From the NCBI GenBank assembly GCA_964584265.1, contig CAZOZI010000004.1:1877-65876 (forward strand): 64,000 bases of DNA. The letters are read 5' to 3'. Both the position numbers and the translations under genes were made by a program. Positions 1-64,000 of the stretch are shown here, in pieces (the stretch's first letter is position 1; every line of letters begins with the position of its first letter). The DNA is from an uncultured Candidatus Saccharibacteria bacterium. Its GTDB lineage: Bacteria > Patescibacteriota > Saccharimonadia > Saccharimonadales > CAYVSP01. The notes beneath the pieces were generated by a model that had not been told where the DNA came from, did not search any database, and saw nothing but the letters and a program-made list of their open reading frames with translations.

Positions 1-1812
1 GCACTAGTAATGTACGGTCGAGCTGGAGCCAAGCATGGTCGTGACCCACAATTGTTAATTTTAAGCAGTGAAGCTAAGCAAACGGCGGTACTTAATCTCA
101 CTAAGCTTGATAAAAAAGCTGTCCAGAAATTTTTGAGTACGCACCTAAACAACAAAGCATCGCTGGTTGGCTATGACATCAAATCGACGCTAGAAATCTT
201 GATTGAGCTTGGTGTGCCGCTGCCCGCGGTGGGGCACGATGTACTCATTGGAGCCTTTTTGCTCAACCCGCTTATACGCGAACAATCATTGACTGAGTTG
301 GCTCAAGCTGATCTTGGCTATGATGGTTCATCATTTGAAGATCTTGACCAGGCACAACTAGTTGATCGTGCAGCCGAGATAACAGGTGTAATTACAGCCT
401 TGTATGAAAAACAAACCGCTGCTCTTGCCAAGTTGCCAAAGCTTATTAAGCTGGCTCGTGACATTGAATGGCCGGTTATCCCAGTAATCGCTCGTATGGA
501 ATACGAAGGTATTCAGCTCGATACAGACTACCTCAAAAAAATGAGTGAGCAACTTGACGACATGGTGCTTGAGATTGAGCAAAAAATTTATGGTCACGCC
601 GATCAGGAATTCAATATTGGCTCACCAATCCAGCTAGCCGACATCCTATTTAACAAACTGAATTTGCCTAAAGAAGGTATAAAAAAAGGAAAAACCGGCT
701 ACTCTACAGCTGCCACTGAGCTTGATAAGCTGCGCGGGGCACATCCAATAATTGATCTCGTAACTCAGTGGCGTGAGGTCACCAAACTTAAGAACACCTA
801 CGTCGACGTTATGCCCAAAATGGTGGATGAAAACTCAAGATTACATACCACCTATGCTCTAACCGTCGCGCAAACCGGACGTCTCAGCTCCAATGATCCA
901 AACTTGCAAAATATCCCGGTTCGCACAGACCTCGGTAAGCAGATTCGCACTGCTTTTGTGGCCGGTAAGGGTAAGATACTGGTTAGCGCTGACTATTCTC
1001 AGTTTGAACTACGTCTTGCGGCTTACTTATCTGGCGATAAACGCCTGATTGATATGTTTAACCGCGACGTTGATGTGCATACCACTACTGCCGCCGAAAT
1101 ATATGGCCGCGAAGAACAGGACGTTACTAAAAATATGCGGCGCGAGGCCAAGGTTGTAAATTTTGGCGTAATGTACGGTCTTAGCACGCACGGCCTGGTG
1201 CAGGCTACTGGTCTTACCTACGAACAAGCCAAAAACTTTATTGATAAATACTTTGAAGTTCGCCCAAAGCTACGTGATTATATTGGTTCAGTTCAAGAGA
1301 TGGCCAAAACTAAAGGTTATACAGAGACAATTTTTGGTCGCCGCCGGCCTACACCTGACATTCATTCCTCTAATTTTGCTGTGCGAGAAGCTGCCATGCG
1401 ACAAGCGGTTAACATGCCATTTCAGGGCAGTGCAGCCGACATTATGAAATTGGCCATGATTGCTGTCCAATCTAAGCTCGATGAATTTAATCAGAAGTAT
1501 TTGGGTTTGGATGCAGCGCAAGGAAGCAAGGAGGAGCGAGTGAGCCGTACAAACGGTACGATGAACGAGCGACTGACGCTAGCTGACACAGCGATGCGCC
1601 AAAAGCGCGCCGGTATATCCGGCTCTGCCGGACAACAGGGCAGTGCGGCCCATATACTTCTGCAAATCCATGACAGTTTAATTGTAGAATGCAACGAAAA
1701 AGACGCTGATAAAACGGCCAAATTACTCAAAGATACCATGGAGCACGTCTATAAACTGCCAGTTAAACTCACCGTTGACACCGCAATCGGCAAAAATTGG
1801 GGTGAATTGTGA
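1..1812 (+). CDS. polA: DNA polymerase I, 3' part (5' end outside window)
   Basis: Frame of ORF 10..1812 stays open back to base 1. Family-A polymerase motifs DYSQFELR, RREAKVVNFGVMYG and QIHDSLIVE. Extra ~46-aa segment just before the QIHD strand (see findings). Confidence 0.93.
   Translation, partial: ALVMYGRAGAKHGRDPQLLILSSEAKQTAVLNLTKLDKKAVQKFLSTHLNNKASLVGYDIKSTLEILIELGVPLPAVGHDVLIGAFLLNPLIREQSLTELAQADLGYDGSSFEDLDQAQLVDRAAEITGVITALYEKQTAALAKLPKLIKLARDIEWPVIPVIARMEYEGIQLDTDYLKKMSEQLDDMVLEIEQKIYGHADQEFNIGSPIQLADILFNKLNLPKEGIKKGKTGYSTAATELDKLRGAHPIIDLVTQWREVTKLKNTYVDVMPKMVDENSRLHTTYALTVAQTGRLSSNDPNLQNIPVRTDLGKQIRTAFVAGKGKILVSADYSQFELRLAAYLSGDKRLIDMFNRDVDVHTTTAAEIYGREEQDVTKNMRREAKVVNFGVMYGLSTHGLVQATGLTYEQAKNFIDKYFEVRPKLRDYIGSVQEMAKTKGYTETIFGRRRPTPDIHSSNFAVREAAMRQAVNMPFQGSAADIMKLAMIAVQSKLDEFNQKYLGLDAAQGSKEERVSRTNGTMNERLTLADTAMRQKRAGISGSAGQQGSAAHILLQIHDSLIVECNEKDADKTAKLLKDTMEHVYKLPVKLTVDTAIGKNWGEL
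1510..1648. repeat. P1 palindromic element copy inside polA, in frame
   Basis: GATGCAGCGCAAGGAAG..GGAGCGAG..CCGTAC..GGTACG..GAGCGACTGACGC aligns block by block with the reverse complement of 26308..26426 and 15459..15565. Confidence 0.7.
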
Positions 1813-1840
1813 ATACTACAGAGCCAAAAGAATATACTAC

Positions 1841-2386
1841 ATGAGTAAATTTATTTTTGTTAGGCATGGACAGAGCCAAGCAAACGCTGCTGGCCTTATT
1901 GCAACAGACGATTCACCGCTAACACCTCAAGGTATAGCTGAAGCTACTAAAACAGCTCATGAACTCAGGGATATGGGCATTAAAGTAGTGGTATGCTCGC
2001 CGATGCCTCGGGCCCAACTAACTGCTGAAATAATTGCCGGTGAGATCGGCGTAGACCTGGCACATATAAAAGTTATTAATGAATTGCGCGAACGAGAAGC
2101 TGGTAAACTTCGTGGCAAAGCTAAAACCCACGAATCTGAGTGGTACCTCAAAATTGATACTGACCACGGCTTCGAATCAAGAGCTGATTTAATAACGCGA
2201 ATGAAGACATGTCTTAATAAACTCAAGGCAATTGCAAAAAAGGAAGGCGTTGTATTGGCTGTAGGACACGCAGCATCTGGCTATTACCTGTTAGAGGTTG
2301 CAAAGGGAAAGACCAAATTTGAGGAATTTGAATTTGATCCAGGTCGGCAAATTAATAATGCTGATTTTATTGAGGTTGAAGTTTAA
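1841..2386 (+). CDS. histidine phosphatase family protein (phosphoglycerate mutase-like)
   Basis: N-terminal FVRHGQSQAN catalytic motif. Start moved to ATG 1841 (MSKFIFVRHG) because ORF-track start 1775 overlaps polA. Confidence 0.8.
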   Translation: MSKFIFVRHGQSQANAAGLIATDDSPLTPQGIAEATKTAHELRDMGIKVVVCSPMPRAQLTAEIIAGEIGVDLAHIKVINELREREAGKLRGKAKTHESEWYLKIDTDHGFESRADLITRMKTCLNKLKAIAKKEGVVLAVGHAASGYYLLEVAKGKTKFEEFEFDPGRQINNADFIEVEV

Positions 2387-2943
2387 TGGCTGAAGAGCGA
2401 TACGATGTGCTCGACGAGCACGGCCATAAAACAGGACAGGTTTTACCGAAATCCGAAGTGCATGAGAAGGAACTTTGGCATGCGTCCGCCTTTGTGTGGA
2501 TTTATAACGATAAAGGTGAGGTGCTTTTGCAACTCCGCGACAAAAACAAGAAATCTTTTCCTGGACTATGGGATGTGTCGGTTGCGGGACACATTTCTGC
2601 AGGGGATAGTCCTGAACTAACGGCAGTTAGAGAGACCGAAGAGGAAATAGGAATAAAGATTTCAGAATCAGAGCTTGAGAAAGTCGAATACACCTATGAT
2701 ATTGCTCCGTACCTGCCCAACAAGAAACACCCCGAATTTTGCTGGGTCTACATTCTTCATAAAAACTTAGAGCTTAAAGACTTGAAAATCGCAGAAGGCG
2801 AGGTAACAGACGTACGCCTTATTAATGTTGATCAGCTTCTACGTGAATTTAGAGATACACAGATGTCAAAAGTCTATGCTGCGCGCAATCCACTAGTCTA
2901 TGAAACAGCGTTAGAAGTAATTAAGAAAAAATTATTGAAGTAA
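2386..2943 (+). CDS. NUDIX hydrolase
   Basis: Nudix box GHISAGDSPELTAVRETEEEIGI. ATG overlaps the upstream TAA (TAATG). Confidence 0.85.
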   Translation: MAEERYDVLDEHGHKTGQVLPKSEVHEKELWHASAFVWIYNDKGEVLLQLRDKNKKSFPGLWDVSVAGHISAGDSPELTAVRETEEEIGIKISESELEKVEYTYDIAPYLPNKKHPEFCWVYILHKNLELKDLKIAEGEVTDVRLINVDQLLREFRDTQMSKVYAARNPLVYETALEVIKKKLLK

Positions 2944-3732
2944 GTCTTCATACCAGCTGACGTCATGGACACGTAAATATAGCTGATGGTTTTTACTTGC
3001 CTGCACAGCAATCATAGCGGCTTCAAGGTTGCGATCTTTGCTGACTTTAAGTTTATTTGCATCTGTTAACAGCTCACCAGTTTTTGTATCAGTTGCCAGA
3101 AAACGTTTCTTGGAGTGCCCAATTACAACTGTTTGATTATTAGGTAGTAACGAAGCAAAACGCAGTAGTTCCCAGTTGAGACGCATGGTCTTGCCAAAAC
3201 CAACACCCGGATCAAGCCAGATATCACTAGACGAAACACCAGCATTTAGAATAATTTGTCTTTGCTGCAAAAGCTCCTGCTTAACTTCTTTAGCACTGTC
3301 CATTCGGAAATTATCATGTGCATCTTTTATTGAACTGGCTTGCAGAGGTAAATGGCTGACTATACAAGTTGCTTTATGGCGAGCTGCGACTTCCACCAGC
3401 GAGGGATTTCGAAATGTAGTCACATCGTTGATAATGAAGGGTCCCAATCGCAAGGCTTTTTCGGCAACTTCTGGATGAAATGTATCTAAGGATAAACGAC
3501 CATGAAATTCTTTATTTAGTATTGGCAAAATGGATTTCAGCCGAGCCCACTCCTCATCAGCAGAAATTGGTTCGACAAATGGGTTGGTGGCCTGTGAGCC
3601 AATGTCTACAATGCCAGCGCCATCAGCAAACAATTTTCTAGCTTGCGTCAAAGCAACAACCGGGTCCAAAAACTTACCACCATCGGAAAAACTATCTGGT
3701 GTAATGTTTAGTATCCCAATAAAACTAACCAT
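2932..3732 (-). CDS. folP: dihydropteroate synthase
   Basis: GILNITPDSFSDGG pterin-binding signature. Start set at MVSFIGILN (3732); ORF-track start 3771 would overlap divergent folK. Confidence 0.88.
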   Translation of the reverse strand: MVSFIGILNITPDSFSDGGKFLDPVVALTQARKLFADGAGIVDIGSQATNPFVEPISADEEWARLKSILPILNKEFHGRLSLDTFHPEVAEKALRLGPFIINDVTTFRNPSLVEVAARHKATCIVSHLPLQASSIKDAHDNFRMDSAKEVKQELLQQRQIILNAGVSSSDIWLDPGVGFGKTMRLNWELLRFASLLPNNQTVVIGHSKKRFLATDTKTGELLTDANKLKVSKDRNLEAAMIAVQASKNHQLYLRVHDVSWYEDLLQ

Positions 3733-3765
3733 TGCTTCATCATAACATCGTGTTAGGATTGTTTC

Positions 3766-4248
3766 ATGCAAGAGGTATATCTGGCGTTGGGCTCAAATGT
3801 GGGGGATAGCCGTCATTTTATTGATGAGGCGATAAAACTGCTCAGCAGTTCGATTACAAATATTGTCCGCGCACCTATCTACAAATCAAAGGCTGTCGGC
3901 TACACAGACCAAGCGGACTTTTTCAATACAATTGTGCAATGTCAAACAAACCTATCGCCGGGAAAACTACTTAAGTTCATAAAAGATGTAGAGAAACAGG
4001 TGGGCAGGGTAGAGCGTTTTCGCTGGGGCCCGCGCGAGATAGATATAGACATAATTTTTTACGGGCAAGAAATGGTGCAAAAAGAAGGATTAACTATTCC
4101 ACACCCTCGTTTTCGCGAACGCGATTTTGTCCTCCTACCTTTGTGCGATCTAAGCCCTAATATTGTCGATCCCGAAACAAAGCTTACTGTTAAAAAGCTA
4201 TTAGAGAAACTACCAAAGGATCAGCAATCAGGTATATCTGAAGTCTAA
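3766..4248 (+). CDS. folK: 2-amino-4-hydroxy-6-hydroxymethyldihydropteridine pyrophosphokinase (HPPK)
   Basis: VYLALGSNVGD N-terminus, RWGPREIDIDII and HPRFRERDFVL motifs typical of HPPK. Adjacent to folP. Confidence 0.88.
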   Translation: MQEVYLALGSNVGDSRHFIDEAIKLLSSSITNIVRAPIYKSKAVGYTDQADFFNTIVQCQTNLSPGKLLKFIKDVEKQVGRVERFRWGPREIDIDIIFYGQEMVQKEGLTIPHPRFRERDFVLLPLCDLSPNIVDPETKLTVKKLLEKLPKDQQSGISEV

Positions 4249-4306
4249 TTTATTGCCAAATATGCTTCTAGATGTTATTATATAGTTGTTAAGAGACTTT
4301 TTTTAA

Positions 4307-4876
4307 ATGAGATACTTTTTAGGGCTGCTGACATTTATCGCTTTCATTATCTTGGTAGTGGTAGTAGTAGTTCATCATGGTTCAAATACTGGTAGTGGCA
4401 CAAGCTCCGGCATTAAAACCGTGCACTTGACTGATTACATTGATAAGAACAGTGAAGTGCAGTTGACTACTGATGGGCATATTAATAGCGAGGAAGAACA
4501 CCGCGCTATTCAAATTAACGTTACTCCAAACTCGCGAGAGGCAATCGTTTTTAGAGGATACAATCAACAAGTCCTAAAACAGGAAAGTTTACCCAATAGC
4601 AAAGCAGCCTACGATGCGTTTTTACGCTCTTTAGCACTACTCAACTTTACTAAGGAAAAAAGAGGCGTTAGACAAACTGATGAACGGGGTGTGTGTCCAA
4701 CCGGCAAGCGTTATATCTATGAACTGCTGGAAGACAATAAAGACGTTACTAGGTTGTGGTCTACCAGTTGTAGCAGCTCACAAGGCACCTTTGCAGGAAC
4801 CCCGTCAACAGTACAAACTTTATTCCAGAACCAAATTCCTGACTACAATAAGTTTGTTATTGATGTTCAGCTATAG
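4307..4876 (+). CDS. hypothetical membrane-anchored protein
   Basis: 189-aa ORF with a hydrophobic N-terminal helix (LGLLTFIAFIILVVVVVV). No recognisable motif. Confidence 0.6.
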   Translation: MRYFLGLLTFIAFIILVVVVVVHHGSNTGSGTSSGIKTVHLTDYIDKNSEVQLTTDGHINSEEEHRAIQINVTPNSREAIVFRGYNQQVLKQESLPNSKAAYDAFLRSLALLNFTKEKRGVRQTDERGVCPTGKRYIYELLEDNKDVTRLWSTSCSSSQGTFAGTPSTVQTLFQNQIPDYNKFVIDVQL

Positions 4877-4908
4877 CTATAGATTGGCTCAGTCTTTAGA
4901 ATGAAGAG

Positions 4909-5493
4909 ATGATTAAAGCCATAATTTTTGATTGTTTTGGCGTGTTAGCTGGCAAAGGTTACAAACGCATTTATCAGAATGCGGGGGGTGATTTAGAAAA
5001 AGATAGGACATTTATTGAAGAAACGCTTCATGCCTCTAACACGGGCCAAATTTCTCATACTGAGGTTAACAAAAGAGTTGCCGAAAGAATAGGCAAATCA
5101 CCCGAAGACTGGCACCAAATAGTTACCCAGGAAGAATTACCAAACGAAGAGCTACTGGACTACATAAAAGAACTTAAACCTCGCTATAAAATTGCAGTTT
5201 TGAGTAACGCGTACTTCGGTACCTTGAAACGAAAGTTTAGTAAAGAGCAGCTGGCACTTTTTGATGTGGCAGTTGTTTCAGCAGAAGTTGGTATGATCAA
5301 GCCGCAACCCGAGATATACAAATACGCAGCCGACCTACTTGACGTGGAGCCACAGGAGTGCGTTTTTATCGATGATATTGAACCATACGCTCGAGGCGCT
5401 CAGGCAGTGGGAATGAGTTACATTTACTATCAGGATTTCCAACAAATGAAACGAGAACTCGAAGCAATTCTAAAGACAAATAGTATACCTTAG
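4909..5493 (+). CDS. HAD-superfamily hydrolase
   Basis: Motif I IIFDCFGVL, motif II VLSNA, C-terminal FIDD acidic motif. Confidence 0.75.
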   Translation: MIKAIIFDCFGVLAGKGYKRIYQNAGGDLEKDRTFIEETLHASNTGQISHTEVNKRVAERIGKSPEDWHQIVTQEELPNEELLDYIKELKPRYKIAVLSNAYFGTLKRKFSKEQLALFDVAVVSAEVGMIKPQPEIYKYAADLLDVEPQECVFIDDIEPYARGAQAVGMSYIYYQDFQQMKRELEAILKTNSIP

Positions 5494-5526
5494 TTGATAT
5501 AAACTAATCACTGACACCTTGCAGTA

Positions 5527-5555
5527 TTGACATACGTGAACCATAAGCGTATTAC
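5527..5555 (+). promoter_or_regulatory. sigma70-type promoter
   Basis: TTGACA-17-TATTAC upstream of ORF 5593. Confidence 0.55.
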
Positions 5556-5592
5556 GAGGATAGGTCGATAAAATAAAAAAAGGAAAATAAGT

Positions 5593-5847
5593 ATGCCACT
5601 AGCTCACGGTAGTGCACCTGAGGCAGATCTTCCTGCCGATAGTATTAAGGACAATCTGTTTCTTTTAGAGCAACAAGCTGCGAGAATCGCTGCGTTTAGC
5701 CTAGACTCATACTTTGATTGTGTGAATCATAAAGGCTTCTGGGCGCCAAAAGTACAAAGAGTGCGTGATGGACCTGCAATAGGCGATCTTTCAATGCTTG
5801 CTGCACTGCGCACCAGTTCTACAAGAACAACAGAATTAGCAGCCTAG
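5593..5847 (+). CDS. hypothetical protein
   Basis: 84-aa ORF with AAAGGAAA Shine-Dalgarno 8 nt upstream and a TTGACA-17-TATTAC promoter at 5527..5555. Confidence 0.55.
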   Translation: MPLAHGSAPEADLPADSIKDNLFLLEQQAARIAAFSLDSYFDCVNHKGFWAPKVQRVRDGPAIGDLSMLAALRTSSTRTTELAA

Positions 5848-6083
5848 CTTATACGAATCACTAGTCGCTTATCTATCTGGCAGGCTTCGGCCATTTGATG
5901 GCTGTGTAGCCGAAGTGTGCCAGCCAGAGCAGCACTAGAAACCGCAATAACTATTTGTTTTGGCCCAACAGTAATAGTTGCGTCAGATTGAAATTTTTCG
6001 CGAATGTAGTTCTTAATTAGTTTAATTTCAGGAGGCTCAACATATTTGCTTTTGCTCAGTAGGTCTCCGATATTAGTCGTCAT
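5844..6083 (-). CDS. small DUF721/DciA-like protein (tentative)
   Basis: Start set at MTTNIGDLL (6083): TGTTACAAT extended -10 (6091..6096) lies 7 nt upstream, so ORF-track start 6113 would be inside the promoter. The pattern IVIAVSSAALAGTLRL resembles DUF721. Confidence 0.5.
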   Translation of the reverse strand: MTTNIGDLLSKSKYVEPPEIKLIKNYIREKFQSDATITVGPKQIVIAVSSAALAGTLRLHSHQMAEACQIDKRLVIRIS

Positions 6084-6158
6084 AGTACCTATTGTAACAA
6101 TCGAAAATACCATATGCGATATTTACTTTGTAATTAAGATATTAGAAACGACTACAAC

Positions 6159-6186
6159 TTGACAGATAAAGAGACAGGTCTATAGT
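6159..6186 (+). promoter_or_regulatory. sigma70-type promoter
   Basis: TTGACA-16-TATAGT upstream of ORF 6223. Confidence 0.55.
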
Positions 6187-6222
6187 CAACAATAGTTACG
6201 CTTAAATAAACAGGTAACAAAA

Positions 6223-6720
6223 ATGGCGAACTCTCACGAAGTCGATGCATTGTTTTTCACTGAACGCAGTGAACTGCTTGTTGCCCGAAACGTCGTTGAA
6301 GCTTATATTTTTCCAGATCGTGACGCTATTCAAGCCTATGAGAACGTTAATCCTGCATATAGAAGGATAATTCAGAATTTAGGTGACGCCGCCTTAGACA
6401 CGAGATGGGAAAAATGGAAAGAAGAAGATCCTCCTGCAGAACCCCTAATACTAGTCATTATTGGTGATGATTCCAAACTTGTTCGCCAGGCTTTGCAACA
6501 GCGTTTAGCAAAGCCAGAGAGCTATGCTCGAGATTGGGAAGATGAGTTTGAAAGAGCCCAAATAGCAATGCTACTAGGTACGCCAAATAGAATAATGGGA
6601 GATTGGTGGAAAGTAATATTTGGTCGGAAAGACCAGGTGGAATTTTCGGCTCCACAGGACAGAATCAATAACACGCAAGGCTTACTTAATTTTACTGATA
6701 TACCAGACTTAGCAGCTTAA
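6223..6720 (+). CDS. hypothetical protein
   Basis: 165-aa acidic ORF. Own promoter TTGACA(6159..6164)-16-TATAGT(6181..6186). Confidence 0.6.
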   Translation: MANSHEVDALFFTERSELLVARNVVEAYIFPDRDAIQAYENVNPAYRRIIQNLGDAALDTRWEKWKEEDPPAEPLILVIIGDDSKLVRQALQQRLAKPESYARDWEDEFERAQIAMLLGTPNRIMGDWWKVIFGRKDQVEFSAPQDRINNTQGLLNFTDIPDLAA

Positions 6721-6745
6721 ATAAACTGCTACAATAAAATGCACT

Positions 6746-7783
6746 ATGCCGGAGTTGCCAGAGGTTGAGACGGTTAGAAGTGGGCTTAACAGGTTATTGC
6801 CTGGAAAGCGTGTTAAGTATGTAACGCATAATTGGGCTAAATCTTTTCCAAATGCTGAAGAAGATGTAAAGTGGTTTCTAATTGGTGCCAGAATTAAAAA
6901 AGTGGCACGTCGCGCTAAGATCTTACTAATTGAACTTGATAGCAAATATAGCCTGGTGATTCATTTAAAAATGACCGGGCAACTCGTTTTTGTAAAAAAC
7001 AATCCTTCCAGCGTATCTTCAGGCGAGCAGAATTTCGGTGCGAAGGCGAGCAACGGACCGAGTCGTAAAAGGGTTACGGTGAAGGGAGTAACGCAGCCTT
7101 TAAGCCGAAAAGCTGCCGCAAGCCAGTCTGAACAAGCGACTTGGTCGGTTGAGCTGACTGGCGATGAAGATCGCTGGGGGGCAGGGCATCCAAACGATAG
7201 CTTAATAGGTAATCTACCAGATAAAAGCACCAGAGTTATACTCGATTTTGGCGACAGCAAGCTATTTTTTAACGATCAACGCAAATTTGGCTGGATGCGG
7301 CTCATGCCAACCGCCGAAGTGCTCAACATAGACTTTATGAAAAGACTCGGACCTGAGCCATTGAATGCAGATTTTACTCAGACCACTTTCCGCGAGCGAC
7401 TTAGTCGGCGAGCGAATACAAATATTAAGGCTGCGCTGCTGGATCAAAGCGTTATTGCCGGAATCGGCAACATTTATGCCGATGAATCACTGTGGGGTGC
7501 CAAAATTCATCCAGCCACACTGGTTAAAAACCTATCTTTTAATAAACTCAATCAACTATATGATTCCATGCGTAAAGTGCTGAAACTGGCGATTAAAAAG
7601 GGCGGCTCAACCGATCGAAATTATGTAGACGCTGAGGGCAAAAAGGGCAGTTATTTAAGCTTCGCTAAGGTATTTCGGCGCAATGGGCAGCCGTGCCCAC
7701 GCTGCGGTACAATAATTGAGAAGATACGAGTTGCAGGGCGAGGCACACACTTTTGTACAAAGTGCCAGAAGTTGACAAAATAG
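6746..7783 (+). CDS. mutM: formamidopyrimidine-DNA glycosylase
   Basis: MPELPEVETVRSGL N-terminus, H2TH region, C-terminal zinc finger CPRCG...FCTKCQ. Long internal extra segment (see findings). Confidence 0.9.
   Translation: MPELPEVETVRSGLNRLLPGKRVKYVTHNWAKSFPNAEEDVKWFLIGARIKKVARRAKILLIELDSKYSLVIHLKMTGQLVFVKNNPSSVSSGEQNFGAKASNGPSRKRVTVKGVTQPLSRKAAASQSEQATWSVELTGDEDRWGAGHPNDSLIGNLPDKSTRVILDFGDSKLFFNDQRKFGWMRLMPTAEVLNIDFMKRLGPEPLNADFTQTTFRERLSRRANTNIKAALLDQSVIAGIGNIYADESLWGAKIHPATLVKNLSFNKLNQLYDSMRKVLKLAIKKGGSTDRNYVDAEGKKGSYLSFAKVFRRNGQPCPRCGTIIEKIRVAGRGTHFCTKCQKLTK
7031..7175. repeat. diverged P1-like element inside mutM, in frame
   Basis: ATTTCGGTGCGAAGG..GGACCGAGTCGTAAAAGGGTTACGGTGAAGGGAG...GCGATGAAG shares the ATTTCG terminus and the GTGC-AAGG, GGA-CGAG, CGTA/TACG and GTGA-G-GAG blocks with the P1 consensus. 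Confidence 0.5.
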
Positions 7784-7800
7784 TCAAAATTTGTTACAAT
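7772..7800 (+). promoter_or_regulatory. consensus sigma70-type promoter
   Basis: TTGACA-17-TACAAT with TGT upstream of the -10. Overlaps the mutM 3' end. Confidence 0.65.
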
Positions 7801-7822
7801 ATATTTGTTACCAAAAACAAAT

Positions 7823-8557
7823 ATGTCTGAAGCTAAACGAAATTTACCAACAGATGCGCTAGTAGCCAGTTCATCTTTAGAATTTGGACCTGGGCAAGCT
7901 GAAGTTGAAATATATAAACATCTTCTTGATTCTTTAGATCAGGATGAACCGCTACGCTTTAATCCTCGGGTGAACGCTGAACTTACTTCTGATTTAATTG
8001 ATAGAAAAAGAGGTGGAATTTTTACTAACTATGACGTTGCAACAGCTGGTTTAGATAGTCGTGCTGCAATGAAATTGGCACAGCAACGTTACATTTGCGG
8101 TGTTTTAGGGCTTACAGTAGGTCCTTTAGAGATAGAACCACGTTATCACACAGCAGGATTTAGTATTGATTTACCAAATGAAGCTAGCCTGCCTCCAAAA
8201 CCGGAAAGAAGTACTGAGGGGGGCTTTAAAGATAGTGAGGGTCATAGAATATCGGACATCCAAGGCGATGCAATCTATGCTGGTTATTTTATTGCACATA
8301 ATAAAGATCATTTTGATAAACCTTCTGCCTTTGAAGATATGTTTAGACGTATTGTTGAGCAGGCTGAACATGGCAGGATTGAAGTGGCTGACTTAGCTGG
8401 CGATATTAAGGGTGTTGTTTCAACTGTTAGACAAATAGCGCGCATTTTAGGTTATCAAGTTGGTGATTTTGTAAAAGATCAGGCAACAGGTAAATTCTTT
8501 TGCGCTGTTAGTAGTACCAGAAAAGGTTTTGATTCCCCGAATACACGTTTTAAATAA
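7823..8557 (+). CDS. hypothetical protein
   Basis: ORF downstream of consensus promoter 7772..7800. Start uncertain: TTG 7805 (ORF track) or ATG 7823. Confidence 0.6.
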   Translation: MSEAKRNLPTDALVASSSLEFGPGQAEVEIYKHLLDSLDQDEPLRFNPRVNAELTSDLIDRKRGGIFTNYDVATAGLDSRAAMKLAQQRYICGVLGLTVGPLEIEPRYHTAGFSIDLPNEASLPPKPERSTEGGFKDSEGHRISDIQGDAIYAGYFIAHNKDHFDKPSAFEDMFRRIVEQAEHGRIEVADLAGDIKGVVSTVRQIARILGYQVGDFVKDQATGKFFCAVSSTRKGFDSPNTRFK

Positions 8558-8591
8558 AAGCGTAAGAGGTTAGGCTTGCTATTATAAAGCT

Positions 8592-9515
8592 GTGATTACA
8601 CTCACTGGGAGTAATAGTTTTGCTTTGAGACGTGAGCTCAATGGGCTAGTTGATGATTTTGTGCAAAAAAACGGTGATATTGCAATTGAAAGGCTTGATG
8701 GGGAAGAATCTGAGTACGCCCGAATTACCGAAGCACTGCAAAGCCTGCCATTTTTAGCGTCTAAGAAACTAGTCGTTCTACGTTCACCAGGAGCCAATAA
8801 GCAATTTGCTGAAAAGTTTGAGAACATAGTACCGACAATATCCGAAACAACAGATGTAATTATCGTTGAGCCAAAGCTTGATAAGCGTACGCAGTACTAC
8901 AAAACGTTGAAAGCTAAGACCGATTTCAAAGAATTTCGTGAGCTTGACCAGCGGCAATTAGCTAACTGGTTGGTAGACGCGGCCAAAAGTAAAAAAGGAA
9001 GCTTAAGTTTCGGCGATGCTTTATATATTGTTGAGCGAGTAGGATCAGACCAGCAATTTCTATATAACGAACTGCAGAAACTACTCGATTATGATTTAAA
9101 AGTTTCGCGTTCGACGATAGATCTATTAACCGAGCCATCACCGCAAAGTACCATTTTTGAACTGCTCGATGCTGCTTTTGCTGGTAAAACTAAGCGCGCA
9201 ATTTCACTCTATGAAGAACAGCGCAAGCAAAAAGTCGAACCTTTAGCAATTATTGCCATGCTTGCCTGGCAGCTACAAATAATGGCTCTGATTAAAGCGG
9301 CAGGAGATAGGACGGCTGAACAAATTGCTAAAGAGGCAAAAATCAATCCATTTGTGGTACGAAAGAATCAACCGTTAGTCAAACATATGACACTTAGTGA
9401 GCTTGAAAAACTCACTGCGCGCGTGTTGGACATTGATATAAAGCTTAAAACCCAGAGCATTGATGCTGATGATGCGCTGCAGCATTTGCTATTAACAATT
9501 ACTCAAACGGAGTAG
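8592..9515 (+). CDS. holA: DNA polymerase III subunit delta
   Basis: 307 aa with the typical HolA N-terminal layout (ITLTGSNSFALRRELNGLVDDF) and length. GTG start. Confidence 0.75.
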   Translation: MITLTGSNSFALRRELNGLVDDFVQKNGDIAIERLDGEESEYARITEALQSLPFLASKKLVVLRSPGANKQFAEKFENIVPTISETTDVIIVEPKLDKRTQYYKTLKAKTDFKEFRELDQRQLANWLVDAAKSKKGSLSFGDALYIVERVGSDQQFLYNELQKLLDYDLKVSRSTIDLLTEPSPQSTIFELLDAAFAGKTKRAISLYEEQRKQKVEPLAIIAMLAWQLQIMALIKAAGDRTAEQIAKEAKINPFVVRKNQPLVKHMTLSELEKLTARVLDIDIKLKTQSIDADDALQHLLLTITQTE

Positions 9516-9655
9516 TTCTTTTCCAAAGAACACAAATGCTATGTTCCATTTTTGTGTCGACAAAAACGGAACCCAAAAAACGACAGGCAGCTGCCAAACA
9601 TGATTGCCGGTCTACCCAGACTTCAGCCGTGCGCTAAAGGACTCCTTTTAGTCGG
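9513..9655 (+). repeat. composite 3'-flank element, left modules (after holA)
   Basis: Module order: TAG-GTTCTTT-tcc-AAAGAAC hairpin; hairpin GTTCC-A-TTTTTG-tgtcga-CAAAAA-C-GGAAC; box AAAACGACAGGCAGC; box AGCCGTGCGCTAAAGGACTCCTTTTAGTCGG. Collinear with 31352..31489. Confidence 0.65.
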
Positions 9656-9820
9656 CTTTCGACCTTTATATTCAGAATGGCCTAGAGCTATCTTTAGCGC
9701 AACGATTCGGCTTCAGGCTGAAGCCCAGCATTAGTTTGGCAGAGCCTGAGGGTCAGAAATCTCCAGCCCGGTAAATGCTCATGTTTGCATCCGTGGATTA
9801 TTAGTAGATAATTATGATTC

Positions 9821-10342
9821 ATGGCTATTTATTGTACAACTGAGGAAGCTAGAGAATATATTAGCCACGAGCTTCCAGTTGGCCTAGAACTACCACGGAA
9901 TACAAACTTTAACACTGTAAAAAATCACTGCGCAACCGCAGTAATTTTTGCCGCGCTGGGTGAACCAGAACAAACACATAATCTTAGCCAACTTTATAGT
10001 GCATTTGCGATCAGAAGTCCGGGCTGGGCTGATGTAGAGTTTACAAAAAATGATTCTAAACGAATACGCGAGAACATAAGACGACGCAGGGATAGCAGCG
10101 AACAAGATGCAAATCTACGATTAGCTGACGGGCGCGAGGAAAATCAGATTGAGGCGTTCCGATTTATCCTAGCAAATGCGTGGAAGCTCGAAGATGATTT
10201 AGTTGATGTTTATGCAGTTGACGCTCAGGGCACGATAGCCAAGGTAACGACTATGGGTGGCTGGGTTGATCTGGAAGATTTTAATTGGCATTGGATAGCT
10301 GAATCAATTGAATCGGGTATTAAGCGAGAATTTAATTCATAA
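9821..10342 (+). CDS. hypothetical protein carried between the two halves of a composite repeat element
   Basis: 173-aa acidic ORF with no recognisable motif. Flanked by repeat modules 9513..9655 and 10415..10602. Confidence 0.6.
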   Translation: MAIYCTTEEAREYISHELPVGLELPRNTNFNTVKNHCATAVIFAALGEPEQTHNLSQLYSAFAIRSPGWADVEFTKNDSKRIRENIRRRRDSSEQDANLRLADGREENQIEAFRFILANAWKLEDDLVDVYAVDAQGTIAKVTTMGGWVDLEDFNWHWIAESIESGIKREFNS

Positions 10343-10414
10343 AGACTTAATAATAAAGTTCTAGTATCTGTTCCGTAAAATTTCAGGTCCTGCAGATTCT
10401 TTTTTGGGTCTGGG

Positions 10415-10602
10415 CATCTGAGAGAACCTGACTATATATTGTACAAAACAGGCGTTCTTGGGTGCGAGAGTTGTTTGACGAGTAAAAGATCCAGTGAATC
10501 TTTTACGAGGAGTTCTCGAGCAAGCCTGTTTTGAACTAATAAATAGATCAAGTGAACGAAGCAGCCCAGCAGTTTTGAGACACTTTTGCTGTCAAAAGTG
10601 TC
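10415..10602 (+). repeat. composite element, right module (structured, RNA-like)
   Basis: Aligns along its length with 31601..31785. Closing helix AACAGGC/GCCTGTT. Internal hairpin TAAAAGAT-CCAGTGA-ATCTTTTA. Terminal hairpin GACACTTTTG-ctgt-CAAAAGTGTC. Confidence 0.65.
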
Positions 10603-10637
10603 AAAGTATTGCTTCTTGGAAAGAAGAAAAGAATAAG

Positions 10638-11012
10638 TTATTTCTTTGTAGTTTTCTTGGGGGCTTTTTTGACCGCTGATTTAGCGGTTGTCCGCTGGCT
10701 AGCGGATTTAGGTACCGTTTTCTTGACAGTCTTGGTAGCAGTTTTCTGGATTTTAGTACCAGCGGCTTTAGCAGCTGCAGCTAGTTGGCGTTGCTTGCGG
10801 GCGACTTTATTCTTGTGCATGATGCCTTTTTTGCCAGCTAAGCCGAGTGCGCTTTGTGCAGCCGCTTGGGCTTCACCCACTTTTTTACCATCAGTTACAG
10901 AAGTCTGAAACGTTTTGAGCGAACTTTTAAGAACACGCTTGGTCTTTAGATTACGTGCTGCCGCCTTTCGAGCGGTACGAACGCGTTTTTTAGCTGATTT
11001 GATAATAGGCAT
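10638..11012 (-). CDS. rpsT: 30S ribosomal protein S20 with Lys-rich C-terminal extension
   Basis: MPIIKSAKKRVRTARKAAARN N-terminus and IMHKNKVARKQRQL core. About 35 extra K/T/A-rich residues at the C-terminus. Confidence 0.9.
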   Translation of the reverse strand: MPIIKSAKKRVRTARKAAARNLKTKRVLKSSLKTFQTSVTDGKKVGEAQAAAQSALGLAGKKGIMHKNKVARKQRQLAAAAKAAGTKIQKTATKTVKKTVPKSASQRTTAKSAVKKAPKKTTKK

Positions 11013-11152
11013 AAGGAATCTATCCGCTTAACTTAACAACATATATTTAGTCGAGGCTCAACTATACAGGGGTAGAGCCTTTTTGTAAAGTGTATTTACT
11101 ACTTGCGAGATTTATGATACGCTAATGCTTGTCAAACCTATAAAATAAAAAG

Positions 11153-12826
11153 ATGCCACCAGTAGAACCTTCACCTAAGCAACAGATTGCTGAACGACTT
11201 AAAACCGCCAACAATATATTGGTAACGGTGAGTACTAACCCATCCGTTGACCAATTGGCAGCGGCCATTGGTTTTTCATTGCTTCTAAATAAGCTGGGTA
11301 AGCACGGCACGGCAGTTTTTAGTGGCCAGGTACCATCTACATTAGAGTTTTTGCGTCCTGAGCAAACCCTGGAGAAAAATACCGATAGTTTACGCGATTT
11401 TATTGTTGCGCTTGATAAGGCAAAAGCCGACCGTTTGCGTTACAAGGTAGAAGATAGATTTGTTAAAATCTTTATAACGCCGTATAGGACTTCTTTAAGC
11501 GAAAAAGACCTGGAGTTTAGCCAAGGGGATTTCAACGTGGACGTGGTAGTTGCTCTGGGGGTTCATGACCAAAAAGAACTGGATAGCGCCATTACCGCGC
11601 ACGGCCGGATTTTGCACGACGCCACTGTTATTGCTATTAATAAGCAAGACAAAGGTAACATCGGTACCATTAACTGGAATGAGCCCAGAGGCAGTAGCTT
11701 ATGCGAACTGATTATTTCTCTGAGCGAACTATTGGGCGAGAACTTGCTTGATGCCCAAATTGCCACCGCGTTGCTTACAGGCATAGTGGCCGAAACTGAA
11801 CGCTTTAGTAACGACAAAACATCGCCTATTACTATGACTTTTGCCGCCCGACTCATGAGCGCTGGCGCTAATCAACAACTTATTGCCAGTAAGCTTCAAA
11901 AACCAGCTCCACCACCTCCACCACCCATGCCACCGGCTCCCAAGCCTAAAGCGCCCACTCCCAGTAAGCCTAAGACACCACCACCCATGACACCTGCGAA
12001 GCCAGATGACGTCGGTGCTTTGAAGATTGATCATGGGGATGGTCCTAAGCAGTCCACTATGCCACCAGCTGAAGAGGAAAGCACTGAACCCAAAGACCAA
12101 ATTGACATTGATACACAAGGCACACTTCATCGTCTTGATTTGGAGCGGCAGCATCAGGCAGAAGAGCAAAAAGCCAAGGAAGAAGAAAAAGAATCCCGTC
12201 TCATGCTCGAACCGCCTACGCTCAAAAGTAAACTCACGGCTAATAGTGAGCCAGAGGCACTTGACCCAAGCACTGACCCCTTAAGTTTGCCACCGGTGCC
12301 ATCGCCTTTATTGAGTCACACATCAGCGATTCCCCAGGCTAATATGCCTGCCGCGAACAAACCATCAAGCTCTGTACTGGATAGCGCCATTGAAGCAGCA
12401 AAACCACAATCACAAAGTAGTGCCTCCCAACCCACGCAGCCAGACAATCCACCACCACCTGATCCAAACGCGGCTCGTGGAGCTGTTAACGAAGCTTTCC
12501 AATCTGTTCCCGTTGCGTCTCAGCCGTTGGCGCCAATACAAGCGCTTAATGCTCAGCGGGTAGATCTTGGTCCTAAGCAGAACGTTCCCTCAACTCCGGT
12601 GCCTCCTGCGCCAGTTATAAACACACCACCGGCTGCCCCAGCAGATCTGAATCTGCCCCCAAATTTAGTTCCTCCAATATCTAAGTCACCGACAAGTACA
12701 ACAGATAGCACCGGTTTAGCTACACCGCCACCACCAGTTCCACCACCAATGATGCCACCACCATTTGGCAAACCGCCGGACGATGTAGATGATGTGCCTC
12801 CCCAAGAGCCGCTAGCTGCCCTGTAA
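11153..12826 (+). CDS. DHH-like domain protein with long Pro-rich C-terminal region
   Basis: The N-terminal ~240 aa follow the NrnA/DHH layout, but the DHH motif I position reads STNPSVDQLAAA. The C-terminal ~320 aa are Pro/Ala/Ser low complexity. Confidence 0.55.
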   Translation: MPPVEPSPKQQIAERLKTANNILVTVSTNPSVDQLAAAIGFSLLLNKLGKHGTAVFSGQVPSTLEFLRPEQTLEKNTDSLRDFIVALDKAKADRLRYKVEDRFVKIFITPYRTSLSEKDLEFSQGDFNVDVVVALGVHDQKELDSAITAHGRILHDATVIAINKQDKGNIGTINWNEPRGSSLCELIISLSELLGENLLDAQIATALLTGIVAETERFSNDKTSPITMTFAARLMSAGANQQLIASKLQKPAPPPPPPMPPAPKPKAPTPSKPKTPPPMTPAKPDDVGALKIDHGDGPKQSTMPPAEEESTEPKDQIDIDTQGTLHRLDLERQHQAEEQKAKEEEKESRLMLEPPTLKSKLTANSEPEALDPSTDPLSLPPVPSPLLSHTSAIPQANMPAANKPSSSVLDSAIEAAKPQSQSSASQPTQPDNPPPPDPNAARGAVNEAFQSVPVASQPLAPIQALNAQRVDLGPKQNVPSTPVPPAPVINTPPAAPADLNLPPNLVPPISKSPTSTTDSTGLATPPPPVPPPMMPPPFGKPPDDVDDVPPQEPLAAL

Positions 12827-12863
12827 GCGCTTAAGCTTGCCGTTTCATTAACCCATCCGCATA

Positions 12864-14027
12864 ATGGTTTTTGTGAGTGACTATAGAGAGCAGGTGATTG
12901 ATCTTGGCGATGATGCGTCTGAAATGCTTTATAGGGCTAATAAATATACGTGGGCTAATCGTGCCGGTTTATATGGCGAAGTTATTGCCGATGTAGATCA
13001 TTTTCGCGGAATGCGTTTTTGGACAGATGCTCCGCTTTATAACATGCCGGAACACGAAAAACTCGTTAATAGCTTGGAAACTGACGGAATCGGTACGAAG
13101 ATTAAAGTAACTCAGGCGACATCTCGCTACGACACAGGTGCATTTGATTTATTTGCTATGACTATTGATGACGCTGCAATAGGAGGCTATGAACCTGCTG
13201 TGGTCAACACCTATTTAGCCGTAAATCGGTTAAATCCTCATCTTGCCCAATATATGGAGCAGTTGGCTAATGGAATGGTGAATGCGGCCAGAATAGGACG
13301 GGTTGCGGTATTTGGTGGCGAAACCGCTATTCTTGGCAATATGATTGGGGGCCATGGCAATCCAGACCTGCGGTTACTATATGATTGGGCTGCAACGGTG
13401 GTTGCGAAGGGCCACCCCGATAGGTTAGTCAATAATACAGGCATAAAGCCTGGGATGGCCTTGGTGGCATTCAGAGAATTTGCTTTTAGATCGAACGGCT
13501 TGACCAAGGCACAAGAGATAGCCCGCGAACATTTTGGCCAGCGTTGGGCAGACAGATACGTAGAATTTGATGACGGTAGGAAAAAGCTTGGTCACGCCGT
13601 GTTACTTGGTTCTACAATCTATACGTCAGTCTATGTTGACGCGATTGGCGGCATGGATCTGCGTCATAAAGGAAGAGCAGCAATTGAGGGCGCAGTGCAT
13701 ATTACAGGCGGTGGAGTAGCCGGCAAATTAGGCGATATGTTGGCGGTTAATGGTTACGGAGCCGACATAGAAGATCCGATGCCAACACCAGAGGTCGTCA
13801 AGTTGTTACAATCTAAAGCTAAAATTCCAGACCGCGTTGCGTATGGCATGTTTGGCATGGGTCACGGCACGATTAATGCTACGAGCCAGCCGGAAGAATT
13901 AATTAAGGTTGCAGCTGAAAACGGCGTAGAAGCAAAGGTGATAGGCAGTGTTACAAAAGAGACGGGTATAGTTATACGAAGTGCTGGCGCTAGAACACCT
14001 GGTAGAAAACTTAAACTTGCAGCCTAG
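12864..14027 (+). CDS. AIR synthase (PurM)-related protein
   Basis: DGIGTKIKV and FGGETAILGN motifs of the PurM/ThiL/HypE/SelD fold. 387 aa. Confidence 0.65.
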   Translation: MVFVSDYREQVIDLGDDASEMLYRANKYTWANRAGLYGEVIADVDHFRGMRFWTDAPLYNMPEHEKLVNSLETDGIGTKIKVTQATSRYDTGAFDLFAMTIDDAAIGGYEPAVVNTYLAVNRLNPHLAQYMEQLANGMVNAARIGRVAVFGGETAILGNMIGGHGNPDLRLLYDWAATVVAKGHPDRLVNNTGIKPGMALVAFREFAFRSNGLTKAQEIAREHFGQRWADRYVEFDDGRKKLGHAVLLGSTIYTSVYVDAIGGMDLRHKGRAAIEGAVHITGGGVAGKLGDMLAVNGYGADIEDPMPTPEVVKLLQSKAKIPDRVAYGMFGMGHGTINATSQPEELIKVAAENGVEAKVIGSVTKETGIVIRSAGARTPGRKLKLAA

Positions 14028-14702
14028 ATGGACGGGATTCTACTGGTAGATAAGTCTTCGGGCTGGACTTCGTTTGATGTGGTAGCTAAAGTACGCAGCC
14101 TTTTGAAGCAATCAGGAATTGAAAAGCCTAAGGTAGGTCACGCAGGGACTTTAGATCCTCTAGCCAAGGGACTATTGGTGGTATTGGTTGGAAATTACAC
14201 AAAAAGGGCAGGAGAGTTCTCAAAGCTTGATAAAACTTACGAAGTAACCATGAAATTAGGCGTGACTTCTAATACTGGAGATGAAGAGGGAGACAAAACG
14301 GCGGTTTCTAACCGCAAACCTTCAGAAAAAGAACTAAAAACAGTTCTAAAGGGTTTTGAAGGTGAAATTATGCAGACTCCACCACAGTTCTCAGCCATCA
14401 AAATAAACGGCCAGAGAGCCTATAAACTGGCCAGAAAAGGCCAAAAAGTGGAAATAGAACCTAGAAAAGTTACAATTTATAGTCTAGAGATAACAAATTA
14501 TGGTTACCCAGAGGCGAAATTTACAGCTACAGTATCATCTGGCACATATATTCGATCATTAGTAGAAGATATAGGAAAAAAACTTGGCACTGGCGCCTAT
14601 ATGTCAGGTCTAAACCGAACTAGAGTAGGCAAATTTACACTTAGAGAGGCACGTAGTATCGATGACCTAAAAGAATATTTGAACAAGGTATTGCTAAATT
14701 AA
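14028..14702 (+). CDS. truB: tRNA pseudouridine(55) synthase
   Basis: GILLVDKSSGWTSFDVV and catalytic GHAGTLDPLAKGLL motif. Confidence 0.9.
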   Translation: MDGILLVDKSSGWTSFDVVAKVRSLLKQSGIEKPKVGHAGTLDPLAKGLLVVLVGNYTKRAGEFSKLDKTYEVTMKLGVTSNTGDEEGDKTAVSNRKPSEKELKTVLKGFEGEIMQTPPQFSAIKINGQRAYKLARKGQKVEIEPRKVTIYSLEITNYGYPEAKFTATVSSGTYIRSLVEDIGKKLGTGAYMSGLNRTRVGKFTLREARSIDDLKEYLNKVLLN

Positions 14703-14726
14703 AAAGCTTATGCTATAATACATAGT

Positions 14727-15146
14727 ATGAACGCAGAAACACAAACAAACCGTGCAGCTACATCCCCTACTGTTTTGAGTCATAGTGAAGCCGATAGAAT
14801 ACTTGGTGAAGTTGAAGATACTAATAAAGCGCTGAAAAACGCTAAGATGCAAGTCTTAGGAGAAACAGCTGCTACATCTGGCATTTTAAGCAAGGATGAA
14901 GCTGAGAGAATACTTGGCAAGGTTGAAGATACTAATAAAACGTTCAAAGATTCTAGAACTCAAATTTTAGAAGAAATTCCTAATCCAGATACAGCTGGCT
15001 TGCACAAGGTAGCAAAACCTGACCATCAAATTGCAGCTAATGCTCAACCAGCCGAATTAGCTAACCCAGATATGCTAGTAGTTGATCCAGTCGATACATA
15101 CATTCGTCACGGCAATGACCGCGAACCCGTAGGTGCAGTAAAATAA
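14727..15146 (+). CDS. hypothetical protein with internal tandem repeat
   Basis: Two ~38-aa repeats (SEADRILGEVEDTNKALKNAKMQVLGE / DEAERILGKVEDTNKTFKDSRTQILEE). TGCTATAAT -10 box 14714..14719 lies 7 nt before the ATG. Confidence 0.6.
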   Translation: MNAETQTNRAATSPTVLSHSEADRILGEVEDTNKALKNAKMQVLGETAATSGILSKDEAERILGKVEDTNKTFKDSRTQILEEIPNPDTAGLHKVAKPDHQIAANAQPAELANPDMLVVDPVDTYIRHGNDREPVGAVK

Positions 15147-15190
15147 CTCTTGTATAACAGATAAGGCTGTGCTAATATATTGCTCAGCGT

Positions 15191-15454
15191 ATGGTAACTT
15201 CGGATAAAAAAGTCAAAGCTGCTCCTAAAAAGGCAGCTAAAGTAGATACGGGCAGTACCAGTTTTCAAATTACTCATTTAACTGAGCACATAAAGGATTT
15301 AACTGGCCACCTTAAGGTGAATCCCAAGGATTTTGCAGCCCGACGAGGACTATTGCAGATGGTTGGACATCGCAAGCGTTTACTTAATTATTTAGCTAGC
15401 AAAGATAGCAAACAATACCTTACGCTCAAAGAAAAGCTAGGCATTCGCCGTTGA
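15191..15454 (+). CDS. rpsO: 30S ribosomal protein S15
   Basis: [39 protein letters not shown] is the S15 signature region. Followed by pnp, as in most bacteria. Confidence 0.93.
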
Positions 15455-15458
15455 CCCC

Positions 15459-15565
15459 CTAGTTTTGTACATTTCGTTGTTGGAACTTTCGCTCCGCGCT
15501 CACCGTACCAGTTGAGTACGGCTCGCTTGCGGTGCTCGTTCCGCCTAGAACTGTACTAAAACCAG
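15459..15565. repeat. P1 palindromic element, intergenic copy (rpsO-pnp)
   Basis: ~107-nt imperfect palindrome (CTAGTTTTGTACA...TGTACTAAAACCAG) with core GCTCAC-CGTAC-N7-GTACG-GCTCGCT. Begins 5 nt after the rpsO stop. Confidence 0.75.
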
Positions 15566-15665
15566 AGAGTCAATCTCTAAGTTAACAATTTATACGATTC
15601 GGGAGTAGGACATTAGTCCGCTGGGTATGCGGATTGAATCTTGCGCCCGAACAGAAAGGAATTTG

Positions 15666-17810
15666 ATGGGAACAACGATAAACCCATTTGGCAAGAAAAT
15701 CATTAAAGTAGAAACCGAACTAGCGGGTCGCCCATTCAGCCTAGAAGTAGGGCGGGTTGGTTTTAGAAGCACCGCGTCGGTCTTAGCACGTTATGGCGAA
15801 ACCGTGGTGTTGGCTACTGCTATGGTTAGCCAAAAGAGTATTAGCGGCATGGATTACTTTCCTCTCTCCATTGACTATGAAGAAAAATTTTATGCAGCCG
15901 GTAAAATCAGCGGCAGCCGTTTTATTAAACGCGAAGGGCGACCCTCAGACGATGCTGTGTTGATTGGACGTCTTATTGACCGACCAATTCGTCCGCTTTG
16001 GCCTAAAGGCTATCGTCAAGAAGTACAAGGTGTTGCAACCGTGCTCAGTATGGATCCGGCATTTCGGCCGGACATGGTCGCTATGACTGCCATGAGCGCC
16101 GCATTTATGCTAACGGGCGCCCCATTTGAAGGACCAATAGCCGGACTGCGAGTTGGATTGGTTGATGGCAAATTAAAAGCTTTCGCCAGCTCAGAAGAAC
16201 TAAATGAAGGTCTGCTTGATCTGGTAGTGGCCGGAACCAAAGACGCCATTATGATGGTGGAGGCCGGTGCTAACGAAGTTAGCGAAGAGCAAGTTATTGA
16301 AGCGCTTGCATTCGCACACAAAACCATGCAGCCAGCTATAAAACTGCAACAAGAACTGGTTGAAAAAGTTGGCGTTAGTCCTATTGAATATGAACTTCTT
16401 AAGCCTGATGAAGATGTTCAGAAACGCGTTGAAACATGGTTGGCCGGTAAATTGGGTACAGGACTGCGGGCACCATACCCAGAGCGTAATGATATAGTCG
16501 CAAAACTGCGCGACAGTATGTATGCCCATTTCGAAGAAGAGATAGGTGAACAATTTACTGAGCTCAAAGCCGAATACGACGAAGCCTTTACACTGGCTCT
16601 CCATAAAGATGTTCGTGACGGTATAGTAAAAGAAAGTATCCGTCCTGATGGACGTAAATTGGCCGAGATCAGACCTCTATCGAGCGAAGTAGGATTATTA
16701 CCTAGGGCTCATGGCTCTAGCTTATTTACTCGAGGTATGACTCAGGCGCTGAACATAGTAACGCTTGCACCAACCAGCTACGCGCAAATGCTCGATACAA
16801 TGGAGAGAAACGATAGCCAAAAACGCTATATGCATCACTACAACGCCCCTGGTTACACAGTAGGCGAAGTGCGCCGACTCGGTAGTCCGGGCCGCCGTGA
16901 AATAGGGCACTCTGCCCTTGCTGAACGAGCCTTATTGCCGGTAATTCCGGATGAAGCAACATTTCCTTACGCTATTCGCTCAGTTACTGAAATTATGAGC
17001 CAAAATGGCAGCACCAGTATGGCAGCCACTTGTTCGAGTTGCTTGGCGCTGATGGACGCCGGTGTGCCTTTGCTGCGTCCTGTTAGCGGCATTGCCATGG
17101 GCCTTATGATGGAAGGCAATAAGCCGTATATCCTAAGTGACATAGCTGATGCCGAAGATTTTGCTGGCGACATGGACTTTAAAGTAGCCGGTACCCAAAA
17201 GGGCATTACAGCACTACAAATGGATATGAAAGTACACGGTTTGCCGGTGGAAATACTGGCTGAAGCACTGAAACAGGGCAAAGAGGGACGTACACATATT
17301 CTTAAGCATATGCTCGAAACCATAAATCAACCACGTAGCGAAATGAGTACTTACGCTCCGCGCGTGGAATCAATCAAGATTAACCCCGATAAAATTCGTG
17401 AAGTCATCGGCAAGGGCGGCGAGACCATCAATAAAATTATTGCCGAAACAGGGGCAGAAATTGATATTAAAGATGACGGTACAGTCTTTATAGCTAGTCC
17501 GGACAAAGCTAGTATTGACGGGGCTAAGCAATACATTCAGACACTGACGGCTGAACCAGAAGTGGGCAAAATCTACCGAAACGCTCCAGTTGTTAGCGTT
17601 ATGGACTTTGGTGTTTTTGTGCAGATTATGCCAGGCAAAGACGGGCTCGTGCATGTTTCTGAAATGAAAGAAGAGCGCGTAAACAAGCCGAGCGATGTTG
17701 TTAAAGAGGGTGATTTGGTTACCGTTAAGTTGGTCGCTATTGATGATAAGGGGCGCCTGAATCTAAGTATGAAACAGGCAATAAAAGAGGAGCAAAATGT
17801 CAAAGGTTAA
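15666..17810 (+). CDS. pnp: polynucleotide phosphorylase
   Basis: Two RNase PH domains plus KH and S1 C-terminal domains. Start at ATG 15666, preceded by AAAGGAA. Confidence 0.93.
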   Translation: MGTTINPFGKKIIKVETELAGRPFSLEVGRVGFRSTASVLARYGETVVLATAMVSQKSISGMDYFPLSIDYEEKFYAAGKISGSRFIKREGRPSDDAVLIGRLIDRPIRPLWPKGYRQEVQGVATVLSMDPAFRPDMVAMTAMSAAFMLTGAPFEGPIAGLRVGLVDGKLKAFASSEELNEGLLDLVVAGTKDAIMMVEAGANEVSEEQVIEALAFAHKTMQPAIKLQQELVEKVGVSPIEYELLKPDEDVQKRVETWLAGKLGTGLRAPYPERNDIVAKLRDSMYAHFEEEIGEQFTELKAEYDEAFTLALHKDVRDGIVKESIRPDGRKLAEIRPLSSEVGLLPRAHGSSLFTRGMTQALNIVTLAPTSYAQMLDTMERNDSQKRYMHHYNAPGYTVGEVRRLGSPGRREIGHSALAERALLPVIPDEATFPYAIRSVTEIMSQNGSTSMAATCSSCLALMDAGVPLLRPVSGIAMGLMMEGNKPYILSDIADAEDFAGDMDFKVAGTQKGITALQMDMKVHGLPVEILAEALKQGKEGRTHILKHMLETINQPRSEMSTYAPRVESIKINPDKIREVIGKGGETINKIIAETGAEIDIKDDGTVFIASPDKASIDGAKQYIQTLTAEPEVGKIYRNAPVVSVMDFGVFVQIMPGKDGLVHVSEMKEERVNKPSDVVKEGDLVTVKLVAIDDKGRLNLSMKQAIKEEQNVKG

Positions 17811-17985
17811 TATCAAGAACAGCGTAATTGGGGCTGGTTTTCTGCTGCTTGCCTACGCAATCGGCTCTCGGGCGCTCGATACTGGCAGCTACTGGGAATA
17901 TCTTGGCTGTGTTGTTGCCTTAGCGTTTAGTATAAAGTTTATTGTTCACGCACTGCATGCGAATAAATATGGTAAAAAAGTCTAA
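17797..17985 (+). CDS. small two-helix membrane protein
   Basis: 62 aa with two hydrophobic helices. Strong AGAGGAG Shine-Dalgarno inside the pnp 3' end. Confidence 0.55.
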   Translation: MSKVNIKNSVIGAGFLLLAYAIGSRALDTGSYWEYLGCVVALAFSIKFIVHALHANKYGKKV

Positions 17986-18544
17986 ACAAGCTCAACTCGA
18001 CGACATCCGTCAAAAGATCCTTGACGATAAAGTCTGTTTAAACCTGGCGCAGCAGGCGACACAGCTTGTATTTGGTGAAGGCAGCCCAGATGCGGAGTTG
18101 GTTTTTATAGGTGAAGCGCCTGGTAAGAATGAGGATTTGCTGGGCCGCCCATTTGTTGGTGCCGCCGGCAAATTTTTAGATCAAATGTTGGAAATGATCG
18201 GTCTCAAACGCGAAAAAGTCTATATAACCAATATTGTTAAATACCGACCACCAAATAACCGTGATCCACTCCCTGACGAAAAAGAAACCTTTTTGCCTTA
18301 TTTAGAGGCCCAACTAGAAGCAATTCAGCCGAAAGTAACCATAACGCTTGGTCGCCACAGCCTTAATTGCTTCTTGCCGGATCTTTCCATAAGCCAGGTT
18401 CATGGCCAGCCAAAAAGATATAAAGGTCGGGTCTTTTTGCCGCTCTTCCATCCCGCCGCCGCTTTATATAACGGCTCAATGAAACAGACTCTCATTGATG
18501 ACTTTGCCAAGATCCCCATTATTTTAAATAAGCTTTCAGTATAA
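17969..18544 (+). CDS. uracil-DNA glycosylase, family 4
   Basis: [17 protein letters not shown] and FHPAAALY motifs. Start ambiguous: TTG 17942, ATG 17957 or ATG 17969. Confidence 0.85.
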
Positions 18545-18572
18545 GAACTCCAGTAAATCAGAAAGGAATTAT

Positions 18573-20576
18573 ATGAGTCCCAATAAACCAAAACCACAGA
18601 ATAATAATCCTAAACCAGTGCGTAATGCTTCACGCGGTGCCGCTATACGCGCGCAGAGACGCAGTCACGAAGACGCCACCGTAAAGATGAACCAATATTT
18701 AAGCCCTAGTCCTCAAGTTGAAAAACGGCGCGCTAATGTTATTGATGATAGCCCGCGTCTTAAAATTATCGGGTTGGGCGGCATGGATGGCGGCGGCTCC
18801 AAGAACATGATCTTAGTTGAATACATGAATGATGCAGTTGTAATGGATTGCGGAAATGATCTTGGCGTTGACTTGCCAGGTATTAATTATGGCATTGCAG
18901 ATACGTCGTACCTAGATAGCATTAGTAATAAGTTGCGAGCGTTCATTATGACGCATGGACATCTTGATCACATAGGTGCACTACCGCATATTTTGCCTAA
19001 ATATCCTAATGTGCCAGTCTACGGCAGTGGTTTCACTATTGGTCGGGTTGAGGAGATATTTCATAATTTTGGTCTGCCAATGCCGGAAGGGTTTGAACTT
19101 AAAACCGTCGCAATGAACGAAAATACCCACGAACGGCTTAAAATTGGCAACTTTTTCGTCGAACTGGTGCGTGTAACTCACTCTATTCCCGGCAGTACTG
19201 TGGTTGTGCTTGATACGCCAGTTGGCCGTCTCATTAACACCGGTGACTTTAAGTTCGATCCCCATCCATTAGATCAGGAAGTTACTGATTATGACCGGCT
19301 CAAGCAATTAGGCGATGAAGGCGTGTTAGCTCTCATGAGTGAGAGCACCACATCTGAACGTCCCGGACGCACACCGTCCGAAAGTATTATTGAGCCGACC
19401 ATTATTGACATCATGGACCGAGCACCTGGCCGAATTTTCGTGGCTCTTTTTTCCACTAATATGAAACGGGTGCAGATGATTATAAATGCTGCCGTTCACC
19501 ACAACAAAAAAGTGGCCATGGATGGGCGCAGCATGGTAAGCACTTTGGAAATGGCTGTTCGACATGGTTTTATGAAAATTCCAAAGGGCACATTTGTGCC
19601 GATAGCCAGCTCTACTAATTTAAAAGATGACGAATTAGTAGTAGTTTGTACCGGTAGCCAAGGTGAACCTAACTCTGCATTGGTGCGCATGAGTGAAGGT
19701 GATCACAAACATATCAAACTCAAACAGCAAGACACGGTGATTCTATCCAGCACCCCTATTCCAGAATCGGGCAATGATGCATTAATCGGTAATATGGTAG
19801 ATGACTTAGTGCGCAAAGGAGTGCATGTTTATGAACATCGCAATGCCGAAATTGATCACATTGGCCCTCTGCACACATCTGGACATGCCTCTCAAGAAGA
19901 GTATGGCGAAATGATTCAGCTGACTAAACCAAAGTTCTTCATCCCAATTTACGGTGCATTTCGTAGTAAGCAGCGTCATATTGAGTTGGCAATAGAGCAC
20001 GGCATCCCGCGTGCCAGTACTCTTAATGCCGAAAATGGCGACGTGATAAGCATTAGCAAAGATAAGATGGAGATAACCGAGCAAGTATCGCATGGTACGG
20101 TGCTAGTGGACCAGACTGGCTCAATTGTCAGCAACATTGTCATCAAAGATCGACTCATGCTGGCTGAAGAAGGTTTGGTGGCGGTAGTGCTTACGCTCGA
20201 TAAGAAAAACGGCGCACTATTAACCAGCCCCGATATAATCAGCCGCGGTTTCATTTATATGCGCGACAGCGAGGAGCTTATGAATGCCTTTCGCAATGAA
20301 CTCAGACGCGCAGTCCAACAGCGTTTCAAGCGGATTGACTTGGATAGATTCAAGCAGGAACTTAGAGAACATGTTACACACTTTTTGTTTGAGCAAACTG
20401 GCCGAAGCCCAATCGTTATTCCAGTTGTTAATGTAATTGGTAAAACACCGGAAAAACCACATGGCCAGAATGGAAATGGAGCTCCCAAAACGCAAGAAGA
20501 GGAGACTGAAGATTTGCAGAAGCGATTTGCCGCTATGCGCGCCAAACTGTTGAATCAAGATGCCCGAATAGATTGA
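18573..20576 (+). CDS. rnj: ribonuclease J
   Basis: Metallo-beta-lactamase HGHLDHIGALP motif, beta-CASP and C-terminal domains. AAAGGA Shine-Dalgarno. Confidence 0.9.
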   Translation: MSPNKPKPQNNNPKPVRNASRGAAIRAQRRSHEDATVKMNQYLSPSPQVEKRRANVIDDSPRLKIIGLGGMDGGGSKNMILVEYMNDAVVMDCGNDLGVDLPGINYGIADTSYLDSISNKLRAFIMTHGHLDHIGALPHILPKYPNVPVYGSGFTIGRVEEIFHNFGLPMPEGFELKTVAMNENTHERLKIGNFFVELVRVTHSIPGSTVVVLDTPVGRLINTGDFKFDPHPLDQEVTDYDRLKQLGDEGVLALMSESTTSERPGRTPSESIIEPTIIDIMDRAPGRIFVALFSTNMKRVQMIINAAVHHNKKVAMDGRSMVSTLEMAVRHGFMKIPKGTFVPIASSTNLKDDELVVVCTGSQGEPNSALVRMSEGDHKHIKLKQQDTVILSSTPIPESGNDALIGNMVDDLVRKGVHVYEHRNAEIDHIGPLHTSGHASQEEYGEMIQLTKPKFFIPIYGAFRSKQRHIELAIEHGIPRASTLNAENGDVISISKDKMEITEQVSHGTVLVDQTGSIVSNIVIKDRLMLAEEGLVAVVLTLDKKNGALLTSPDIISRGFIYMRDSEELMNAFRNELRRAVQQRFKRIDLDRFKQELREHVTHFLFEQTGRSPIVIPVVNVIGKTPEKPHGQNGNGAPKTQEEETEDLQKRFAAMRAKLLNQDARID

Positions 20577-20600
20577 CAAACCATAGACAAATGCTATAAT
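20573..20600 (+). promoter_or_regulatory. consensus sigma70-type promoter
   Basis: TTGACA-16-TATAAT. Overlaps the rnj stop. Drives ORF 20656. Confidence 0.65.
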
Positions 20601-20655
20601 TGGTTAAATAAGTTGTCCTGACACAACCATAAGGAACGGGACAAAAGGAATCTTC

Positions 20656-20976
20656 GTGAGTACTGGTTCAACAAGCGGTCCTGAAGCCTCGGGAGCATCT
20701 TCTTGGCCCCAAAAAAAGCCAATTAGTTATCCAGCATTTGATGGCAGAGCTATGCTTTCTGCTTATAGAGATGAAGAAATACGCCATGACAACATTGTTC
20801 ATGACGGTCTTATCGGTATTGGGCCTGTTGTTGGTGATGGCGGACCGAAAATTGAATCAGAGGGTAGTCCAGCAGAAGTAGTTACACTTGCAGTGGAGCA
20901 ATCTGTGAGAGTTATTCCTGTAGATGTTCCAATGGAACCATCTGCGTCTTTACCTTCTAACATTCAACTCGCCTAA
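20656..20976 (+). CDS. hypothetical protein
   Basis: 106-aa ORF with GTG start and AAGGAA Shine-Dalgarno. Consensus promoter 20573..20600. Confidence 0.55.
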   Translation: MSTGSTSGPEASGASSWPQKKPISYPAFDGRAMLSAYRDEEIRHDNIVHDGLIGIGPVVGDGGPKIESEGSPAEVVTLAVEQSVRVIPVDVPMEPSASLPSNIQLA

Positions 20977-20995
20977 AAGCGTTAAAATGATAGCA

Positions 20996-21024
20996 TTGAC
21001 GGATGATGTAATTTCTGCTACTAT
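20996..21024 (+). promoter_or_regulatory. sigma70-type promoter, leaderless configuration
   Basis: TTGACG-17-TACTAT, then 7 nt to ATG 21032. Confidence 0.6.
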
Positions 21025-21031
21025 ATGATTT

Positions 21032-21229
21032 ATGACAGAAGCAGAGCAGCCTAATCTCACCAGAAAACAGTTAGAATTTATGGCAGATGACGCTCTTGCC
21101 GAATTCAGAGATTTTGCTGATAGCCTTACGGAACCTATTTCAGCCGAGGATCTAGCAAGAGCGAGAGAACTTGGGCATATAAGTGTCGAGGCAAGAATCC
21201 GAGCCATTGAAGCTCCATCTCTAGAGTAA
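21032..21229 (+). CDS. hypothetical small acidic protein
   Basis: 65-aa ORF. Promoter TTGACG-17-TACTAT (20996..21024) ends 7 nt before the ATG. Confidence 0.5.
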   Translation: MTEAEQPNLTRKQLEFMADDALAEFRDFADSLTEPISAEDLARARELGHISVEARIRAIEAPSLE

Positions 21230-21250
21230 GTGTTATAATTAAAACCGGTT

Positions 21251-23446
21251 ATGGCCAAAAAGAAAAATCCTGTTAAGAACAAAAAGAAGAAAGTTGAGAA
21301 CATTGAGCGCTCCAGCTTCTGGCCTCTGAGTGGTGCGGTAGCTTTGATGGTTCTAGCTATCTTTTTGCTTCTAGGTGGTTTTAACACGGGCGGACCTTTG
21401 CCAAAAAACTTGTTTCACGGCGCTTATTGGGGGCTTGGCTGGGCAGCATACCTTGCACCTATAGCACTCGTTTACTGGGGCATCCACAAGTTTGTGAGCG
21501 AAGATTACAAGATCCCACTAGCCAAATTTATTAGTATGCTCACGGCATTAGTAGCTAGTGCTGCTTGGCTACATGTCGCTTTTGTTAGTAAAGATCATAC
21601 TGGACAATTTATTGGTGGACATGGTGGTGAGGTTGGCAGAACACTAGGTAGTGCGGTATTAAATGCAGTTGATAAATTACCTGCCGCATTTATGTTTTTT
21701 ATATTTGCGCTGTTTAGCTACTTCTTTGCTTTCGGTGTTTCACCGAAAGTTCTTATGAAGCTAGTTGAACTATTCAAGCGTCCAGAGAATGACACAGATT
21801 TGAACGATCTTAAAGCCAAGTCGCTTGATCGAAACTTTCAATTGAATGAAGGGGTACCAGTAGAACACCATAGCGCAGCAAGGCTCTCCAGTTTCAAAAA
21901 CACTGCTCAAAAAATGACTCCAACTGATAGCCACGAAGCACTTACCACTGCGAGTGATCCTGATTGGCAATTCCCACCACTGAATTTATTAAATGAAAAA
22001 CAAGATAAAGCAGACGCTGGCGATGTAGAAGGTAATGCCGAAATCATCAAAGAGACCTTTGCCAACTTTAGTATTGATGTCGACATGGAAGGTGCCAATA
22101 TTGGTCCAAGAGTAACTCAGTATACACTCAAACCGCCAGCAGGGGTAAAATTGACCAAAATTGCCGCGCTTGAGAATAACTTGTCGCTCGATTTGGCCGC
22201 TCAGTCCATCCGCATCGAAGCACCCATTCCAGGTAAAAAAGCGGTTGGCATTGAGGTTCCCAACGTCAAACCAGCCACCGTTCGTTTAAATAGTATTCTT
22301 ACCAGTCCCGCCTGGGCGCAGACCAAAGGCGCACTTGGTATTGCCATTGGTAAGGATATCTCGGGCGCGCCAATTATAGCCGATCTGGATTCTATGCCAC
22401 ACCTGCTGGTAGCCGGCCAGACCAATTCCGGTAAGAGCGTCATGATTAACACAGTCCTAACCAGCTTGCTTTATCGTAATAGCCCTAGTGATCTCAAGCT
22501 TATTTTGGTTGATCCAAAACACGTTGAACTAACGCCTTACGATGAGATTCCACACCTGCTTACACCAGTTATTACAGAACCAGAGAAGTGCATTAGTGCC
22601 CTTAAATGGGCAGTGGCTGAAATGGAGCGTCGTTATAGAACGCTAGCTGAAGCGCGTCGGCGTAACATCAACGAATACAACCAGCTCAAAAAAGATGAGG
22701 GGATGCCTTACATCATCATAGTTATTGATGAGTTGGCTGATCTTATGATGATGGCAGCGCGTGATGTTGAAGCGCTCATTGTGCGTATTGCCCAAAAAGC
22801 CCGCGCCGTCGGCATTCATTTAGTCATTGCCACGCAACGTCCGAGCGTAGATGTAGTAACTGGACTTATAAAAGCCAATGTACCGGCCAGAATTGCCTTT
22901 ACAACCAATAGCCAGGTAGATTCACGTACTATTATTGACCAAATAGGTGCCGAGAAACTGTTGGGCATGGGTGATATGCTGTTTGCCACTGCCGATATGC
23001 CCAAACCCAAACGCATACAAGGAGCGCTTATTGAAATTGATGAGGTACAGAAGGTCACTGATTTCTTACGCATGCAGCGTCCGCCACAGTATGATGACGA
23101 AGTTATTTCGCAACCAGTGCAGCTCAATGGTCGAGGCGGAGTAGTAGCTGACTATGGTGCCAATGAGGCAAACGACGATATGTGGAAAGATGCCATCCAG
23201 GTTGTTATTCAGGGCCGAAAGGCCAGCACTAGCTTGCTTCAGCGTCGATTGCGTGTCGGCTACGCTCGAGCCGCGCGGTTGATTGAAACCATGGAAGAGC
23301 AGGGCATTGTTGGCCCCGCCGATGGTAGCCGTCCTCGCGAAGTACTAGTGCAAAATATGGATGAAGTATTCGGGCGTGACGAACCAGCCGAGCCGTCTCC
23401 TGAAGAGAACCCTGCCGACAGTTATGAAGAAGAAAAAGAAGAATAA
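21251..23446 (+). CDS. ftsK: DNA translocase FtsK/SpoIIIE
   Basis: N-terminal TM helices, Walker A GQTNSGKS, Walker B IIIVIDELADL, gamma winged-helix domain (LLQRRLRVGYARAARLIETMEEQGIV). Confidence 0.93.
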   Translation: MAKKKNPVKNKKKKVENIERSSFWPLSGAVALMVLAIFLLLGGFNTGGPLPKNLFHGAYWGLGWAAYLAPIALVYWGIHKFVSEDYKIPLAKFISMLTALVASAAWLHVAFVSKDHTGQFIGGHGGEVGRTLGSAVLNAVDKLPAAFMFFIFALFSYFFAFGVSPKVLMKLVELFKRPENDTDLNDLKAKSLDRNFQLNEGVPVEHHSAARLSSFKNTAQKMTPTDSHEALTTASDPDWQFPPLNLLNEKQDKADAGDVEGNAEIIKETFANFSIDVDMEGANIGPRVTQYTLKPPAGVKLTKIAALENNLSLDLAAQSIRIEAPIPGKKAVGIEVPNVKPATVRLNSILTSPAWAQTKGALGIAIGKDISGAPIIADLDSMPHLLVAGQTNSGKSVMINTVLTSLLYRNSPSDLKLILVDPKHVELTPYDEIPHLLTPVITEPEKCISALKWAVAEMERRYRTLAEARRRNINEYNQLKKDEGMPYIIIVIDELADLMMMAARDVEALIVRIAQKARAVGIHLVIATQRPSVDVVTGLIKANVPARIAFTTNSQVDSRTIIDQIGAEKLLGMGDMLFATADMPKPKRIQGALIEIDEVQKVTDFLRMQRPPQYDDEVISQPVQLNGRGGVVADYGANEANDDMWKDAIQVVIQGRKASTSLLQRRLRVGYARAARLIETMEEQGIVGPADGSRPREVLVQNMDEVFGRDEPAEPSPEENPADSYEEEKEE

Positions 23447-23461
23447 ATTGGTTAAAAAGCT

Positions 23462-24562
23462 GTGAATGTACTAAAAAAACATCCATTTAGTAAAAACACA
23501 CGACTATTTACGGCACTAAGCGCAACCATAGCCATTTTGGTCATAGGTGGTGCAGCTTTGGTTGGTATTAACCGGCTACAAGGCTCACGAGCCTTTACAG
23601 GCCATCACGCCAGGTGCGATCAGAATCAAGCCTATATCAATGGCCAACCAGTGAGTTCAGTCCAAACCGGCCAAACCTTTCAAGCAACTGTTAAATTCTA
23701 CAATGACGGAACTACTTCTTATACCAAAGCCTATGCTTGGTACATGGCTGAGTATAACGGTAGTAATTATTGGAATGCGTCTGGAAGAGACGTTAATGGT
23801 CAGACAGACCCAGGTGGAACCGCTGTATTTAATCTAACACTGCATGCCCCATCATCTGCCGGTACCTATCCTCTTAACTGGACTTTGGGCATCGCATCTT
23901 CACCACCGCAACAAGTTGCTAACCCATGTATTTCACAGCTCCAAGTCAATGCTCCGCAGCCCCCGCCAACTCCAGCGCCAAACGCACCGGGTATTTCAGT
24001 AACAGGGGTAAGCGCGAGTTCAATTAGTTTGGGATGGGGTGCCTCGAACAATACAAGTAGCTACTCAATCTTTCGAGACAACAGCCAGATTGCTAATATT
24101 AACGCTACATCTTATATAAACAGCGGTCTTGGCTGCAATACGTCGCACAGTTACTTTATAGTCGCCAATGGTCCTGGCGGCGCAACTAGGTCAAATACAG
24201 TTTATAAGACCACTAATAGCTGTTCCTCACCTAGCACTCCGGGAGGGACTAACCCACAAGGCGGCGTAAATATACAGCCAATACAGGGGTCTAGCAATGA
24301 TTCAGCTGCCAACCAGAGCTCACAGGAAAGTTTTCTTACAAATGGAGATACGAATGGATCTACGGACTCTAGTAACAATTCGCCATCTTTTGCTCAAGCA
24401 AAGCACAAGCCATTATGGGAAACACTTCTGAGGGTGTTCCTCGTACTTGTCATACTGGCAGGAGTTGGTTTTGGCGGACTGCTACTACTAGGTAAATATT
24501 TAACGGGTCGTAAGCAGAAAGAAGTTGCCGACGATTTGTGGCGCAAATCCGAAGGTCTATAG
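23462..24562 (+). CDS. surface protein with Ig-like and fibronectin type III domains, TM helices at both ends
   Basis: N-terminal TM, FN3-like segment (PGISVTGVSASSISLGWGASNNTSSYSIF), Ser/Asn-rich linker, C-terminal TM. GTG start. Confidence 0.65.
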   Translation: MNVLKKHPFSKNTRLFTALSATIAILVIGGAALVGINRLQGSRAFTGHHARCDQNQAYINGQPVSSVQTGQTFQATVKFYNDGTTSYTKAYAWYMAEYNGSNYWNASGRDVNGQTDPGGTAVFNLTLHAPSSAGTYPLNWTLGIASSPPQQVANPCISQLQVNAPQPPPTPAPNAPGISVTGVSASSISLGWGASNNTSSYSIFRDNSQIANINATSYINSGLGCNTSHSYFIVANGPGGATRSNTVYKTTNSCSSPSTPGGTNPQGGVNIQPIQGSSNDSAANQSSQESFLTNGDTNGSTDSSNNSPSFAQAKHKPLWETLLRVFLVLVILAGVGFGGLLLLGKYLTGRKQKEVADDLWRKSEGL

Positions 24563-24700
24563 TTCTTTTCCAAAGAACCAAATATTTTACTACTTTTTAC
24601 CGAAAAAGTAGCGCAAAAGCTCTCCGGCGACTTCCAGTTCTTTATGACTTTAGTTGTCAAGCGCCACGGGCGCGTTAGCCCCGTAGAGCGCCTTTGAGTT
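24560..24700. repeat. third, partial copy of the composite element
   Basis: Same TAGTTCTTTTCCAAAGAAC 19-mer on the stop codon. Hairpin CTACTTTTT-accg-AAAAAGTAG (24590..24611). Inverted fragment GCGCCCGTGG..GCTTGAC of the right module at about 24655..24676. Confidence 0.5.
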
Positions 24701-24820
24701 TCAGAGTATGAACGTCTATTGACCAACAGGGGTAAGTAAGCTATACTTGTGCGGTCATTAGTACTTCAGGTTACTGCATCTTTTGAGCGAGTAGCCTTTA
24801 ACCAAGAGAAGGACACTATT

Positions 24821-25420
24821 ATGAGTGCACGAGCAACGCAGGCCGATGAAGAACAAGGCGCTGGCGAGGAGCGCAAAGAAGATGTACAACAAAGTACTTC
24901 GACTGCGCACCGGAGTCAGCAACAGGGGTCCCCAGAAAGCCAGCTTTCCGGGGTAAAGCGCCGTAATGCATCGGCAAGTACTGACGGAGTCAGCAGCTCT
25001 CCTGGTGAACAGGTCAGTACGGTGCGTGGGTCGGTGAATCAGTACGAAATTGCTGTGCTATATCATCCGGATTTAGAAATTGATTTGGATAAAGCCGAAA
25101 AACGGGTGACCAAGATTTTTACCGACAACGTTGGCAAGGTGGTCAAAACCGACAATTGGGGCAAGCGTAAATTGGCGTATCCCATCAAAAAGAGTGAGTC
25201 AGCCGTTTACGTATTTTACACAGTTGAAATACCGGCAGAAGGTGTGCGAAAAATTGAAAGCACGCTGAATATTACAGATGAGGTTATACGTTATCTAATT
25301 GTTCGTCCTGATCTTAAGGCTATCGCTAAAGCAGAAGCTGCCAAAACCGAAAAGGCAAAAAAGGCGGCTGAGCGTGGTGATGGCGAAGAAGACAATGAAA
25401 ATGAGCATACAGAGGAATAA
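24821..25420 (+). CDS. rpsF: 30S ribosomal protein S6 (with ~70-aa N-terminal extension, or a shorter protein from GTG 25034)
   Basis: The S6 core starts at NQYEIAVLYHPD. ATG 24821 has GAAGGA upstream and the frame is open throughout. The extension is built from repeat modules (see findings). Confidence 0.85.
   Translation: MSARATQADEEQGAGEERKEDVQQSTSTAHRSQQQGSPESQLSGVKRRNASASTDGVSSSPGEQVSTVRGSVNQYEIAVLYHPDLEIDLDKAEKRVTKIFTDNVGKVVKTDNWGKRKLAYPIKKSESAVYVFYTVEIPAEGVRKIESTLNITDEVIRYLIVRPDLKAIAKAEAAKTEKAKKAAERGDGEEDNENEHTEE
24845..24912. repeat. P1-like element core in the rpsF 5' region
   Basis: GATGAAGAACAAGG..GGAGCGCAAAGAAGATGTACAACAAAGTACTTCGACTGCGC has the same block order as the polA copy (GATG-AG, CAAGG, GGAGCG, GTAC-GTAC, GCGC). 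Confidence 0.55.
24930..24953. repeat. hairpin module GGGGT-[CCCCAGAAAGC..GCTTTCCGGGG]-TAAAG
   Basis: Shares flanks and architecture with 52418..52445 but has a different, still complementary stem sequence. Confidence 0.55.
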
Positions 25421-25599
25421 TAGGGAAAAGAGAGCCCGAGAATTGAATTTATTTCAACCCCGGCGCGATGAGAAACACGAACGGTTTGTCTCATTAGGCG
25501 AAGCCGCAGAAATGCTTATGCTTGACATAAAATGCTACTCAGCAGTAGGGTATAAGTACAAATTAATGATAAGACGTAGTTCTTATAAGGAGGCCCTAA

Positions 25600-26088
25600 A
25601 TGGCACGATCATTTAACCAAGCAATTTTAATGGGTAATCTTACCCGAGATCCTGAACTCAGGACCACGCCTAATGGGCAATCTGTGTGTTCTTTTAGCCT
25701 AGCGCTAAATCGCAGCTACAAGAGCAAAGATGGTGACTGGCAAGAAGTGACCGACTATGTCGATATCGTCGCCTGGGGGCCATTAGGTGAGCGTGTAGCG
25801 CAATATCTAACCAAAGGACGCCCAGCGCTCGTGAATGGTCGATTACAGTCCCGTAGCTGGGAACAGGACGGCCAAAAGCGCAATAAGGTAGAAGTGGTTG
25901 CCAGTGATGTAACTTTTCTAGGGGGTCGGGGCGATGGTAATAGCAGTGGGGGAGGTGAATTCGACCAATCTAAGCCAGATTCGCCCAGTGCCGAAAAGCC
26001 AAAACCCAGCAAAAAAGCTAAAGCTGATGATGTTGTGATAGAAGACATCGGCGATGAACCAATTAATTTAGACGATATACCGTTTTAA
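25600..26088 (+). CDS. ssb: single-stranded DNA-binding protein
   Basis: OB-fold N-terminus (NQAILMGNLTRDPELRTTPNG), Gly-rich linker, acidic tip DDIPF. AAGGAGG Shine-Dalgarno. Confidence 0.93.
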   Translation: MARSFNQAILMGNLTRDPELRTTPNGQSVCSFSLALNRSYKSKDGDWQEVTDYVDIVAWGPLGERVAQYLTKGRPALVNGRLQSRSWEQDGQKRNKVEVVASDVTFLGGRGDGNSSGGGEFDQSKPDSPSAEKPKPSKKAKADDVVIEDIGDEPINLDDIPF

Positions 26089-26097
26089 GGAGATATA

Positions 26098-26301
26098 ATG
26101 GCAAAGATTTTTAAATATAGAACAGACGTCCCGTTTTTCGACTATAAGGATTTTAAAACCTTGCAGCGCTACGTTAATGGCTACGGGCAGATTGAAACCC
26201 GTAAGAAAACAGGTCTAACTGAAAGCCAGCAACGTCGTTTGAGCGTGGCTATCAAACGCGCGCGACACATTGCACTCTTACCTTTTGTGGCAAACGGCTA
26301 G
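26098..26301 (+). CDS. rpsR: 30S ribosomal protein S18
   Basis: DYKDFKTLQRYVNGYGQIETRKKTGL and RRLSVAIKRARHIALLPF. Canonical rpsF-ssb-rpsR order. Confidence 0.93.
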   Translation: MAKIFKYRTDVPFFDYKDFKTLQRYVNGYGQIETRKKTGLTESQQRRLSVAIKRARHIALLPFVANG

Positions 26302-26307
26302 TATTTT

Positions 26308-26426
26308 TAGCCTATATTTCGCGAATTGCGGCGTCAGAACCTCCGCGCTTCGCTCACTGTACTGCTTACGGTACAGCTCGCTCCAGTACTCAGTTCTTCC
26401 TTGCACTTCATCGAAATGATAGGCTA
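26308..26426. repeat. P1 palindromic element, intergenic copy (rpsR-efp)
   Basis: 119-nt imperfect palindrome with termini TAGCCTAT-ATTTCG...CGAAAT-G-ATAGGCTA and core GCTCAC-TGTAC-N8-GTACA-GCTCGCT. Begins 7 nt after the rpsR stop. Confidence 0.75.
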
Positions 26427-26441
26427 AATTAGGAGATAATT

Positions 26442-27008
26442 ATGGCACTAGGTGTTACGGATTTAAAAAAAGGGCAGGTTTTCCAGCTTGAAGGTGTGCC
26501 TTACAGAGTGGTGGAATATGCACAAAAAGTTATGGGCCGTGGCGGAAGCATAGTAAACGTCAAAATTAAGAGCTTGCTAGACGGGCGAGTACTGGAAAAG
26601 ACCTTTAAGGGTAGTGAAACAATTCAAGCAGCTGATATTACTGCTAAAACCGTACAATATCTCTACTCTGATGGCACTAACTTCCACTTTATGGATGATA
26701 AAACCTATGAGCAGTTTCAGCTCCCAGCTCAAGATATGACCGACAAAAAAGGTTTTATGAAAGAAGGCGACGGAGTCCAGGCACAACTGTTCAATGGCCA
26801 AGTTATAAGTGTTGAGCTACCCAAAAACGTATCGCTCAAAGTAACTTACACCGAAGATGTGGTTAAGGGTGATACTAGCTCAGCCATTACTAAAAGTGCC
26901 GAAGTCGAAACTGGCATAAGCGTAAAAGTACCTGCCTTTATCAAAACGGGTGATATTATAAGCATTGATACAACTAACGGGGTTTATCGAGAGCGTATTA
27001 AGAGATAA
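26442..27008 (+). CDS. efp: elongation factor P
   Basis: Three-domain EF-P, 188 aa. The loop tip reads VMGRGGS (Arg at the position of E. coli Lys34). Confidence 0.9.
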   Translation: MALGVTDLKKGQVFQLEGVPYRVVEYAQKVMGRGGSIVNVKIKSLLDGRVLEKTFKGSETIQAADITAKTVQYLYSDGTNFHFMDDKTYEQFQLPAQDMTDKKGFMKEGDGVQAQLFNGQVISVELPKNVSLKVTYTEDVVKGDTSSAITKSAEVETGISVKVPAFIKTGDIISIDTTNGVYRERIKR

Positions 27009-27098
27009 ATCAGAATGCCCAAAGCATGATTACGGTATCGTATTGACCAAATAAGTGGTTTCTATTATTCTTGAGAATATAAGAAATTAAGGAATATA

Positions 27099-27377
27099 AT
27101 GCGTACAAAAAAAGAACCGTTAGCCCAAGCTGATGTTTTTAGGGGTTTGGCACATGAGCATAGAGTAGAGCTTTTGAAACTACTGGGTAAAAAGCCCTAT
27201 TTAACCTTAGATGAGATAGCAGATACACTTGACGTTAACTATAAAACAATTGCAGGCCACCTAAAACGAATGGAGCTAAGCGGCCTAGTGCATAAACAAC
27301 AGGAAGGATCAAGTGTTGAGCATTCATTAACAGCTAGAGGAACAAAGATCTTCCGTTTTTTAAAAGAAATCCGGTAA
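27099..27377 (+). CDS. ArsR-family winged-helix transcriptional regulator
   Basis: FRGLAHEHRVELLKLL...LTLDEIADTLDVNYKTIAGHLKRMELSGLV helix-turn-helix pattern. Confidence 0.75.
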   Translation: MRTKKEPLAQADVFRGLAHEHRVELLKLLGKKPYLTLDEIADTLDVNYKTIAGHLKRMELSGLVHKQQEGSSVEHSLTARGTKIFRFLKEIR

Positions 27378-27378
27378 T

Positions 27379-28095
27379 ATGACTAAGATTAGGCTTGCCC
27401 AATTACTCACGCAGCGTAACTTAGCCTCAACTCATAGCCAAGCCGAAAATTATATTAAACTTGGCTTGGTAAAAGTTAATGGCAAGATCATAAATAAAAA
27501 TGGATTTTTGGTTTCTAAAAATGTTGAGACTGTACTTTTAACAGGGGAGAATTACGTTTCTCGCGCAGCCCTTAAGTTAAACTCTGTCGCCGACAAACTA
27601 AAAATTGATTTTCGTGGCAAGGTCACTTTGGACGTTGGTTCCAGCACTGGTGGATTTAGTGATTTTGCCCTGCAACATGGTGCCAACAAGGTAATTGCGG
27701 TTGATGTGGGCACCAATCAAATGCATCCCAGTCTAAGAACAGATCCTCGAATTGAACTACATGAGCAAGCAGACATACGGGAGCTAAAATTATCTATAGT
27801 TCCCGATATAGTTTTAATTGATGTTTCGTTTATCAGTCTACGTGAAGTGCTGCCAACCGTCGCTAAATTAAGTGATTCTGCAACTATGATAATCGCTATG
27901 GTAAAGCCTCAATTTGAAGCTGATGATAGTCAAAAAAGTAAAGGCATAATAAAGAATGAAAAGATGCGTAGAAATATCTTTCAACAGATTGAAACCTGGA
28001 TACAAAAGTTGTTCGTTATTGTTGATAAAGCAGACTCTGAAATAACCGGCCAGAAGGGCAATAAAGAGCGGTTTTACAAACTCAAACTATTGTAG
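27379..28095 (+). CDS. tlyA: TlyA-family rRNA 2'-O-methyltransferase
   Basis: N-terminal S4 domain, FtsJ-like SAM motif LDVGSSTGGFSDF. Confidence 0.85.
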   Translation: MTKIRLAQLLTQRNLASTHSQAENYIKLGLVKVNGKIINKNGFLVSKNVETVLLTGENYVSRAALKLNSVADKLKIDFRGKVTLDVGSSTGGFSDFALQHGANKVIAVDVGTNQMHPSLRTDPRIELHEQADIRELKLSIVPDIVLIDVSFISLREVLPTVAKLSDSATMIIAMVKPQFEADDSQKSKGIIKNEKMRRNIFQQIETWIQKLFVIVDKADSEITGQKGNKERFYKLKLL

Positions 28096-28737
28096 GAACT
28101 TCCTTAGTCGCGTTTCGTCTTTGAGAATTACGTATTGAGGGTGTGTTTTAATAAGGCCCTTTTTCTCCAGTGCTGATAATTCACGGCTGGTAGTCTCGCG
28201 GGAAGCATTGATGGAACTGGCGACATCTTGTTGTCTTAGAGGTACGTCAACTTTAATGCCGGCCTCATCTTTTACGCCGAAGCGCTGAGATAGGAATAGC
28301 ATAAAAGAAATCAATCTTTCGCGAACAGTGCGATACTCTAGATTAATAATACGCTCAGAATGAATACGATACATCTCAATAGTCATATCAATCAATGGCA
28401 TAAGCGCATCCGGATGTTCCCTTAAGTATTGTGTGTAGGCACGGCGACTTAAGCGCCAAACTTCGGTAGGGGCGAGTGCTTGGTAAATAATGTTGCGCTC
28501 TTGACCCGTTACTGCCCAGATGAGTGGGAAAATCTCGCGATCTTTTCGGATAATAAGCAGGTTTTCTTCACCGTATTTAGTAATGTCGAACGCTTTTACT
28601 AATCCGTGCTCTATATAAAAAACGCCCGAGGGAGTTTCCCCAGGGCGAATAATAAACTCACCTTTGTCGTAAGTTAGCCGTGTGCCACGCTGAAATGTGT
28701 CAACCAGCGCGGCAAATTGCGCGGAGGTAGCCAACAT
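28087..28737 (-). CDS. Crp/Fnr-family transcriptional regulator
   Basis: cNMP-binding beta-barrel (GEFIIRPGETPSGVFYIEHGLVK) and C-terminal HTH (QQDVASSINASRETTSRELSALEKKGLI). Start ATG 28737 or 28755. Confidence 0.85.
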   Translation of the reverse strand: MLATSAQFAALVDTFQRGTRLTYDKGEFIIRPGETPSGVFYIEHGLVKAFDITKYGEENLLIIRKDREIFPLIWAVTGQERNIIYQALAPTEVWRLSRRAYTQYLREHPDALMPLIDMTIEMYRIHSERIINLEYRTVRERLISFMLFLSQRFGVKDEAGIKVDVPLRQQDVASSINASRETTSRELSALEKKGLIKTHPQYVILKDETRLRKFLQ

Positions 28738-28864
28738 GTATATATTATGCCACAACTTAAGAAAAACGGTGTGATAAAAATCTCAGTGTGTTTGTGATGG
28801 AAGTTACCGACAATCTATTCAAAAGAGTTTATTGTTGAAGCATGAGATAAAGGGAGGAACTACT

Positions 28865-29527
28865 ATGGTACCAGCGCCAGAAGTTAAGAAACAACTTAAG
28901 CGCATCGGTGCCGATTTTCGGTTCTGGGGCCTCCCGGAGTTGCGCGAGCTTCCTAAGATACTTTTTGATAATGAACAGATTGAACACGTTGTAAATGGCC
29001 GTTATAGCGGCGGTTTTGCAACGTTGTGTGTAACTAATATAAGAGTGCTGTTAATTGATAAAAAACCGCTGTTTCTCACGCTTGAGGATGTACGCTACGA
29101 TATGGTCTCCGACGTAATGTTCAACCATCGTTTGATAAACGCTAGCATAATTATTGGCACAGTTCACAACTCAATAACTTTTATGGGTTTTAATAAAACC
29201 AAGTTTCGCGACATGACAAACTACATTCAGCAAAGAGTCATGGAATATCGTCGCCATCAGGCTATGCATCAGCTGAATGGGGAAACTGCGATAGTCGAGC
29301 CTCAGCTTGAAGCATATCAGCCGCAACCATTTACAGAACCTGTATTTCAGCAGCAAACAACACCTACTGTGCGGGCTGAAGCCGTAAACTACCAACCTAC
29401 GAGCGTTGGGAGCATCGCAACAGCGGCTGCCTCAGCCGCAACTAATCCGTCAGTAGTGCAGCAGTTACCGATAAACCCCTATAAGATGCCTATTATGATC
29501 AGGCGTCGATCTGCACGCTTCTATTAG
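28865..29527 (+). CDS. bacterial PH-domain (YokE-like) protein
   Basis: LPKILFDNEQIEHVVNGRYSGGFATLCVTNIRVLLIDK matches the bacterial PH-domain pattern. Start supported by AAGGGAGGA 8 nt upstream. Confidence 0.6.
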   Translation: MVPAPEVKKQLKRIGADFRFWGLPELRELPKILFDNEQIEHVVNGRYSGGFATLCVTNIRVLLIDKKPLFLTLEDVRYDMVSDVMFNHRLINASIIIGTVHNSITFMGFNKTKFRDMTNYIQQRVMEYRRHQAMHQLNGETAIVEPQLEAYQPQPFTEPVFQQQTTPTVRAEAVNYQPTSVGSIATAAASAATNPSVVQQLPINPYKMPIMIRRRSARFY

Positions 29528-29591
29528 ATCAAAAACTTGGTTTGCATGGGTCGATGTGATGATACTTTAGCCGTGTTAAACTTGTGGCAGT

Positions 29592-30263
29592 ATGTATTTT
29601 GATAGTCGAGCTGATGCTGGTAGGCAACTGGCAGGGCGCCTTTCGAGCTATGCTAATCAAAACACAGCCGTAGTGGCTCTTAATGAAGGTGGTGTAATTG
29701 TTGGCGCCCAGATTGCAATAGCTATTCACGCCAATCTTATGTTGCTGGCCAGTGCCGATATTACATTGCCAGGAGAAACCGATCCAATTGCTGGCATGAC
29801 CGCTGGAGCACCGCTTACTTATAATCCTGCGTTATCCGAAGGCGAAGTTGAGGAAATGACGGGAGAGTACCATAACTACATAGAAAGCCAACGTCTCGAG
29901 AGGTTTCACAAACTAAACACGCTTATCGGCAGAGAAGGGACTATCAAGCGTGATCTACTTAAAAGACGCGTTGTGATCTTAGTGGCGGACGGCTTGCCGG
30001 ACGCCTTTTTGCTGGATCTAGCAGCCGATTTTCTTAAGTCGGTCAAGCTTAAAAAACTGGTTATGGCAGTTCCTATTGCCAGCGTGCCAGCAGTTGACCG
30101 CATGCATCTATTGGCTGATGAACTACACGTGCTAAGTGTGCTGGAGAGCTATTTAAATACTGACCATTACTACGAAGATAATACAATGCCAAATCAGGAT
30201 GGACTTTTTAAGATTATGCAGGACATATCCCTGGAGTGGGACACTAAGCCCAAAGCAAAATAG
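29592..30263 (+). CDS. phosphoribosyltransferase-fold protein (COG1926-like)
   Basis: FDSRADAGRQLAGRL N-terminus, VVALNEGGVIVG and VVILVADGLPDA PRTase-type motifs. Confidence 0.65.
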   Translation: MYFDSRADAGRQLAGRLSSYANQNTAVVALNEGGVIVGAQIAIAIHANLMLLASADITLPGETDPIAGMTAGAPLTYNPALSEGEVEEMTGEYHNYIESQRLERFHKLNTLIGREGTIKRDLLKRRVVILVADGLPDAFLLDLAADFLKSVKLKKLVMAVPIASVPAVDRMHLLADELHVLSVLESYLNTDHYYEDNTMPNQDGLFKIMQDISLEWDTKPKAK

Positions 30264-30390
30264 TAAAGCACTTGCACCTCTTCTTGCTTGTGCTAACATA
30301 AGAAGTGCCGTTCCTTAAATAAAACGCTTAAAAAATGGAAACCACTTCAAAAAACGTGTGAAGGTGGGTTCCTAAAAACCAAAAGCAAAA

Positions 30391-31329
30391 ATGCAAAATG
30401 TAAATGCGTGGCTATGGCCACGCCGTTACTACGTATATTCCAAAAAGATGCCTCGTATTCAGCCGGGGCCGTTTGTAGTTGCAGTAATGGGTGGTGTGAT
30501 TATCCTAAGTTTGGGTATGTTAGTTCGTGCCCGAGTAATGCCACAGGCTTTGTCGCCTGCTCAGGCAAAATTAGTTGCACTACCAACTATTCCTGAAACC
30601 GAAAAAACGTCAGCACAAACACCTCCTACGATTGAGCCGGTTTCTAGTTATATTGGCCTTCAGCAACCTGTTAATAATTGGATTAATGCTCATAAAAGTG
30701 TGCAATGGGGAGTTGACTTGCAAGATGTTGCTAATCCGATCAATCAGTTGAGCATTAATGCCGGCGAAAGTTTTGAGGGTGCAAGCATATATAAATTGTT
30801 TTTGACGATTCCACTTGCTGCCAGACTGCCTTTTAGTTCTTGGCGTTCTCAATACGTTTGGAGTGAGCAAGGGCGTCGTACCTATGCAGATTGCGTGCAA
30901 GCTATGCTGTCTGTTTCAGATAACCCTTGTGGAGTTGCAGTCGGTAGTTATTTGGGCTGGGCTCGGGTTAGCCAAAGTCTTCATAGTCAAGGTTTCGGTA
31001 ACACATCGCTGCTCAATAGCCCCATTACTACCACGGCAGCAGATACGGCTAGTTATCTGGTAGGCCTTCAGCAAGGCAAATGGTTTGATGCTCAAACACG
31101 GACATTTATCCTTGCTAGTTTAGCTCAACAGCGTTTTCGATCAGGCATTCCCCAAGGTTGCAGCGGCTGCACCGTCTTAAATAAAACTGGCCAGCTTGAT
31201 GGCTATACTCACGACGCAGCCATAATCCAAAAAGGTACCCACGTCTATGTACTCGCAATTTTTTCTAAAGGTGGCAGTTATGAACAGATTGCGCAGCTAA
31301 GCCAACTTATTAATTCGCAAATACATTAA
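30391..31329 (+). CDS. membrane-anchored serine hydrolase, class A beta-lactamase/PBP-like
   Basis: SxxK (ASIYK), SDN (SVSDNP) and KTG (NKTGQ) motifs in the right order. N-terminal TM. Start 30391 or ATG 30448. Confidence 0.7.
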   Translation: MQNVNAWLWPRRYYVYSKKMPRIQPGPFVVAVMGGVIILSLGMLVRARVMPQALSPAQAKLVALPTIPETEKTSAQTPPTIEPVSSYIGLQQPVNNWINAHKSVQWGVDLQDVANPINQLSINAGESFEGASIYKLFLTIPLAARLPFSSWRSQYVWSEQGRRTYADCVQAMLSVSDNPCGVAVGSYLGWARVSQSLHSQGFGNTSLLNSPITTTAADTASYLVGLQQGKWFDAQTRTFILASLAQQRFRSGIPQGCSGCTVLNKTGQLDGYTHDAAIIQKGTHVYVLAIFSKGGSYEQIAQLSQLINSQIH

Positions 31330-31351
31330 ATATTTAGCTACAGAGTTCCGT

Positions 31352-31489
31352 AGCGTTCTTCGAACGCTTCATGCAACTACCTTTCTTTGGTTGCAAAGAA
31401 AGGTAGTAAAGAAACAACAGGCGACGAGAATACACAACTGTTCGCAGATACCAGTTACGGCCGTGTGCCAAAGGACTCCCTTCGGTCGG
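31352..31489 (+). repeat. composite 3'-flank element, left modules (ORF-less copy)
   Basis: AGCGTTC-ttc-GAACGCT hairpin (31352..31368), 13-bp hairpin CTACCTTTCTTTG-gttg-CAAAGAAAGGTAG (31377..31406), box AAACAACAGGCGAC, box GGCCGTGTGCCAAAGGACTCCCTTCGGTCGG. Confidence 0.65.
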
Positions 31490-31600
31490 TCTGGCTCTTT
31501 TTTCATGAATCGAGCCAGACTGTCTTTGTCCCAATGACTCGGCCTAACCTGATTGTTCACAATCGGTTTTCTCGAGCCTGGCTAAATCAGGCTCTAGGAA

Positions 31601-31785
31601 CATCTGACTAGATGCTGTAAGAAATAGGCGCCCGTGGGTGCGAGGACTGCTTGACGAGATTTTTAGCCAGTGGCTAAAAATTGAGGAGTTCCGCAGCAAG
31701 CCTGTTTATTACAGCAGATAGATCAAATGTGACGAATGCCTGTCGTTTTTTGGGTTCTGTTTTTGTCGACACAAAAATGGAACAT
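31601..31785 (+). repeat. composite element, right module (ORF-less copy)
   Basis: Closing helix AATAGGC/GCCTGTT and internal hairpin ATTTTTAG-CCAGTGG-CTAAAAAT. Ends with an inverted copy (31738..31785) of the 9541..9589 hairpin block. Confidence 0.65.
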
Positions 31786-31808
31786 GTTTGGTTATTTGAA
31801 AAATAACA

Positions 31809-32921
31809 CTATACGTTGAACCTAAACTCCACCACATCATTGGGCTGCATGATATAGGTTTTGCCTTCGGTGCGGACCTTGCCGACAGCTCTAGCAGCAG
31901 CCAACGAACCATTCGTAACTAAATCGTTATAATCAATTATTTCAGCCGCAATAAAGCCACGTTCAAAATCGCCGTGTATAACACCAGCCGCCTCGGGCGC
32001 AGTTGCGCCCTTGGTAATAGTCCAAGCGCGCACTTCTTTTTCACCAGCGGTAAGATAACTTTGTAGTTCCAACATGTCATAGGCAGCGTGGATTAGTTGG
32101 ATCAACCCGGATTCCTTTTGGCCGTAGCTATCAAGTAGTTCTTGGCGATCAATTTCATCCAGACCTCTTAATTCGCTTTCTAATTTGGCGCAGACAAAAA
32201 GAGCTTTTGCAGGCTCAACATGCTTGTGCAAGGATTCCTTGCTAGCTTCGTCGCTAAGAGCCTTTTCATCTACGTTAAAAAGATAAATGATTGGTTTAGC
32301 TGTCAGCAACTGAAGACTGCGAAAATATTCACCTTCGCCACTTTGCATTCTAATATTCTCGAGAATATTAGAATGATACAATGGCTTATTTGATTGAAGG
32401 AGTTGATGTATTTCTTTTAGAAGAGTGAGAGATGGCTTAAGCTTGGGCTCAGCTTTGGCCTCTTTTTGAAGTACTAGTAGTCGTTTCTCAACAGTTTGTA
32501 GATCGGCTAGCACCAACTCGGTGTTGATTACTTCGATGTCTTTTTTTGGGTCGTTCCGCTGGCCAGCGGATTCATCTACATGCTGTACGTTTGGATCCTT
32601 AAAGGCGCGCACTACCTGTACGATGGCATTGCAGCTGCGGATATGGCTTAAGAATTGGTTGCCCAACCCTTCACCCTGGCTTGCACCAGCTACAAGTCCA
32701 GCAATATCCACAAATGTAACCGTGGCAGGCTTAATGGGTACATTGCCATACATTTCACTAAGTTTTTGCAGACGTTCATCTGGAATGGGGACGATACCGG
32801 TATTAGGTTCAATGGTGGCGAAAGGATAATTGGCTGCCAAAATATTATTATCGGTCAGCGCATTGAATAAGGTGGACTTACCGACGTTCGGCAGCCCGAC
32901 AATCCCAATTGATAAAGACAT
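31809..32921 (-). CDS. ychF: redox-regulated ATPase YchF
   Basis: GIVGLPNVGKSTLFNALT P-loop, TGS C-terminal domain. TGTTACAAT -10 lies 6 nt before the ATG. Confidence 0.93.
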   Translation of the reverse strand: MSLSIGIVGLPNVGKSTLFNALTDNNILAANYPFATIEPNTGIVPIPDERLQKLSEMYGNVPIKPATVTFVDIAGLVAGASQGEGLGNQFLSHIRSCNAIVQVVRAFKDPNVQHVDESAGQRNDPKKDIEVINTELVLADLQTVEKRLLVLQKEAKAEPKLKPSLTLLKEIHQLLQSNKPLYHSNILENIRMQSGEGEYFRSLQLLTAKPIIYLFNVDEKALSDEASKESLHKHVEPAKALFVCAKLESELRGLDEIDRQELLDSYGQKESGLIQLIHAAYDMLELQSYLTAGEKEVRAWTITKGATAPEAAGVIHGDFERGFIAAEIIDYNDLVTNGSLAAARAVGKVRTEGKTYIMQPNDVVEFRFNV

Positions 32922-32985
32922 GCGTTTATTGTAACAGATATGAGATATTGCAAAAAAGTATAAAAAGTGCTATATTATATAAGTA

Positions 32986-33981
32986 ATGCATGGTGTTTTT
33001 GAGAGTCTTAATTCAAGAGATTTGGCTGGAGCGACTGCCGAACAAAAATGGCGCATTTTTAAAGCTGAACATTTAAGGATTGGTCACTTATTTACTCGGG
33101 CTGCTGTCTGGGCTGAACTAAGGGAAGCCGACGGCTGGATGGACGAAGGACCAATGGCGGCAGTAGCGCCAATGGAACTACTCGATTTATATTCACGGAT
33201 TGAAGGAGTTCAATCTTCTTCAGAGCACTACGCTATACTAGCTGAACCAGTTCCCGAAAAAGCTCAAGCCATGGCCGACAGGCCACTGGTTTGGTTTGAT
33301 ATCATTCATGGTCTAACTGCGCCACATGTTATTAAAAGCGTTGGTCAAGCTGCTCATGAATTAGCAATGCAAAACGCACAATTATGGCATAGGGCCCTAG
33401 ACATAGGTACGGGAACCGGCAATCAAGCTGCCGTCTTGTTGGGTCAAACAGAAGTTCCCCGCAGTGTCGAGAATTTAACGACCATTGATAGAGAAATGCC
33501 CTTACTAGCTATAGCCAGCAATCGTTATCCGGAAGCACAGCATGTCCAAGGTGATGCTCTGGTTTTGCCCTTTCCAGATGCAAGTTTTGATTTAATCACG
33601 AGCGGCGGGCTGGCTTATGGTTTGGAATATGACGACCAAACGACATTTTTTAGTGAAGTATCACGGCTATTAAAACCCGGTGGCGTGTATCTCGACGGCG
33701 ATTATTGCAACCCTTATTCGCATCCCGATTTTCTCGGCTCTGGTCCCAAATATGATATAGAGCATTCTATCGCAATGCACATAGCCCCAACCGAAATTGC
33801 TCCACCAAAATACTGGAAGTCATTATCAGAAAAATTTGGTATTGAGGTCAAATTATATGAACCAGACGACTTTCCTCCTGAATTTGGTTTGCAGCACTCT
33901 GAGCGCGAATATCGCGGCGAGCGGCCTAATGAAATTACAGATGTTCGTGTTCTTTCAAAGGGATTAGCCGACGTAAGCTAG
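32986..33981 (+). CDS. class I SAM-dependent methyltransferase with unknown N-terminal domain
   Basis: LDIGTGTGNQA motif I and GDALVLPFPDASFDLI. The N-terminal ~130 aa are unassigned. Confidence 0.7.
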   Translation: MHGVFESLNSRDLAGATAEQKWRIFKAEHLRIGHLFTRAAVWAELREADGWMDEGPMAAVAPMELLDLYSRIEGVQSSSEHYAILAEPVPEKAQAMADRPLVWFDIIHGLTAPHVIKSVGQAAHELAMQNAQLWHRALDIGTGTGNQAAVLLGQTEVPRSVENLTTIDREMPLLAIASNRYPEAQHVQGDALVLPFPDASFDLITSGGLAYGLEYDDQTTFFSEVSRLLKPGGVYLDGDYCNPYSHPDFLGSGPKYDIEHSIAMHIAPTEIAPPKYWKSLSEKFGIEVKLYEPDDFPPEFGLQHSEREYRGERPNEITDVRVLSKGLADVS

Positions 33982-34018
33982 TACTATATTTAACTGCCTC
34001 ATCTGTTATATTAAAACT

Positions 34019-35812
34019 ATGTCTAAGGAGGAACTTAAGCGTGACAAGCACGTCACCAATTATATTCATCGTGTTTTCTGGCGTGCTATGGTTAAGTCCA
34101 AGCTTTACTTTGCGCTTACCGTACTAACTTTTCCGTTTGCATTCTTCTTCATTAATATTATTATCCCGTTCGAAGTTGCCTATACTATCCAGGCAATAAT
34201 AAACAGAAATTTTAGTGTCGTCGGGGACTATGCGCTCAAGATTATTCTTATTACAATTGCAGGGAATACCATATTAGCTATTGGCACTTGGGCATTTAAC
34301 CGTGATGGCACAGAAGGTGCCAAGCATGTACAGAACCAAATTTTTAACAACTATCTATCAAAAGATTTTGAGTTTTACAGCAATAACTACATCGGTTCGC
34401 TTGGCACACAAGCCTCTAATTTAAGAGAGGCTTTTGTTGTGTACAATCGGATTGCTCTGTTTGAAATACCGCGGGCATTCGTGATTGTTATTGCGGGATT
34501 AACCGTCGTAGCTTTCCAATCTTTACCATTGGCAGCCATAACGCTACTATGCATATTCTTGGTATTTAGTTTCACTATTGCAACAGGTGGCTTTCGTTTG
34601 AAATATCGGCGAATGGTAAGTTTTGCTAGCAGTAAACTTGCAGGCATATTAGGTGATGCGTTGTCTCATGCAACAGTAGTAAAAAGCTTTGTTAATGAAA
34701 AGTATGAAGTACACCGACTTAATAAAGCAATGAATGATTGGGAAAAAGCTCAGCTAAAATCATGGGACCTGTTCACTCCTGTAAATTTTGGCAGAAATAT
34801 GCTTTTAGCTATTACTATGGGCGCGCTACTTCTAGCGTCCGCACATTTATATCAATCGGGTAGTATTTCTATAGCAATTATCGCATTGGTCCAGTTGTAT
34901 GTAATAAGACTTATTAACACAACTATTGATACTGGAGAGATAATCAAAGAGTACGAGGCCACAATGAGTATGGCTTATCAGCCGGCATCTACTATGATGA
35001 TTGAGACGGAAGTTACCAATAACATTCATCCCGTAAAGCTGCAAAATACCGAAAAAATCGACATTATATTCGACGATACTTCGTACCGTTACCCTGAAAT
35101 GTCTACGGGCGATCATGCTGTCATTGATTTCTCAATTGAAATAAAAAATGGTAAGAAAATTGGATTAGTCGGTTATTCTGGCAGCGGCAAGACAACTATT
35201 ACAAAGTTGCTTCTGCGCTTTATGGATGTAAATGCTGGCAGCATTAAAATCAACGATATTGATATTCGTAATATTGCTCAAGAAGAGCTGCGTAACTTAA
35301 TCGCATATGTGCCGCAAGAACCTTTGCTATTTCATAGATCAATTCGTGAAAATATTGCTTACGCCAAGCCCGAGGCTACTCTGAGCGAAGTAGAGCAGGC
35401 GGGGAAAATGGCATTTGTTGATGAGTTTGTCGGGAATTTGCCCAAGGGCTATGAGACGCTTGTGGGCGAACGCGGGGTGAAACTATCGGGTGGCCAACGC
35501 CAGCGCGTCGCCATTGCCCGAGCACTACTCAAAAATTCACCGATTCTGGTTTTAGACGAGGCTACAAGTGCACTGGATAGTCAAAGTGAATATTACATAC
35601 AAAAAGCCCTAAACCAATTGATGAAAGATCATACTTCTATCGTCATTGCACACCGGCTGAGCACTATCCAGAAAATGGATGAGATAGTTGTTATGGACAG
35701 AGGCAAAATTGTTGAAAAAGGCACGCATAGTGAATTAATCAAAAAATCCAAAACTATCTACGCTCGATTGTGGAAACACCAAAGTGGCGGGTATATAGAA
35801 GAGGAAACATAG
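34019..35812 (+). CDS. ABC exporter, fused permease/ATPase (MsbA/MdlB type)
   Basis: Six-helix TMD, Walker A GYSGSGKTT, signature LSGGQRQR, Walker B ILVLDEATS. Confidence 0.9.
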   Translation: MSKEELKRDKHVTNYIHRVFWRAMVKSKLYFALTVLTFPFAFFFINIIIPFEVAYTIQAIINRNFSVVGDYALKIILITIAGNTILAIGTWAFNRDGTEGAKHVQNQIFNNYLSKDFEFYSNNYIGSLGTQASNLREAFVVYNRIALFEIPRAFVIVIAGLTVVAFQSLPLAAITLLCIFLVFSFTIATGGFRLKYRRMVSFASSKLAGILGDALSHATVVKSFVNEKYEVHRLNKAMNDWEKAQLKSWDLFTPVNFGRNMLLAITMGALLLASAHLYQSGSISIAIIALVQLYVIRLINTTIDTGEIIKEYEATMSMAYQPASTMMIETEVTNNIHPVKLQNTEKIDIIFDDTSYRYPEMSTGDHAVIDFSIEIKNGKKIGLVGYSGSGKTTITKLLLRFMDVNAGSIKINDIDIRNIAQEELRNLIAYVPQEPLLFHRSIRENIAYAKPEATLSEVEQAGKMAFVDEFVGNLPKGYETLVGERGVKLSGGQRQRVAIARALLKNSPILVLDEATSALDSQSEYYIQKALNQLMKDHTSIVIAHRLSTIQKMDEIVVMDRGKIVEKGTHSELIKKSKTIYARLWKHQSGGYIEEET

Positions 35813-35961
35813 CCCTATGGCTTCTCAACAGCAGCGCGCAAACTATAGGAAGCCGGTTTGAGACTGCAGTTTTTGTTAAACGGCAGCCAATGAGTAGCTA
35901 GAAGACTTTAGACAACATCCCTGACAACTGGTACAATCAGCATAAGCGTTATTCAATACTT

Positions 35962-36522
35962 ATGAGCAGCGAATTACAAAAACCAGTAGTCGGCGAAATC
36001 AAGGGTGGCCCTAGGCTCTTTACTTATATTTCAAACTTTTTTTCTAAACCTGCTAAAAAGTTAAACCTTTCAAAGCTACCAAAGGCAGTAAAAGTTTTAA
36101 TCCCACTAATTTTGTTAGTTCTTATTCTAGGAAGCGGCATAGCACTATACCGCAATTACAAAAAACCCGTGATTGCTTGTGATAATAATGTGATTGAAAA
36201 AGCCACACTAATAATAGATAGAGGAAGCGCACAAGACCTAAAACCTATAGTTTCCAACATTCAGAAAAATGTAAAATACACCAAAGATCCAAACTGTCTC
36301 TATATTGTTACGGAGTTCTACGTAAAAAGTAGTGATTATAAAAACGCCCAAGTAGCATTCTCAAATCTAGAGAAAACATATAACCCCAAAAAGGGTTTTA
36401 ATTCTCATCTTGATACTACTTCAACAACTATGAAAGACTTAAAGCATGAGATTGATTTGCTGAAAGAGCTTAGTCAACCACAACCAAAGCCGGCTGTTAA
36501 CCCATGGGGTGCGCCATTATGA
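35962..36522 (+). CDS. hypothetical membrane-anchored protein
   Basis: 186 aa with one TM (VKVLIPLILLVLILGSGIAL). End overlaps the next gene. Confidence 0.6.
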   Translation: MSSELQKPVVGEIKGGPRLFTYISNFFSKPAKKLNLSKLPKAVKVLIPLILLVLILGSGIALYRNYKKPVIACDNNVIEKATLIIDRGSAQDLKPIVSNIQKNVKYTKDPNCLYIVTEFYVKSSDYKNAQVAFSNLEKTYNPKKGFNSHLDTTSTTMKDLKHEIDLLKELSQPQPKPAVNPWGAPL

Positions 36523-38876
36523 AAACAACAAAGCTTAAGATTACAAAGTGGTTATTAATCTGTTTATTGGCCTCTCTTGGCGGGCTTATACTACATCCAC
36601 ATCATGCTAGTGCGGGTTCCATATCCGACTATATATCTGAGGTTGCACCACGATACATAGGTGATTACGTAGAGAATGCTTGTACCCCACAAGCCGATGG
36701 AGGATATGGCTTCACTGTAGTTGCATCCCAATGGATTTCACCCGCAAATGATCCAACCAGTACCAAAGCCCGCGTGCCCTTTGGCGCTAGTGGCGTACTC
36801 CTACAACTTAACTATGTAACTTATCGTTGCACGGACAGTGCTGTTGATTACGCTACTTTTAGAATTGATTCAACGACACCTAATATCCCAGAGCTTATTG
36901 GATTACAGCAGAGTTTGCCCTCTTTTGGTGCAGTAGGGCATCGTAACAGTGGTGTTATAAGTACATTTAACTATACTAACGGAGCACCTTTTGAGAACAC
37001 TCAAGACGTAACTATTACGACTACTAGTAGGGGTACCAGAACATTTCAAAATGTCGCCCCATACTATGGCCATTCTTACTGTTCGCTGTGGAAACCCGGA
37101 GACCACGACGATCAGACGGGTGGTCCGTTCGATTTTGGGCCCTGTGATAATGGCTTATCTCACTTCAAGCTAACTTTTGAGGTCGGTGAACCACAAATTC
37201 AAGCCCATGTATTTTCGGTGGATAAAAACGGAGATCATTTAACGCACCTGGCAGGCGTTCAACTGAACACCTGCGATTGGGGACAGTTCACTACTGGCGA
37301 TGGCACAAACAAGTATATAAAAAAAGGCTATGCTTATTTTCCAGTGCCAAAAGACAAAGGTTTTTGTGTAAGGGTTACGGATAGTGGCACAGGAACAGGT
37401 AATAGTACCATAGCGGGTTACGACGGTCCTTTTGTTAGACCTTGGTTCACGGGTTACTTTGCTGGCGATGTGCCGTCTCCCCATACTGATTGGAATAGTG
37501 CAAACGGTACTCTTTGCACACGACCAACTGCAACTGATCATCAAAATGATCCACCGCAAGGTTTTGGGGACCCGCCCGACTTTCCATATACAAATCATTG
37601 TGCCAATCCATCTTATGAACATCAAGTAGCCGGCGCTGAAGCAGGTTATCAAACATTTTTTGCGGCCGGTACGTTTTTTGATAGGAATTGGGATGGCGGC
37701 TATGACTTTGTATATGTTAAGCGAACAGCTCAACCTAACCCTATACAGTGCTTTGCAAACCCCTCTCAAATAAATGTTAACGACAAAACACTTTTTAGTG
37801 CCTCACCGATTTTTGATGAATCCGGGAATCAAATTAATTATACGTGGTTGTCCCCGGGCGGTATTCCGCCTAGTAGTAACAATGTGCCGCTAAATCCCTA
37901 TCAAGTCCAGTACAACACAATAGGTAAATATACTACCACCGTTACGGCCAGGGGGCAGCAGGCAACTTGCAGCGTAAGAGTAATAAAACCACCGACCTAT
38001 CCATACCTACGCGTCTTCAATGGTGATGTAATCGCTGGGGGAGGTATTGAGTCTTCTGGTACGTGCGGCTTTACGGCCGGCGCAGGCATTTTAGCCTTTG
38101 ACAATACAAGTCTTGCCGGCGCAGGCGCTGGTACACAGCTAGCTGCCTATGCGCTTAATGCCATACATGGCTTTAATTCGTCCGCCGGACGCTCCAGCCC
38201 GCCACTAATTCCGATTCCGAATAGTGGACTAAGTTTTGCGAATACATCGCCTCAAGCTAACCCGCCTTTAAAATATGGCGGTGGTTTTGGTACGGTTGCT
38301 TGTACCCCCGACTTCTTTAGCAAGGCTAAACCACTTGGAACAGACTTAAGTCTTGGCAACCCATCATCAATTACACTTCCAGACACAAGTATCAATAGTA
38401 CTATTATCAAATACCATGACTTTGGAGCAACTGGAGGCAAACTAATTATTGGTAATAATGTTACATTCACTGGCGCTTCTGCTGGTTGGGCTAACACTCA
38501 GTCAATCCCTCAGTTTTATATAGTTATTAAGAACGGCGACATCTATATTGATCAGAGTGTTATTCAGCTCGATGGGGTATATATTGCTCAAGGCGGCAAT
38601 ATCTATACATGTACAAACGCTAGCAGTCTCTATCCAGATGGCATCGCTGTGGCTAATAACTGTACCAAACAACTGACCGTAAACGGTGTCTTTATTGCTG
38701 ATTCGGTTCGTCTCCTCAGAACAAAAGGAGACATTGCTTCTAGCACCAATGGAGAAGCAAACCCAAATCCCAATATTGCAGAAATATTTAACTACACACC
38801 AGAAATATTCCTAAACTCACCGTTTAACATATCTACCCCATATGATTCCATCACAAATTTGCCGCCAATTTTATGA
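36519..38876 (+). CDS. large secreted/surface protein of unknown function
   Basis: Signal peptide MKTTKLKITKWLLICLLASLGGLILHPHHASA. Gly/Thr/Asn/Pro-rich, beta-rich sequence. Immediately upstream of the pilus locus. Confidence 0.7.
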   Translation: MKTTKLKITKWLLICLLASLGGLILHPHHASAGSISDYISEVAPRYIGDYVENACTPQADGGYGFTVVASQWISPANDPTSTKARVPFGASGVLLQLNYVTYRCTDSAVDYATFRIDSTTPNIPELIGLQQSLPSFGAVGHRNSGVISTFNYTNGAPFENTQDVTITTTSRGTRTFQNVAPYYGHSYCSLWKPGDHDDQTGGPFDFGPCDNGLSHFKLTFEVGEPQIQAHVFSVDKNGDHLTHLAGVQLNTCDWGQFTTGDGTNKYIKKGYAYFPVPKDKGFCVRVTDSGTGTGNSTIAGYDGPFVRPWFTGYFAGDVPSPHTDWNSANGTLCTRPTATDHQNDPPQGFGDPPDFPYTNHCANPSYEHQVAGAEAGYQTFFAAGTFFDRNWDGGYDFVYVKRTAQPNPIQCFANPSQINVNDKTLFSASPIFDESGNQINYTWLSPGGIPPSSNNVPLNPYQVQYNTIGKYTTTVTARGQQATCSVRVIKPPTYPYLRVFNGDVIAGGGIESSGTCGFTAGAGILAFDNTSLAGAGAGTQLAAYALNAIHGFNSSAGRSSPPLIPIPNSGLSFANTSPQANPPLKYGGGFGTVACTPDFFSKAKPLGTDLSLGNPSSITLPDTSINSTIIKYHDFGATGGKLIIGNNVTFTGASAGWANTQSIPQFYIVIKNGDIYIDQSVIQLDGVYIAQGGNIYTCTNASSLYPDGIAVANNCTKQLTVNGVFIADSVRLLRTKGDIASSTNGEANPNPNIAEIFNYTPEIFLNSPFNISTPYDSITNLPPIL

Positions 38877-38882
38877 TAGGTG

Positions 38883-38912
38883 TTGCTAAGATAGATAGTG
38901 CTTATGTATAAT
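38883..38912 (+). promoter_or_regulatory. candidate promoter of the pilM operon
   Basis: TTGCTA-18-TATAAT, about 105 nt upstream of pilM. Confidence 0.55.
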
Positions 38913-39021
38913 CAGAGTCAACTATGAATCTCGTTAGAGCCTTGGTGGGCGAGAGCGAGAATTCTAGGAAAAAATATGCGCGTAGCTGAAACACATAACA
39001 AATTAAAGAGGCCATAGTCAG

Positions 39022-40059
39022 ATGAGTATGCTGAGTGGTGTATCAGATTTCTTTGGGTTGGACATTGGGACAACCGCTATTCGTTTGGTACAACTTCGCG
39101 GTGGTAATCCAAAAGCGCTAGTAAAATATGCCTTTGCACCCTTGGACAGCAAAATTGCTATGAGTGACTCAAAGGCCGACCAGCAAAAATTGGCGCAAAC
39201 CTTACGTGATCTGTTAGAACAAGCCAATATTGCTACTAGAAATGTTGCTGTTGGCGTGTCTTCAGATCGGGTATTCACAACAGTTGTGGATATTGACCGT
39301 TTAACTCCCGATGAACTTGCTAAAACTATTCGTTATCAAGCTGATTCTCTTATACCCACACCATTAAATGAATCAAAGCTTGACTGGGCTGTCATTGGCG
39401 ATTCTCCTAAAGATAAAACAAAGGTTGAAGTACTTCTCACTAGCGTTACTAACCAATTCGTGGAAAATAGATTAGATATGTTGGAATCAATTGGTCTAAA
39501 TGTAATTGCCTTTGAGCCAGACAGCATCGCGCTAACCAGGGCTATAATTCCATCTGATGCCACTGCCCCGCATATGTTATTGGATATTGGCAATAAAGCG
39601 ACAGATTTAATTGTGACGATGGAGGGATCCCCGCGTCTTATTCGCTCAATTCCAACTGGCAGCGAAGCTATTTTAAAGGCTGCTATGCAAAATCTTAACA
39701 TTGATGAAAAGCAGGCCCAGCAATTTGTCTTTAAGTTCGGGCTGGCCAAGGGCAAACTTGAAGGTCAAATCTATAATGCTATTATTGGTACCGTTGATAT
39801 CTTGACAAGTGAAATTGAAAAATCGATAAAGTTCTTCCAGGCACGCTACACCGGTACAAAGCTTGAGCGCATTATTGTTACTGGCGGTGCATCAGCTTTA
39901 CCAGAGTTTCCTCTTTATCTTGCTAATAAATTCGGACTTAATGTAGAAATTGGAAACGCTTGGCGTAATGTCAGCTTTCCTGCAAGTCGCCAAAATGAAC
40001 TGCTGGCCGTTTCTAATCACTTTGGTGTAGCAGCCGGGCTAGCGGAGAGGCAGGAGTAA
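39022..40059 (+). CDS. pilM: type IV pilus assembly protein PilM
   Basis: Actin-like ATPase fold: GLDIGTTAIRLVQL N-terminus, IIVTGGASALPEF C-terminal phosphate-2 motif. Confidence 0.88.
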   Translation: MSMLSGVSDFFGLDIGTTAIRLVQLRGGNPKALVKYAFAPLDSKIAMSDSKADQQKLAQTLRDLLEQANIATRNVAVGVSSDRVFTTVVDIDRLTPDELAKTIRYQADSLIPTPLNESKLDWAVIGDSPKDKTKVEVLLTSVTNQFVENRLDMLESIGLNVIAFEPDSIALTRAIIPSDATAPHMLLDIGNKATDLIVTMEGSPRLIRSIPTGSEAILKAAMQNLNIDEKQAQQFVFKFGLAKGKLEGQIYNAIIGTVDILTSEIEKSIKFFQARYTGTKLERIIVTGGASALPEFPLYLANKFGLNVEIGNAWRNVSFPASRQNELLAVSNHFGVAAGLAERQE

Positions 40060-40742
40060 TGGTTCAATTTAATCTTTTACCAGAAGTCAAACTGGACTAT
40101 ATAAAGGCAAAACATAGTAAGCAGGGTACTGTTGTAATAGCTAGTGCAGTGGCACTAACAACACTCACAATTTTTATCCTACTTTTTTTGGTTGTTAACG
40201 TAGTTCAGAAAAAGCACCTAAGTGATTTAAATAAAGATATTAAGACATACAGCTCGCAACTCCAAAATACCCCGGATCTGAATAAAATCCTGACAGTTCA
40301 AAACCAGCTAAATAGCCTACCTGATTTACATGCTAAAAAACCAATTGCGTCACGTCTTTTCAGCTATTTGGGACAAGTTACACCGGCCAAGGCCAGCATC
40401 AGCAGGCTACACATTGATATGGAGGCTCATACTCTTACGATTGAAGGAACAGCTGACCAACTTAGTACCGTCAATACCTATGCTGATACTCTTAAATTCA
40501 CAACGTTTAATACTAAAGATAATTCTAAGCAGTCGTCTGCTTTTAGTAATGTAGTGTTAACCAGTTTCAGTAGAGACGCTACGTCAACTAACTATAATTT
40601 ATCGCTCAGTTTTGATCCGGCTATCTTTGATGGAGCTCAAGAAGTTACCCTAACAGTGCCCAAGACAACTACTACCAGAAGCGAAACCGAAAAGCCATCT
40701 GCGCTTTTCCAGGCACCGGCTAATCCGCAGGGAGGACAGTAA
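40059..40742 (+). CDS. pilN: PilN-like pilus assembly protein
   Basis: MVQFNLLPE signature followed by a single TM. Start overlaps the pilM stop. Confidence 0.75.
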   Translation: MVQFNLLPEVKLDYIKAKHSKQGTVVIASAVALTTLTIFILLFLVVNVVQKKHLSDLNKDIKTYSSQLQNTPDLNKILTVQNQLNSLPDLHAKKPIASRLFSYLGQVTPAKASISRLHIDMEAHTLTIEGTADQLSTVNTYADTLKFTTFNTKDNSKQSSAFSNVVLTSFSRDATSTNYNLSLSFDPAIFDGAQEVTLTVPKTTTTRSETEKPSALFQAPANPQGGQ

Positions 40743-41416
40743 TGGCTAAACCGCTAATCTCAACTAAACGTCTGTTAATAGATAAGGCCAATAGTACAAT
40801 CGTTATTGTTGTAGCCGTGGCCTCTTTTGTTACTGTCTTCTCGCTTGTTGCCACCAAAGCATTGTTAAGCCAGCGTGGCTACCAAGCACGAGTGACTTCA
40901 GAAAAGGAAAAAGCCGTCAAACAACTCAAAGCTAACGTGAATGCTGTCAGCACATTGCAAACAGCCTACAAAGGCTTTGTGGATACTCCAGATAATGTGC
41001 TAGGAGGTAATCCAAAAGGTACAGGTGACAAAGATGGGGATAATGCCAAAATTGTGCTTGATGCCTTGCCAAGCAAATACGACTTCCCAGCACTAGCTTC
41101 AAGCCTGGAAAAAATTCTTAGCAGCCAAAGCATTAAGATTGTGAGTATAACTGGTACTGACGAAGAAGTGCAGCAGGAAGCAAATCAAAGCAGCCCAACA
41201 CCAGCCCTGGTCGATATGCCTTTTCAAATTGCAGTATCGGGCAATTACGCCGCACTACAAACTTTAATGGGTACGTTAGAAAAATCAATACGCCCAATTC
41301 AAGTGCAAACACTTGATTTCAGTGGTACCGATGCCAGTATGCAGTTGACTATAACTGCTAAAACTTTCTATCAGCCATCAAAGAGTCTTAGTATTACAAC
41401 AAAGGATGTGAAATGA
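40742..41416 (+). CDS. pilO: PilO-like pilus assembly protein
   Basis: N-terminal TM plus coiled coil. Position after pilN, translationally coupled. Confidence 0.65.
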   Translation: MAKPLISTKRLLIDKANSTIVIVVAVASFVTVFSLVATKALLSQRGYQARVTSEKEKAVKQLKANVNAVSTLQTAYKGFVDTPDNVLGGNPKGTGDKDGDNAKIVLDALPSKYDFPALASSLEKILSSQSIKIVSITGTDEEVQQEANQSSPTPALVDMPFQIAVSGNYAALQTLMGTLEKSIRPIQVQTLDFSGTDASMQLTITAKTFYQPSKSLSITTKDVK

Positions 41417-41661
41417 AACAAAAAGACATTGCTCTGATAATCGTAATTGTATTCATTAGTGGCGTTATTTCGATTTTTATCTCCAAACTAGTCATTACTC
41501 CACCAAAAAATCGCCAACAAAAGGTTGAAGTTGTTCAGGCAATAACAACTGAGTTTAATAAACCTGACAGCAAATACTTCAACAGCAGTGCGATTGATCC
41601 AACCAAACTTATCCAGATTGGCAATAATTCTAATACGGCACCATTTAATACTAAGCCTTAA
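41413..41661 (+). CDS. small single-TM protein of the pilus operon
   Basis: 82 aa with an N-terminal TM. ATGA overlap with pilO. Confidence 0.55.
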   Translation: MKQKDIALIIVIVFISGVISIFISKLVITPPKNRQQKVEVVQAITTEFNKPDSKYFNSSAIDPTKLIQIGNNSNTAPFNTKP

Positions 41662-41679
41662 AGGGGATGAGGCTAGCCT

Positions 41680-43470
41680 ATGACTGTCTTATCCACAACC
41701 ATCCAACACCAAGTTGAAGATAGTTTAGTTAAAAACAAGCTTATAACAAGCCAAGAATTAACGGATTTGCGAAGTAAAGGTGAGAAACAAAACATACCAC
41801 TTCTCGGTTTACTTGTGAGCGAAGGACATATCACCAATGAACAGCTTACAAAAACAATCGCACATGTCACCAAAGTACCTTACGTTAATCTAAGCAACGC
41901 ACAGGTTGATCCAGAGATACTAGCCCTATTACCCCAGGAATTAGCTGAACGCTATATGGCAGTTCCGCTTGGTGAGATGCAGCATCGACTGGCTGTTGGT
42001 ATGCTTGATGCCGATAACATTCAAGCCGTCGATTTTTTAGCTAACAAAATTAGTCGTCCACTTAAGGTTTATGCAGCCAGTGAAGAGGGAATTCGACAAG
42101 TACTTCATCAGTATAAAGCGCAGATTAGTGCAGAAATTAGTAGTGCCTTTAGCGAACAAAAAGAGATTGAAGAGCTGGTCGTTGGTGCAGACAAAGAACC
42201 GGATGAAAAAATTGATACACTTGCTCAAGATTCACCGGTTAGTAAAGTACTAAGCTCTATATTAGAGTATGCTGCTTCACATCGAGCTAGTGACGTACAT
42301 ATTGAACCGCGAGAGAAGGATCTAAGGATTCGTTGTCGAGTGGATGGGGTGCTACGCGAAATTATGAAACTACCAAAAAGCAGCGAACCACCAATTGTTT
42401 CGCGAATAAAAATTTTATCCAATTTGAAGATTGACGAACACCGTATTCCACAGGATGGCCAGTTTACAATTAAGGTGTTAGATCACAATATTGACCTCCG
42501 TATAGCTATCTCGCCGGTTGTCTGGGGAGAGCAAATCGTCATTCGTTTGCTTGATAAATCAGGTACAAGTTTCAAGCTCGAAGAAATGGGCTATGCCGGC
42601 CGTTCATTACGTCTTATTCGTCAAGCCATCAAACGACCTAATGGCATGATTTTGACGTCCGGACCAACTGGCTCTGGTAAGACCACTTCCATGTATGCGC
42701 TTCTACAGGAGGTAAAAAATGACGCCATCAATATTGTGACCCTGGAAGATCCAGTAGAGTATAAGATTGAAGGCGTCAATCAAATACAAGTCAACGCTGA
42801 TGTAGGGCTTACCTTTGCAACAGGACTACGTTCTATCTTGCGTCAGGACCCAGACGTAGTCATGGTAGGGGAAATCCGCGATAAAGAAACGGCCACATTA
42901 GCTGTACAGGCAGCACTCACAGGGCATCTGGTTTTCAGTACATTGCACACTAATTCAGCGGCCGGTATTCTGCCAAGACTTCTAGATATGGGTATTGAGC
43001 CATTTTTGATTGCCAGTACGGTTCATACAGTCATTGGTCAGCGTTTGGTGCGCCGAATCCCAGATGACAAAAAACAATCCTACCAGGCGGATAAAACTGA
43101 GACTGAGGCAATCCATGCTACTTTGGAGCACTTATTGCCCACGGCCGAGACAGACGTTAAGAAGGTTTCGGTAGATTTAGGCTACGAAACCTTGCCCTTG
43201 AAAGGCCAAAACGCTTATACTTTGTTCAAGGGCGAAGACAGTTCCGATAGTCCGGGGGGCTATAAAGGACGAATGGGCCTGTACGAAGTGTTTGAAGTAA
43301 CCGAGGCTATTCAAGATCTCATTCTCAAACGCTCAACAAGTGGCGAAATTCAAAAAGCGGCCCAAGCCCAAGGTATGGTTACAATGCGAGAGGAAGGATA
43401 CCTTAAAGCATTAGCAGGCTACACTACGCTCGCCGAGGTCAACAGGGTCGCCGCATTGGATAGCGCTTAA
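41680..43470 (+). CDS. pilB: type IV pilus assembly ATPase PilB (GspE family)
   Basis: N-terminal GSPII domain, Walker A GPTGSGKTT, Asp and His boxes, Walker B VMVGEIRD. Confidence 0.92.
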   Translation: MTVLSTTIQHQVEDSLVKNKLITSQELTDLRSKGEKQNIPLLGLLVSEGHITNEQLTKTIAHVTKVPYVNLSNAQVDPEILALLPQELAERYMAVPLGEMQHRLAVGMLDADNIQAVDFLANKISRPLKVYAASEEGIRQVLHQYKAQISAEISSAFSEQKEIEELVVGADKEPDEKIDTLAQDSPVSKVLSSILEYAASHRASDVHIEPREKDLRIRCRVDGVLREIMKLPKSSEPPIVSRIKILSNLKIDEHRIPQDGQFTIKVLDHNIDLRIAISPVVWGEQIVIRLLDKSGTSFKLEEMGYAGRSLRLIRQAIKRPNGMILTSGPTGSGKTTSMYALLQEVKNDAINIVTLEDPVEYKIEGVNQIQVNADVGLTFATGLRSILRQDPDVVMVGEIRDKETATLAVQAALTGHLVFSTLHTNSAAGILPRLLDMGIEPFLIASTVHTVIGQRLVRRIPDDKKQSYQADKTETEAIHATLEHLLPTAETDVKKVSVDLGYETLPLKGQNAYTLFKGEDSSDSPGGYKGRMGLYEVFEVTEAIQDLILKRSTSGEIQKAAQAQGMVTMREEGYLKALAGYTTLAEVNRVAALDSA

Positions 43471-43482
43471 CAAGTAAAGGTG

Positions 43483-44562
43483 ATGGATACACACATGCAA
43501 GGTCAACCAAGAATCGAAGTACTACTAGAAGAGGTTATTAAGAAAAAGGCCTCTGACTTACATATTCAAGTCGGATTAGCACCAATGTTAAGAGTTGATG
43601 GTGTTTTAGTAGCTGTAACAGGGGCGGAACCTTTAAGCGAAGAGGCAGTTGAATCACTTATTTTTGCTATTTTGGATGAAGACCAAAAGCAAATTCTCTT
43701 AAAAGATAAAGAGTTCGATTTTAGCTTTGCCTTTGGAGACCTGGGGCGATTTCGAGTAAATGCCTTCCATGAACGTGGTAACTTAGCCGCCGCTTTGCGT
43801 CTTATACCAAATGAGATCTTAACGGTTGAACAACTTGGTCTACCGGCCATCGTCAATAAATTTGCTGACTATCCTCGCGGTCTTGTGCTTATTACTGGTC
43901 CAACCGGCTCTGGTAAATCTACGACTCTGGCGGCCATCGTCCATAAGATCAATATGGAACGCCCGGCGCATATTATTACTATCGAAGACCCAATTGAATT
44001 TACGCACAAATCCAATAAGTCAGTTATTGTGCAACGAGAAGTTCACTACGACACCTATTCCTTTTCTGCGGCGCTTCGCAGTAGTTTGCGTGAAGACCCA
44101 GATGTAGTATTAATTGGTGAAATGCGTGACCTGGAAACGATCGCAGCTGCTATTACTATTGCCGAAACAGGACATCTTGTGTTAGCAACACTTCATACCA
44201 ATAGTGCAGCGCAGAGTATTGATCGTATGATTGATGTTTTCCCTCCACACCAGCAGCCTCAAATTCGTGCCCAGCTCAGTAATATACTAATGGCTATTTG
44301 TTCACAACGTCTGCTACCAGCCATTGGTGGCGGGCGTATTGCTTCAGCAGAAATTCTGACCGCTACTGCAGCTGTGCGTAATATTATTCGTGAAGGCAAA
44401 AGCCATCAGCTTGAAGCAGTTATTCAAACTGGAGCTGAGTATGGTATGCAATCTATGGACAAAACACTGGTTTCACTCATACATAATGGTACTGTTACCT
44501 ACGAGGAAGCCCGCATGGTAGCGGTTGATATTGAAGAACTTGATCGACTTATGAGAGGCTAA
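43483..44562 (+). CDS. pilT: twitching motility ATPase PilT
   Basis: GPTGSGKST Walker A, VLIGEMRD, PilT signature AAVRNIIREGK. ATG 43483; GTG 43480 is also possible. Confidence 0.92.
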   Translation: MDTHMQGQPRIEVLLEEVIKKKASDLHIQVGLAPMLRVDGVLVAVTGAEPLSEEAVESLIFAILDEDQKQILLKDKEFDFSFAFGDLGRFRVNAFHERGNLAAALRLIPNEILTVEQLGLPAIVNKFADYPRGLVLITGPTGSGKSTTLAAIVHKINMERPAHIITIEDPIEFTHKSNKSVIVQREVHYDTYSFSAALRSSLREDPDVVLIGEMRDLETIAAAITIAETGHLVLATLHTNSAAQSIDRMIDVFPPHQQPQIRAQLSNILMAICSQRLLPAIGGGRIASAEILTATAAVRNIIREGKSHQLEAVIQTGAEYGMQSMDKTLVSLIHNGTVTYEEARMVAVDIEELDRLMRG

Positions 44563-44566
44563 AACT

Positions 44567-45787
44567 ATGTTGACCTTCGAGTACGTTGCCCGCGATTCGG
44601 CCTCAGGCCAGAAAATCAAAGCCGAAGTGCAGGCTCAAAGTGAGCAGGCAGCCGCTAAAATGATTAAAGATCAAGGGATGTCGCCCATTGAGATTACGGC
44701 GCAACAAGAAAAAAGTACCAATTTAGTTGGCCATTATTTACATCGTATTAAGAGTAAAGACAAAGTTCTGTTTTCGCGCCAGTTGGCAACGCTAATTAAT
44801 GCCGGGTTACCACTAATACAAAGCTTACGTAGTGTTGCTCAACAGGCTACCAATAAACAATTCAAGATTATTATCAATAAGGTAATTACAGACATAGAAG
44901 GTGGCTCAGCACTTTCTGCAGCTCTTGCAAAATACCCTCGTGTGTTCAACCAGGTGTACATAAGCTTGATTGCAGCCGGTGAGACATCTGGAACGCTTGA
45001 TGCTGCGTTAGAAAGATTGGCGACACAGCAGGAAAAAGATGCCGAAATACTTAGCAAAGTCCGCGGCGCCATGATCTATCCAATTATTGTTCTAGTTGTA
45101 ATGTTTGCAGTGGTTGGCTTTATGATTATTAAGGTTCTACCCCAAGTCCAAATCTTATATGCAGGCCTACCAGGAGCTCAACTACCCATTCTTACCAGAG
45201 TATTACTAGCTATTTCTCATTTTGTTGTTAAATTTTGGTGGTTGCTGCTGATACTAATTGGTATTCTGGTCTTTTTTGGTTCGCGCTGGGCTCGATCTCT
45301 CGGTGGGAAACAAGTTGTCGATCGTTTAAAGATGAAAGCTTGGCCAATTGGTCCACTATTTATGAAGCTCTACATGGCTCGTTTTGCCCGTACTGGGCAG
45401 ACTTTAGTAGCCAGCGGTGTACCGCTTATCAAAATGCTTGAAATAACAGCTAAATCAGTTAATAACGTGCACATTGAAAAATCTATTGAAGCTGCAATTG
45501 AAAAAGTAAAAGGTGGCAAAGCTTTGTCTGACTCACTACAAGGCGATCGTAACTTTTTGGAACTGGTGCCAAATATGTTACGCGTTGGTGAGCAATCAGG
45601 TGCCATAGAACAAATGTTTGGTAAAACGGCTGATTACTATGAACATGAAGTCGATAATGAGATAAAAACCATTTCCACCATAGTTGAACCGGTCATGATG
45701 GTTATACTCGGTGTCTTTGCTTTTATCATTGTTGCGGCGGTTCTGCTGCCAATTTACGGTTTGGCCGGAAAAGACATCATCCACTAA
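44567..45787 (+). CDS. pilC: type IV pilus platform protein PilC (GspF family)
   Basis: Two GspF repeats and three TM segments. 406 aa. Confidence 0.9.
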   Translation: MLTFEYVARDSASGQKIKAEVQAQSEQAAAKMIKDQGMSPIEITAQQEKSTNLVGHYLHRIKSKDKVLFSRQLATLINAGLPLIQSLRSVAQQATNKQFKIIINKVITDIEGGSALSAALAKYPRVFNQVYISLIAAGETSGTLDAALERLATQQEKDAEILSKVRGAMIYPIIVLVVMFAVVGFMIIKVLPQVQILYAGLPGAQLPILTRVLLAISHFVVKFWWLLLILIGILVFFGSRWARSLGGKQVVDRLKMKAWPIGPLFMKLYMARFARTGQTLVASGVPLIKMLEITAKSVNNVHIEKSIEAAIEKVKGGKALSDSLQGDRNFLELVPNMLRVGEQSGAIEQMFGKTADYYEHEVDNEIKTISTIVEPVMMVILGVFAFIIVAAVLLPIYGLAGKDIIH

Positions 45788-45802
45788 CCTGTGGAGAACC
45801 TA

Positions 45803-45831
45803 TTGCTTTTTTCGTTCACACACCGTAGTAT
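45803..45831 (+). promoter_or_regulatory. candidate promoter of the major pilin gene
   Basis: TTGCTT-17-TAGTAT between pilC and the pilin gene. Confidence 0.6.
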
Positions 45832-45878
45832 GGCAAGCATAAGCATTAAATAAATAAATGCAAAGGGGGCATTTGCAA

Positions 45879-46373
45879 ATGCTAAAACAACTTAGAAAAC
45901 AAACTGAAGGCTTCACAATTATTGAAGTCTTGATCGTACTGGCTATTGCCGGACTAATACTATTAATCGTCTTCCTGGCTGTACCGGCCTTGCAGCGTAA
46001 CGGCCGTAATACAACCAAACGTAGTGACGCCAGTAAAGCTCTTGGTGCTGTTGGCGAGTTTGTCTCAAATAACAACGGCAAAGTACCAGCTACCGCAGAT
46101 GTAGCGTCCCTACAAACTTCAGCTAACTTGAGTAACGGTACAACGTTGGCCACAACAATTCCTACAGACAAGGCAGGCGTTGTGCTGGCACCTCTTAACA
46201 AGATTGAATTAGTTACAGGTGTCACTTGCACGGGTACACACGTTACTGCGGGTGCTCTAACTGATGCAGATTTCCAGGGTGAGGTTGCCAACGGCTCAGC
46301 ACGCTCATACGTTGCTCTCTTCTCGGTTGAAGGAGCAGGTGGTAAAGAAACATCACAGTGCGTCGGATCGTAA
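45879..46373 (+). CDS. major type IV pilin
   Basis: Prepilin leader MLKQLRKQTEG|FTIIEVLIVLAIAGLIL with Glu at +5. AAAGGGGG Shine-Dalgarno. Own promoter and strong terminator. Confidence 0.88.
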   Translation: MLKQLRKQTEGFTIIEVLIVLAIAGLILLIVFLAVPALQRNGRNTTKRSDASKALGAVGEFVSNNNGKVPATADVASLQTSANLSNGTTLATTIPTDKAGVVLAPLNKIELVTGVTCTGTHVTAGALTDADFQGEVANGSARSYVALFSVEGAGGKETSQCVGS

Positions 46374-46392
46374 GCTAGGATAAGCTAACGCT

Positions 46393-46422
46393 AAAAGCAG
46401 CTCGGTCACCCGAGCTGCTTTT
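46393..46422 (+). terminator. intrinsic terminator after the major pilin gene
   Basis: 13-bp perfect stem AAAAGCAGCTCGG-tcac-CCGAGCTGCTTTT with an A tract before and a T tract after (bidirectional form), 20 nt after the stop. Confidence 0.8.
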
Positions 46423-46436
46423 GCTATGATACAAGC

Positions 46437-47252
46437 ATGAAAATTCTTTTAGTTGCTGTTTTGGGGCTGACATTAGGTAGTTTCGTAAATGCGCTCGTCT
46501 GGAGGCTGCGTTTGCGCTCAAAAACAAAGACTAATCTATCAATTTGGCATGGTCGGTCGATGTGCCCAAACTGTCGACACAAATTGGCAGCCGGTGATCT
46601 TATTCCGGTGTTAAGTTGGCTATGGCTGAAGGGAAAATGTCGCTATTGCCATAAACCAATTAGCTGGCAATACCCAGTTGTTGAGCTACTCACGGCCGCA
46701 CTTTTTGTAGTTTCCTATCTAGCTTGGCCCTATTCATTTACTTCACTTCAATCTTGGCTACTTTTTGTTTTTTGGCTGATATTTCTGGTAGGTTTTGTGG
46801 CGCTGATTGCCTACGATTTACGCTGGATGCTGCTGCCTAATGTAATTATCTATCCACTACTGTATCTAGCGGCTCTTCAGACTCTGCTTCTCGCGAGCGT
46901 CTTTCATGGTGGCTGGGAATCTTTGGTGGCAGCCGCAGCGGGTGTAGCGGTACTCGGGGGTTTATTTTATCTGCTATTTCAGCTGTCTGGTGGACGTTGG
47001 ATAGGCGGCGGCGATGTAAAGCTCGGTGTTTTACTGGGCCTACTGGTAGGCGGGCCGGCAAATGCGCTATTACTACTTTTTTTGGCCTCGCTACTAGGGA
47101 GTCTTTACTCTGTACCACTAATGCTTAGCGGCAAAGCTAAACGCACTTCTCGTTTGCCATTCGGACCGTTCTTACTTGCCAGCGGCATAATTGTCTATTT
47201 ATGCGGCAGCAGCATTATAGAGTGGTATAAACGGCGTATTTTTCTGCAATAA
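46437..47252 (+). CDS. pilD: prepilin peptidase (A24 family)
   Basis: Cys motifs CPNCRH...CRYCHK, multiple TMs, GGGDVKL active-site motif. Confidence 0.9.
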   Translation: MKILLVAVLGLTLGSFVNALVWRLRLRSKTKTNLSIWHGRSMCPNCRHKLAAGDLIPVLSWLWLKGKCRYCHKPISWQYPVVELLTAALFVVSYLAWPYSFTSLQSWLLFVFWLIFLVGFVALIAYDLRWMLLPNVIIYPLLYLAALQTLLLASVFHGGWESLVAAAAGVAVLGGLFYLLFQLSGGRWIGGGDVKLGVLLGLLVGGPANALLLLFLASLLGSLYSVPLMLSGKAKRTSRLPFGPFLLASGIIVYLCGSSIIEWYKRRIFLQ

Positions 47253-47304
47253 AAGTAGTCTTGTATCTGTTCTGCAACGTGCTTATGGTATATACTGGCC
47301 GTAT

Positions 47305-48135
47305 ATGAACAAACATGGTAGTCCCAGGGGCGGCTACACTATTGTAGAAGCGCTTATTTTCTTAGCAGTTACTACAGCTCTGTTTATTAGTGCAGCGGCC
47401 TTAATTTCTGGCCAACAGGGAAGAACGGAATTTACACAGAGCGTCCGTGATTTTGAATCCCAGATGACAGATCTAGCCAATAATGTCTCATCTGGCTACT
47501 ACGCTAAAACCAAAGACTTCACATGTATTGACAACGGCACCGGCAAGCCAAAAATTAGTAGTGCTGCAAACCCTCAAGGTACGAACAAGGGATGCATATT
47601 TGTAGGTGTTGTTATACAGGTGGCGCCGGCAGGAAACGACAGTCAGTATAAAGTTTATACGGCGGCAGGACTTAAACTAAACAGTACAGGAACTGATGTT
47701 CAAGACTTGGGCGAAACACAACCAGTTCTTATATATCCGCCCTCATCAGGTTCGAGCGTTCCCGATCTTAGTACTGATTACACACTTGGTAACGGCGTAA
47801 CTTTCGTATCTCTTAATTATGGTAATCCTCCACAATCAATAGGTACGTTTGGCTTTTTTACAACTTTTGGTACGCTTGGTGGCGGTAACAAAACGGCCGG
47901 CACAATATATACTAATCTTATACCTGTGACACATACTTTATTTGCAGATACGCCAACTGTTCTGGTTGCCAGTAAATTTAAAGTAGGCAACTTAACGACC
48001 ACTAATCCGCCCGGTGGCGTTTCAATATGCTTAAAAAGCAACGGCTCTAATCAATCGGCTTTGTTGACGTATGGTGAGAATAATCGTTCATTGACTTCAG
48101 ACCTCAAATTCTTTAATAGTGGAAACTGCACTTAG
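47305..48135 (+). CDS. minor pilin / pseudopilin
   Basis: Prepilin motif GG|YTIVEALIFLAV with Glu+5. Confidence 0.75.
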   Translation: MNKHGSPRGGYTIVEALIFLAVTTALFISAAALISGQQGRTEFTQSVRDFESQMTDLANNVSSGYYAKTKDFTCIDNGTGKPKISSAANPQGTNKGCIFVGVVIQVAPAGNDSQYKVYTAAGLKLNSTGTDVQDLGETQPVLIYPPSSGSSVPDLSTDYTLGNGVTFVSLNYGNPPQSIGTFGFFTTFGTLGGGNKTAGTIYTNLIPVTHTLFADTPTVLVASKFKVGNLTTTNPPGGVSICLKSNGSNQSALLTYGENNRSLTSDLKFFNSGNCT

Positions 48136-48137
48136 CT

Positions 48138-48653
48138 ATGCGACGCATAACAAACAGAGGCGACACCATTATAGAAGTTCTAATAGCAATTTTAATTATC
48201 AGTGTCTTGCTAGGTACAGCTTATTCTACGGTCAGCCATTCTGCTAACAATGCACGGCAATCTCAAGAGCGTAGTGTAGCCATTGGCCTAATGGAAAGCC
48301 AGACTGAGCGGCTTAAAACACTAGCAAGTACGCCTGGCAACACTGTTTTTAAGTACGTTAACTGGTCTTGTGTAAATAATAGCAATCAAATCAAAGAAGC
48401 TACGGATCCAGCTCACTTGCGCCCTAATAGTGCCGTTAATCCGCCGTATCTCGATCCTAATCAGGATGACTTCAGTGAGTATACGAACGTCTGCACAGAT
48501 AGTGCACACGGAATACCATACTATTTGTCAATTCAACGAGAAGACAGCGGATCAACCCATAATTTTATCGTGCGTGTACGTTGGGAACGAGCCGGCGGCG
48601 GCAACAGCGGTGGACATGAACAGGCTAGTGTTAATTACAGGTTGTGGCCATGA
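48138..48653 (+). CDS. minor pilin / pseudopilin
   Basis: Prepilin-like N-terminus NRG|DTIIEVLIAILIISVLLG with Glu+5. Confidence 0.7.
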   Translation: MRRITNRGDTIIEVLIAILIISVLLGTAYSTVSHSANNARQSQERSVAIGLMESQTERLKTLASTPGNTVFKYVNWSCVNNSNQIKEATDPAHLRPNSAVNPPYLDPNQDDFSEYTNVCTDSAHGIPYYLSIQREDSGSTHNFIVRVRWERAGGGNSGGHEQASVNYRLWP

Positions 48654-49351
48654 GTAAACATAAACAAAGCGGCTTTACTATTATTGAACTATTGATTGCA
48701 ACAGTTGTTTTTGCAACCATACTGCTTGTCGTAACCTTTAGCATTTTATCGATTGGGCGCATTTACTATAAGAGTATTAACAGTTCTAAAACCCAGGAAA
48801 CTGCGCGCAGTGTAATGGATGAAGTAGCTAAATCGATTCAATTTAGCGGTGGTGATATTGGGCCGGGAAAACCTAATAGCAGTGATAGCAATTCACTTGC
48901 TTACTGTGTGGGTGGCCGACGCTATTCTTATAAACTAGATGTTCAGGTTGAGAAGACGGCCAACTCCGTTATGCACCAGGGTCCATACGGGCTAGTGGCT
49001 GATAGTCTATTTGGTTGTACTCCAAATGCAACTCAAGCACAAGATTTGACTAGCTCGTCGCTACCAACAAAAAGCCAAGAAACACTAGGTATCCATATGC
49101 GCGTGTCCAAGTTTGATATTTCTCAACCGGACTCTGTAAATTATCCAAACTTGTGGAAAGTAACGATACGCGTGGTTTATGGTGACGATGATTTACTTTG
49201 TAGCCCAAGTCAAGGCAACTGCAGTAACACTAACCCTACTAATTTCACCCACATTCCTCCACCTGATGATCTTAAGTGTCGATCTGAGACAGGCTCACAA
49301 TTTTGTAGTGTTTCAGAATTATCAACTGTCGTTGAAAAGCGTGTACCATAG
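48644..49351 (+). CDS. minor pilin / pseudopilin
   Basis: Prepilin motif KQSG|FTIIELLIATVVFA with Glu+5. Confidence 0.75.
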   Translation: MAMSKHKQSGFTIIELLIATVVFATILLVVTFSILSIGRIYYKSINSSKTQETARSVMDEVAKSIQFSGGDIGPGKPNSSDSNSLAYCVGGRRYSYKLDVQVEKTANSVMHQGPYGLVADSLFGCTPNATQAQDLTSSSLPTKSQETLGIHMRVSKFDISQPDSVNYPNLWKVTIRVVYGDDDLLCSPSQGNCSNTNPTNFTHIPPPDDLKCRSETGSQFCSVSELSTVVEKRVP

Positions 49352-49365
49352 TAGAGGGCATAAAC

Positions 49366-50493
49366 ATGAAAATAACTAATATAAAACATATTAACCGCGA
49401 CGAAAGTGGACTCGTAGCTATTATGGTTACGCTGTTCTTTATCTTAATTATTAGTTTGATTGTATTAACATTTGCCAGAATTATACGTCGTGAAGAGCGT
49501 CAAACACTTGATAGGCAACTTGAGACGCAAGCCTTTTATGCGGCCGAGACCGGTATTAATGATGCCAAGGCTGCTATTAATAATACCAGTGAAAATTATA
49601 AAGGACCAAAACCTAACTGTCCGCCACTTACAGGCGCAACCGACCCAATAGAACTAAAAGATAATGTGGTTGATAGTGCCCACAACGTGTCTTACCCTTG
49701 TTTGACCATAGACACAACGCCAACTTCGTTATTCTATCCAAATGTTCGTGACGGTGCATCCACAATTATTCCGGTTGGTGGCAAGTCAAAGACTGGTAAC
49801 CCAATTAGTAATTTGACCATTAGCTGGCATACCAAAGGTGATAATACCTATACCGCAAAGTGTGGGTACTCGCCAAACAGCAATACCTTTAAACCTCACG
49901 ATACCTGGTCGAGTGCAATGTGCGTAACAGGTTTACTAAGGATGGATTTGGTTAAATTGAGTGCCTCAGGATCAGTCCCGAATAGAGCCACACTACTTAG
50001 CACAGGCGATAATGTGACTTTCTTCTACCCAGTAGATCCATCAGATGCCAGTGGTGTAACCAATGTGTCTATAGCATCACTTGGGACCAAAGGCACTATT
50101 GTGCCCGTTACCTGTTCACTGGCCAATAAGGGCTGTTCCATTACACTCAATGGGCTTGGGTTTAATGCAAAAGGTGGATATTTACGGCTAATGTCAGTCT
50201 ACTTGAACTCTTCGGTTACAATTACTGCTACAGACTCCGGTGGCGCTGCCATTAAGCTTGCTGGTGCCCAGGCTCTAATTGATTCGACCGGTAAAGCTAA
50301 TGACATTCTAAAGCGAGTTGAAGCTCGGTTGCCACTGTATAACGCGCTGGCACCCGATTATGCTATTCAATCGTCAAATACTATCTGCAAGCTTTTAAGA
50401 GTAACTGACGACGGCACTATTAAGTCTGCTGACTATTATCCCAATGGAATACCTGCGGGCGTAGATACAGATTCTTGTCAGATTCAGCCTTAG
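49366..50493 (+). CDS. PilX-like pilus-associated protein
   Basis: N-terminal ESGLVAIMVTLFFILIISLIVL hydrophobic segment without Glu+5. Last gene of the pilin block. Confidence 0.6.
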   Translation: MKITNIKHINRDESGLVAIMVTLFFILIISLIVLTFARIIRREERQTLDRQLETQAFYAAETGINDAKAAINNTSENYKGPKPNCPPLTGATDPIELKDNVVDSAHNVSYPCLTIDTTPTSLFYPNVRDGASTIIPVGGKSKTGNPISNLTISWHTKGDNTYTAKCGYSPNSNTFKPHDTWSSAMCVTGLLRMDLVKLSASGSVPNRATLLSTGDNVTFFYPVDPSDASGVTNVSIASLGTKGTIVPVTCSLANKGCSITLNGLGFNAKGGYLRLMSVYLNSSVTITATDSGGAAIKLAGAQALIDSTGKANDILKRVEARLPLYNALAPDYAIQSSNTICKLLRVTDDGTIKSADYYPNGIPAGVDTDSCQIQP

Positions 50494-50503
50494 ACTAGCC
50501 TTA

Positions 50504-51418
50504 TTACTCAGACTTACGATGGAATTTTGTGTGCACCTCTTTAAGGTGGGGATCTGTGACATGGGTGTAGATTTGGGTGGTTGAAATGTTGCTGTGGCCT
50601 AAGAGTGCCTGAACGCTTCTTAGATCAGCTCCATTCATGAGCAAATCGGTAGCAAATGAATGGCGCAGCGTGTGCGGTGAAACATGCTTTGTTATACCTG
50701 CCATTAACGCGTAGCGGCTCACCATTCTTTGCACACTGCGAGCCGTTAACCGATGGTAATTGCCGCTTAAATCCACCTTTTTGCTACCACCAAAACGAAT
50801 AAATAGTGGTCGAGTAGTGTCACCACGCTCATCAAGATATTTTTGGATCCATTCCGCAGCTGCCGGACTGATAAAGATTGGTCGGTCCTTTTGGCCTTTG
50901 CCACGCACCATAAACTCACGCCTTTTCAAATTAATGTGGTCACGGTCCAAACCAACCAGTTCTGACACACGCAGCCCCGACGAGAAGAGCAACTCTAAAA
51001 TAGCGCGATCACGTAAGCCGGCAAGGCTAGAAGTGTCTATTTCACTGAAAAGTCGCTCAACTTCTTCGGTTGAAAGGAACGTTACTTGTTTACGACGGGT
51101 GCGGGCCAGCTCAATTTTGTCAGCACTCAACGCTGTGATGTCGCGTTTGGCGCAAAATTTTAAAAAACTTCTTAGTGCAATAAGATGATAGTTCTGCGTG
51201 GCAGCCTGCAGTTCATCACTAGTGTTGGTACCCAAGCGATTTAGCCACAGACGCCATTTCCGAACCAGTTCCGGAGTTATGTCTCTGACTTTTATATCTC
51301 CAGCAAAATCGATTAAACGTGTTAGATAGTGGTCATAGTTACGGATTGTCTTTTGCGACCGGTTTTGCTCAATTTCCAAGTATTCTAGAAAGTCAGTTTT
51401 AGCTTTTTCCAGGTGCAT
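50504..51418 (-). CDS. tyrosine recombinase, XerC/XerD-like
   Basis: C-terminal catalytic region HTLRHSFATDLLMNGADLRSVQALLGHSNISTTQIYTHV. Start set at MHLEKAK (51418), 6 nt after TACAAT 51425..51430; ORF-track start 51436 lies in that -10 box. Confidence 0.88.
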   Translation of the reverse strand: MHLEKAKTDFLEYLEIEQNRSQKTIRNYDHYLTRLIDFAGDIKVRDITPELVRKWRLWLNRLGTNTSDELQAATQNYHLIALRSFLKFCAKRDITALSADKIELARTRRKQVTFLSTEEVERLFSEIDTSSLAGLRDRAILELLFSSGLRVSELVGLDRDHINLKRREFMVRGKGQKDRPIFISPAAAEWIQKYLDERGDTTRPLFIRFGGSKKVDLSGNYHRLTARSVQRMVSRYALMAGITKHVSPHTLRHSFATDLLMNGADLRSVQALLGHSNISTTQIYTHVTDPHLKEVHTKFHRKSE

Positions 51419-51504
51419 ACCTACATTGTACGACACTACGGGGCAGGGCTAGTAACAGTGGTGCTTATCTGTTAAACTATTCATAAATAACATAAGGAAT
51501 AAGC

Positions 51505-52086
51505 GTGGAACGAACGTTAATAATAATCAAACCTGATGCAGTACAGCGCGGTATTGTTGGTGAAATAATTTCGAGATTTGAAAAAGTGGGTCTTAAATTT
51601 GTCGGTATGAAAATGCTGGTACCTGAAGACCAACGTCTGGCCAAACACTATCCTACTGACAGACATGAATTTATTGAGGGCATGGGGAATAAAACGCTTG
51701 ATAATTATAAAGACCTTGGCATGGATGCTACTGATGTTTTTGGCCACTCTGATGCGTATAAAATAGGTTTGCAGGTACGCGAGTGGTTAGTTGACTTTAT
51801 GAAATCAGGCCCAGTTATTGCGGCTGTACTGGAAGGTCCGCATGCTATAGATATTGTTCGTAAAATACGTGGCTTTACGCTGCCGTCGGCCGCTCAGCCA
51901 GGTACCATAGCAGGTGATTATTCGTTTGATTCTTCAGCACTAGCTAATGCTGGGCAGCGAACTATCAAAAACCTTGTCCATGCATCAGGCAATAAGGAAG
52001 AAGCTGAGCACGAGATTCCAATTTGGTTTGATAAAGATGAACTACATAACTACGAAACTATTCACCAAAAACACATGACAGATTAA
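51505..52086 (+). CDS. ndk: nucleoside-diphosphate kinase (long form)
   Basis: ERTLIIIKPDAVQRGIVGEIISRFE N-terminus and NLVHASG active-site His region. GTG start. About 45 aa longer than classic Ndk. Confidence 0.85.
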   Translation: MERTLIIIKPDAVQRGIVGEIISRFEKVGLKFVGMKMLVPEDQRLAKHYPTDRHEFIEGMGNKTLDNYKDLGMDATDVFGHSDAYKIGLQVREWLVDFMKSGPVIAAVLEGPHAIDIVRKIRGFTLPSAAQPGTIAGDYSFDSSALANAGQRTIKNLVHASGNKEEAEHEIPIWFDKDELHNYETIHQKHMTD

Positions 52087-52109
52087 ATAGGGTAAAATAC
52101 TTTAGCGTA

Positions 52110-52184
52110 GCCCCTGTAGTTCAATGGATAAAACAACTCCGTCCTAAGGAGAAGCTAGAGGTTCGACTCCTCTCGGGGGCACCA
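52110..52184 (+). tRNA. tRNA-Arg (anticodon CCU)
   Basis: Cloverleaf folded by hand: acceptor GCCCCTG/CGGGGGC, anticodon loop GTCCTAA, T arm AGAGG-TTCGACT-CCTCT, encoded CCA. Confidence 0.85.
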
Positions 52185-52483
52185 CGTCGCAATTAACTAT
52201 AACCTCGCCTCAACTTTCGCAAACAAGTGGCGAAAATTAGAGCGAGGTCTCGCGTTATTACTCCTTTTCCCAAGCTGAATCCTCTCAGCTTGGGGCTATC
52301 ACACTAGACCCTAAAGCATAAACCCTATACGCTTATAGTATGAATTCATATAAAAATGTTCTTTGGGGAGAAAGCCGGAGCGGCGGATTCATTCCGCGCC
52401 CCGCGCGTTATTGGGGTCCCCAAAAAGAGAGGATTCTTTTTGGGGTAAAGATGTGGGTGTCCCCCTCCTAAGGAGCGAACATA
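52185..52483. other. hairpin-dense non-coding region downstream of tRNA-Arg
   Basis: Hairpins at 52202..52248 (ACCTCGC/GCGAGGT outer, TTTCGC/GCGAAA inner), 52269..52294 (10-bp perfect CCCAAGCTGA/TCAGCTTGGG) and 52418..52445 (11-bp perfect). Confidence 0.5.
52418..52445. repeat. hairpin module GGGGT-[CCCCAAAAAGA..TCTTTTTGGGG]-TAAAG
   Basis: 11-bp perfect stem. Paralogue of 24930..24953. Confidence 0.55.
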
Positions 52484-53026
52484 GTGAGCGAAAAGCATAA
52501 ATACTTTGCTGACCAGTTAGACGACGAAGAAGTGCTGCTGGTTTTCCGCAAGCACCCAATTGTTATGCGCAAGGGTCTGATTTTGGGCATGATAGCTATT
52601 TTACTTGGCACCATCCCAGCTCTTATAAAGCCAGAGTATAGCTACTTTTTTGGCGGCCTGGCTGCTGGTTTTGTAGTTGGCGGACTGCTAATGCTGCCGG
52701 CCTGGATTGGCTGGTATTACAGCGTGTTTATTGTTACCAATCAGCGGCTGATTCAAATTACGCAAAAAGGCCTATTCCACAAAAGTGTCGTTGACGTCGG
52801 TATAAACCAGATACAAATGGTGAATTATGAAGTCGCCGGACTGCAAGAAACACTGCTGGGATTTGGTACAATAATGATGCAAACATACTTGGGTGATTTA
52901 GTAATTCATGACGTGCACCACCCGGCCAAAATTCAGAAGAAGCTGCTAGGTATTTTAAGAGACCAAGGGGTGGTGGCAGCGAGCTACCCCACGCACAGTA
53001 AAGGTGACAATGCAGAAGAAGATTAA
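52484..53026 (+). CDS. membrane protein with bacterial PH domain (YdbS/DUF304-like)
   Basis: Two TM helices followed by SVFIVTNQRLIQITQKGLFHKSVVDV. GTG start. Confidence 0.65.
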   Translation: MSEKHKYFADQLDDEEVLLVFRKHPIVMRKGLILGMIAILLGTIPALIKPEYSYFFGGLAAGFVVGGLLMLPAWIGWYYSVFIVTNQRLIQITQKGLFHKSVVDVGINQIQMVNYEVAGLQETLLGFGTIMMQTYLGDLVIHDVHHPAKIQKKLLGILRDQGVVAASYPTHSKGDNAEED

Positions 53027-54086
53027 AGGATTGATAGATAAGGGCAAGGATAAGATTCCTAACCAAAAACCCGAAGCCGAAGTATTACAAGAAGCCGCTG
53101 ATAATGCGCCGCGTATTACTAATGAAACCGTGGCCGAACACCGTGAAAAAGTGTTAGGTAGTGCCCGCAAATACATCTATCCGCTGCAGCATTCCAAGCA
53201 TAAGATTGTGCTTATCTCCACCTCGCTATTCATTGCAGCTGTTGTGTTCTTTTTCAGCTACTCGGTTCTAGCGCTGTATCGCCTGCAGTCTACATCCACC
53301 TTTGTATATCGGGTAACCCAGGTCTTGCCGTTTCCAGTAGCTAAAGCTGGTAAGCACTTTGTAGCTTACGAAAACTATCTGTTCGAGCTGCGTCACTATA
53401 TGCATTACTATGAATCGCAGCAAAAGCTTGACTTCAATAGCGAATCAGGCAAACAGCAACTGACAGATTTCAAAAAGCGAGCACTCGACGATGTCGTTAA
53501 TGCTGCTTATATAAAAGAATTGGCAGGCAAGCATCACGTCAGCGTGAGCGATAAAGAAGTCAGCGACCAAATTGCCATTGTACGTACTCAGAACCGTTTA
53601 GGCGGTAGCGATAAAGTTTTCGAGGATGTACTCAAGGATTACTGGGGCTGGTCGGTCGATGACTTTAAAAGGGAACTCAAACAGCAATTGCTGGCGCAAA
53701 AGGTTGTAAGCGTTCTTGATACCACTACTACCCAGCAGGCCAGCAAAGCTCTTAGTGAACTTAAAGGTGGCGCTGATTTTGCGGCTCTTGCCAAAAAATA
53801 CTCGGCTGACACGGCCACAAAAGACAATGGAGGTGATATAGGACAAGTCAGCCGCTCCGATCGCGATCTGTCGCCACAGACGGTAGATGCTCTTTTTAAG
53901 CTCAAACCTGGCCAGTTTTCAGATGTCATAAATGTTGGCTATGGTCTGGAAATAGTGAAAAACATCGAGACACAAGGTGATAAAGTACATGCGGCCCACA
54001 TACTTTTAAATTTTCAAGATGTAAATACCTATCTAAATGACTTAAAAGACAAAGAGAAAACCAAAACCTACATTACGCCCCATTAG
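53004..54086 (+). CDS. membrane-anchored parvulin-type peptidyl-prolyl isomerase (PrsA/SurA-like)
   Basis: N-terminal TM, SurA-like helical region, parvulin domain (FAALAKKYSADTATKDNGGDIG ... GYGLEIVK ... AAHILL). Confidence 0.8.
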   Translation: MTMQKKIKGLIDKGKDKIPNQKPEAEVLQEAADNAPRITNETVAEHREKVLGSARKYIYPLQHSKHKIVLISTSLFIAAVVFFFSYSVLALYRLQSTSTFVYRVTQVLPFPVAKAGKHFVAYENYLFELRHYMHYYESQQKLDFNSESGKQQLTDFKKRALDDVVNAAYIKELAGKHHVSVSDKEVSDQIAIVRTQNRLGGSDKVFEDVLKDYWGWSVDDFKRELKQQLLAQKVVSVLDTTTTQQASKALSELKGGADFAALAKKYSADTATKDNGGDIGQVSRSDRDLSPQTVDALFKLKPGQFSDVINVGYGLEIVKNIETQGDKVHAAHILLNFQDVNTYLNDLKDKEKTKTYITPH

Positions 54087-54456
54087 TTTCGAGCAATTGT
54101 GAAAAAGCAAAGCGCAGAAAAGGCAATGTGTTTTCTCGCACTAAATGGCCAGCTGTACGCTGGGCATAGGTAAATGTGCCGCTGGCCGCCTCTATAGCTT
54201 CTCCACGGGAAAGCTGCCTAAAGAATATATCAAGCCTGGGCGGGTGTTTAACCACTGTTCTTGATAGTGCAAGCAGAGCTGCGGCTGGGATTGTTTTTTC
54301 TGGGCCAATGAAAGAACTAGATAATATTAAAGCTAATTCTGCAGCTTCAACGCTCACGTCTGCAAGCACAAGTGCATTAGCACCAAGCTTCTCAAAATCC
54401 AAGGAACAAATCTCTAAGATATCCGGGATAGGCAAACGCTCAATTGAGGCTACCAT
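54073..54456 (-). CDS. hypothetical protein
   Basis: 127-aa ORF. Candidate promoter TTGTCT-17-TACGAT upstream. Preferred over the Ser/Ala-rich antisense ORF 54176..54478. Confidence 0.5.
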   Translation of the reverse strand: MVASIERLPIPDILEICSLDFEKLGANALVLADVSVEAAELALILSSSFIGPEKTIPAAALLALSRTVVKHPPRLDIFFRQLSRGEAIEAASGTFTYAQRTAGHLVRENTLPFLRFAFSQLLETNGA

Positions 54457-54513
54457 ATTGTCTCAATCGTACGCTTGAGTAACAATAAAGACAACTTCTA
54501 GGGCAATACATTG

Positions 54514-54542
54514 TTGACAATTAATGAAGCTTATGCTAATAT
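54514..54542 (+). promoter_or_regulatory. consensus sigma70-type promoter
   Basis: TTGACA-17-TAATAT upstream of ORF 54586. Confidence 0.6.
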
Positions 54543-54585
54543 GAGTTTAGTTACAATAAAACAAACACAAAGGAAAAAAATAGTA

Positions 54586-54915
54586 ATGGATACTCGTTAC
54601 CAACCACTTTATCGCCAGGCTGCAACCATGCAGCACAAATTTCATGATTTTACGCACACTACTGCTAATGATCCAATGGCCAATGTATTGCGCCAGCAAA
54701 TTCATGGGCTTACGAATGATTTAGCCAGCAATAAGAACCCGGGTGTGATTGACAGGCGTCTACGAACTATTCAAACCCAACTGCGCCGTACTCAAGCAGC
54801 CAACCCAAGTGCAATGCCCGGCCAAAACCCTTTGATTAACATGAATCAAAAGAACTTCTTGAACAGCAACTTTGAACGGATGCGCCAAAACGTCATACAA
54901 CACCCTAATTTTTAG
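54586..54915 (+). CDS. hypothetical protein
   Basis: Start moved to ATG 54586 (AAAGGA upstream) because consensus promoter 54514..54542 lies inside the ORF-track 5' extension. Confidence 0.55.
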   Translation: MDTRYQPLYRQAATMQHKFHDFTHTTANDPMANVLRQQIHGLTNDLASNKNPGVIDRRLRTIQTQLRRTQAANPSAMPGQNPLINMNQKNFLNSNFERMRQNVIQHPNF

Positions 54916-54958
54916 GTATTTGTACTAAGTTTTGGCCGTTGTGGGGAAGTAGTAAATA

Positions 54959-55267
54959 TTATTGATCTGAAGCAGGAACTCGGTTTGTTTCAGAGTGTTT
55001 GTACAAATTTGCTAAGGCAAAAGCCCTATCGAAACTATCAGTTAAAATTAGCCCGCCTAATACCTGGTTGCTCTTTATCTCGTCCGAAGTAATTTCTCGA
55101 CCCAGTAGCATTTCCAAACATGTAAGACGCTTTGGCATACTCGGCCATAGCTCTCTGGCAACCGGTTCAATTTCTATAACGGTAGCAGAGGGGTCCAGCC
55201 CGTGCTCTTCTAGAACTCGCACTACCCATGGATCTTGTGTTTGCGCTGTTCCTTCTACTTCTGTCAT
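54959..55267 (-). CDS. hypothetical protein, array unit 6
   Basis: 102-aa acidic ORF. A 10-bp perfect inverted repeat abuts the start codon. Confidence 0.55.
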   Translation of the reverse strand: MTEVEGTAQTQDPWVVRVLEEHGLDPSATVIEIEPVARELWPSMPKRLTCLEMLLGREITSDEIKSNQVLGGLILTDSFDRAFALANLYKHSETNRVPASDQ

Positions 55268-55270
55268 TGT

Positions 55271-55311
55271 ACTAGTAACTCACATTGATTGACTTATTGC
55301 AAGTTACTAGT
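55271..55311. promoter_or_regulatory. perfect 10-bp inverted repeat abutting the unit 6 start codon
   Basis: ACTAGTAACT-N21-AGTTACTAGT. On the minus strand it ends 3 nt before ATG 55267. Confidence 0.5.
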
Positions 55312-55363
55312 TCTTGGCAGGCATTGACATTACTGGGATAGAACTATTTTATTTATCATAAGA

Positions 55364-55870
55364 CTATGCTTGAGCTGGGCCGGGATTAAGAGCAAGCAGC
55401 TGACCCAAAGCTTCACTGATTTCCCCAGAAGTTATATTCTCGCTTACTATAACTATTGGTACCCCATGTTCTTGGCATAAAGCTTCTATATAATCTGTTG
55501 GAGTGGGAAGAGAATATCCACCAAGATCGTATCCTCTCATTTGAGGCAACACAAATACGATGTCCGGCGCAGTATCGGAAACAATATCAGGCTCAGGTAC
55601 ATCAGCGCGGTTGCCTCTGTAGAAAACGTTATCAATGTTGTCAACTTGACGGGATATTACTACACCATCGTCCGCTACACCATGTTCTTTTAGATATGTA
55701 GATAAAGCAACAGATATTTGTTTAGCACCTTCATAGTGGCCGCCAGTTGACGTATCTGTGGCAGCATCCCATCTATAGGGGACTTGCCCGTATATAACCA
55801 CTCGTGGTACATGTCTCGTAACCTCGCCTGTAGATTTTTCAAGTTCGCGACCATGACCCGGTATATCCAT
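55364..55870 (-). CDS. hypothetical protein, array unit 5
   Basis: 168-aa ORF. Promoter TTGACT-17-TAAAAT ends 6 nt before the ATG. Confidence 0.6.
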   Translation of the reverse strand: MDIPGHGRELEKSTGEVTRHVPRVVIYGQVPYRWDAATDTSTGGHYEGAKQISVALSTYLKEHGVADDGVVISRQVDNIDNVFYRGNRADVPEPDIVSDTAPDIVFVLPQMRGYDLGGYSLPTPTDYIEALCQEHGVPIVIVSENITSGEISEALGQLLALNPGPAQA

Positions 55871-55876
55871 GTTGCT

Positions 55877-55905
55877 ATTTTAGCACAAAAGGTATAAAAA
55901 GTCAA
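55877..55905 (-). promoter_or_regulatory. promoter of array unit 5 (type 2 module)
   Basis: TTGACT-17-TAAAAT with TGC upstream of the -10. 6 nt to the ATG. Confidence 0.7.
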
Positions 55906-55929
55906 TATTCATGCTTCTTTAACATTGCC

Positions 55930-55963
55930 GGTGTGCCTGCCTGCCGTAGGTAGGGAACTATTT
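55930..55963. repeat. array junction motif (unit 4/5 junction)
   Basis: Plus-strand reading GGTGTGCCTGCCTGCCGTAGGTAGGGAACTATTT. Confidence 0.8.
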
Positions 55964-55999
55964 ATAACTAGCAAACAAAAACCCAGTAACCAATAGGCT

Positions 56000-56323
56000 C
56001 TATCGAATAGGGTGAAAAGTCCGTTTGTAAACTTTGGGTTCTCTGCCCGCCATTGCTCTTGCCGTGTTTCTAACTGCTCTGGTACCAGTGTCAAACGAAC
56101 CGTCGTCGTGCGTAAAAGTAACTCCTAAACGATCTTCAGGGCGTGTGGGTAGGGGCAGATCTCTGCCCATAGCAGCTCTTAATATTTGTCTGGCAGCTTG
56201 GCGGCCCATTTCTTGGCCCCCATTCTCATGCGTAGATATGAGACCTAACTTTTTTTCTGAATGTAAGGCATAAGCTTCTGCGGGTGGTTGGGTTGGGACT
56301 AATGCTTCTTGATGTTCTGCCAT
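56000..56323 (-). CDS. hypothetical protein, array unit 4
   Basis: 107 aa from MAEHQEA. AGGAAA Shine-Dalgarno. The ORF-track 5' extension overlaps promoter 56343..56371. Confidence 0.6.
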   Translation of the reverse strand: MAEHQEALVPTQPPAEAYALHSEKKLGLISTHENGGQEMGRQAARQILRAAMGRDLPLPTRPEDRLGVTFTHDDGSFDTGTRAVRNTARAMAGREPKVYKRTFHPIR

Positions 56324-56342
56324 GATAATTTCCTGAGTATTT

Positions 56343-56371
56343 ATTCTAGCATAAACATGATAGAAAGTCAA
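56343..56371 (-). promoter_or_regulatory. promoter of array unit 4 (type 2 module)
   Basis: TTGACT-17-TAGAAT. Here a 19-nt leader with AGGAAA precedes the ATG. Confidence 0.7.
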
Positions 56372-56372
56372 C

Positions 56373-56386
56373 TGGCGGACCTTAAC
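56373..56386 (-). repeat. tRNA-Asp 3'-end-like sequence, junction 3/4
   Basis: Minus strand GTTAAGGTCCGCCA followed by GTTGAC (-35). Compare tRNA-Asp GTCGGGCCCGCCA followed by GTTGAT. Confidence 0.55.
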
Positions 56387-56392
56387 AGAAGA

Positions 56393-56408
56393 GGTGTGGA
56401 ATTATTTT
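56393..56408. repeat. array junction motif, short form (unit 3/4 junction)
   Basis: GGTGTGGAATTATTTT is the same flanks with the central 19 nt (GCCTGCCTGCCGTAGGTAG) precisely absent. Confidence 0.7.
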
Positions 56409-56412
56409 AGGC

Positions 56413-57372
56413 TTATGCAGCCTGTTCCCATAAACGTTCAGCAACAATGACATCAATAGCTTGATCCCACATATCATATGCTAGTTGGCTACCAGGGCAT
56501 CCTATAGTTGGCTCGTCCACTTTAATATCACCTAATCGGGTTCCAACAGGATAAACAACTATATGGTCACCTTGCATGTCTCGTTCTAAGCCCTCCAGTC
56601 GATTTGCAACATGCACATCTGCCCTGAGCACAAAGTTAGTTGTAGGCTGGGACCATTCAACAGCTTCTTGACCTGAAAGGTTAGTTCCTAACTGGGTATA
56701 GCTCTCAATTATGTCAGACGGCATGAAGCTATTACGGTCTAAGACAAAATCGCTTCCTCGGAGCCCATCGCCAAGACAAAAAGTAAACGCTTTTGCATAC
56801 TGTTGGGGGTGATGCAGTGGTTCTTGAAGCAAGGTATGAGCACTGTTTCTTGCCAAAGTTTCAGTATCTACTGATGCACCATTGGCTCTCGCCATTGCTG
56901 GCATTCGTCTGAGAATATTAACAATTGTTGCAGGCGCAAATTGAGCACCTGGAAATACAATTTCTCTTAGTCTCTCGGTTCCAGTGCTTTGGGACACTAA
57001 TGGTTTGAGCGGTATATGGCCTAGGTTTTGTAGTGCCCCATGATAGGGACATCCAGTTTCTGGAGGAATTACTGCTTCAAATGCTTTTTGGGCTGTTGAA
57101 GAAAGTAGTCTTTCTAGAGGCACCCAATCTTTGTTCATAGGCTGGCTAAAACCCGTGAATGGTTCGCCATTTGGTTGGACAAGGCCATATGGCGGAGCAG
57201 TACTACGAAAATTGGCATAAACTTCACGCACATTGTCCACTAAGATATGGGCATCGGCGTAGAAGTGTGGCTTTGCTTCAGTAAGTGAAGCACTAGGGTC
57301 AAGGGAACTAGGTACACCTGCCTTCCTTTGGCGTAGCTGTTCTCCGTAATCTCGGCGGGCCTCACTAGACAT
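56413..57372 (-). CDS. hypothetical protein, array unit 3
   Basis: 319-aa ORF with no motif recognised. Promoter TTGCTT-17-TATTAT ends 7 nt before the ATG. Confidence 0.65.
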   Translation of the reverse strand: MSSEARRDYGEQLRQRKAGVPSSLDPSASLTEAKPHFYADAHILVDNVREVYANFRSTAPPYGLVQPNGEPFTGFSQPMNKDWVPLERLLSSTAQKAFEAVIPPETGCPYHGALQNLGHIPLKPLVSQSTGTERLREIVFPGAQFAPATIVNILRRMPAMARANGASVDTETLARNSAHTLLQEPLHHPQQYAKAFTFCLGDGLRGSDFVLDRNSFMPSDIIESYTQLGTNLSGQEAVEWSQPTTNFVLRADVHVANRLEGLERDMQGDHIVVYPVGTRLGDIKVDEPTIGCPGSQLAYDMWDQAIDVIVAERLWEQAA

Positions 57373-57379
57373 AAAACAA

Positions 57380-57408
57380 ATAATACCACAAAAGTAGTAT
57401 TAAAGCAA
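57380..57408 (-). promoter_or_regulatory. promoter of array unit 3 (type 1 module)
   Basis: TTGCTT-17-TATTAT, 7 nt to the ATG. About 90 percent identical by eye to the unit 1 promoter, including ATACTAC-N4-GTGGTAT. Confidence 0.7.
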
Positions 57409-57411
57409 CAC

Positions 57412-57426
57412 TGGCGGACCCTGACG
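57412..57426 (-). repeat. tRNA-Asp 3'-end-like sequence, junction 2/3
   Basis: Minus strand CGTCAGGGTCCGCCA. Matches 12 of 13 tRNA 3'-end positions with one 1-nt indel. Confidence 0.55.
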
Positions 57427-57431
57427 TTGCA

Positions 57432-57466
57432 GGTGTGCCTGCCTGCCGTAAGTAGGGAACTATTTT
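57432..57466. repeat. array junction motif (unit 2/3 junction)
   Basis: GGTGTGCCTGCCTGCCGTAAGTAGGGAACTATTTT. Confidence 0.8.
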
Positions 57467-57499
57467 GTGTTTTCAGAAGGTTTTGCTAAAAAAAAGCTA

Positions 57500-58120
57500 C
57501 TATACTTGAGCATCCAAGGCTTGGAGAGCATCCTCTACGGGTTTAAGCTGAATCCACCTATGCGCCCTATCTTCATTAGCTCCGTCTGCTATATAAGAGG
57601 GATCTGTAGAGTCAACAGATATAGAAAAATTGTATCGAAAGCCATCTTCTGGTAAATGTACGCCTTCGTCCCAATGATCCAAAGCCTCGACATTATTTGC
57701 TAGTACTGCGTTTATAAAACCACCAGAATAAAAACCGACACGTCTGGCTGGATAGTCTGGAAATTCGGGATCGAATGGATTAGGCGAATCAAATTTATTT
57801 AAAAGAGTTATAGTTAGGCTTGGTTTGTCGTCCCAAGCAGAGGATCCCCCCTCATTCAAAAAAGGCATAAGTTTAAGCCATACTCTAGTGGTACCCCTTG
57901 GCATATCTACATCATCCACTAAAGTTTTTGCCATTGGTTTACCACGGTCATCGTGCTGAGTATCGGCATCGGGGTGCTTGTTTAAAACATGAGTGGCTAG
58001 TCGAATGATAGAGTCGAACTGCTTTTTTTCTTCAGGATGCAAATTTTCTTTAGAAACAAGGGCATCATCGAGAACTTCGCCTGTTGGATCGTGGTTAGGG
58101 CCGGAGGCAGAGAGAGGCAT
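57500..58120 (-). CDS. hypothetical protein, array unit 2
   Basis: 206-aa acidic ORF. Promoter TTGACT-17-TACAAT ends 6 nt before the ATG. Confidence 0.65.
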   Translation of the reverse strand: MPLSASGPNHDPTGEVLDDALVSKENLHPEEKKQFDSIIRLATHVLNKHPDADTQHDDRGKPMAKTLVDDVDMPRGTTRVWLKLMPFLNEGGSSAWDDKPSLTITLLNKFDSPNPFDPEFPDYPARRVGFYSGGFINAVLANNVEALDHWDEGVHLPEDGFRYNFSISVDSTDPSYIADGANEDRAHRWIQLKPVEDALQALDAQV

Positions 58121-58126
58121 TAGTTT

Positions 58127-58155
58127 ATTGTAGCATAAACAGTATGAAAAGTCAA
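58127..58155 (-). promoter_or_regulatory. promoter of array unit 2 (type 2 module)
   Basis: TTGACT-17-TACAAT with TGC upstream of the -10. 6 nt to the ATG. Confidence 0.7.
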
Positions 58156-58156
58156 T

Positions 58157-58171
58157 TGGTGGGCCTTGACG
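58157..58171 (-). repeat. tRNA-Asp 3'-end-like sequence, junction 1/2
   Basis: Minus strand CGTCAAGGCCCACCA followed by ATTGAC (-35). Confidence 0.5.
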
Positions 58172-58176
58172 TTAGA

Positions 58177-58211
58177 GGTGTGCCTGCCTGCCGTAGGTAG
58201 GGAATTATTTT
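58177..58211. repeat. array junction motif (unit 1/2 junction)
   Basis: GGTGTGCCTGCCTGCCGTAGGTAGGGAATTATTTT. Its 3' part supplies the last codons and TAA stop of unit 1. Confidence 0.8.
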
Positions 58212-58636
58212 CTTAATTCAGGTACGACTAACGCACCGTTGTCCATAGGAATACTGTAACGATTAATCTGAGGAACGCTTAAGGATGCGGCCGTATGGAA
58301 TTCATCAGGATAAAGACGAACCCATGTAAAATCTCCTCGAGGTCTAAAAGCCCTTGCTGTAGCTACGCCGCCGACCTTAAATAGTATTCTTAACTTACCA
58401 AGCTCTAAAGATGAGCCAACGACACGAAACTCAGGGTCTGTTCTATATACTTCAGATGGTAACAAACCCCGCATGAAGCCGTTAAGTTCGTCTGCAGTAT
58501 ATAGGGGGGTTGCTGGATAACTGTGGACTTCATAACCAACCACGTCTCCATCTTCATGATGATCACGAACAGCAGCAACTACCAGTTCAGGGTTTGCTTG
58601 TAATGTGTCAACTACATCTCTTGGAAAATTAGCCAT
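58205..58636 (-). CDS. hypothetical protein, array unit 1
   Basis: 143-aa ORF. Promoter TTGATT-17-TATTAT starts 1 nt after the tRNA-Asp CCA end and ends 7 nt before the ATG. Confidence 0.65.
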   Translation of the reverse strand: MANFPRDVVDTLQANPELVVAAVRDHHEDGDVVGYEVHSYPATPLYTADELNGFMRGLLPSEVYRTDPEFRVVGSSLELGKLRILFKVGGVATARAFRPRGDFTWVRLYPDEFHTAASLSVPQINRYSIPMDNGALVVPELRK

Positions 58637-58643
58637 GATATAA

Positions 58644-58672
58644 ATAATACCACAAAAGTGGTATTAAATCAA
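58644..58672 (-). promoter_or_regulatory. promoter of array unit 1 (type 1 module)
   Basis: TTGATT-17-TATTAT, then 7 nt to the ATG. Contains palindrome ATACCAC-N4-GTGGTAT (58647..58664). Confidence 0.7.
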
Positions 58673-58673
58673 C

Positions 58674-58751
58674 TGGCGGGCCCGACCGGATTCGAACCGG
58701 CGATCTCCTCCGTGACAGGGAGGCGTGTTAGGCCAGCTACACCACGGGCCC
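58674..58751 (-). tRNA. tRNA-Asp (anticodon GUC)
   Basis: Hand fold: acceptor GGGCCCG/CGGGCCC, anticodon arm CCTCC-CTGTCAC-GGAGG, T arm GCCGG-TTCGAAT-CCGGT, discriminator G, encoded CCA. Confidence 0.9.
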
Positions 58752-59019
58752 GCGTCAGAACCGACGGTCAGTTTTCACAAAAGAAACAAGATTTCTTTTG
58801 TTTCATCCTCTAGTCGCTTCTTCCTTACAGTTTTCCAAACAGTCGAGCCGAATGAATCGACTCCTTGGTTTGGAAAACTGATTTAGACAAACGAGGATTA
58901 GCTTTTGGATCCAAACGCGAAGCTGTGACGCGCTGGAGGTAATCATAAAATGACAAAGCAAAGGATACCAGTTACAGGGGTAAAAAGCAAACCTATGAGT
59001 GATATAATACGCTCTGTTT

Positions 59020-59096
59020 GCCACCTTAGCTCAGTTGGCTAGAGCACCACTTTCGTAAAGTGGGGGTCCGGGGTTCGAATCCCCGAGGTGGCTCCA
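59020..59096 (+). tRNA. tRNA-Thr (anticodon CGU)
   Basis: Acceptor GCCACCT/AGGTGGC, D arm GCTC-AGTTGGCTA-GAGC, anticodon arm CCACT-TTCGTAA-AGTGG, T arm CGGGG-TTCGAAT-CCCCG, encoded CCA. Confidence 0.9.
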
Positions 59097-59171
59097 GCGG
59101 GTATCGTATAGTGGCTAATATGTGACCTTCCCAAGGTCGAGAGGAGAGTTCGATTCTCTCTACCCGCACCA
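59097..59171 (+). tRNA. tRNA-Gly (anticodon CCC)
   Basis: Starts directly after tRNA-Thr. Acceptor GCGGGTA/TACCCGC, anticodon loop TTCCCAA, T arm GAGAG-TTCGATT-CTCTC, encoded CCA. Confidence 0.88.
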
Positions 59172-59193
59172 GTTTGCTATATAATAACTACAA

Positions 59194-59541
59194 ATGGCTG
59201 AAAAGCGCTACATACATGATCGCGTAATATTGCTCTTGCTGAGTATTAGCACCTTTCTGGTTCTACTTGGCAGTCTGCTGATTGCGCTGCGTCTCGGTGG
59301 CCGCAACAACGGCTATATTGTGCAATACCGAGCCAACTTGGGTATAAGCGCCTTTAAGACGGGAAGTGCCTGGCAGCTACTGAGCTTTATTGGTTTTATG
59401 TTAGTTGTTTTAGTGGTGAATACCATGTTAAGTATACGTGCTTATAACATTCGACGAGAGTATGCTACAACGATATTGGGCATGGGGTTACTGTTGATTG
59501 TGATGGCAATTGTGGTTAGTAATGCGTTGCTAGTCACATGA
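59194..59541 (+). CDS. small multi-TM membrane protein
   Basis: 115 aa with three or four hydrophobic helices. Directly upstream of the GT2 synthase gene. Confidence 0.6.
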   Translation: MAEKRYIHDRVILLLLSISTFLVLLGSLLIALRLGGRNNGYIVQYRANLGISAFKTGSAWQLLSFIGFMLVVLVVNTMLSIRAYNIRREYATTILGMGLLLIVMAIVVSNALLVT

Positions 59542-59569
59542 AACAACCTAATGTGGTGCGTGCGGCGTC

Positions 59570-61207
59570 ATGACAGACTTGGAGATACCTCAGCCGAAGG
59601 ACAGACACGGCATCTACCGTTTTTTTGAAATCCTACCGGGGTTATTATCACTTTCTATCTTCTTAACCCCAATTGTTCTCAGCGTTTTCTATGTTTCTGC
59701 CGCAGCGCTCTTCATAATTGTCTACATACTAATAGTTTTACTAAGGGGCATTGCCATATCAATACGCGCGAATGAAGGCTTCCGTAAAGTCAAACAGGCC
59801 AGAAAGGTGGATTGGGAGCTGTTTCTTAAAGATTTCTATGAGCCAAATTTGACTGCCACCCGTCACATTGGCGCAAAATCCAATCTCTATAAGTCACATG
59901 TTTGGAACATGAAACGACTAATCGGAGGTAACCTCATTGACATGCTTCCTGAAGAAGTTATTCACGTTGTTATTATTTGTACGTACAACGAGTCACAGGA
60001 TATCATGCACCCGACAATTGAAAACATCTTAAGCACCAGTGGTTTTGAGAACCGCAGGATTGCTCTCTTTATTGCTTATGAAGAACGCGCATCGGCCCAG
60101 AAGAAACGTGAAACCCTACAAACCCTAGAGCTTTATAAGAATAAGTTCTATCACGCCGAAGCTGTTGAACACACCCTTAAGCCAGGCGAAATTGCTGGTA
60201 AGGGTGCAAACGCCACCAATGCTGGGCGGCGTGTACTAGTGTGGGCAAAAGAGCAGGAAATCAACCCTGCACATGTTCTGGTTACGACCCTTGATGCCGA
60301 TAATCGTACTGATAAAAACTTTTTCTCGCTTCTCACATATGTCTATTTGTCGGCTGAAAACCGAAAGCAAAAGTCTTACCAGCCGGTAGCTCTATACAAT
60401 AACAATATCTGGGATGTTCCGGCTATTATGAGGCTTTGTGCCATTGCTAATACCTATTTCCATATGGCGAACTCCGTGCGCCCGCACGCACTGCGCAATT
60501 TTTCGGCCCATAGCCAAAGCCTTGATGCGCTGATAGATACTGATTTTTGGAGCGTTAGAACTATTGTGGAGGACGGGCATCAATTCTGGCGAACCTATTT
60601 TCGCTACGATGGGCAGTACGAAGTGCTACCGCTTTATACGCCGATTTATCAAGATGCAGTTTTTGCAGGCAAGCGTTTGCGCACGACCATAGCCCAGTTT
60701 AGACAAATTCGCCGCTGGACTTATGGGGCATCAGATGTAGCTTACGTTGCTACGAATGCGTTTTTTAGAAAGAATAAAGTACCAAAATTTGACGCTACCG
60801 CTAAGTTTTTCCGCTTGCTTGAATCACATGTGGGGTGGGCAACCTCAGCGCCACTGATTCTTTTATCGGGCTGGCTACCACTGTTTCTAAACCGAAACGC
60901 CAACCACAATATTGTGGCGCAACGTCTCCCAAACATTGTTAGTACCGTCAATGCGGTTGCCCTGATAACTCTGTTATGCGTGGTCTATATTGGAATTGCT
61001 ACCTTGCCGCAGCGTCCAAAATACCAAAAGCGTTGGCGTTCCATAGGATTCCTCTGGCAATGGATACTAACACCAGTGGTTGGTATTATTTTTAACTCCT
61101 TGGCAGCTATTAATTCCCAGATTCACTTAGCATTTCGCCGCTATATTGGCACCTTTGATGTTACCGAAAAAGTTGTAATAGGTGGTGACAAACGAGAAGC
61201 TTCCTAG
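59570..61207 (+). CDS. membrane-integrated family-2 glycosyltransferase (processive synthase-like)
   Basis: VVIICTYNES, TTLDADNR and QIRRWTYG (QxxRW-type) motifs, flanked by N- and C-terminal TM helices. Confidence 0.75.
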   Translation: MTDLEIPQPKDRHGIYRFFEILPGLLSLSIFLTPIVLSVFYVSAAALFIIVYILIVLLRGIAISIRANEGFRKVKQARKVDWELFLKDFYEPNLTATRHIGAKSNLYKSHVWNMKRLIGGNLIDMLPEEVIHVVIICTYNESQDIMHPTIENILSTSGFENRRIALFIAYEERASAQKKRETLQTLELYKNKFYHAEAVEHTLKPGEIAGKGANATNAGRRVLVWAKEQEINPAHVLVTTLDADNRTDKNFFSLLTYVYLSAENRKQKSYQPVALYNNNIWDVPAIMRLCAIANTYFHMANSVRPHALRNFSAHSQSLDALIDTDFWSVRTIVEDGHQFWRTYFRYDGQYEVLPLYTPIYQDAVFAGKRLRTTIAQFRQIRRWTYGASDVAYVATNAFFRKNKVPKFDATAKFFRLLESHVGWATSAPLILLSGWLPLFLNRNANHNIVAQRLPNIVSTVNAVALITLLCVVYIGIATLPQRPKYQKRWRSIGFLWQWILTPVVGIIFNSLAAINSQIHLAFRRYIGTFDVTEKVVIGGDKREAS

Positions 61208-61611
61208 CTATCTAAGGGGTGGTAGGCAAGGTATTGCACACCTGCTGCCTTATCAAAGCGCTTGATAACCGCTGATGTAGCTCTGATCACCTGGTTTCTT
61301 TCTAAGATAGCTGCGTCATTCTGTGGCCATAGCTTGCTTAAGACACTAGAGCAAAGACCTGTAGCATCGCTTACAGCTGTTTTTCGGTGCTTGCATGCTT
61401 CAAAGATACTTACAAACAATTTATCGCGTGAGAAGGGCTCTAAATGGCTTTTATGCTTAAAACGGATAGCTTGCACCCAGTTAACACCTTCAATAGAACT
61501 GAAAATATTGTTACAAGCATAGCATTTCCTTCTACGCCAGACTTGATTGGCCCGACTCTGCAAGCGTGAATTGATCACTTGAGTATCTTCACCACAATAA
61601 ATACAAACCAT
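61204..61611 (-). CDS. nrdR: transcriptional repressor NrdR
   Basis: Zinc ribbon MVCIYCGEDTQVINSR...RRRKCYACNNIFSSIE followed by an ATP-cone. Start moved from ORF-track 61716 to MVCIYCG. Confidence 0.85.
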   Translation of the reverse strand: MVCIYCGEDTQVINSRLQSRANQVWRRRKCYACNNIFSSIEGVNWVQAIRFKHKSHLEPFSRDKLFVSIFEACKHRKTAVSDATGLCSSVLSKLWPQNDAAILERNQVIRATSAVIKRFDKAAGVQYLAYHPLDS

Positions 61612-61811
61612 GACAATATGTTGGCATATGGCAATAAAAAATGGAAGTGGATAAATAATACAAAAGTGGGGAAAAGGTATTAAAAAACCCAGCTTTTTAC
61701 AGCTGGGCTTCTTCACGCGTCCTTACTTGCTAGCAAGCGCTGGACGGGTGCGTCGTATTCGACTGATAGTGCGGTTTGATGGAGCTAGTTCTTCGTAAAA
61801 GAGTTTAAACT

Positions 61812-61856
61812 CCGCAAGCGCACTTGTAACGGTACTCAAGTAATGAGCGCCTCCCG
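61812..61856. repeat. partial P1 element (nrdR-tgt intergenic)
   Basis: CCGCAAGCG...GTACTCAA...TGAGCGC matches the reverse complement of copy 15459..15565 (CCGCAAGCG AGCC GTACTCAA CTGGTACGG TGAGCGC). Confidence 0.5.
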
Positions 61857-61942
61857 GTTAACTCGAGTAATATAGTGCAAACGAGCAAGAAAGTCAACAA
61901 TATGACATAGCATAAGCGTCTTAGAGTGCTACAATACTATTC

Positions 61943-63019
61943 ATGTCTACCTCTGTTTTTAGTGTTAAATCGTCGCATGGACCGCGCAACGGTGTATTAA
62001 AAACGCGAGCTGGTAAGCTGCAAACACCGACTTTTATGCCCGATGCTACGCGTGGTGCTGTCAAAACATTAACTCCCGAAGCTGTCAGCAACACCGGCAT
62101 ACAAGGCATTTTGTGTAATACCTATCATTTATATCTACAGCCGGGGCCCCAAACCGTAGTCAAATTAGGTGGTTTGCATGCTTTTACCAACTGGCAGGGG
62201 CCTATATTGACTGATTCTGGCGGCTTCCAGGTCTTTTCACTCGCTAGTATCCGTAAAATTAGTGAGGAAGGGGTAACCTTTAGAGATTCGGCCACTGGCA
62301 ATGAGGTCTTTCTGTCGCCTGAGTTGTCAATCCAGACACAACTCAAACTTGGCGCCGATATGCTAGTGGCATTTGATGATGTCACGGCACTTGATGACGA
62401 AGGTAAGGCAAGGACACACGAAGCATTTGAACGTACGCAGCGCTGGTTAGAGCGTAGTTTGGCAGAGTTCCAACGTCAAACAAAAGGAATGAAGCTAAGC
62501 GAGCGGCCGCTCTTGTTCGGAGTCGTGCAAGGAGGCTTAGACAAAAAACTGCGCCGACGTAGTCTTGATAAGGTTCAATCCTTACCGGTTGATGGTGTTG
62601 CTATTGGCGGGCTTTCAGTTGGGGAGCCAAGAAAAGATATGTATACTATTCTTAAATTTTTAGCACCTCACTATGATCCGACGCGCCCGCACTTTTTACT
62701 TGGAGTAGGCGAGCCAATTGATGTGCATTTCGCCATCAAACACGGCATTGATATGTTCGACTGCGTTTTGCCAACTAGAAATGGCCGCCATGGCACTGCT
62801 TGGGTAAAAGGCGATAAAAAGATTCACCTAACAAATGCTCAATACACGCGTGATGCTAAACCAATTGATCCAGGTTGTGATTGTACGACTTGTGTTAGTG
62901 GCTACAGTCGCGGATTTCTACGCCATCAATTTAAAGTCGGCGAACCTTTAGCGGGCTCACTAGTTTCCATCCATAACTTGCGCTATATACAGCGCATTTG
63001 TGAAGCATACAGAACGTAG
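61943..63019 (+). CDS. tgt: queuine tRNA-ribosyltransferase
   Basis: LTDSGGFQVFSL, VQGG and zinc site CDCTTC...H motifs. TACAAT lies 7 nt before the ATG. Confidence 0.92.
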   Translation: MSTSVFSVKSSHGPRNGVLKTRAGKLQTPTFMPDATRGAVKTLTPEAVSNTGIQGILCNTYHLYLQPGPQTVVKLGGLHAFTNWQGPILTDSGGFQVFSLASIRKISEEGVTFRDSATGNEVFLSPELSIQTQLKLGADMLVAFDDVTALDDEGKARTHEAFERTQRWLERSLAEFQRQTKGMKLSERPLLFGVVQGGLDKKLRRRSLDKVQSLPVDGVAIGGLSVGEPRKDMYTILKFLAPHYDPTRPHFLLGVGEPIDVHFAIKHGIDMFDCVLPTRNGRHGTAWVKGDKKIHLTNAQYTRDAKPIDPGCDCTTCVSGYSRGFLRHQFKVGEPLAGSLVSIHNLRYIQRICEAYRT

Positions 63020-63033
63020 TAGACTGGTGCTAA

Positions 63034-63648
63034 ATGAGTAGCGCTGATCCTGAGAGGGTTCCATTTATACCGGTTGATGTTCTCCCCGTTACTGAATTAA
63101 AAGAACTTACACCTATTAAGGGCGGCTTTAGTTCTGTTGTATATAGATCGGGAAGCCAGATACTTAAATTTACTAGATTTGTTGGGACTCCCGAAGATGC
63201 TCAGAGTCGTGCTGCGGTATTGCAAAACGAACATGACCTGATCGTTGATGCCGTGGGAGAGGAATATACTCCTTCAACCGTAATTAGGACGGTAGCTGCC
63301 AATGAGCAAGGTGACAAAGCTCGCGTGCTTACTACGCAACCATTCGTTGAAGGAGTTGTAATTGGAGAGGCGTTGGATAGGTCAGGGTTTGATGCAACAG
63401 ACCTGCTTTATTTTCTTAGAAGATCTATACGAATGTATGAGGAACGTAGAAAAATACCGGATATAGCACATATAGAGCACTTATTTCGTTTCTCAAAAAC
63501 ACCCAATCTTATAGTTAATCCTGATAACTGGCATCCAACTTTGGTTGATATTAACTTTGGTAGAACTCAGCGTAGACCATATATTGGCGAACCTTTTTCT
63601 TTTTTGATCTCCATTGCTGCTCGAAGAGCTCTTAGCCGACTGGAATAA
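63034..63648 (+). CDS. hypothetical protein (weak kinase-like N-lobe pattern)
   Basis: 204-aa ORF. GGFSSVVYRSGSQILKF resembles a Gly-rich loop followed by a Lys strand. Not conclusive. Confidence 0.5.
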   Translation: MSSADPERVPFIPVDVLPVTELKELTPIKGGFSSVVYRSGSQILKFTRFVGTPEDAQSRAAVLQNEHDLIVDAVGEEYTPSTVIRTVAANEQGDKARVLTTQPFVEGVVIGEALDRSGFDATDLLYFLRRSIRMYEERRKIPDIAHIEHLFRFSKTPNLIVNPDNWHPTLVDINFGRTQRRPYIGEPFSFLISIAARRALSRLE

Positions 63649-63711
63649 CAACTCTATTGCGAGGAGTACCGAAATATCGTATAGTCCTATCTGTTAAATA
63701 GGTTTTGAGGA

Positions 63712-63788
63712 GGGCAATTAGCTCATTTGGCTAGAGCGCCACATTGACGTTGTGGAGGTGATAGGTTCGAATCCTATATTGCCCACCA
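63712..63788 (+). tRNA. tRNA-Val (anticodon GAC)
   Basis: Acceptor GGGCAAT/ATTGCCC, D arm GCTC-ATTTGGCTA-GAGC, anticodon arm CCACA-TTGACGT-TGTGG, T arm ATAGG-TTCGAAT-CCTAT, encoded CCA. Confidence 0.9.
63776..63788 (+). repeat. direct repeat, copy 1 (tRNA-Val 3' end)
   Basis: ATATTGCCCACCA, identical to 63839..63851. Confidence 0.8.
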
Positions 63789-63838
63789 GATAAAAATTAT
63801 TAGTTTTATCTGGTGATACAGGCCAATTACACGAAGTG

Positions 63839-63851
63839 ATATTGCCCACCA
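63839..63851 (+). repeat. direct repeat, copy 2 (tRNA-Val 3'-end duplicate)
   Basis: ATATTGCCCACCA, 50 nt downstream of the tRNA end. Confidence 0.8.
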
Positions 63852-64000
63852 AGCTGACTTATCAACAAGCACCGAACTGGGGTACTTGTTAGTTTTTACA
63901 CAGAAGTGTTTTAAGAAAGACAATATTAAAATGCTAGCCATATAGTACTAGCGTATGTATACTAGGGTTTCTGTTGGGTTTGGTTCCGGCAGGTGTTTGT

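Follow-up and report, generated by a model that had tools for sequence, protein, structure and literature searches.

Long, ornate bacterial RNAs such as OLE, ROOL, GOLLD and the raiA motif carry many covarying helices and highly conserved unpaired nucleotides; each belongs to one lineage, was found by comparative analysis and has no known function. MITEs and palindromic repeats (Correia/CREE, ERIC, BOX, bcr1, REP/BIME) are protein-less units of a few hundred bp with inverted termini, located in intergenic DNA at gene ends; they are multi-copy, with tens to hundreds of near-identical copies, and show presence/absence polymorphism. HEARO or omega RNAs, associated with IscB and TnpB in the IS200/605 context, are structured RNAs of 150-300 nt that are borne by mobile elements and selected at the RNA level; they are encoded beside the iscB or tnpB gene, or overlap it, at a transposon end. 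A rod of ~200 nt with internal loops, closed by a stem between its 5' and 3' ends, is typical of 6S RNA, which has a large central bubble, usually occurs in one or two copies and is widespread in its lineage. Group I introns with homing-endonuclease ORFs are common in the rRNA and tRNA genes of Patescibacteria, according to two reports (PMC13011429, PMC11270868), and another (PMC9723947) describes protein recognition in OLE RNA through a kink-turn, which is a G.A-based motif. For the Saccharibacteria model strain TM7x, a transcriptome paper states that there are 'no currently validated small RNAs' (10.1101/2022.03.25.485537).

The window analysed here is a stretch of 64,000 nt from an uncultured Candidatus Saccharibacteria bacterium. 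The gap between its bla-like gene and ychF (gap A, 31352-31807) contains the long form of an RNA element, ~430 nt on the + strand (Table 1), that lies directly 3' of the bla-like gene and on the same strand. The minimum free energy (MFE) of the 471-nt gap is -185.6 kcal/mol, compared to -128 +/- 6 for dinucleotide shuffles (z = -9.25), and none of 100 shuffles matched it. A scan of the window for hairpins of at least 10 bp returned 15, seven of them inside gap A and its homologue at 9.5-10.6 kb (copy B), and hairpins with T/A tracts were confined to these two places. A first-pass annotation had described the gap as lacking any credible ORF, and indeed no frame is open across the conserved core, as is also the case in 16 of 43 family members. 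The six strong hairpins that it listed are all real, two of them with slightly shifted limits (31659-31681, by 2 nt, and 31754-31783, by 1 nt), and a seventh lies at 31791-31807. Its proposal that the gap is built entirely from stacked, independent hairpin modules does not hold: 31408-31422 pairs with 31738-31751 and encloses the rest in one large RNA, and the core forms a conserved rod, with covariation in its helices over 42 distinct sequences.

Table 1. Features of the two copies of the RNA element in the window.
Feature	Position	Strand	Description and evidence
Copy A, outer small hairpin, left end	31352..31368	+	AGCGTTC-TTC-GAACGCT, 7 bp; sequence, MFE and centroid folds
Copy A, left hairpin module, 14 bp	31376..31407	+	ACTACCTTTCTTTG-GTTG-CAAAGAAAGGTAGT; hairpin scan
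Copy A, closing helix P1, 5' strand	31408..31422	+	AAAGAAACAACAGGC; partner 31738-31751 in MFE fold
Copy A, optional 5' domain	31447..31566	+	Homologous to 9613-9724, L018, L037, L047, L048, L056, L065; contains GGCCG...CGGCC, CAAAGGAC...GUCUUUG, the 8-bp TCTGGCTC/GAGCCAGA hairpin and a CTGATTG/CAATCGG hairpin
Copy A, 8-bp hairpin	31490-31520	+	TCTGGCTC...GAGCCAGA; within 5' domain
Copy A, hairpin joining 5' domain and core	31574..31595	+	GAGCCTGG-CTAAAT-CAGGCTC, i.e. GAGCCTG(G)-CTAAAT-CAGGCTC; sequence, MFE fold
Copy A, conserved rod-like core	31603..31734	+	Covariance model R1, 134.6 bits, E ~1e-36; covariation
Copy A, core hairpin	31659-31681	+	10 bp
Copy A, closing helix P1, 3' strand, and U tract	31738..31753	+	GCCTGTCGTTTTTTGG; MFE fold; conserved among family members
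Copy A, right hairpin module, 13 bp	31754..31783	+	Terminator-like; inverted copy of 9543-9572; terminator, repeat and hairpin scans
Copy A, outer small hairpin, right end	31791..31807	+	GTTATTT-GAA-AAATAAC; ends 1 nt before ychF stop codon
Copy B, left module	9516..9604	+	Small hairpin, 12-bp hairpin, A tract, ACAGGC; reverse complement of A right module
Copy B, 5' domain	9613..9724	+	Homology to A, alignment of 8 sequences
173-aa ORF	9821..10342	+	Between 5' domain and core of copy B
Copy B, core	10427..10558	+	Covariance model R1, 129.4 bits, E ~4e-35
Copy B, 3' hairpin	10579..10602	+	GACACTTTTG-CTGT-CAAAAGTGTC; sequence, hairpin scan

The element is a rod-like core of ~230 nt closed by pairing of its own two ends and flanked by hairpin modules; in the long form, helix P1 encloses a covarying 5' domain of ~110 nt and a rod-like core of ~130 nt. 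Pairing of P1 recurs with altered bases at two other loci (L056, with GCAGGC/GCCUGC, and L065), and in short forms the partner of CCAGGC is the 3' end, instead of the joining hairpin. When reverse-complemented, the right-end hairpin of a copy found in a different metagenome (L047) matches the left hairpin of copy A at 91% identity, and the right hairpin module of copy A is also present in L079 and L084. This right hairpin has the makings of an intrinsic terminator on the + strand: its 13-bp stem precedes ATGTTTGGTT. Many other copies lack a U-rich tail at this point. A sigma-70 scan found no promoter upstream of copy A.

Gap A and copy B are homologous over the full length of the gap and on the same strand (31380-31580 with 9546-9748 and 31593-31801 with 10417-10622, at 62-63%), a much wider relationship than the shared boxes noticed earlier, which are real. 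The right end of gap A had also been taken for an inverted copy of 9541-9589; a repeat finder bore this out over 64 nt at 88% complementarity (9541-9604 vs 31722-31785), and blastn aligned 90 nt at 82% (31722-31807 vs 9604-9515). The architecture of the long form explains this repeat, since its ends carry modules that are inverted copies of each other (a hairpin, an A/U tract and a strand of the closing helix), and the left module of copy B is of the same type as the right module of copy A. A module of the type found at the left of copy B also lies downstream of bla in L079. The cores of A and B are only 65% identical, indicating that the copies within this genome are old, with no sign of recent transposition here.

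The 173-aa ORF of copy B had no Pfam or PHROG match, and its AlphaFold model (mean pLDDT 35) was unusable. It has 11 homologues, at 31-44% identity; for two of them we fetched three loci, and all three lack a copy of the RNA, the homologues being located between rplS and rnhB, or elsewhere. The ORF represents a real, uncharacterised small protein family that is not tied to the RNA. Because its homologues occur without the RNA and it has no recognisable domain, we consider the link between the two incidental, and rejected the idea of a homing-endonuclease-like passenger.

All homologues of the element were retrieved through one conserved 19-nt box, so that the conservation of this box is by construction. 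The box led to ~60 homologous loci, all of them in Candidatus Saccharibacteria genomes or in metagenome contigs of 38-56% GC. The metagenome search yielded 64 loci, with ~45 true homologues, and the genome search 30 loci, with 16 true ones (15 of these 16 are titled as Saccharibacteria or Saccharimonas MAGs). One locus whose title gives no taxon (L089) has a DHH-family gene 70% identical to that of the window. The remaining 31 box loci fail the covariance model and are mostly high-GC or from other phyla. The covariance model R1 recognises 65 full or near-full copies (48-143 bits), plus a few weak ones, and reports exactly two copies in the 64-kb window, even with filters off; genomes carry two to three diverged copies. 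Viral contigs yielded a single chance match, located in a phage gene of high GC content, and no match accompanied by a second box. Among the retrieved loci, the family was found only in Candidatus Saccharibacteria. The first-pass annotation had staked its reading on two points, and both went its way: no conserved small protein is encoded in the gap, and the repeats do recur at other loci and in other genomes.

RNAalifold proposed 34 pairs for the core alignment of the 42 distinct sequences, 19 of them compensatory. In this alignment, 95.1% of the cells were paired, compared to 34-44% when partners were slid. Double changes were seen in 23-25 pairs (244-268 cells), as opposed to 10-15 pairs (27-58 cells) in the slid controls, and the observed values were not reached in any of 500 shuffles. 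For the 5' domain, a rough alignment of 8 sequences gave 25 pairs, 21 with compensatory changes. We replaced the middle helix of the RNAalifold structure (46-101 and neighbouring pairs) by the register GC-GA-Gnn/nnC-GA-GC, given that pair 46-103 covaries perfectly (GC in 22, AU in 18 and GU in 2 sequences; never broken); ~12 sequences of a GGA...CCGC class fit neither register cleanly. The core comprises GAnUA/UAn(A)UC, tandem G.A, a long helix, GGCGnCCUUGGGUGC, GC-GA-Gnn/nnC-GA-GC, CUGACGA, a hairpin of variable sequence, and two invariant segments, GAGGAGUUC and AGCAAGCCUG. Its helices change sequence freely but preserve their pairing, and the strongest conservation falls on unpaired or internal-loop nucleotides, not on hairpins or termini; near-invariant internal loops are GAGGAGUU, AGCAAGCC, CUGACGA, GGCG..UUGGGUGC and several GC-GA-GC tandem G.A motifs.

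Several measures separate the two strands. G.U and A.C combinations stand at 46:14 in two robust helices, the alifold energy is -28.5 forward vs -15.3 reverse, 41 of 42 sequences, when folded singly, have the better MFE on the forward strand (mean advantage 12 kcal/mol), and the terminal duplex favours that strand in 34 of 41. Compensated pairs beyond those of controls, on one strand, are what is expected from a structured non-coding RNA, and the fact that copies only 65% identical within a genome keep their pairing by compensation argues for long-term selection on the RNA, not a recent burst. On these comparative grounds, we consider it almost certain that the family consists of genuine structured RNAs and exerts its action as RNA. 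The comparison further shows that the functional molecule is the RNA from the + strand, with predicted expression and transcript ends.

At gathering thresholds, Rfam 15 (4227 models) recognised only 5 tRNAs in the whole window. When the cutoff was relaxed to E<=10, gap A gave four matches of 14-17 bits, for thresholds of 45-60; locus B gave none, and eight further members none that was relevant. We could not find a published description of this structured RNA family, which is apparently undescribed. The presence of CUGACGA and a hairpin recalls the hammerhead ribozyme (CUGANGA, stem II, GAAA and stem III, with a cleavage site); this candidate was rejected because an invariant GAGGAG follows the hairpin where GAAA is required, and no Rfam hammerhead model matched.

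The element resembles OLE, ROOL, GOLLD and the raiA motif in all the traits listed above for them, and by analogy its tandem G.A motifs could serve the same protein-recognition purpose as the kink-turn of OLE. It is set apart from them by the lack of any Rfam sequence or structure match, by its Saccharibacteria lineage, by a rod-like core closed by its own ends, and by the presence of two to three diverged copies per small genome whose position and orientation change between relatives.

The gap differs among relatives. In the closest one (L098, with a YchF 83% identical), ychF and bla overlap (gap of 0 nt), and in L099 and L101 the gaps, of 273 and 231 nt, are of unrelated sequence; no copy of the element is present in the 8-kb ychF loci of four close relatives (L098-L101). 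L079 bears a 305-nt short form on the opposite strand, directly after ychF on the strand of that gene, and its core is 84% identical to the paralogue in its own genome vs 73% to copy A. Pairwise comparisons at other loci show similarity limited to the element (-24 to +178, L008 vs L053) or beginning exactly at its 5' end (L009 vs L017), an inverted element between syntenic flanks (L061 vs L067), and elements at opposite ends of clpC (L022 vs L082). Synteny breaks coincide with the ends of the element, and some of the apparent breakpoints (L011 vs L037) could be metagenome assembly joins at the repeat. At two loci, copies stand head to head with ~65-70 nt between model matches, an interval that offers scant space for promoters. 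The 109 flanking ORFs (~65 loci) revealed no gene family that recurs beside the element: the neighbours read or scanned are mostly of housekeeping type, plus surface proteins, two nuclease-like ORFs and some without family match. There was no association with tRNAs or integration sites, and we identified neither a protein partner nor a mobilising gene nor, among the loci compared, a target-site duplication. The element is probably an accessory or mobile cassette.

Our best guess is a protein-binding non-coding RNA on a mobile cassette. The explanation as a whole, to which we give slightly better than even chances, is that of a structured, accessory Saccharibacteria RNA element that is transcribed, protein-bound, trans-acting and cassette-borne. 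Transcription would start at a promoter belonging to the element or continue from the upstream gene, and the RNA would end at the right hairpin; once folded, it would be bound by protein, with the tandem G.A motifs and the invariant loops as putative binding sites, and would act in trans and not on its neighbours. The whole cassette, bounded by the inverted hairpin modules, may change place, flip or disappear through recombination or through a mobilising activity whose gene lies elsewhere. Within this scheme, the role of trans-acting protein scaffold is a tentative assignment. A more doubtful extension is that of a new protein-less mobile unit whose selected product would be the folded RNA, either as an RNP subunit or as a self-propagating element. 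In the RNP version, a Saccharibacteria recombinase or nuclease, for example, would recognise the tandem G.A rod and move or invert the cassette; in the self-propagating version, an RNA-structured element would target the ends of convergent genes.

Selection at the RNA level together with mobility would also suit the RNA part of an RNA-dependent mobile system whose protein lies elsewhere, be it an IS200/605-type omega RNA, a bridge RNA or a relative of self-splicing introns. Like HEARO/omega RNA, the element is a structured RNA travelling with a mobile element; like group I introns, which are unusually common in Patescibacteria according to the reports cited (PMC13011429, PMC11270868), it is a mobile structured RNA with ORFs nearby. 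A GIY-YIG nuclease ORF (L019) and DUF559/REase-like ORFs (L066 and L050) end 1-4 nt before the RNA 5' end on the same strand, and an ORF lies between the domains of copy B. We nevertheless regard such a system as unlikely. There is no adjoining iscB or tnpB in the loci examined and no recurrent transposase, RT or nuclease neighbour across the ~65 loci, Rfam gave no intron, ribozyme or HEARO match even at E<=10, and a guide segment is not evident, the variable parts being paired stems and not guide-like loops. The copies are intergenic, lie between complete genes and interrupt none, and split tRNAs are absent. A pseudoknotted catalytic core (P3-P9, with the P3/P7 pseudoknot, or a G-binding core) is not evident in the conserved core, a single continuous rod, and RF00028 was unmatched at E<=10. 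A group I intron had been suggested by GAnUA...UAn(A)UC, by an S-element-like AGAUAGUC and by the GIY-YIG neighbour; it was rejected because the segments in question form the outer part of the continuous rod with tandem G.A, and exons are absent. In contrast to ORF-bearing introns, homologues of the copy B ORF occur without the RNA at the other loci fetched.

Alternatively, the gap could hold selfish DNA of the miniature inverted-repeat or REP/BIME-like type, inserted between convergent genes and with an incidental, functionless RNA fold. The element is indeed protein-less, measures 230-450 bp, is found in several copies per genome and in gaps at gene 3' ends, and is polymorphic in presence and orientation at orthologous sites. 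In nearly all copies its inverted-repeat ends pair over 10-25 bp (15-25 bp for the P1 strands), and hairpin modules are present at both ends of the long form. Yet selection bears on one RNA strand and on loop nucleotides: G.U far exceeds A.C, nearly all sequences fold better one way, unpaired loops and not termini are the best-conserved nucleotides, and the diverged copies of one genome preserve pairing through compensatory changes. Moreover, MITE copies are near-identical and free of strand-specific selection, whereas those of the element are ancient, divergent and limited to two or three; a unit of 230-450 nt with only 2 copies in the 64-kb window is equally foreign to REP/BIME, which are palindromes of ~20-40 nt in very many copies, in genomes with a RAYT transposase. 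No target-site duplication was evident among the loci compared: CGAG stands on both sides of short forms and is identical at every locus, with flanking G...C changed to C...G in L063 and L036, a compensatory change, and is probably tandem G.A within the terminal RNA helix. Purely selfish DNA is thus quite improbable.

In 42 of 52 cases (redundant contigs counted), the gene downstream of the element is convergent with it, a bias also compatible with action in cis at the 3' ends of genes. The element would then be a terminator, an insulator or an mRNA stabiliser for the flanking convergent genes, as further suggested by the position of copy A after the bla-like gene without a promoter-like site upstream, by its terminator-like right hairpin, and by the L079 copy following ychF. 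A fold of 230-430 nt with invariant loops and an optional covarying domain exceeds, however, the needs of termination or stabilisation, and close relatives such as L098 manage without the element at this position. Transcription entering from the flanking genes would meet hairpins devoid of U tracts, and in 33 of 57 cases the RNA cannot be the 3' UTR of the upstream ORF, which is divergent. We give this cis-acting role a low probability.

A highly divergent 6S, RNase P or SRP RNA is hardly credible: the closed rod of ~230 nt with internal loops is loosely 6S-like and the long form approaches the size of RNase P RNA, but no Rfam model of these RNAs matched, the comparative fold lacks the large central bubble of 6S RNA, and the element is multi-copy (two to three diverged copies per genome), variable in position and orientation, equipped with an optional 5' domain, missing from the 8-kb ychF loci of the four close relatives, and patchy in appearance (~60 loci vs thousands of comparable YchF clusters).

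A protein-binding RNA on a mobile cassette remains our preferred reading. Saccharibacteria genomes are ~1 Mb in size and ~94% coding, and these bacteria are now amenable to transformation. For such a genome, keeping two or three diverged copies of a 230-430-nt RNA that has invariant loops and over 20 covarying pairs is a large investment, suggesting an important function. Much intergenic DNA that seems 'empty' here is accounted for by the element, which can be annotated with a covariance model. It is a new and well-supported candidate, drawn from the candidate phyla radiation, for the short list of large bacterial RNAs with unsolved biochemistry; its tandem G.A motifs, the inverted modules at its ends and its apparent mobility offer handles for pull-downs, structure determination and searches for partner proteins. 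If the protein-less mobile-RNA reading were true, the candidate phyla radiation would harbour a new class of RNA with a biochemistry of its own.

The gap between the bla-like gene and ychF (gap A, holding copy A) had been described in the first-pass annotation as a gene-free stack of hairpin modules. All six strong hairpins that it listed are present, within 2 nt of the positions proposed. Gap A folds at -185.6 kcal/mol, where dinucleotide-shuffled versions give -128 ± 6 (z = -9.25). Of the 15 hairpins with stems of 10 bp or more that a whole-window scan returned, seven lie within gap A or at 9.5-10.6 kb. Boxes common to these two regions had also been noted, and the likeness exceeds them: blastn homology spans the whole gap on the same strand (31380-31580 with 9546-9748 and 31593-31801 with 10417-10622, 62-63%). 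In this second locus (locus B, holding copy B) a 173-aa ORF stands between the two homologous halves. Comparative support is strong that gap A is a member of a new structured-RNA family; the hairpins are real, but they belong to one RNA whose core is a single long rod.

Coordinates and properties of the RNA copies and their surroundings in the window
Feature	Position	Detail
Gap A hairpin	31352-31368	7 bp
Gap A hairpin	31376-31407	14 bp
Gap A hairpin	31490-31520	8 bp
Gap A hairpin	31574-31595	7-8 bp
Gap A hairpin	31659-31681	10 bp
Gap A hairpin	31754-31783	13 bp
Gap A additional small hairpin	31791-31807	
P1 5' strand, copy A	31408-31422	
5' domain, copy A	31447-31566	~110 nt; between P1 5' strand and core; contains 8-bp hairpin
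Core, copy A	31603-31734	R1 134.5 bits
Core, copy B	10427-10558	R1 129.4 bits
Locus B ORF	9821-10342	173 aa; between two RNA modules
Flanking genes of gap A		beta-lactamase-family gene (+), ychF (-)
Flanking genes of locus B		holA (+), rpsT (-)

We scanned public collections with GAGGAGTTCnnnAGCAAGCCTG, the longest box common to copies A and B, and every family homologue was recovered via one invariant box. Among metagenome contigs, 64 loci carried the box and about 45, all of 38-56% GC, were alignable to gap A far outside it. The species-representative genome collection gave 30 box loci and 16 true homologues: 15 in MAGs titled Candidatus Saccharibacteria or Saccharimonas, and one (L089) with no taxon in its title and a DHH-family gene 70% identical to the window's. 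Viral contigs yielded a single chance match, within a high-GC phage gene. R1, a covariance model built on the 132-nt core, found 65 copies at 48-143 bits in homologous loci, additional divergent copies without the exact box and, even with filters off, exactly two copies in the window. It matched none of the 31 remaining loci, most of which are high in GC or belong to other phyla; we therefore consider these chance matches. Several MAGs hold two or three copies. The repeats thus recur elsewhere. Their distribution looks patchy, since about 60 homologous loci were recovered and comparable YchF clusters of Saccharibacteria number in the thousands, although the exact-box search is insensitive.

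Across the alignment, stem sequences change completely with pairing kept, and hardly any nucleotide between the stems varies. For one hairpin, the two strands are AUUUUUAGCC/GGCUAAAAAU in copy A, UAAAAGAU/AUCUUUUA in copy B and CAAAUCAUC/GAUGAUUUG in the homologous locus L007. RNAalifold predicted 34 pairs, 19 with compensatory changes. Over 42 distinct sequences 95.1% of cells are paired; sliding the 3' partners by 1-3 columns lowers this to 34-44%. Double changes affect 23-25 pairs (244-268 cells), whereas the slid controls show them in 10-15 pairs (27-58 cells), and the observed values were reached by none of 500 shuffles. By covariation, then, the alignment is that of a structured RNA. From the outside inward, the rod comprises an outer helix GAnUA/UAn(A)UC, a tandem G.A, a helix of ~15 bp, the conserved GGCGnCCUUGGGUGC, a helix GC-GA-Gnn/nnC-GA-GC, a loop CUGACGA/GAGGAG and a variable hairpin; its middle helix is uncertain in parts. 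Pair 46-103 of the GC-GA-Gnn helix is GC in 22 sequences, AU in 18 and GU in two, and is broken in none. Outside the modelled core, helix P2 covaries by eye (CCAAC/GUUGG, CAUCGGC/GCCGAUG, CACAC/GUGUG), as does the terminal helix P1 (10-25 bp), which pairs the 5' with the 3' end; both were recovered by duplex folding in nearly all copies, and P1 of many short forms holds another GC-GA-GC/GC-GA-GC motif.

To judge from its folding asymmetries, the molecule under selection is the RNA of the window + strand. G.U exceeds A.C by 46:14 in two robust helices, the consensus folds at -28.5 kcal/mol forward and -15.3 as reverse complement, single-sequence folds are better forward in 41 of 42 cases (mean advantage 12 kcal/mol), and in 34 of 41 cases the forward strand gives the stabler terminal duplex. 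The first-pass annotation had found no credible ORF in the gap, and we likewise detected no conserved reading frame across the core of 43 members, 16 of which, copy A included, have stops in all six frames.

Gap A represents a long form of the element. Its 5' domain is common to locus B and to six loci from elsewhere (L018, L037, L047, L048, L056 and L065), with 25 predicted pairs, 21 of them compensatory, in a rough and partly uncertain alignment of eight sequences. It lacks a nearby core in L037 and is split from the core by the ORF in locus B, so the long form may join two RNA modules within one closing helix. In short forms without this domain, CCRGGC at the core start is the direct partner of a GCCYGG in the 3' end. 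Each end of copy A combines a small hairpin with a second one of 13-14 bp that bears T/A tracts, and an A or U tract adjoins P1 without a break; being built alike, the ends are mutually inverted repeats. The left module of B is of the type of the right module of A, which accounts for the inverted copy previously seen at the right end of the gap and confirmed by a repeat finder (9541-9604 with 31722-31785, 64 nt, 88%). The end module is ~90% identical in L079 and L084, from a genome with a YchF 75% identical to the window's.

We then considered the genes around the RNA. The ORF of locus B has no Pfam or PHROG match and no close homologue by word-indexed search; exhaustive HMMER gave 11 full-length homologues (31-44% identity, ~170 aa each), so it is a real small protein, for which the AlphaFold model is uninformative (mean pLDDT 35). 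One homologue lies between rplS and rnhB on two contigs and a second in a different context; these three loci have no RNA copy nearby, and the position of the ORF in B is thus incidental. A GIY-YIG nuclease ORF of L019 (2563-3276, minus strand; PF22945, 1e-19) ends 1-4 nt upstream of the 5' end of a short-form RNA on the same strand, and DUF559/REase-like ORFs of L066 and L050 do likewise. These are leads and form no pattern. L019 also has a complete tRNA-Trp directly upstream of the GIY-YIG ORF. Such neighbours would suit an RNA component of a mobile system of the guide or intron type, a reading to which we give a small chance. No recurrent gene family adjoins the copies and they show no tRNA association. 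The neighbours inspected are mostly of housekeeping type (by eye from sequence: ileS, clpC, gyrA, nrd), and Pfam scans of some further ones gave no family.

Size polymorphism of the gap in relatives, a comparison the first-pass annotation proposed, is evident. Against 479 nt in the window (long form, + strand), the ychF-bla gap measures 0 nt in L098 (YchF 83%; ychF and bla-like gene overlap), 273 nt in L099 (78%; unrelated sequence and a small ORF), 231 nt in L101 (75%; unrelated sequence) and 305 nt in L079 (75%; short form, opposite strand); L100 (75%) has a gap of 108 nt and no bla at the locus. In L098, the closest relative, the two genes overlap by 4 nt (4610-4613), and the bla-like gene is called at just 141 aa because an N run (5068-5166) lies within it. 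R1 found no copy in the four 8-kb loci L098-L101. Gene order is identical in L079 and the window. The L079 core is 84% identical to its paralogue in that genome and 73% to A, whose nearest relatives (79%) come from other samples; the two occupants are therefore probably independent arrivals.

Other comparisons reveal changes of orientation and place. In L074 the RNA follows holA in the orientation opposite to copy B, between L061 and L067 the flanks are syntenic and the RNA is inverted, and in L022 and L082 it lies at opposite ends of clpC. L008 and L053 are 88% identical solely over a stretch that begins 24 nt ahead of the model start and ends 178 nt past it, with unrelated flanks, and similarity between L009 and L017 starts exactly at the element 5' end. 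L011 and L037 are 99.6% identical until 13 nt beyond the core and unrelated after, a break that assembly across a repeat could have produced. The copies of one genome are old (A and B share 65% in the core). We conclude from these loci that the element is accessory and has apparently been gained, lost, moved and inverted over evolutionary time as a unit including its end modules. Counts from crude ORF calls, redundant contigs included, put a convergent gene downstream in 42 of 52 cases and a divergent ORF upstream in 33 of 57. A cis element of gene 3' ends would fit the former count and sits less easily with the latter; we find it rather unlikely.

Head-to-head pairs were observed in L024 (3582-3713 minus, 3784-3919 plus) and L081 (382-513 minus, 578-699 plus), the model hits being only ~65-70 nt apart with a small hairpin between; the second copy is far more diverged (89 and 22 bits, respectively), and L024 has a third copy beyond ileS. 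At ~300-370 of L081, minus strand, the 3' hairpin module GCATAC...GTATG is broken by a nested palindrome, CCCCAAGCTTGATTATCAAGCTTGGGG, similar to the stand-alone CCCAAGCTGAATCCTCTCAGCTTGGG at 52269-52294 of the window; this may be a second, smaller hairpin element. A 60-88-nt repeat with core GGTGTGCCTGCCTGCCGTARGTAGGGAAYTATTT also occurs three to four times in the window (55887-55974, 57389-57476, 58134-58221, also 56340-56398), in short gaps between consecutive minus-strand genes, just upstream of each on that strand. It could be a shared promoter, leader or other RNA motif, and these sites had no Rfam match at gathering thresholds. Two tandem 93-nt copies at 14773-14976 (74% identical, 111 nt spacing) are probably a repeated segment within a coding region.

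At gathering thresholds Rfam 15 recognised five tRNAs only in the whole window. At E≤10 it gave four matches of 14-17 bits in gap A, against thresholds of 45-60, and zero in locus B, so the cmscan search suggested earlier assigns gap A to no family; every Rfam model fails. Full-text literature searches returned no description of this RNA family and no described Saccharibacteria non-coding RNA, and a transcriptome paper on TM7x states that validated small RNAs are lacking (10.1101/2022.03.25.485537). The element resembles orphan large bacterial ncRNAs in appearance and mode of discovery, and MITE/REP-type repeats in location and pattern of gain and loss, but belongs to neither. Near-identical copies and the absence of strand bias, both expected of MITEs, are not found, and the element does not qualify as an intron, hammerhead, omega-RNA or 6S RNA. 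A palindromic repeat acting solely as DNA would share the location and turnover, and is rather unlikely given the compensatory changes and the strand asymmetry. A divergent housekeeping RNA is very improbable for so patchy an element.

What emerges from the comparisons is an accessory + strand RNA with paired ends, a conserved rod bearing several tandem G.A motifs and invariant purine-rich loops, an optional covarying 5' domain, two to three diverged copies per genome and movement between sites. Good -10 boxes lie just upstream of some copies (e.g. TGTATAAT in L021), and a conserved palindrome, ATACTTAAC-NN-GTTAAGTAT, lies upstream of many short forms, recurring across different organisms and missing from both window copies; it could serve as an operator or promoter, or terminate the upstream gene. 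The palindrome is perfect, with flanking A/T tracts and 20-70 nt upstream, in L061, L016, L017, L040, L043 and L063, and weaker in L039. For copy A no promoter-like site was found and the bla-like gene is directly upstream, so this copy may be transcribed as the tail of that gene; the hairpin at its right end resembles a + strand terminator. The inversions would follow from recombination of the two inverted end modules with each other, and a mobilising protein encoded elsewhere possibly moves the element.

In the 5' domain, a pyrimidine-rich loop (ACUCCCUU, with variants) complements GAGGAGU, an invariant part of the core, and may make a tertiary contact with it. Invariant loops, free stems and repeated GC-GA-GC motifs have the look of protein-binding or tertiary-contact sites, and OLE RNA, according to one report (PMC9723947), binds its protein via a G.A-based kink-turn. 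On this basis we tentatively favour an element that would act in trans as a ribonucleoprotein RNA.
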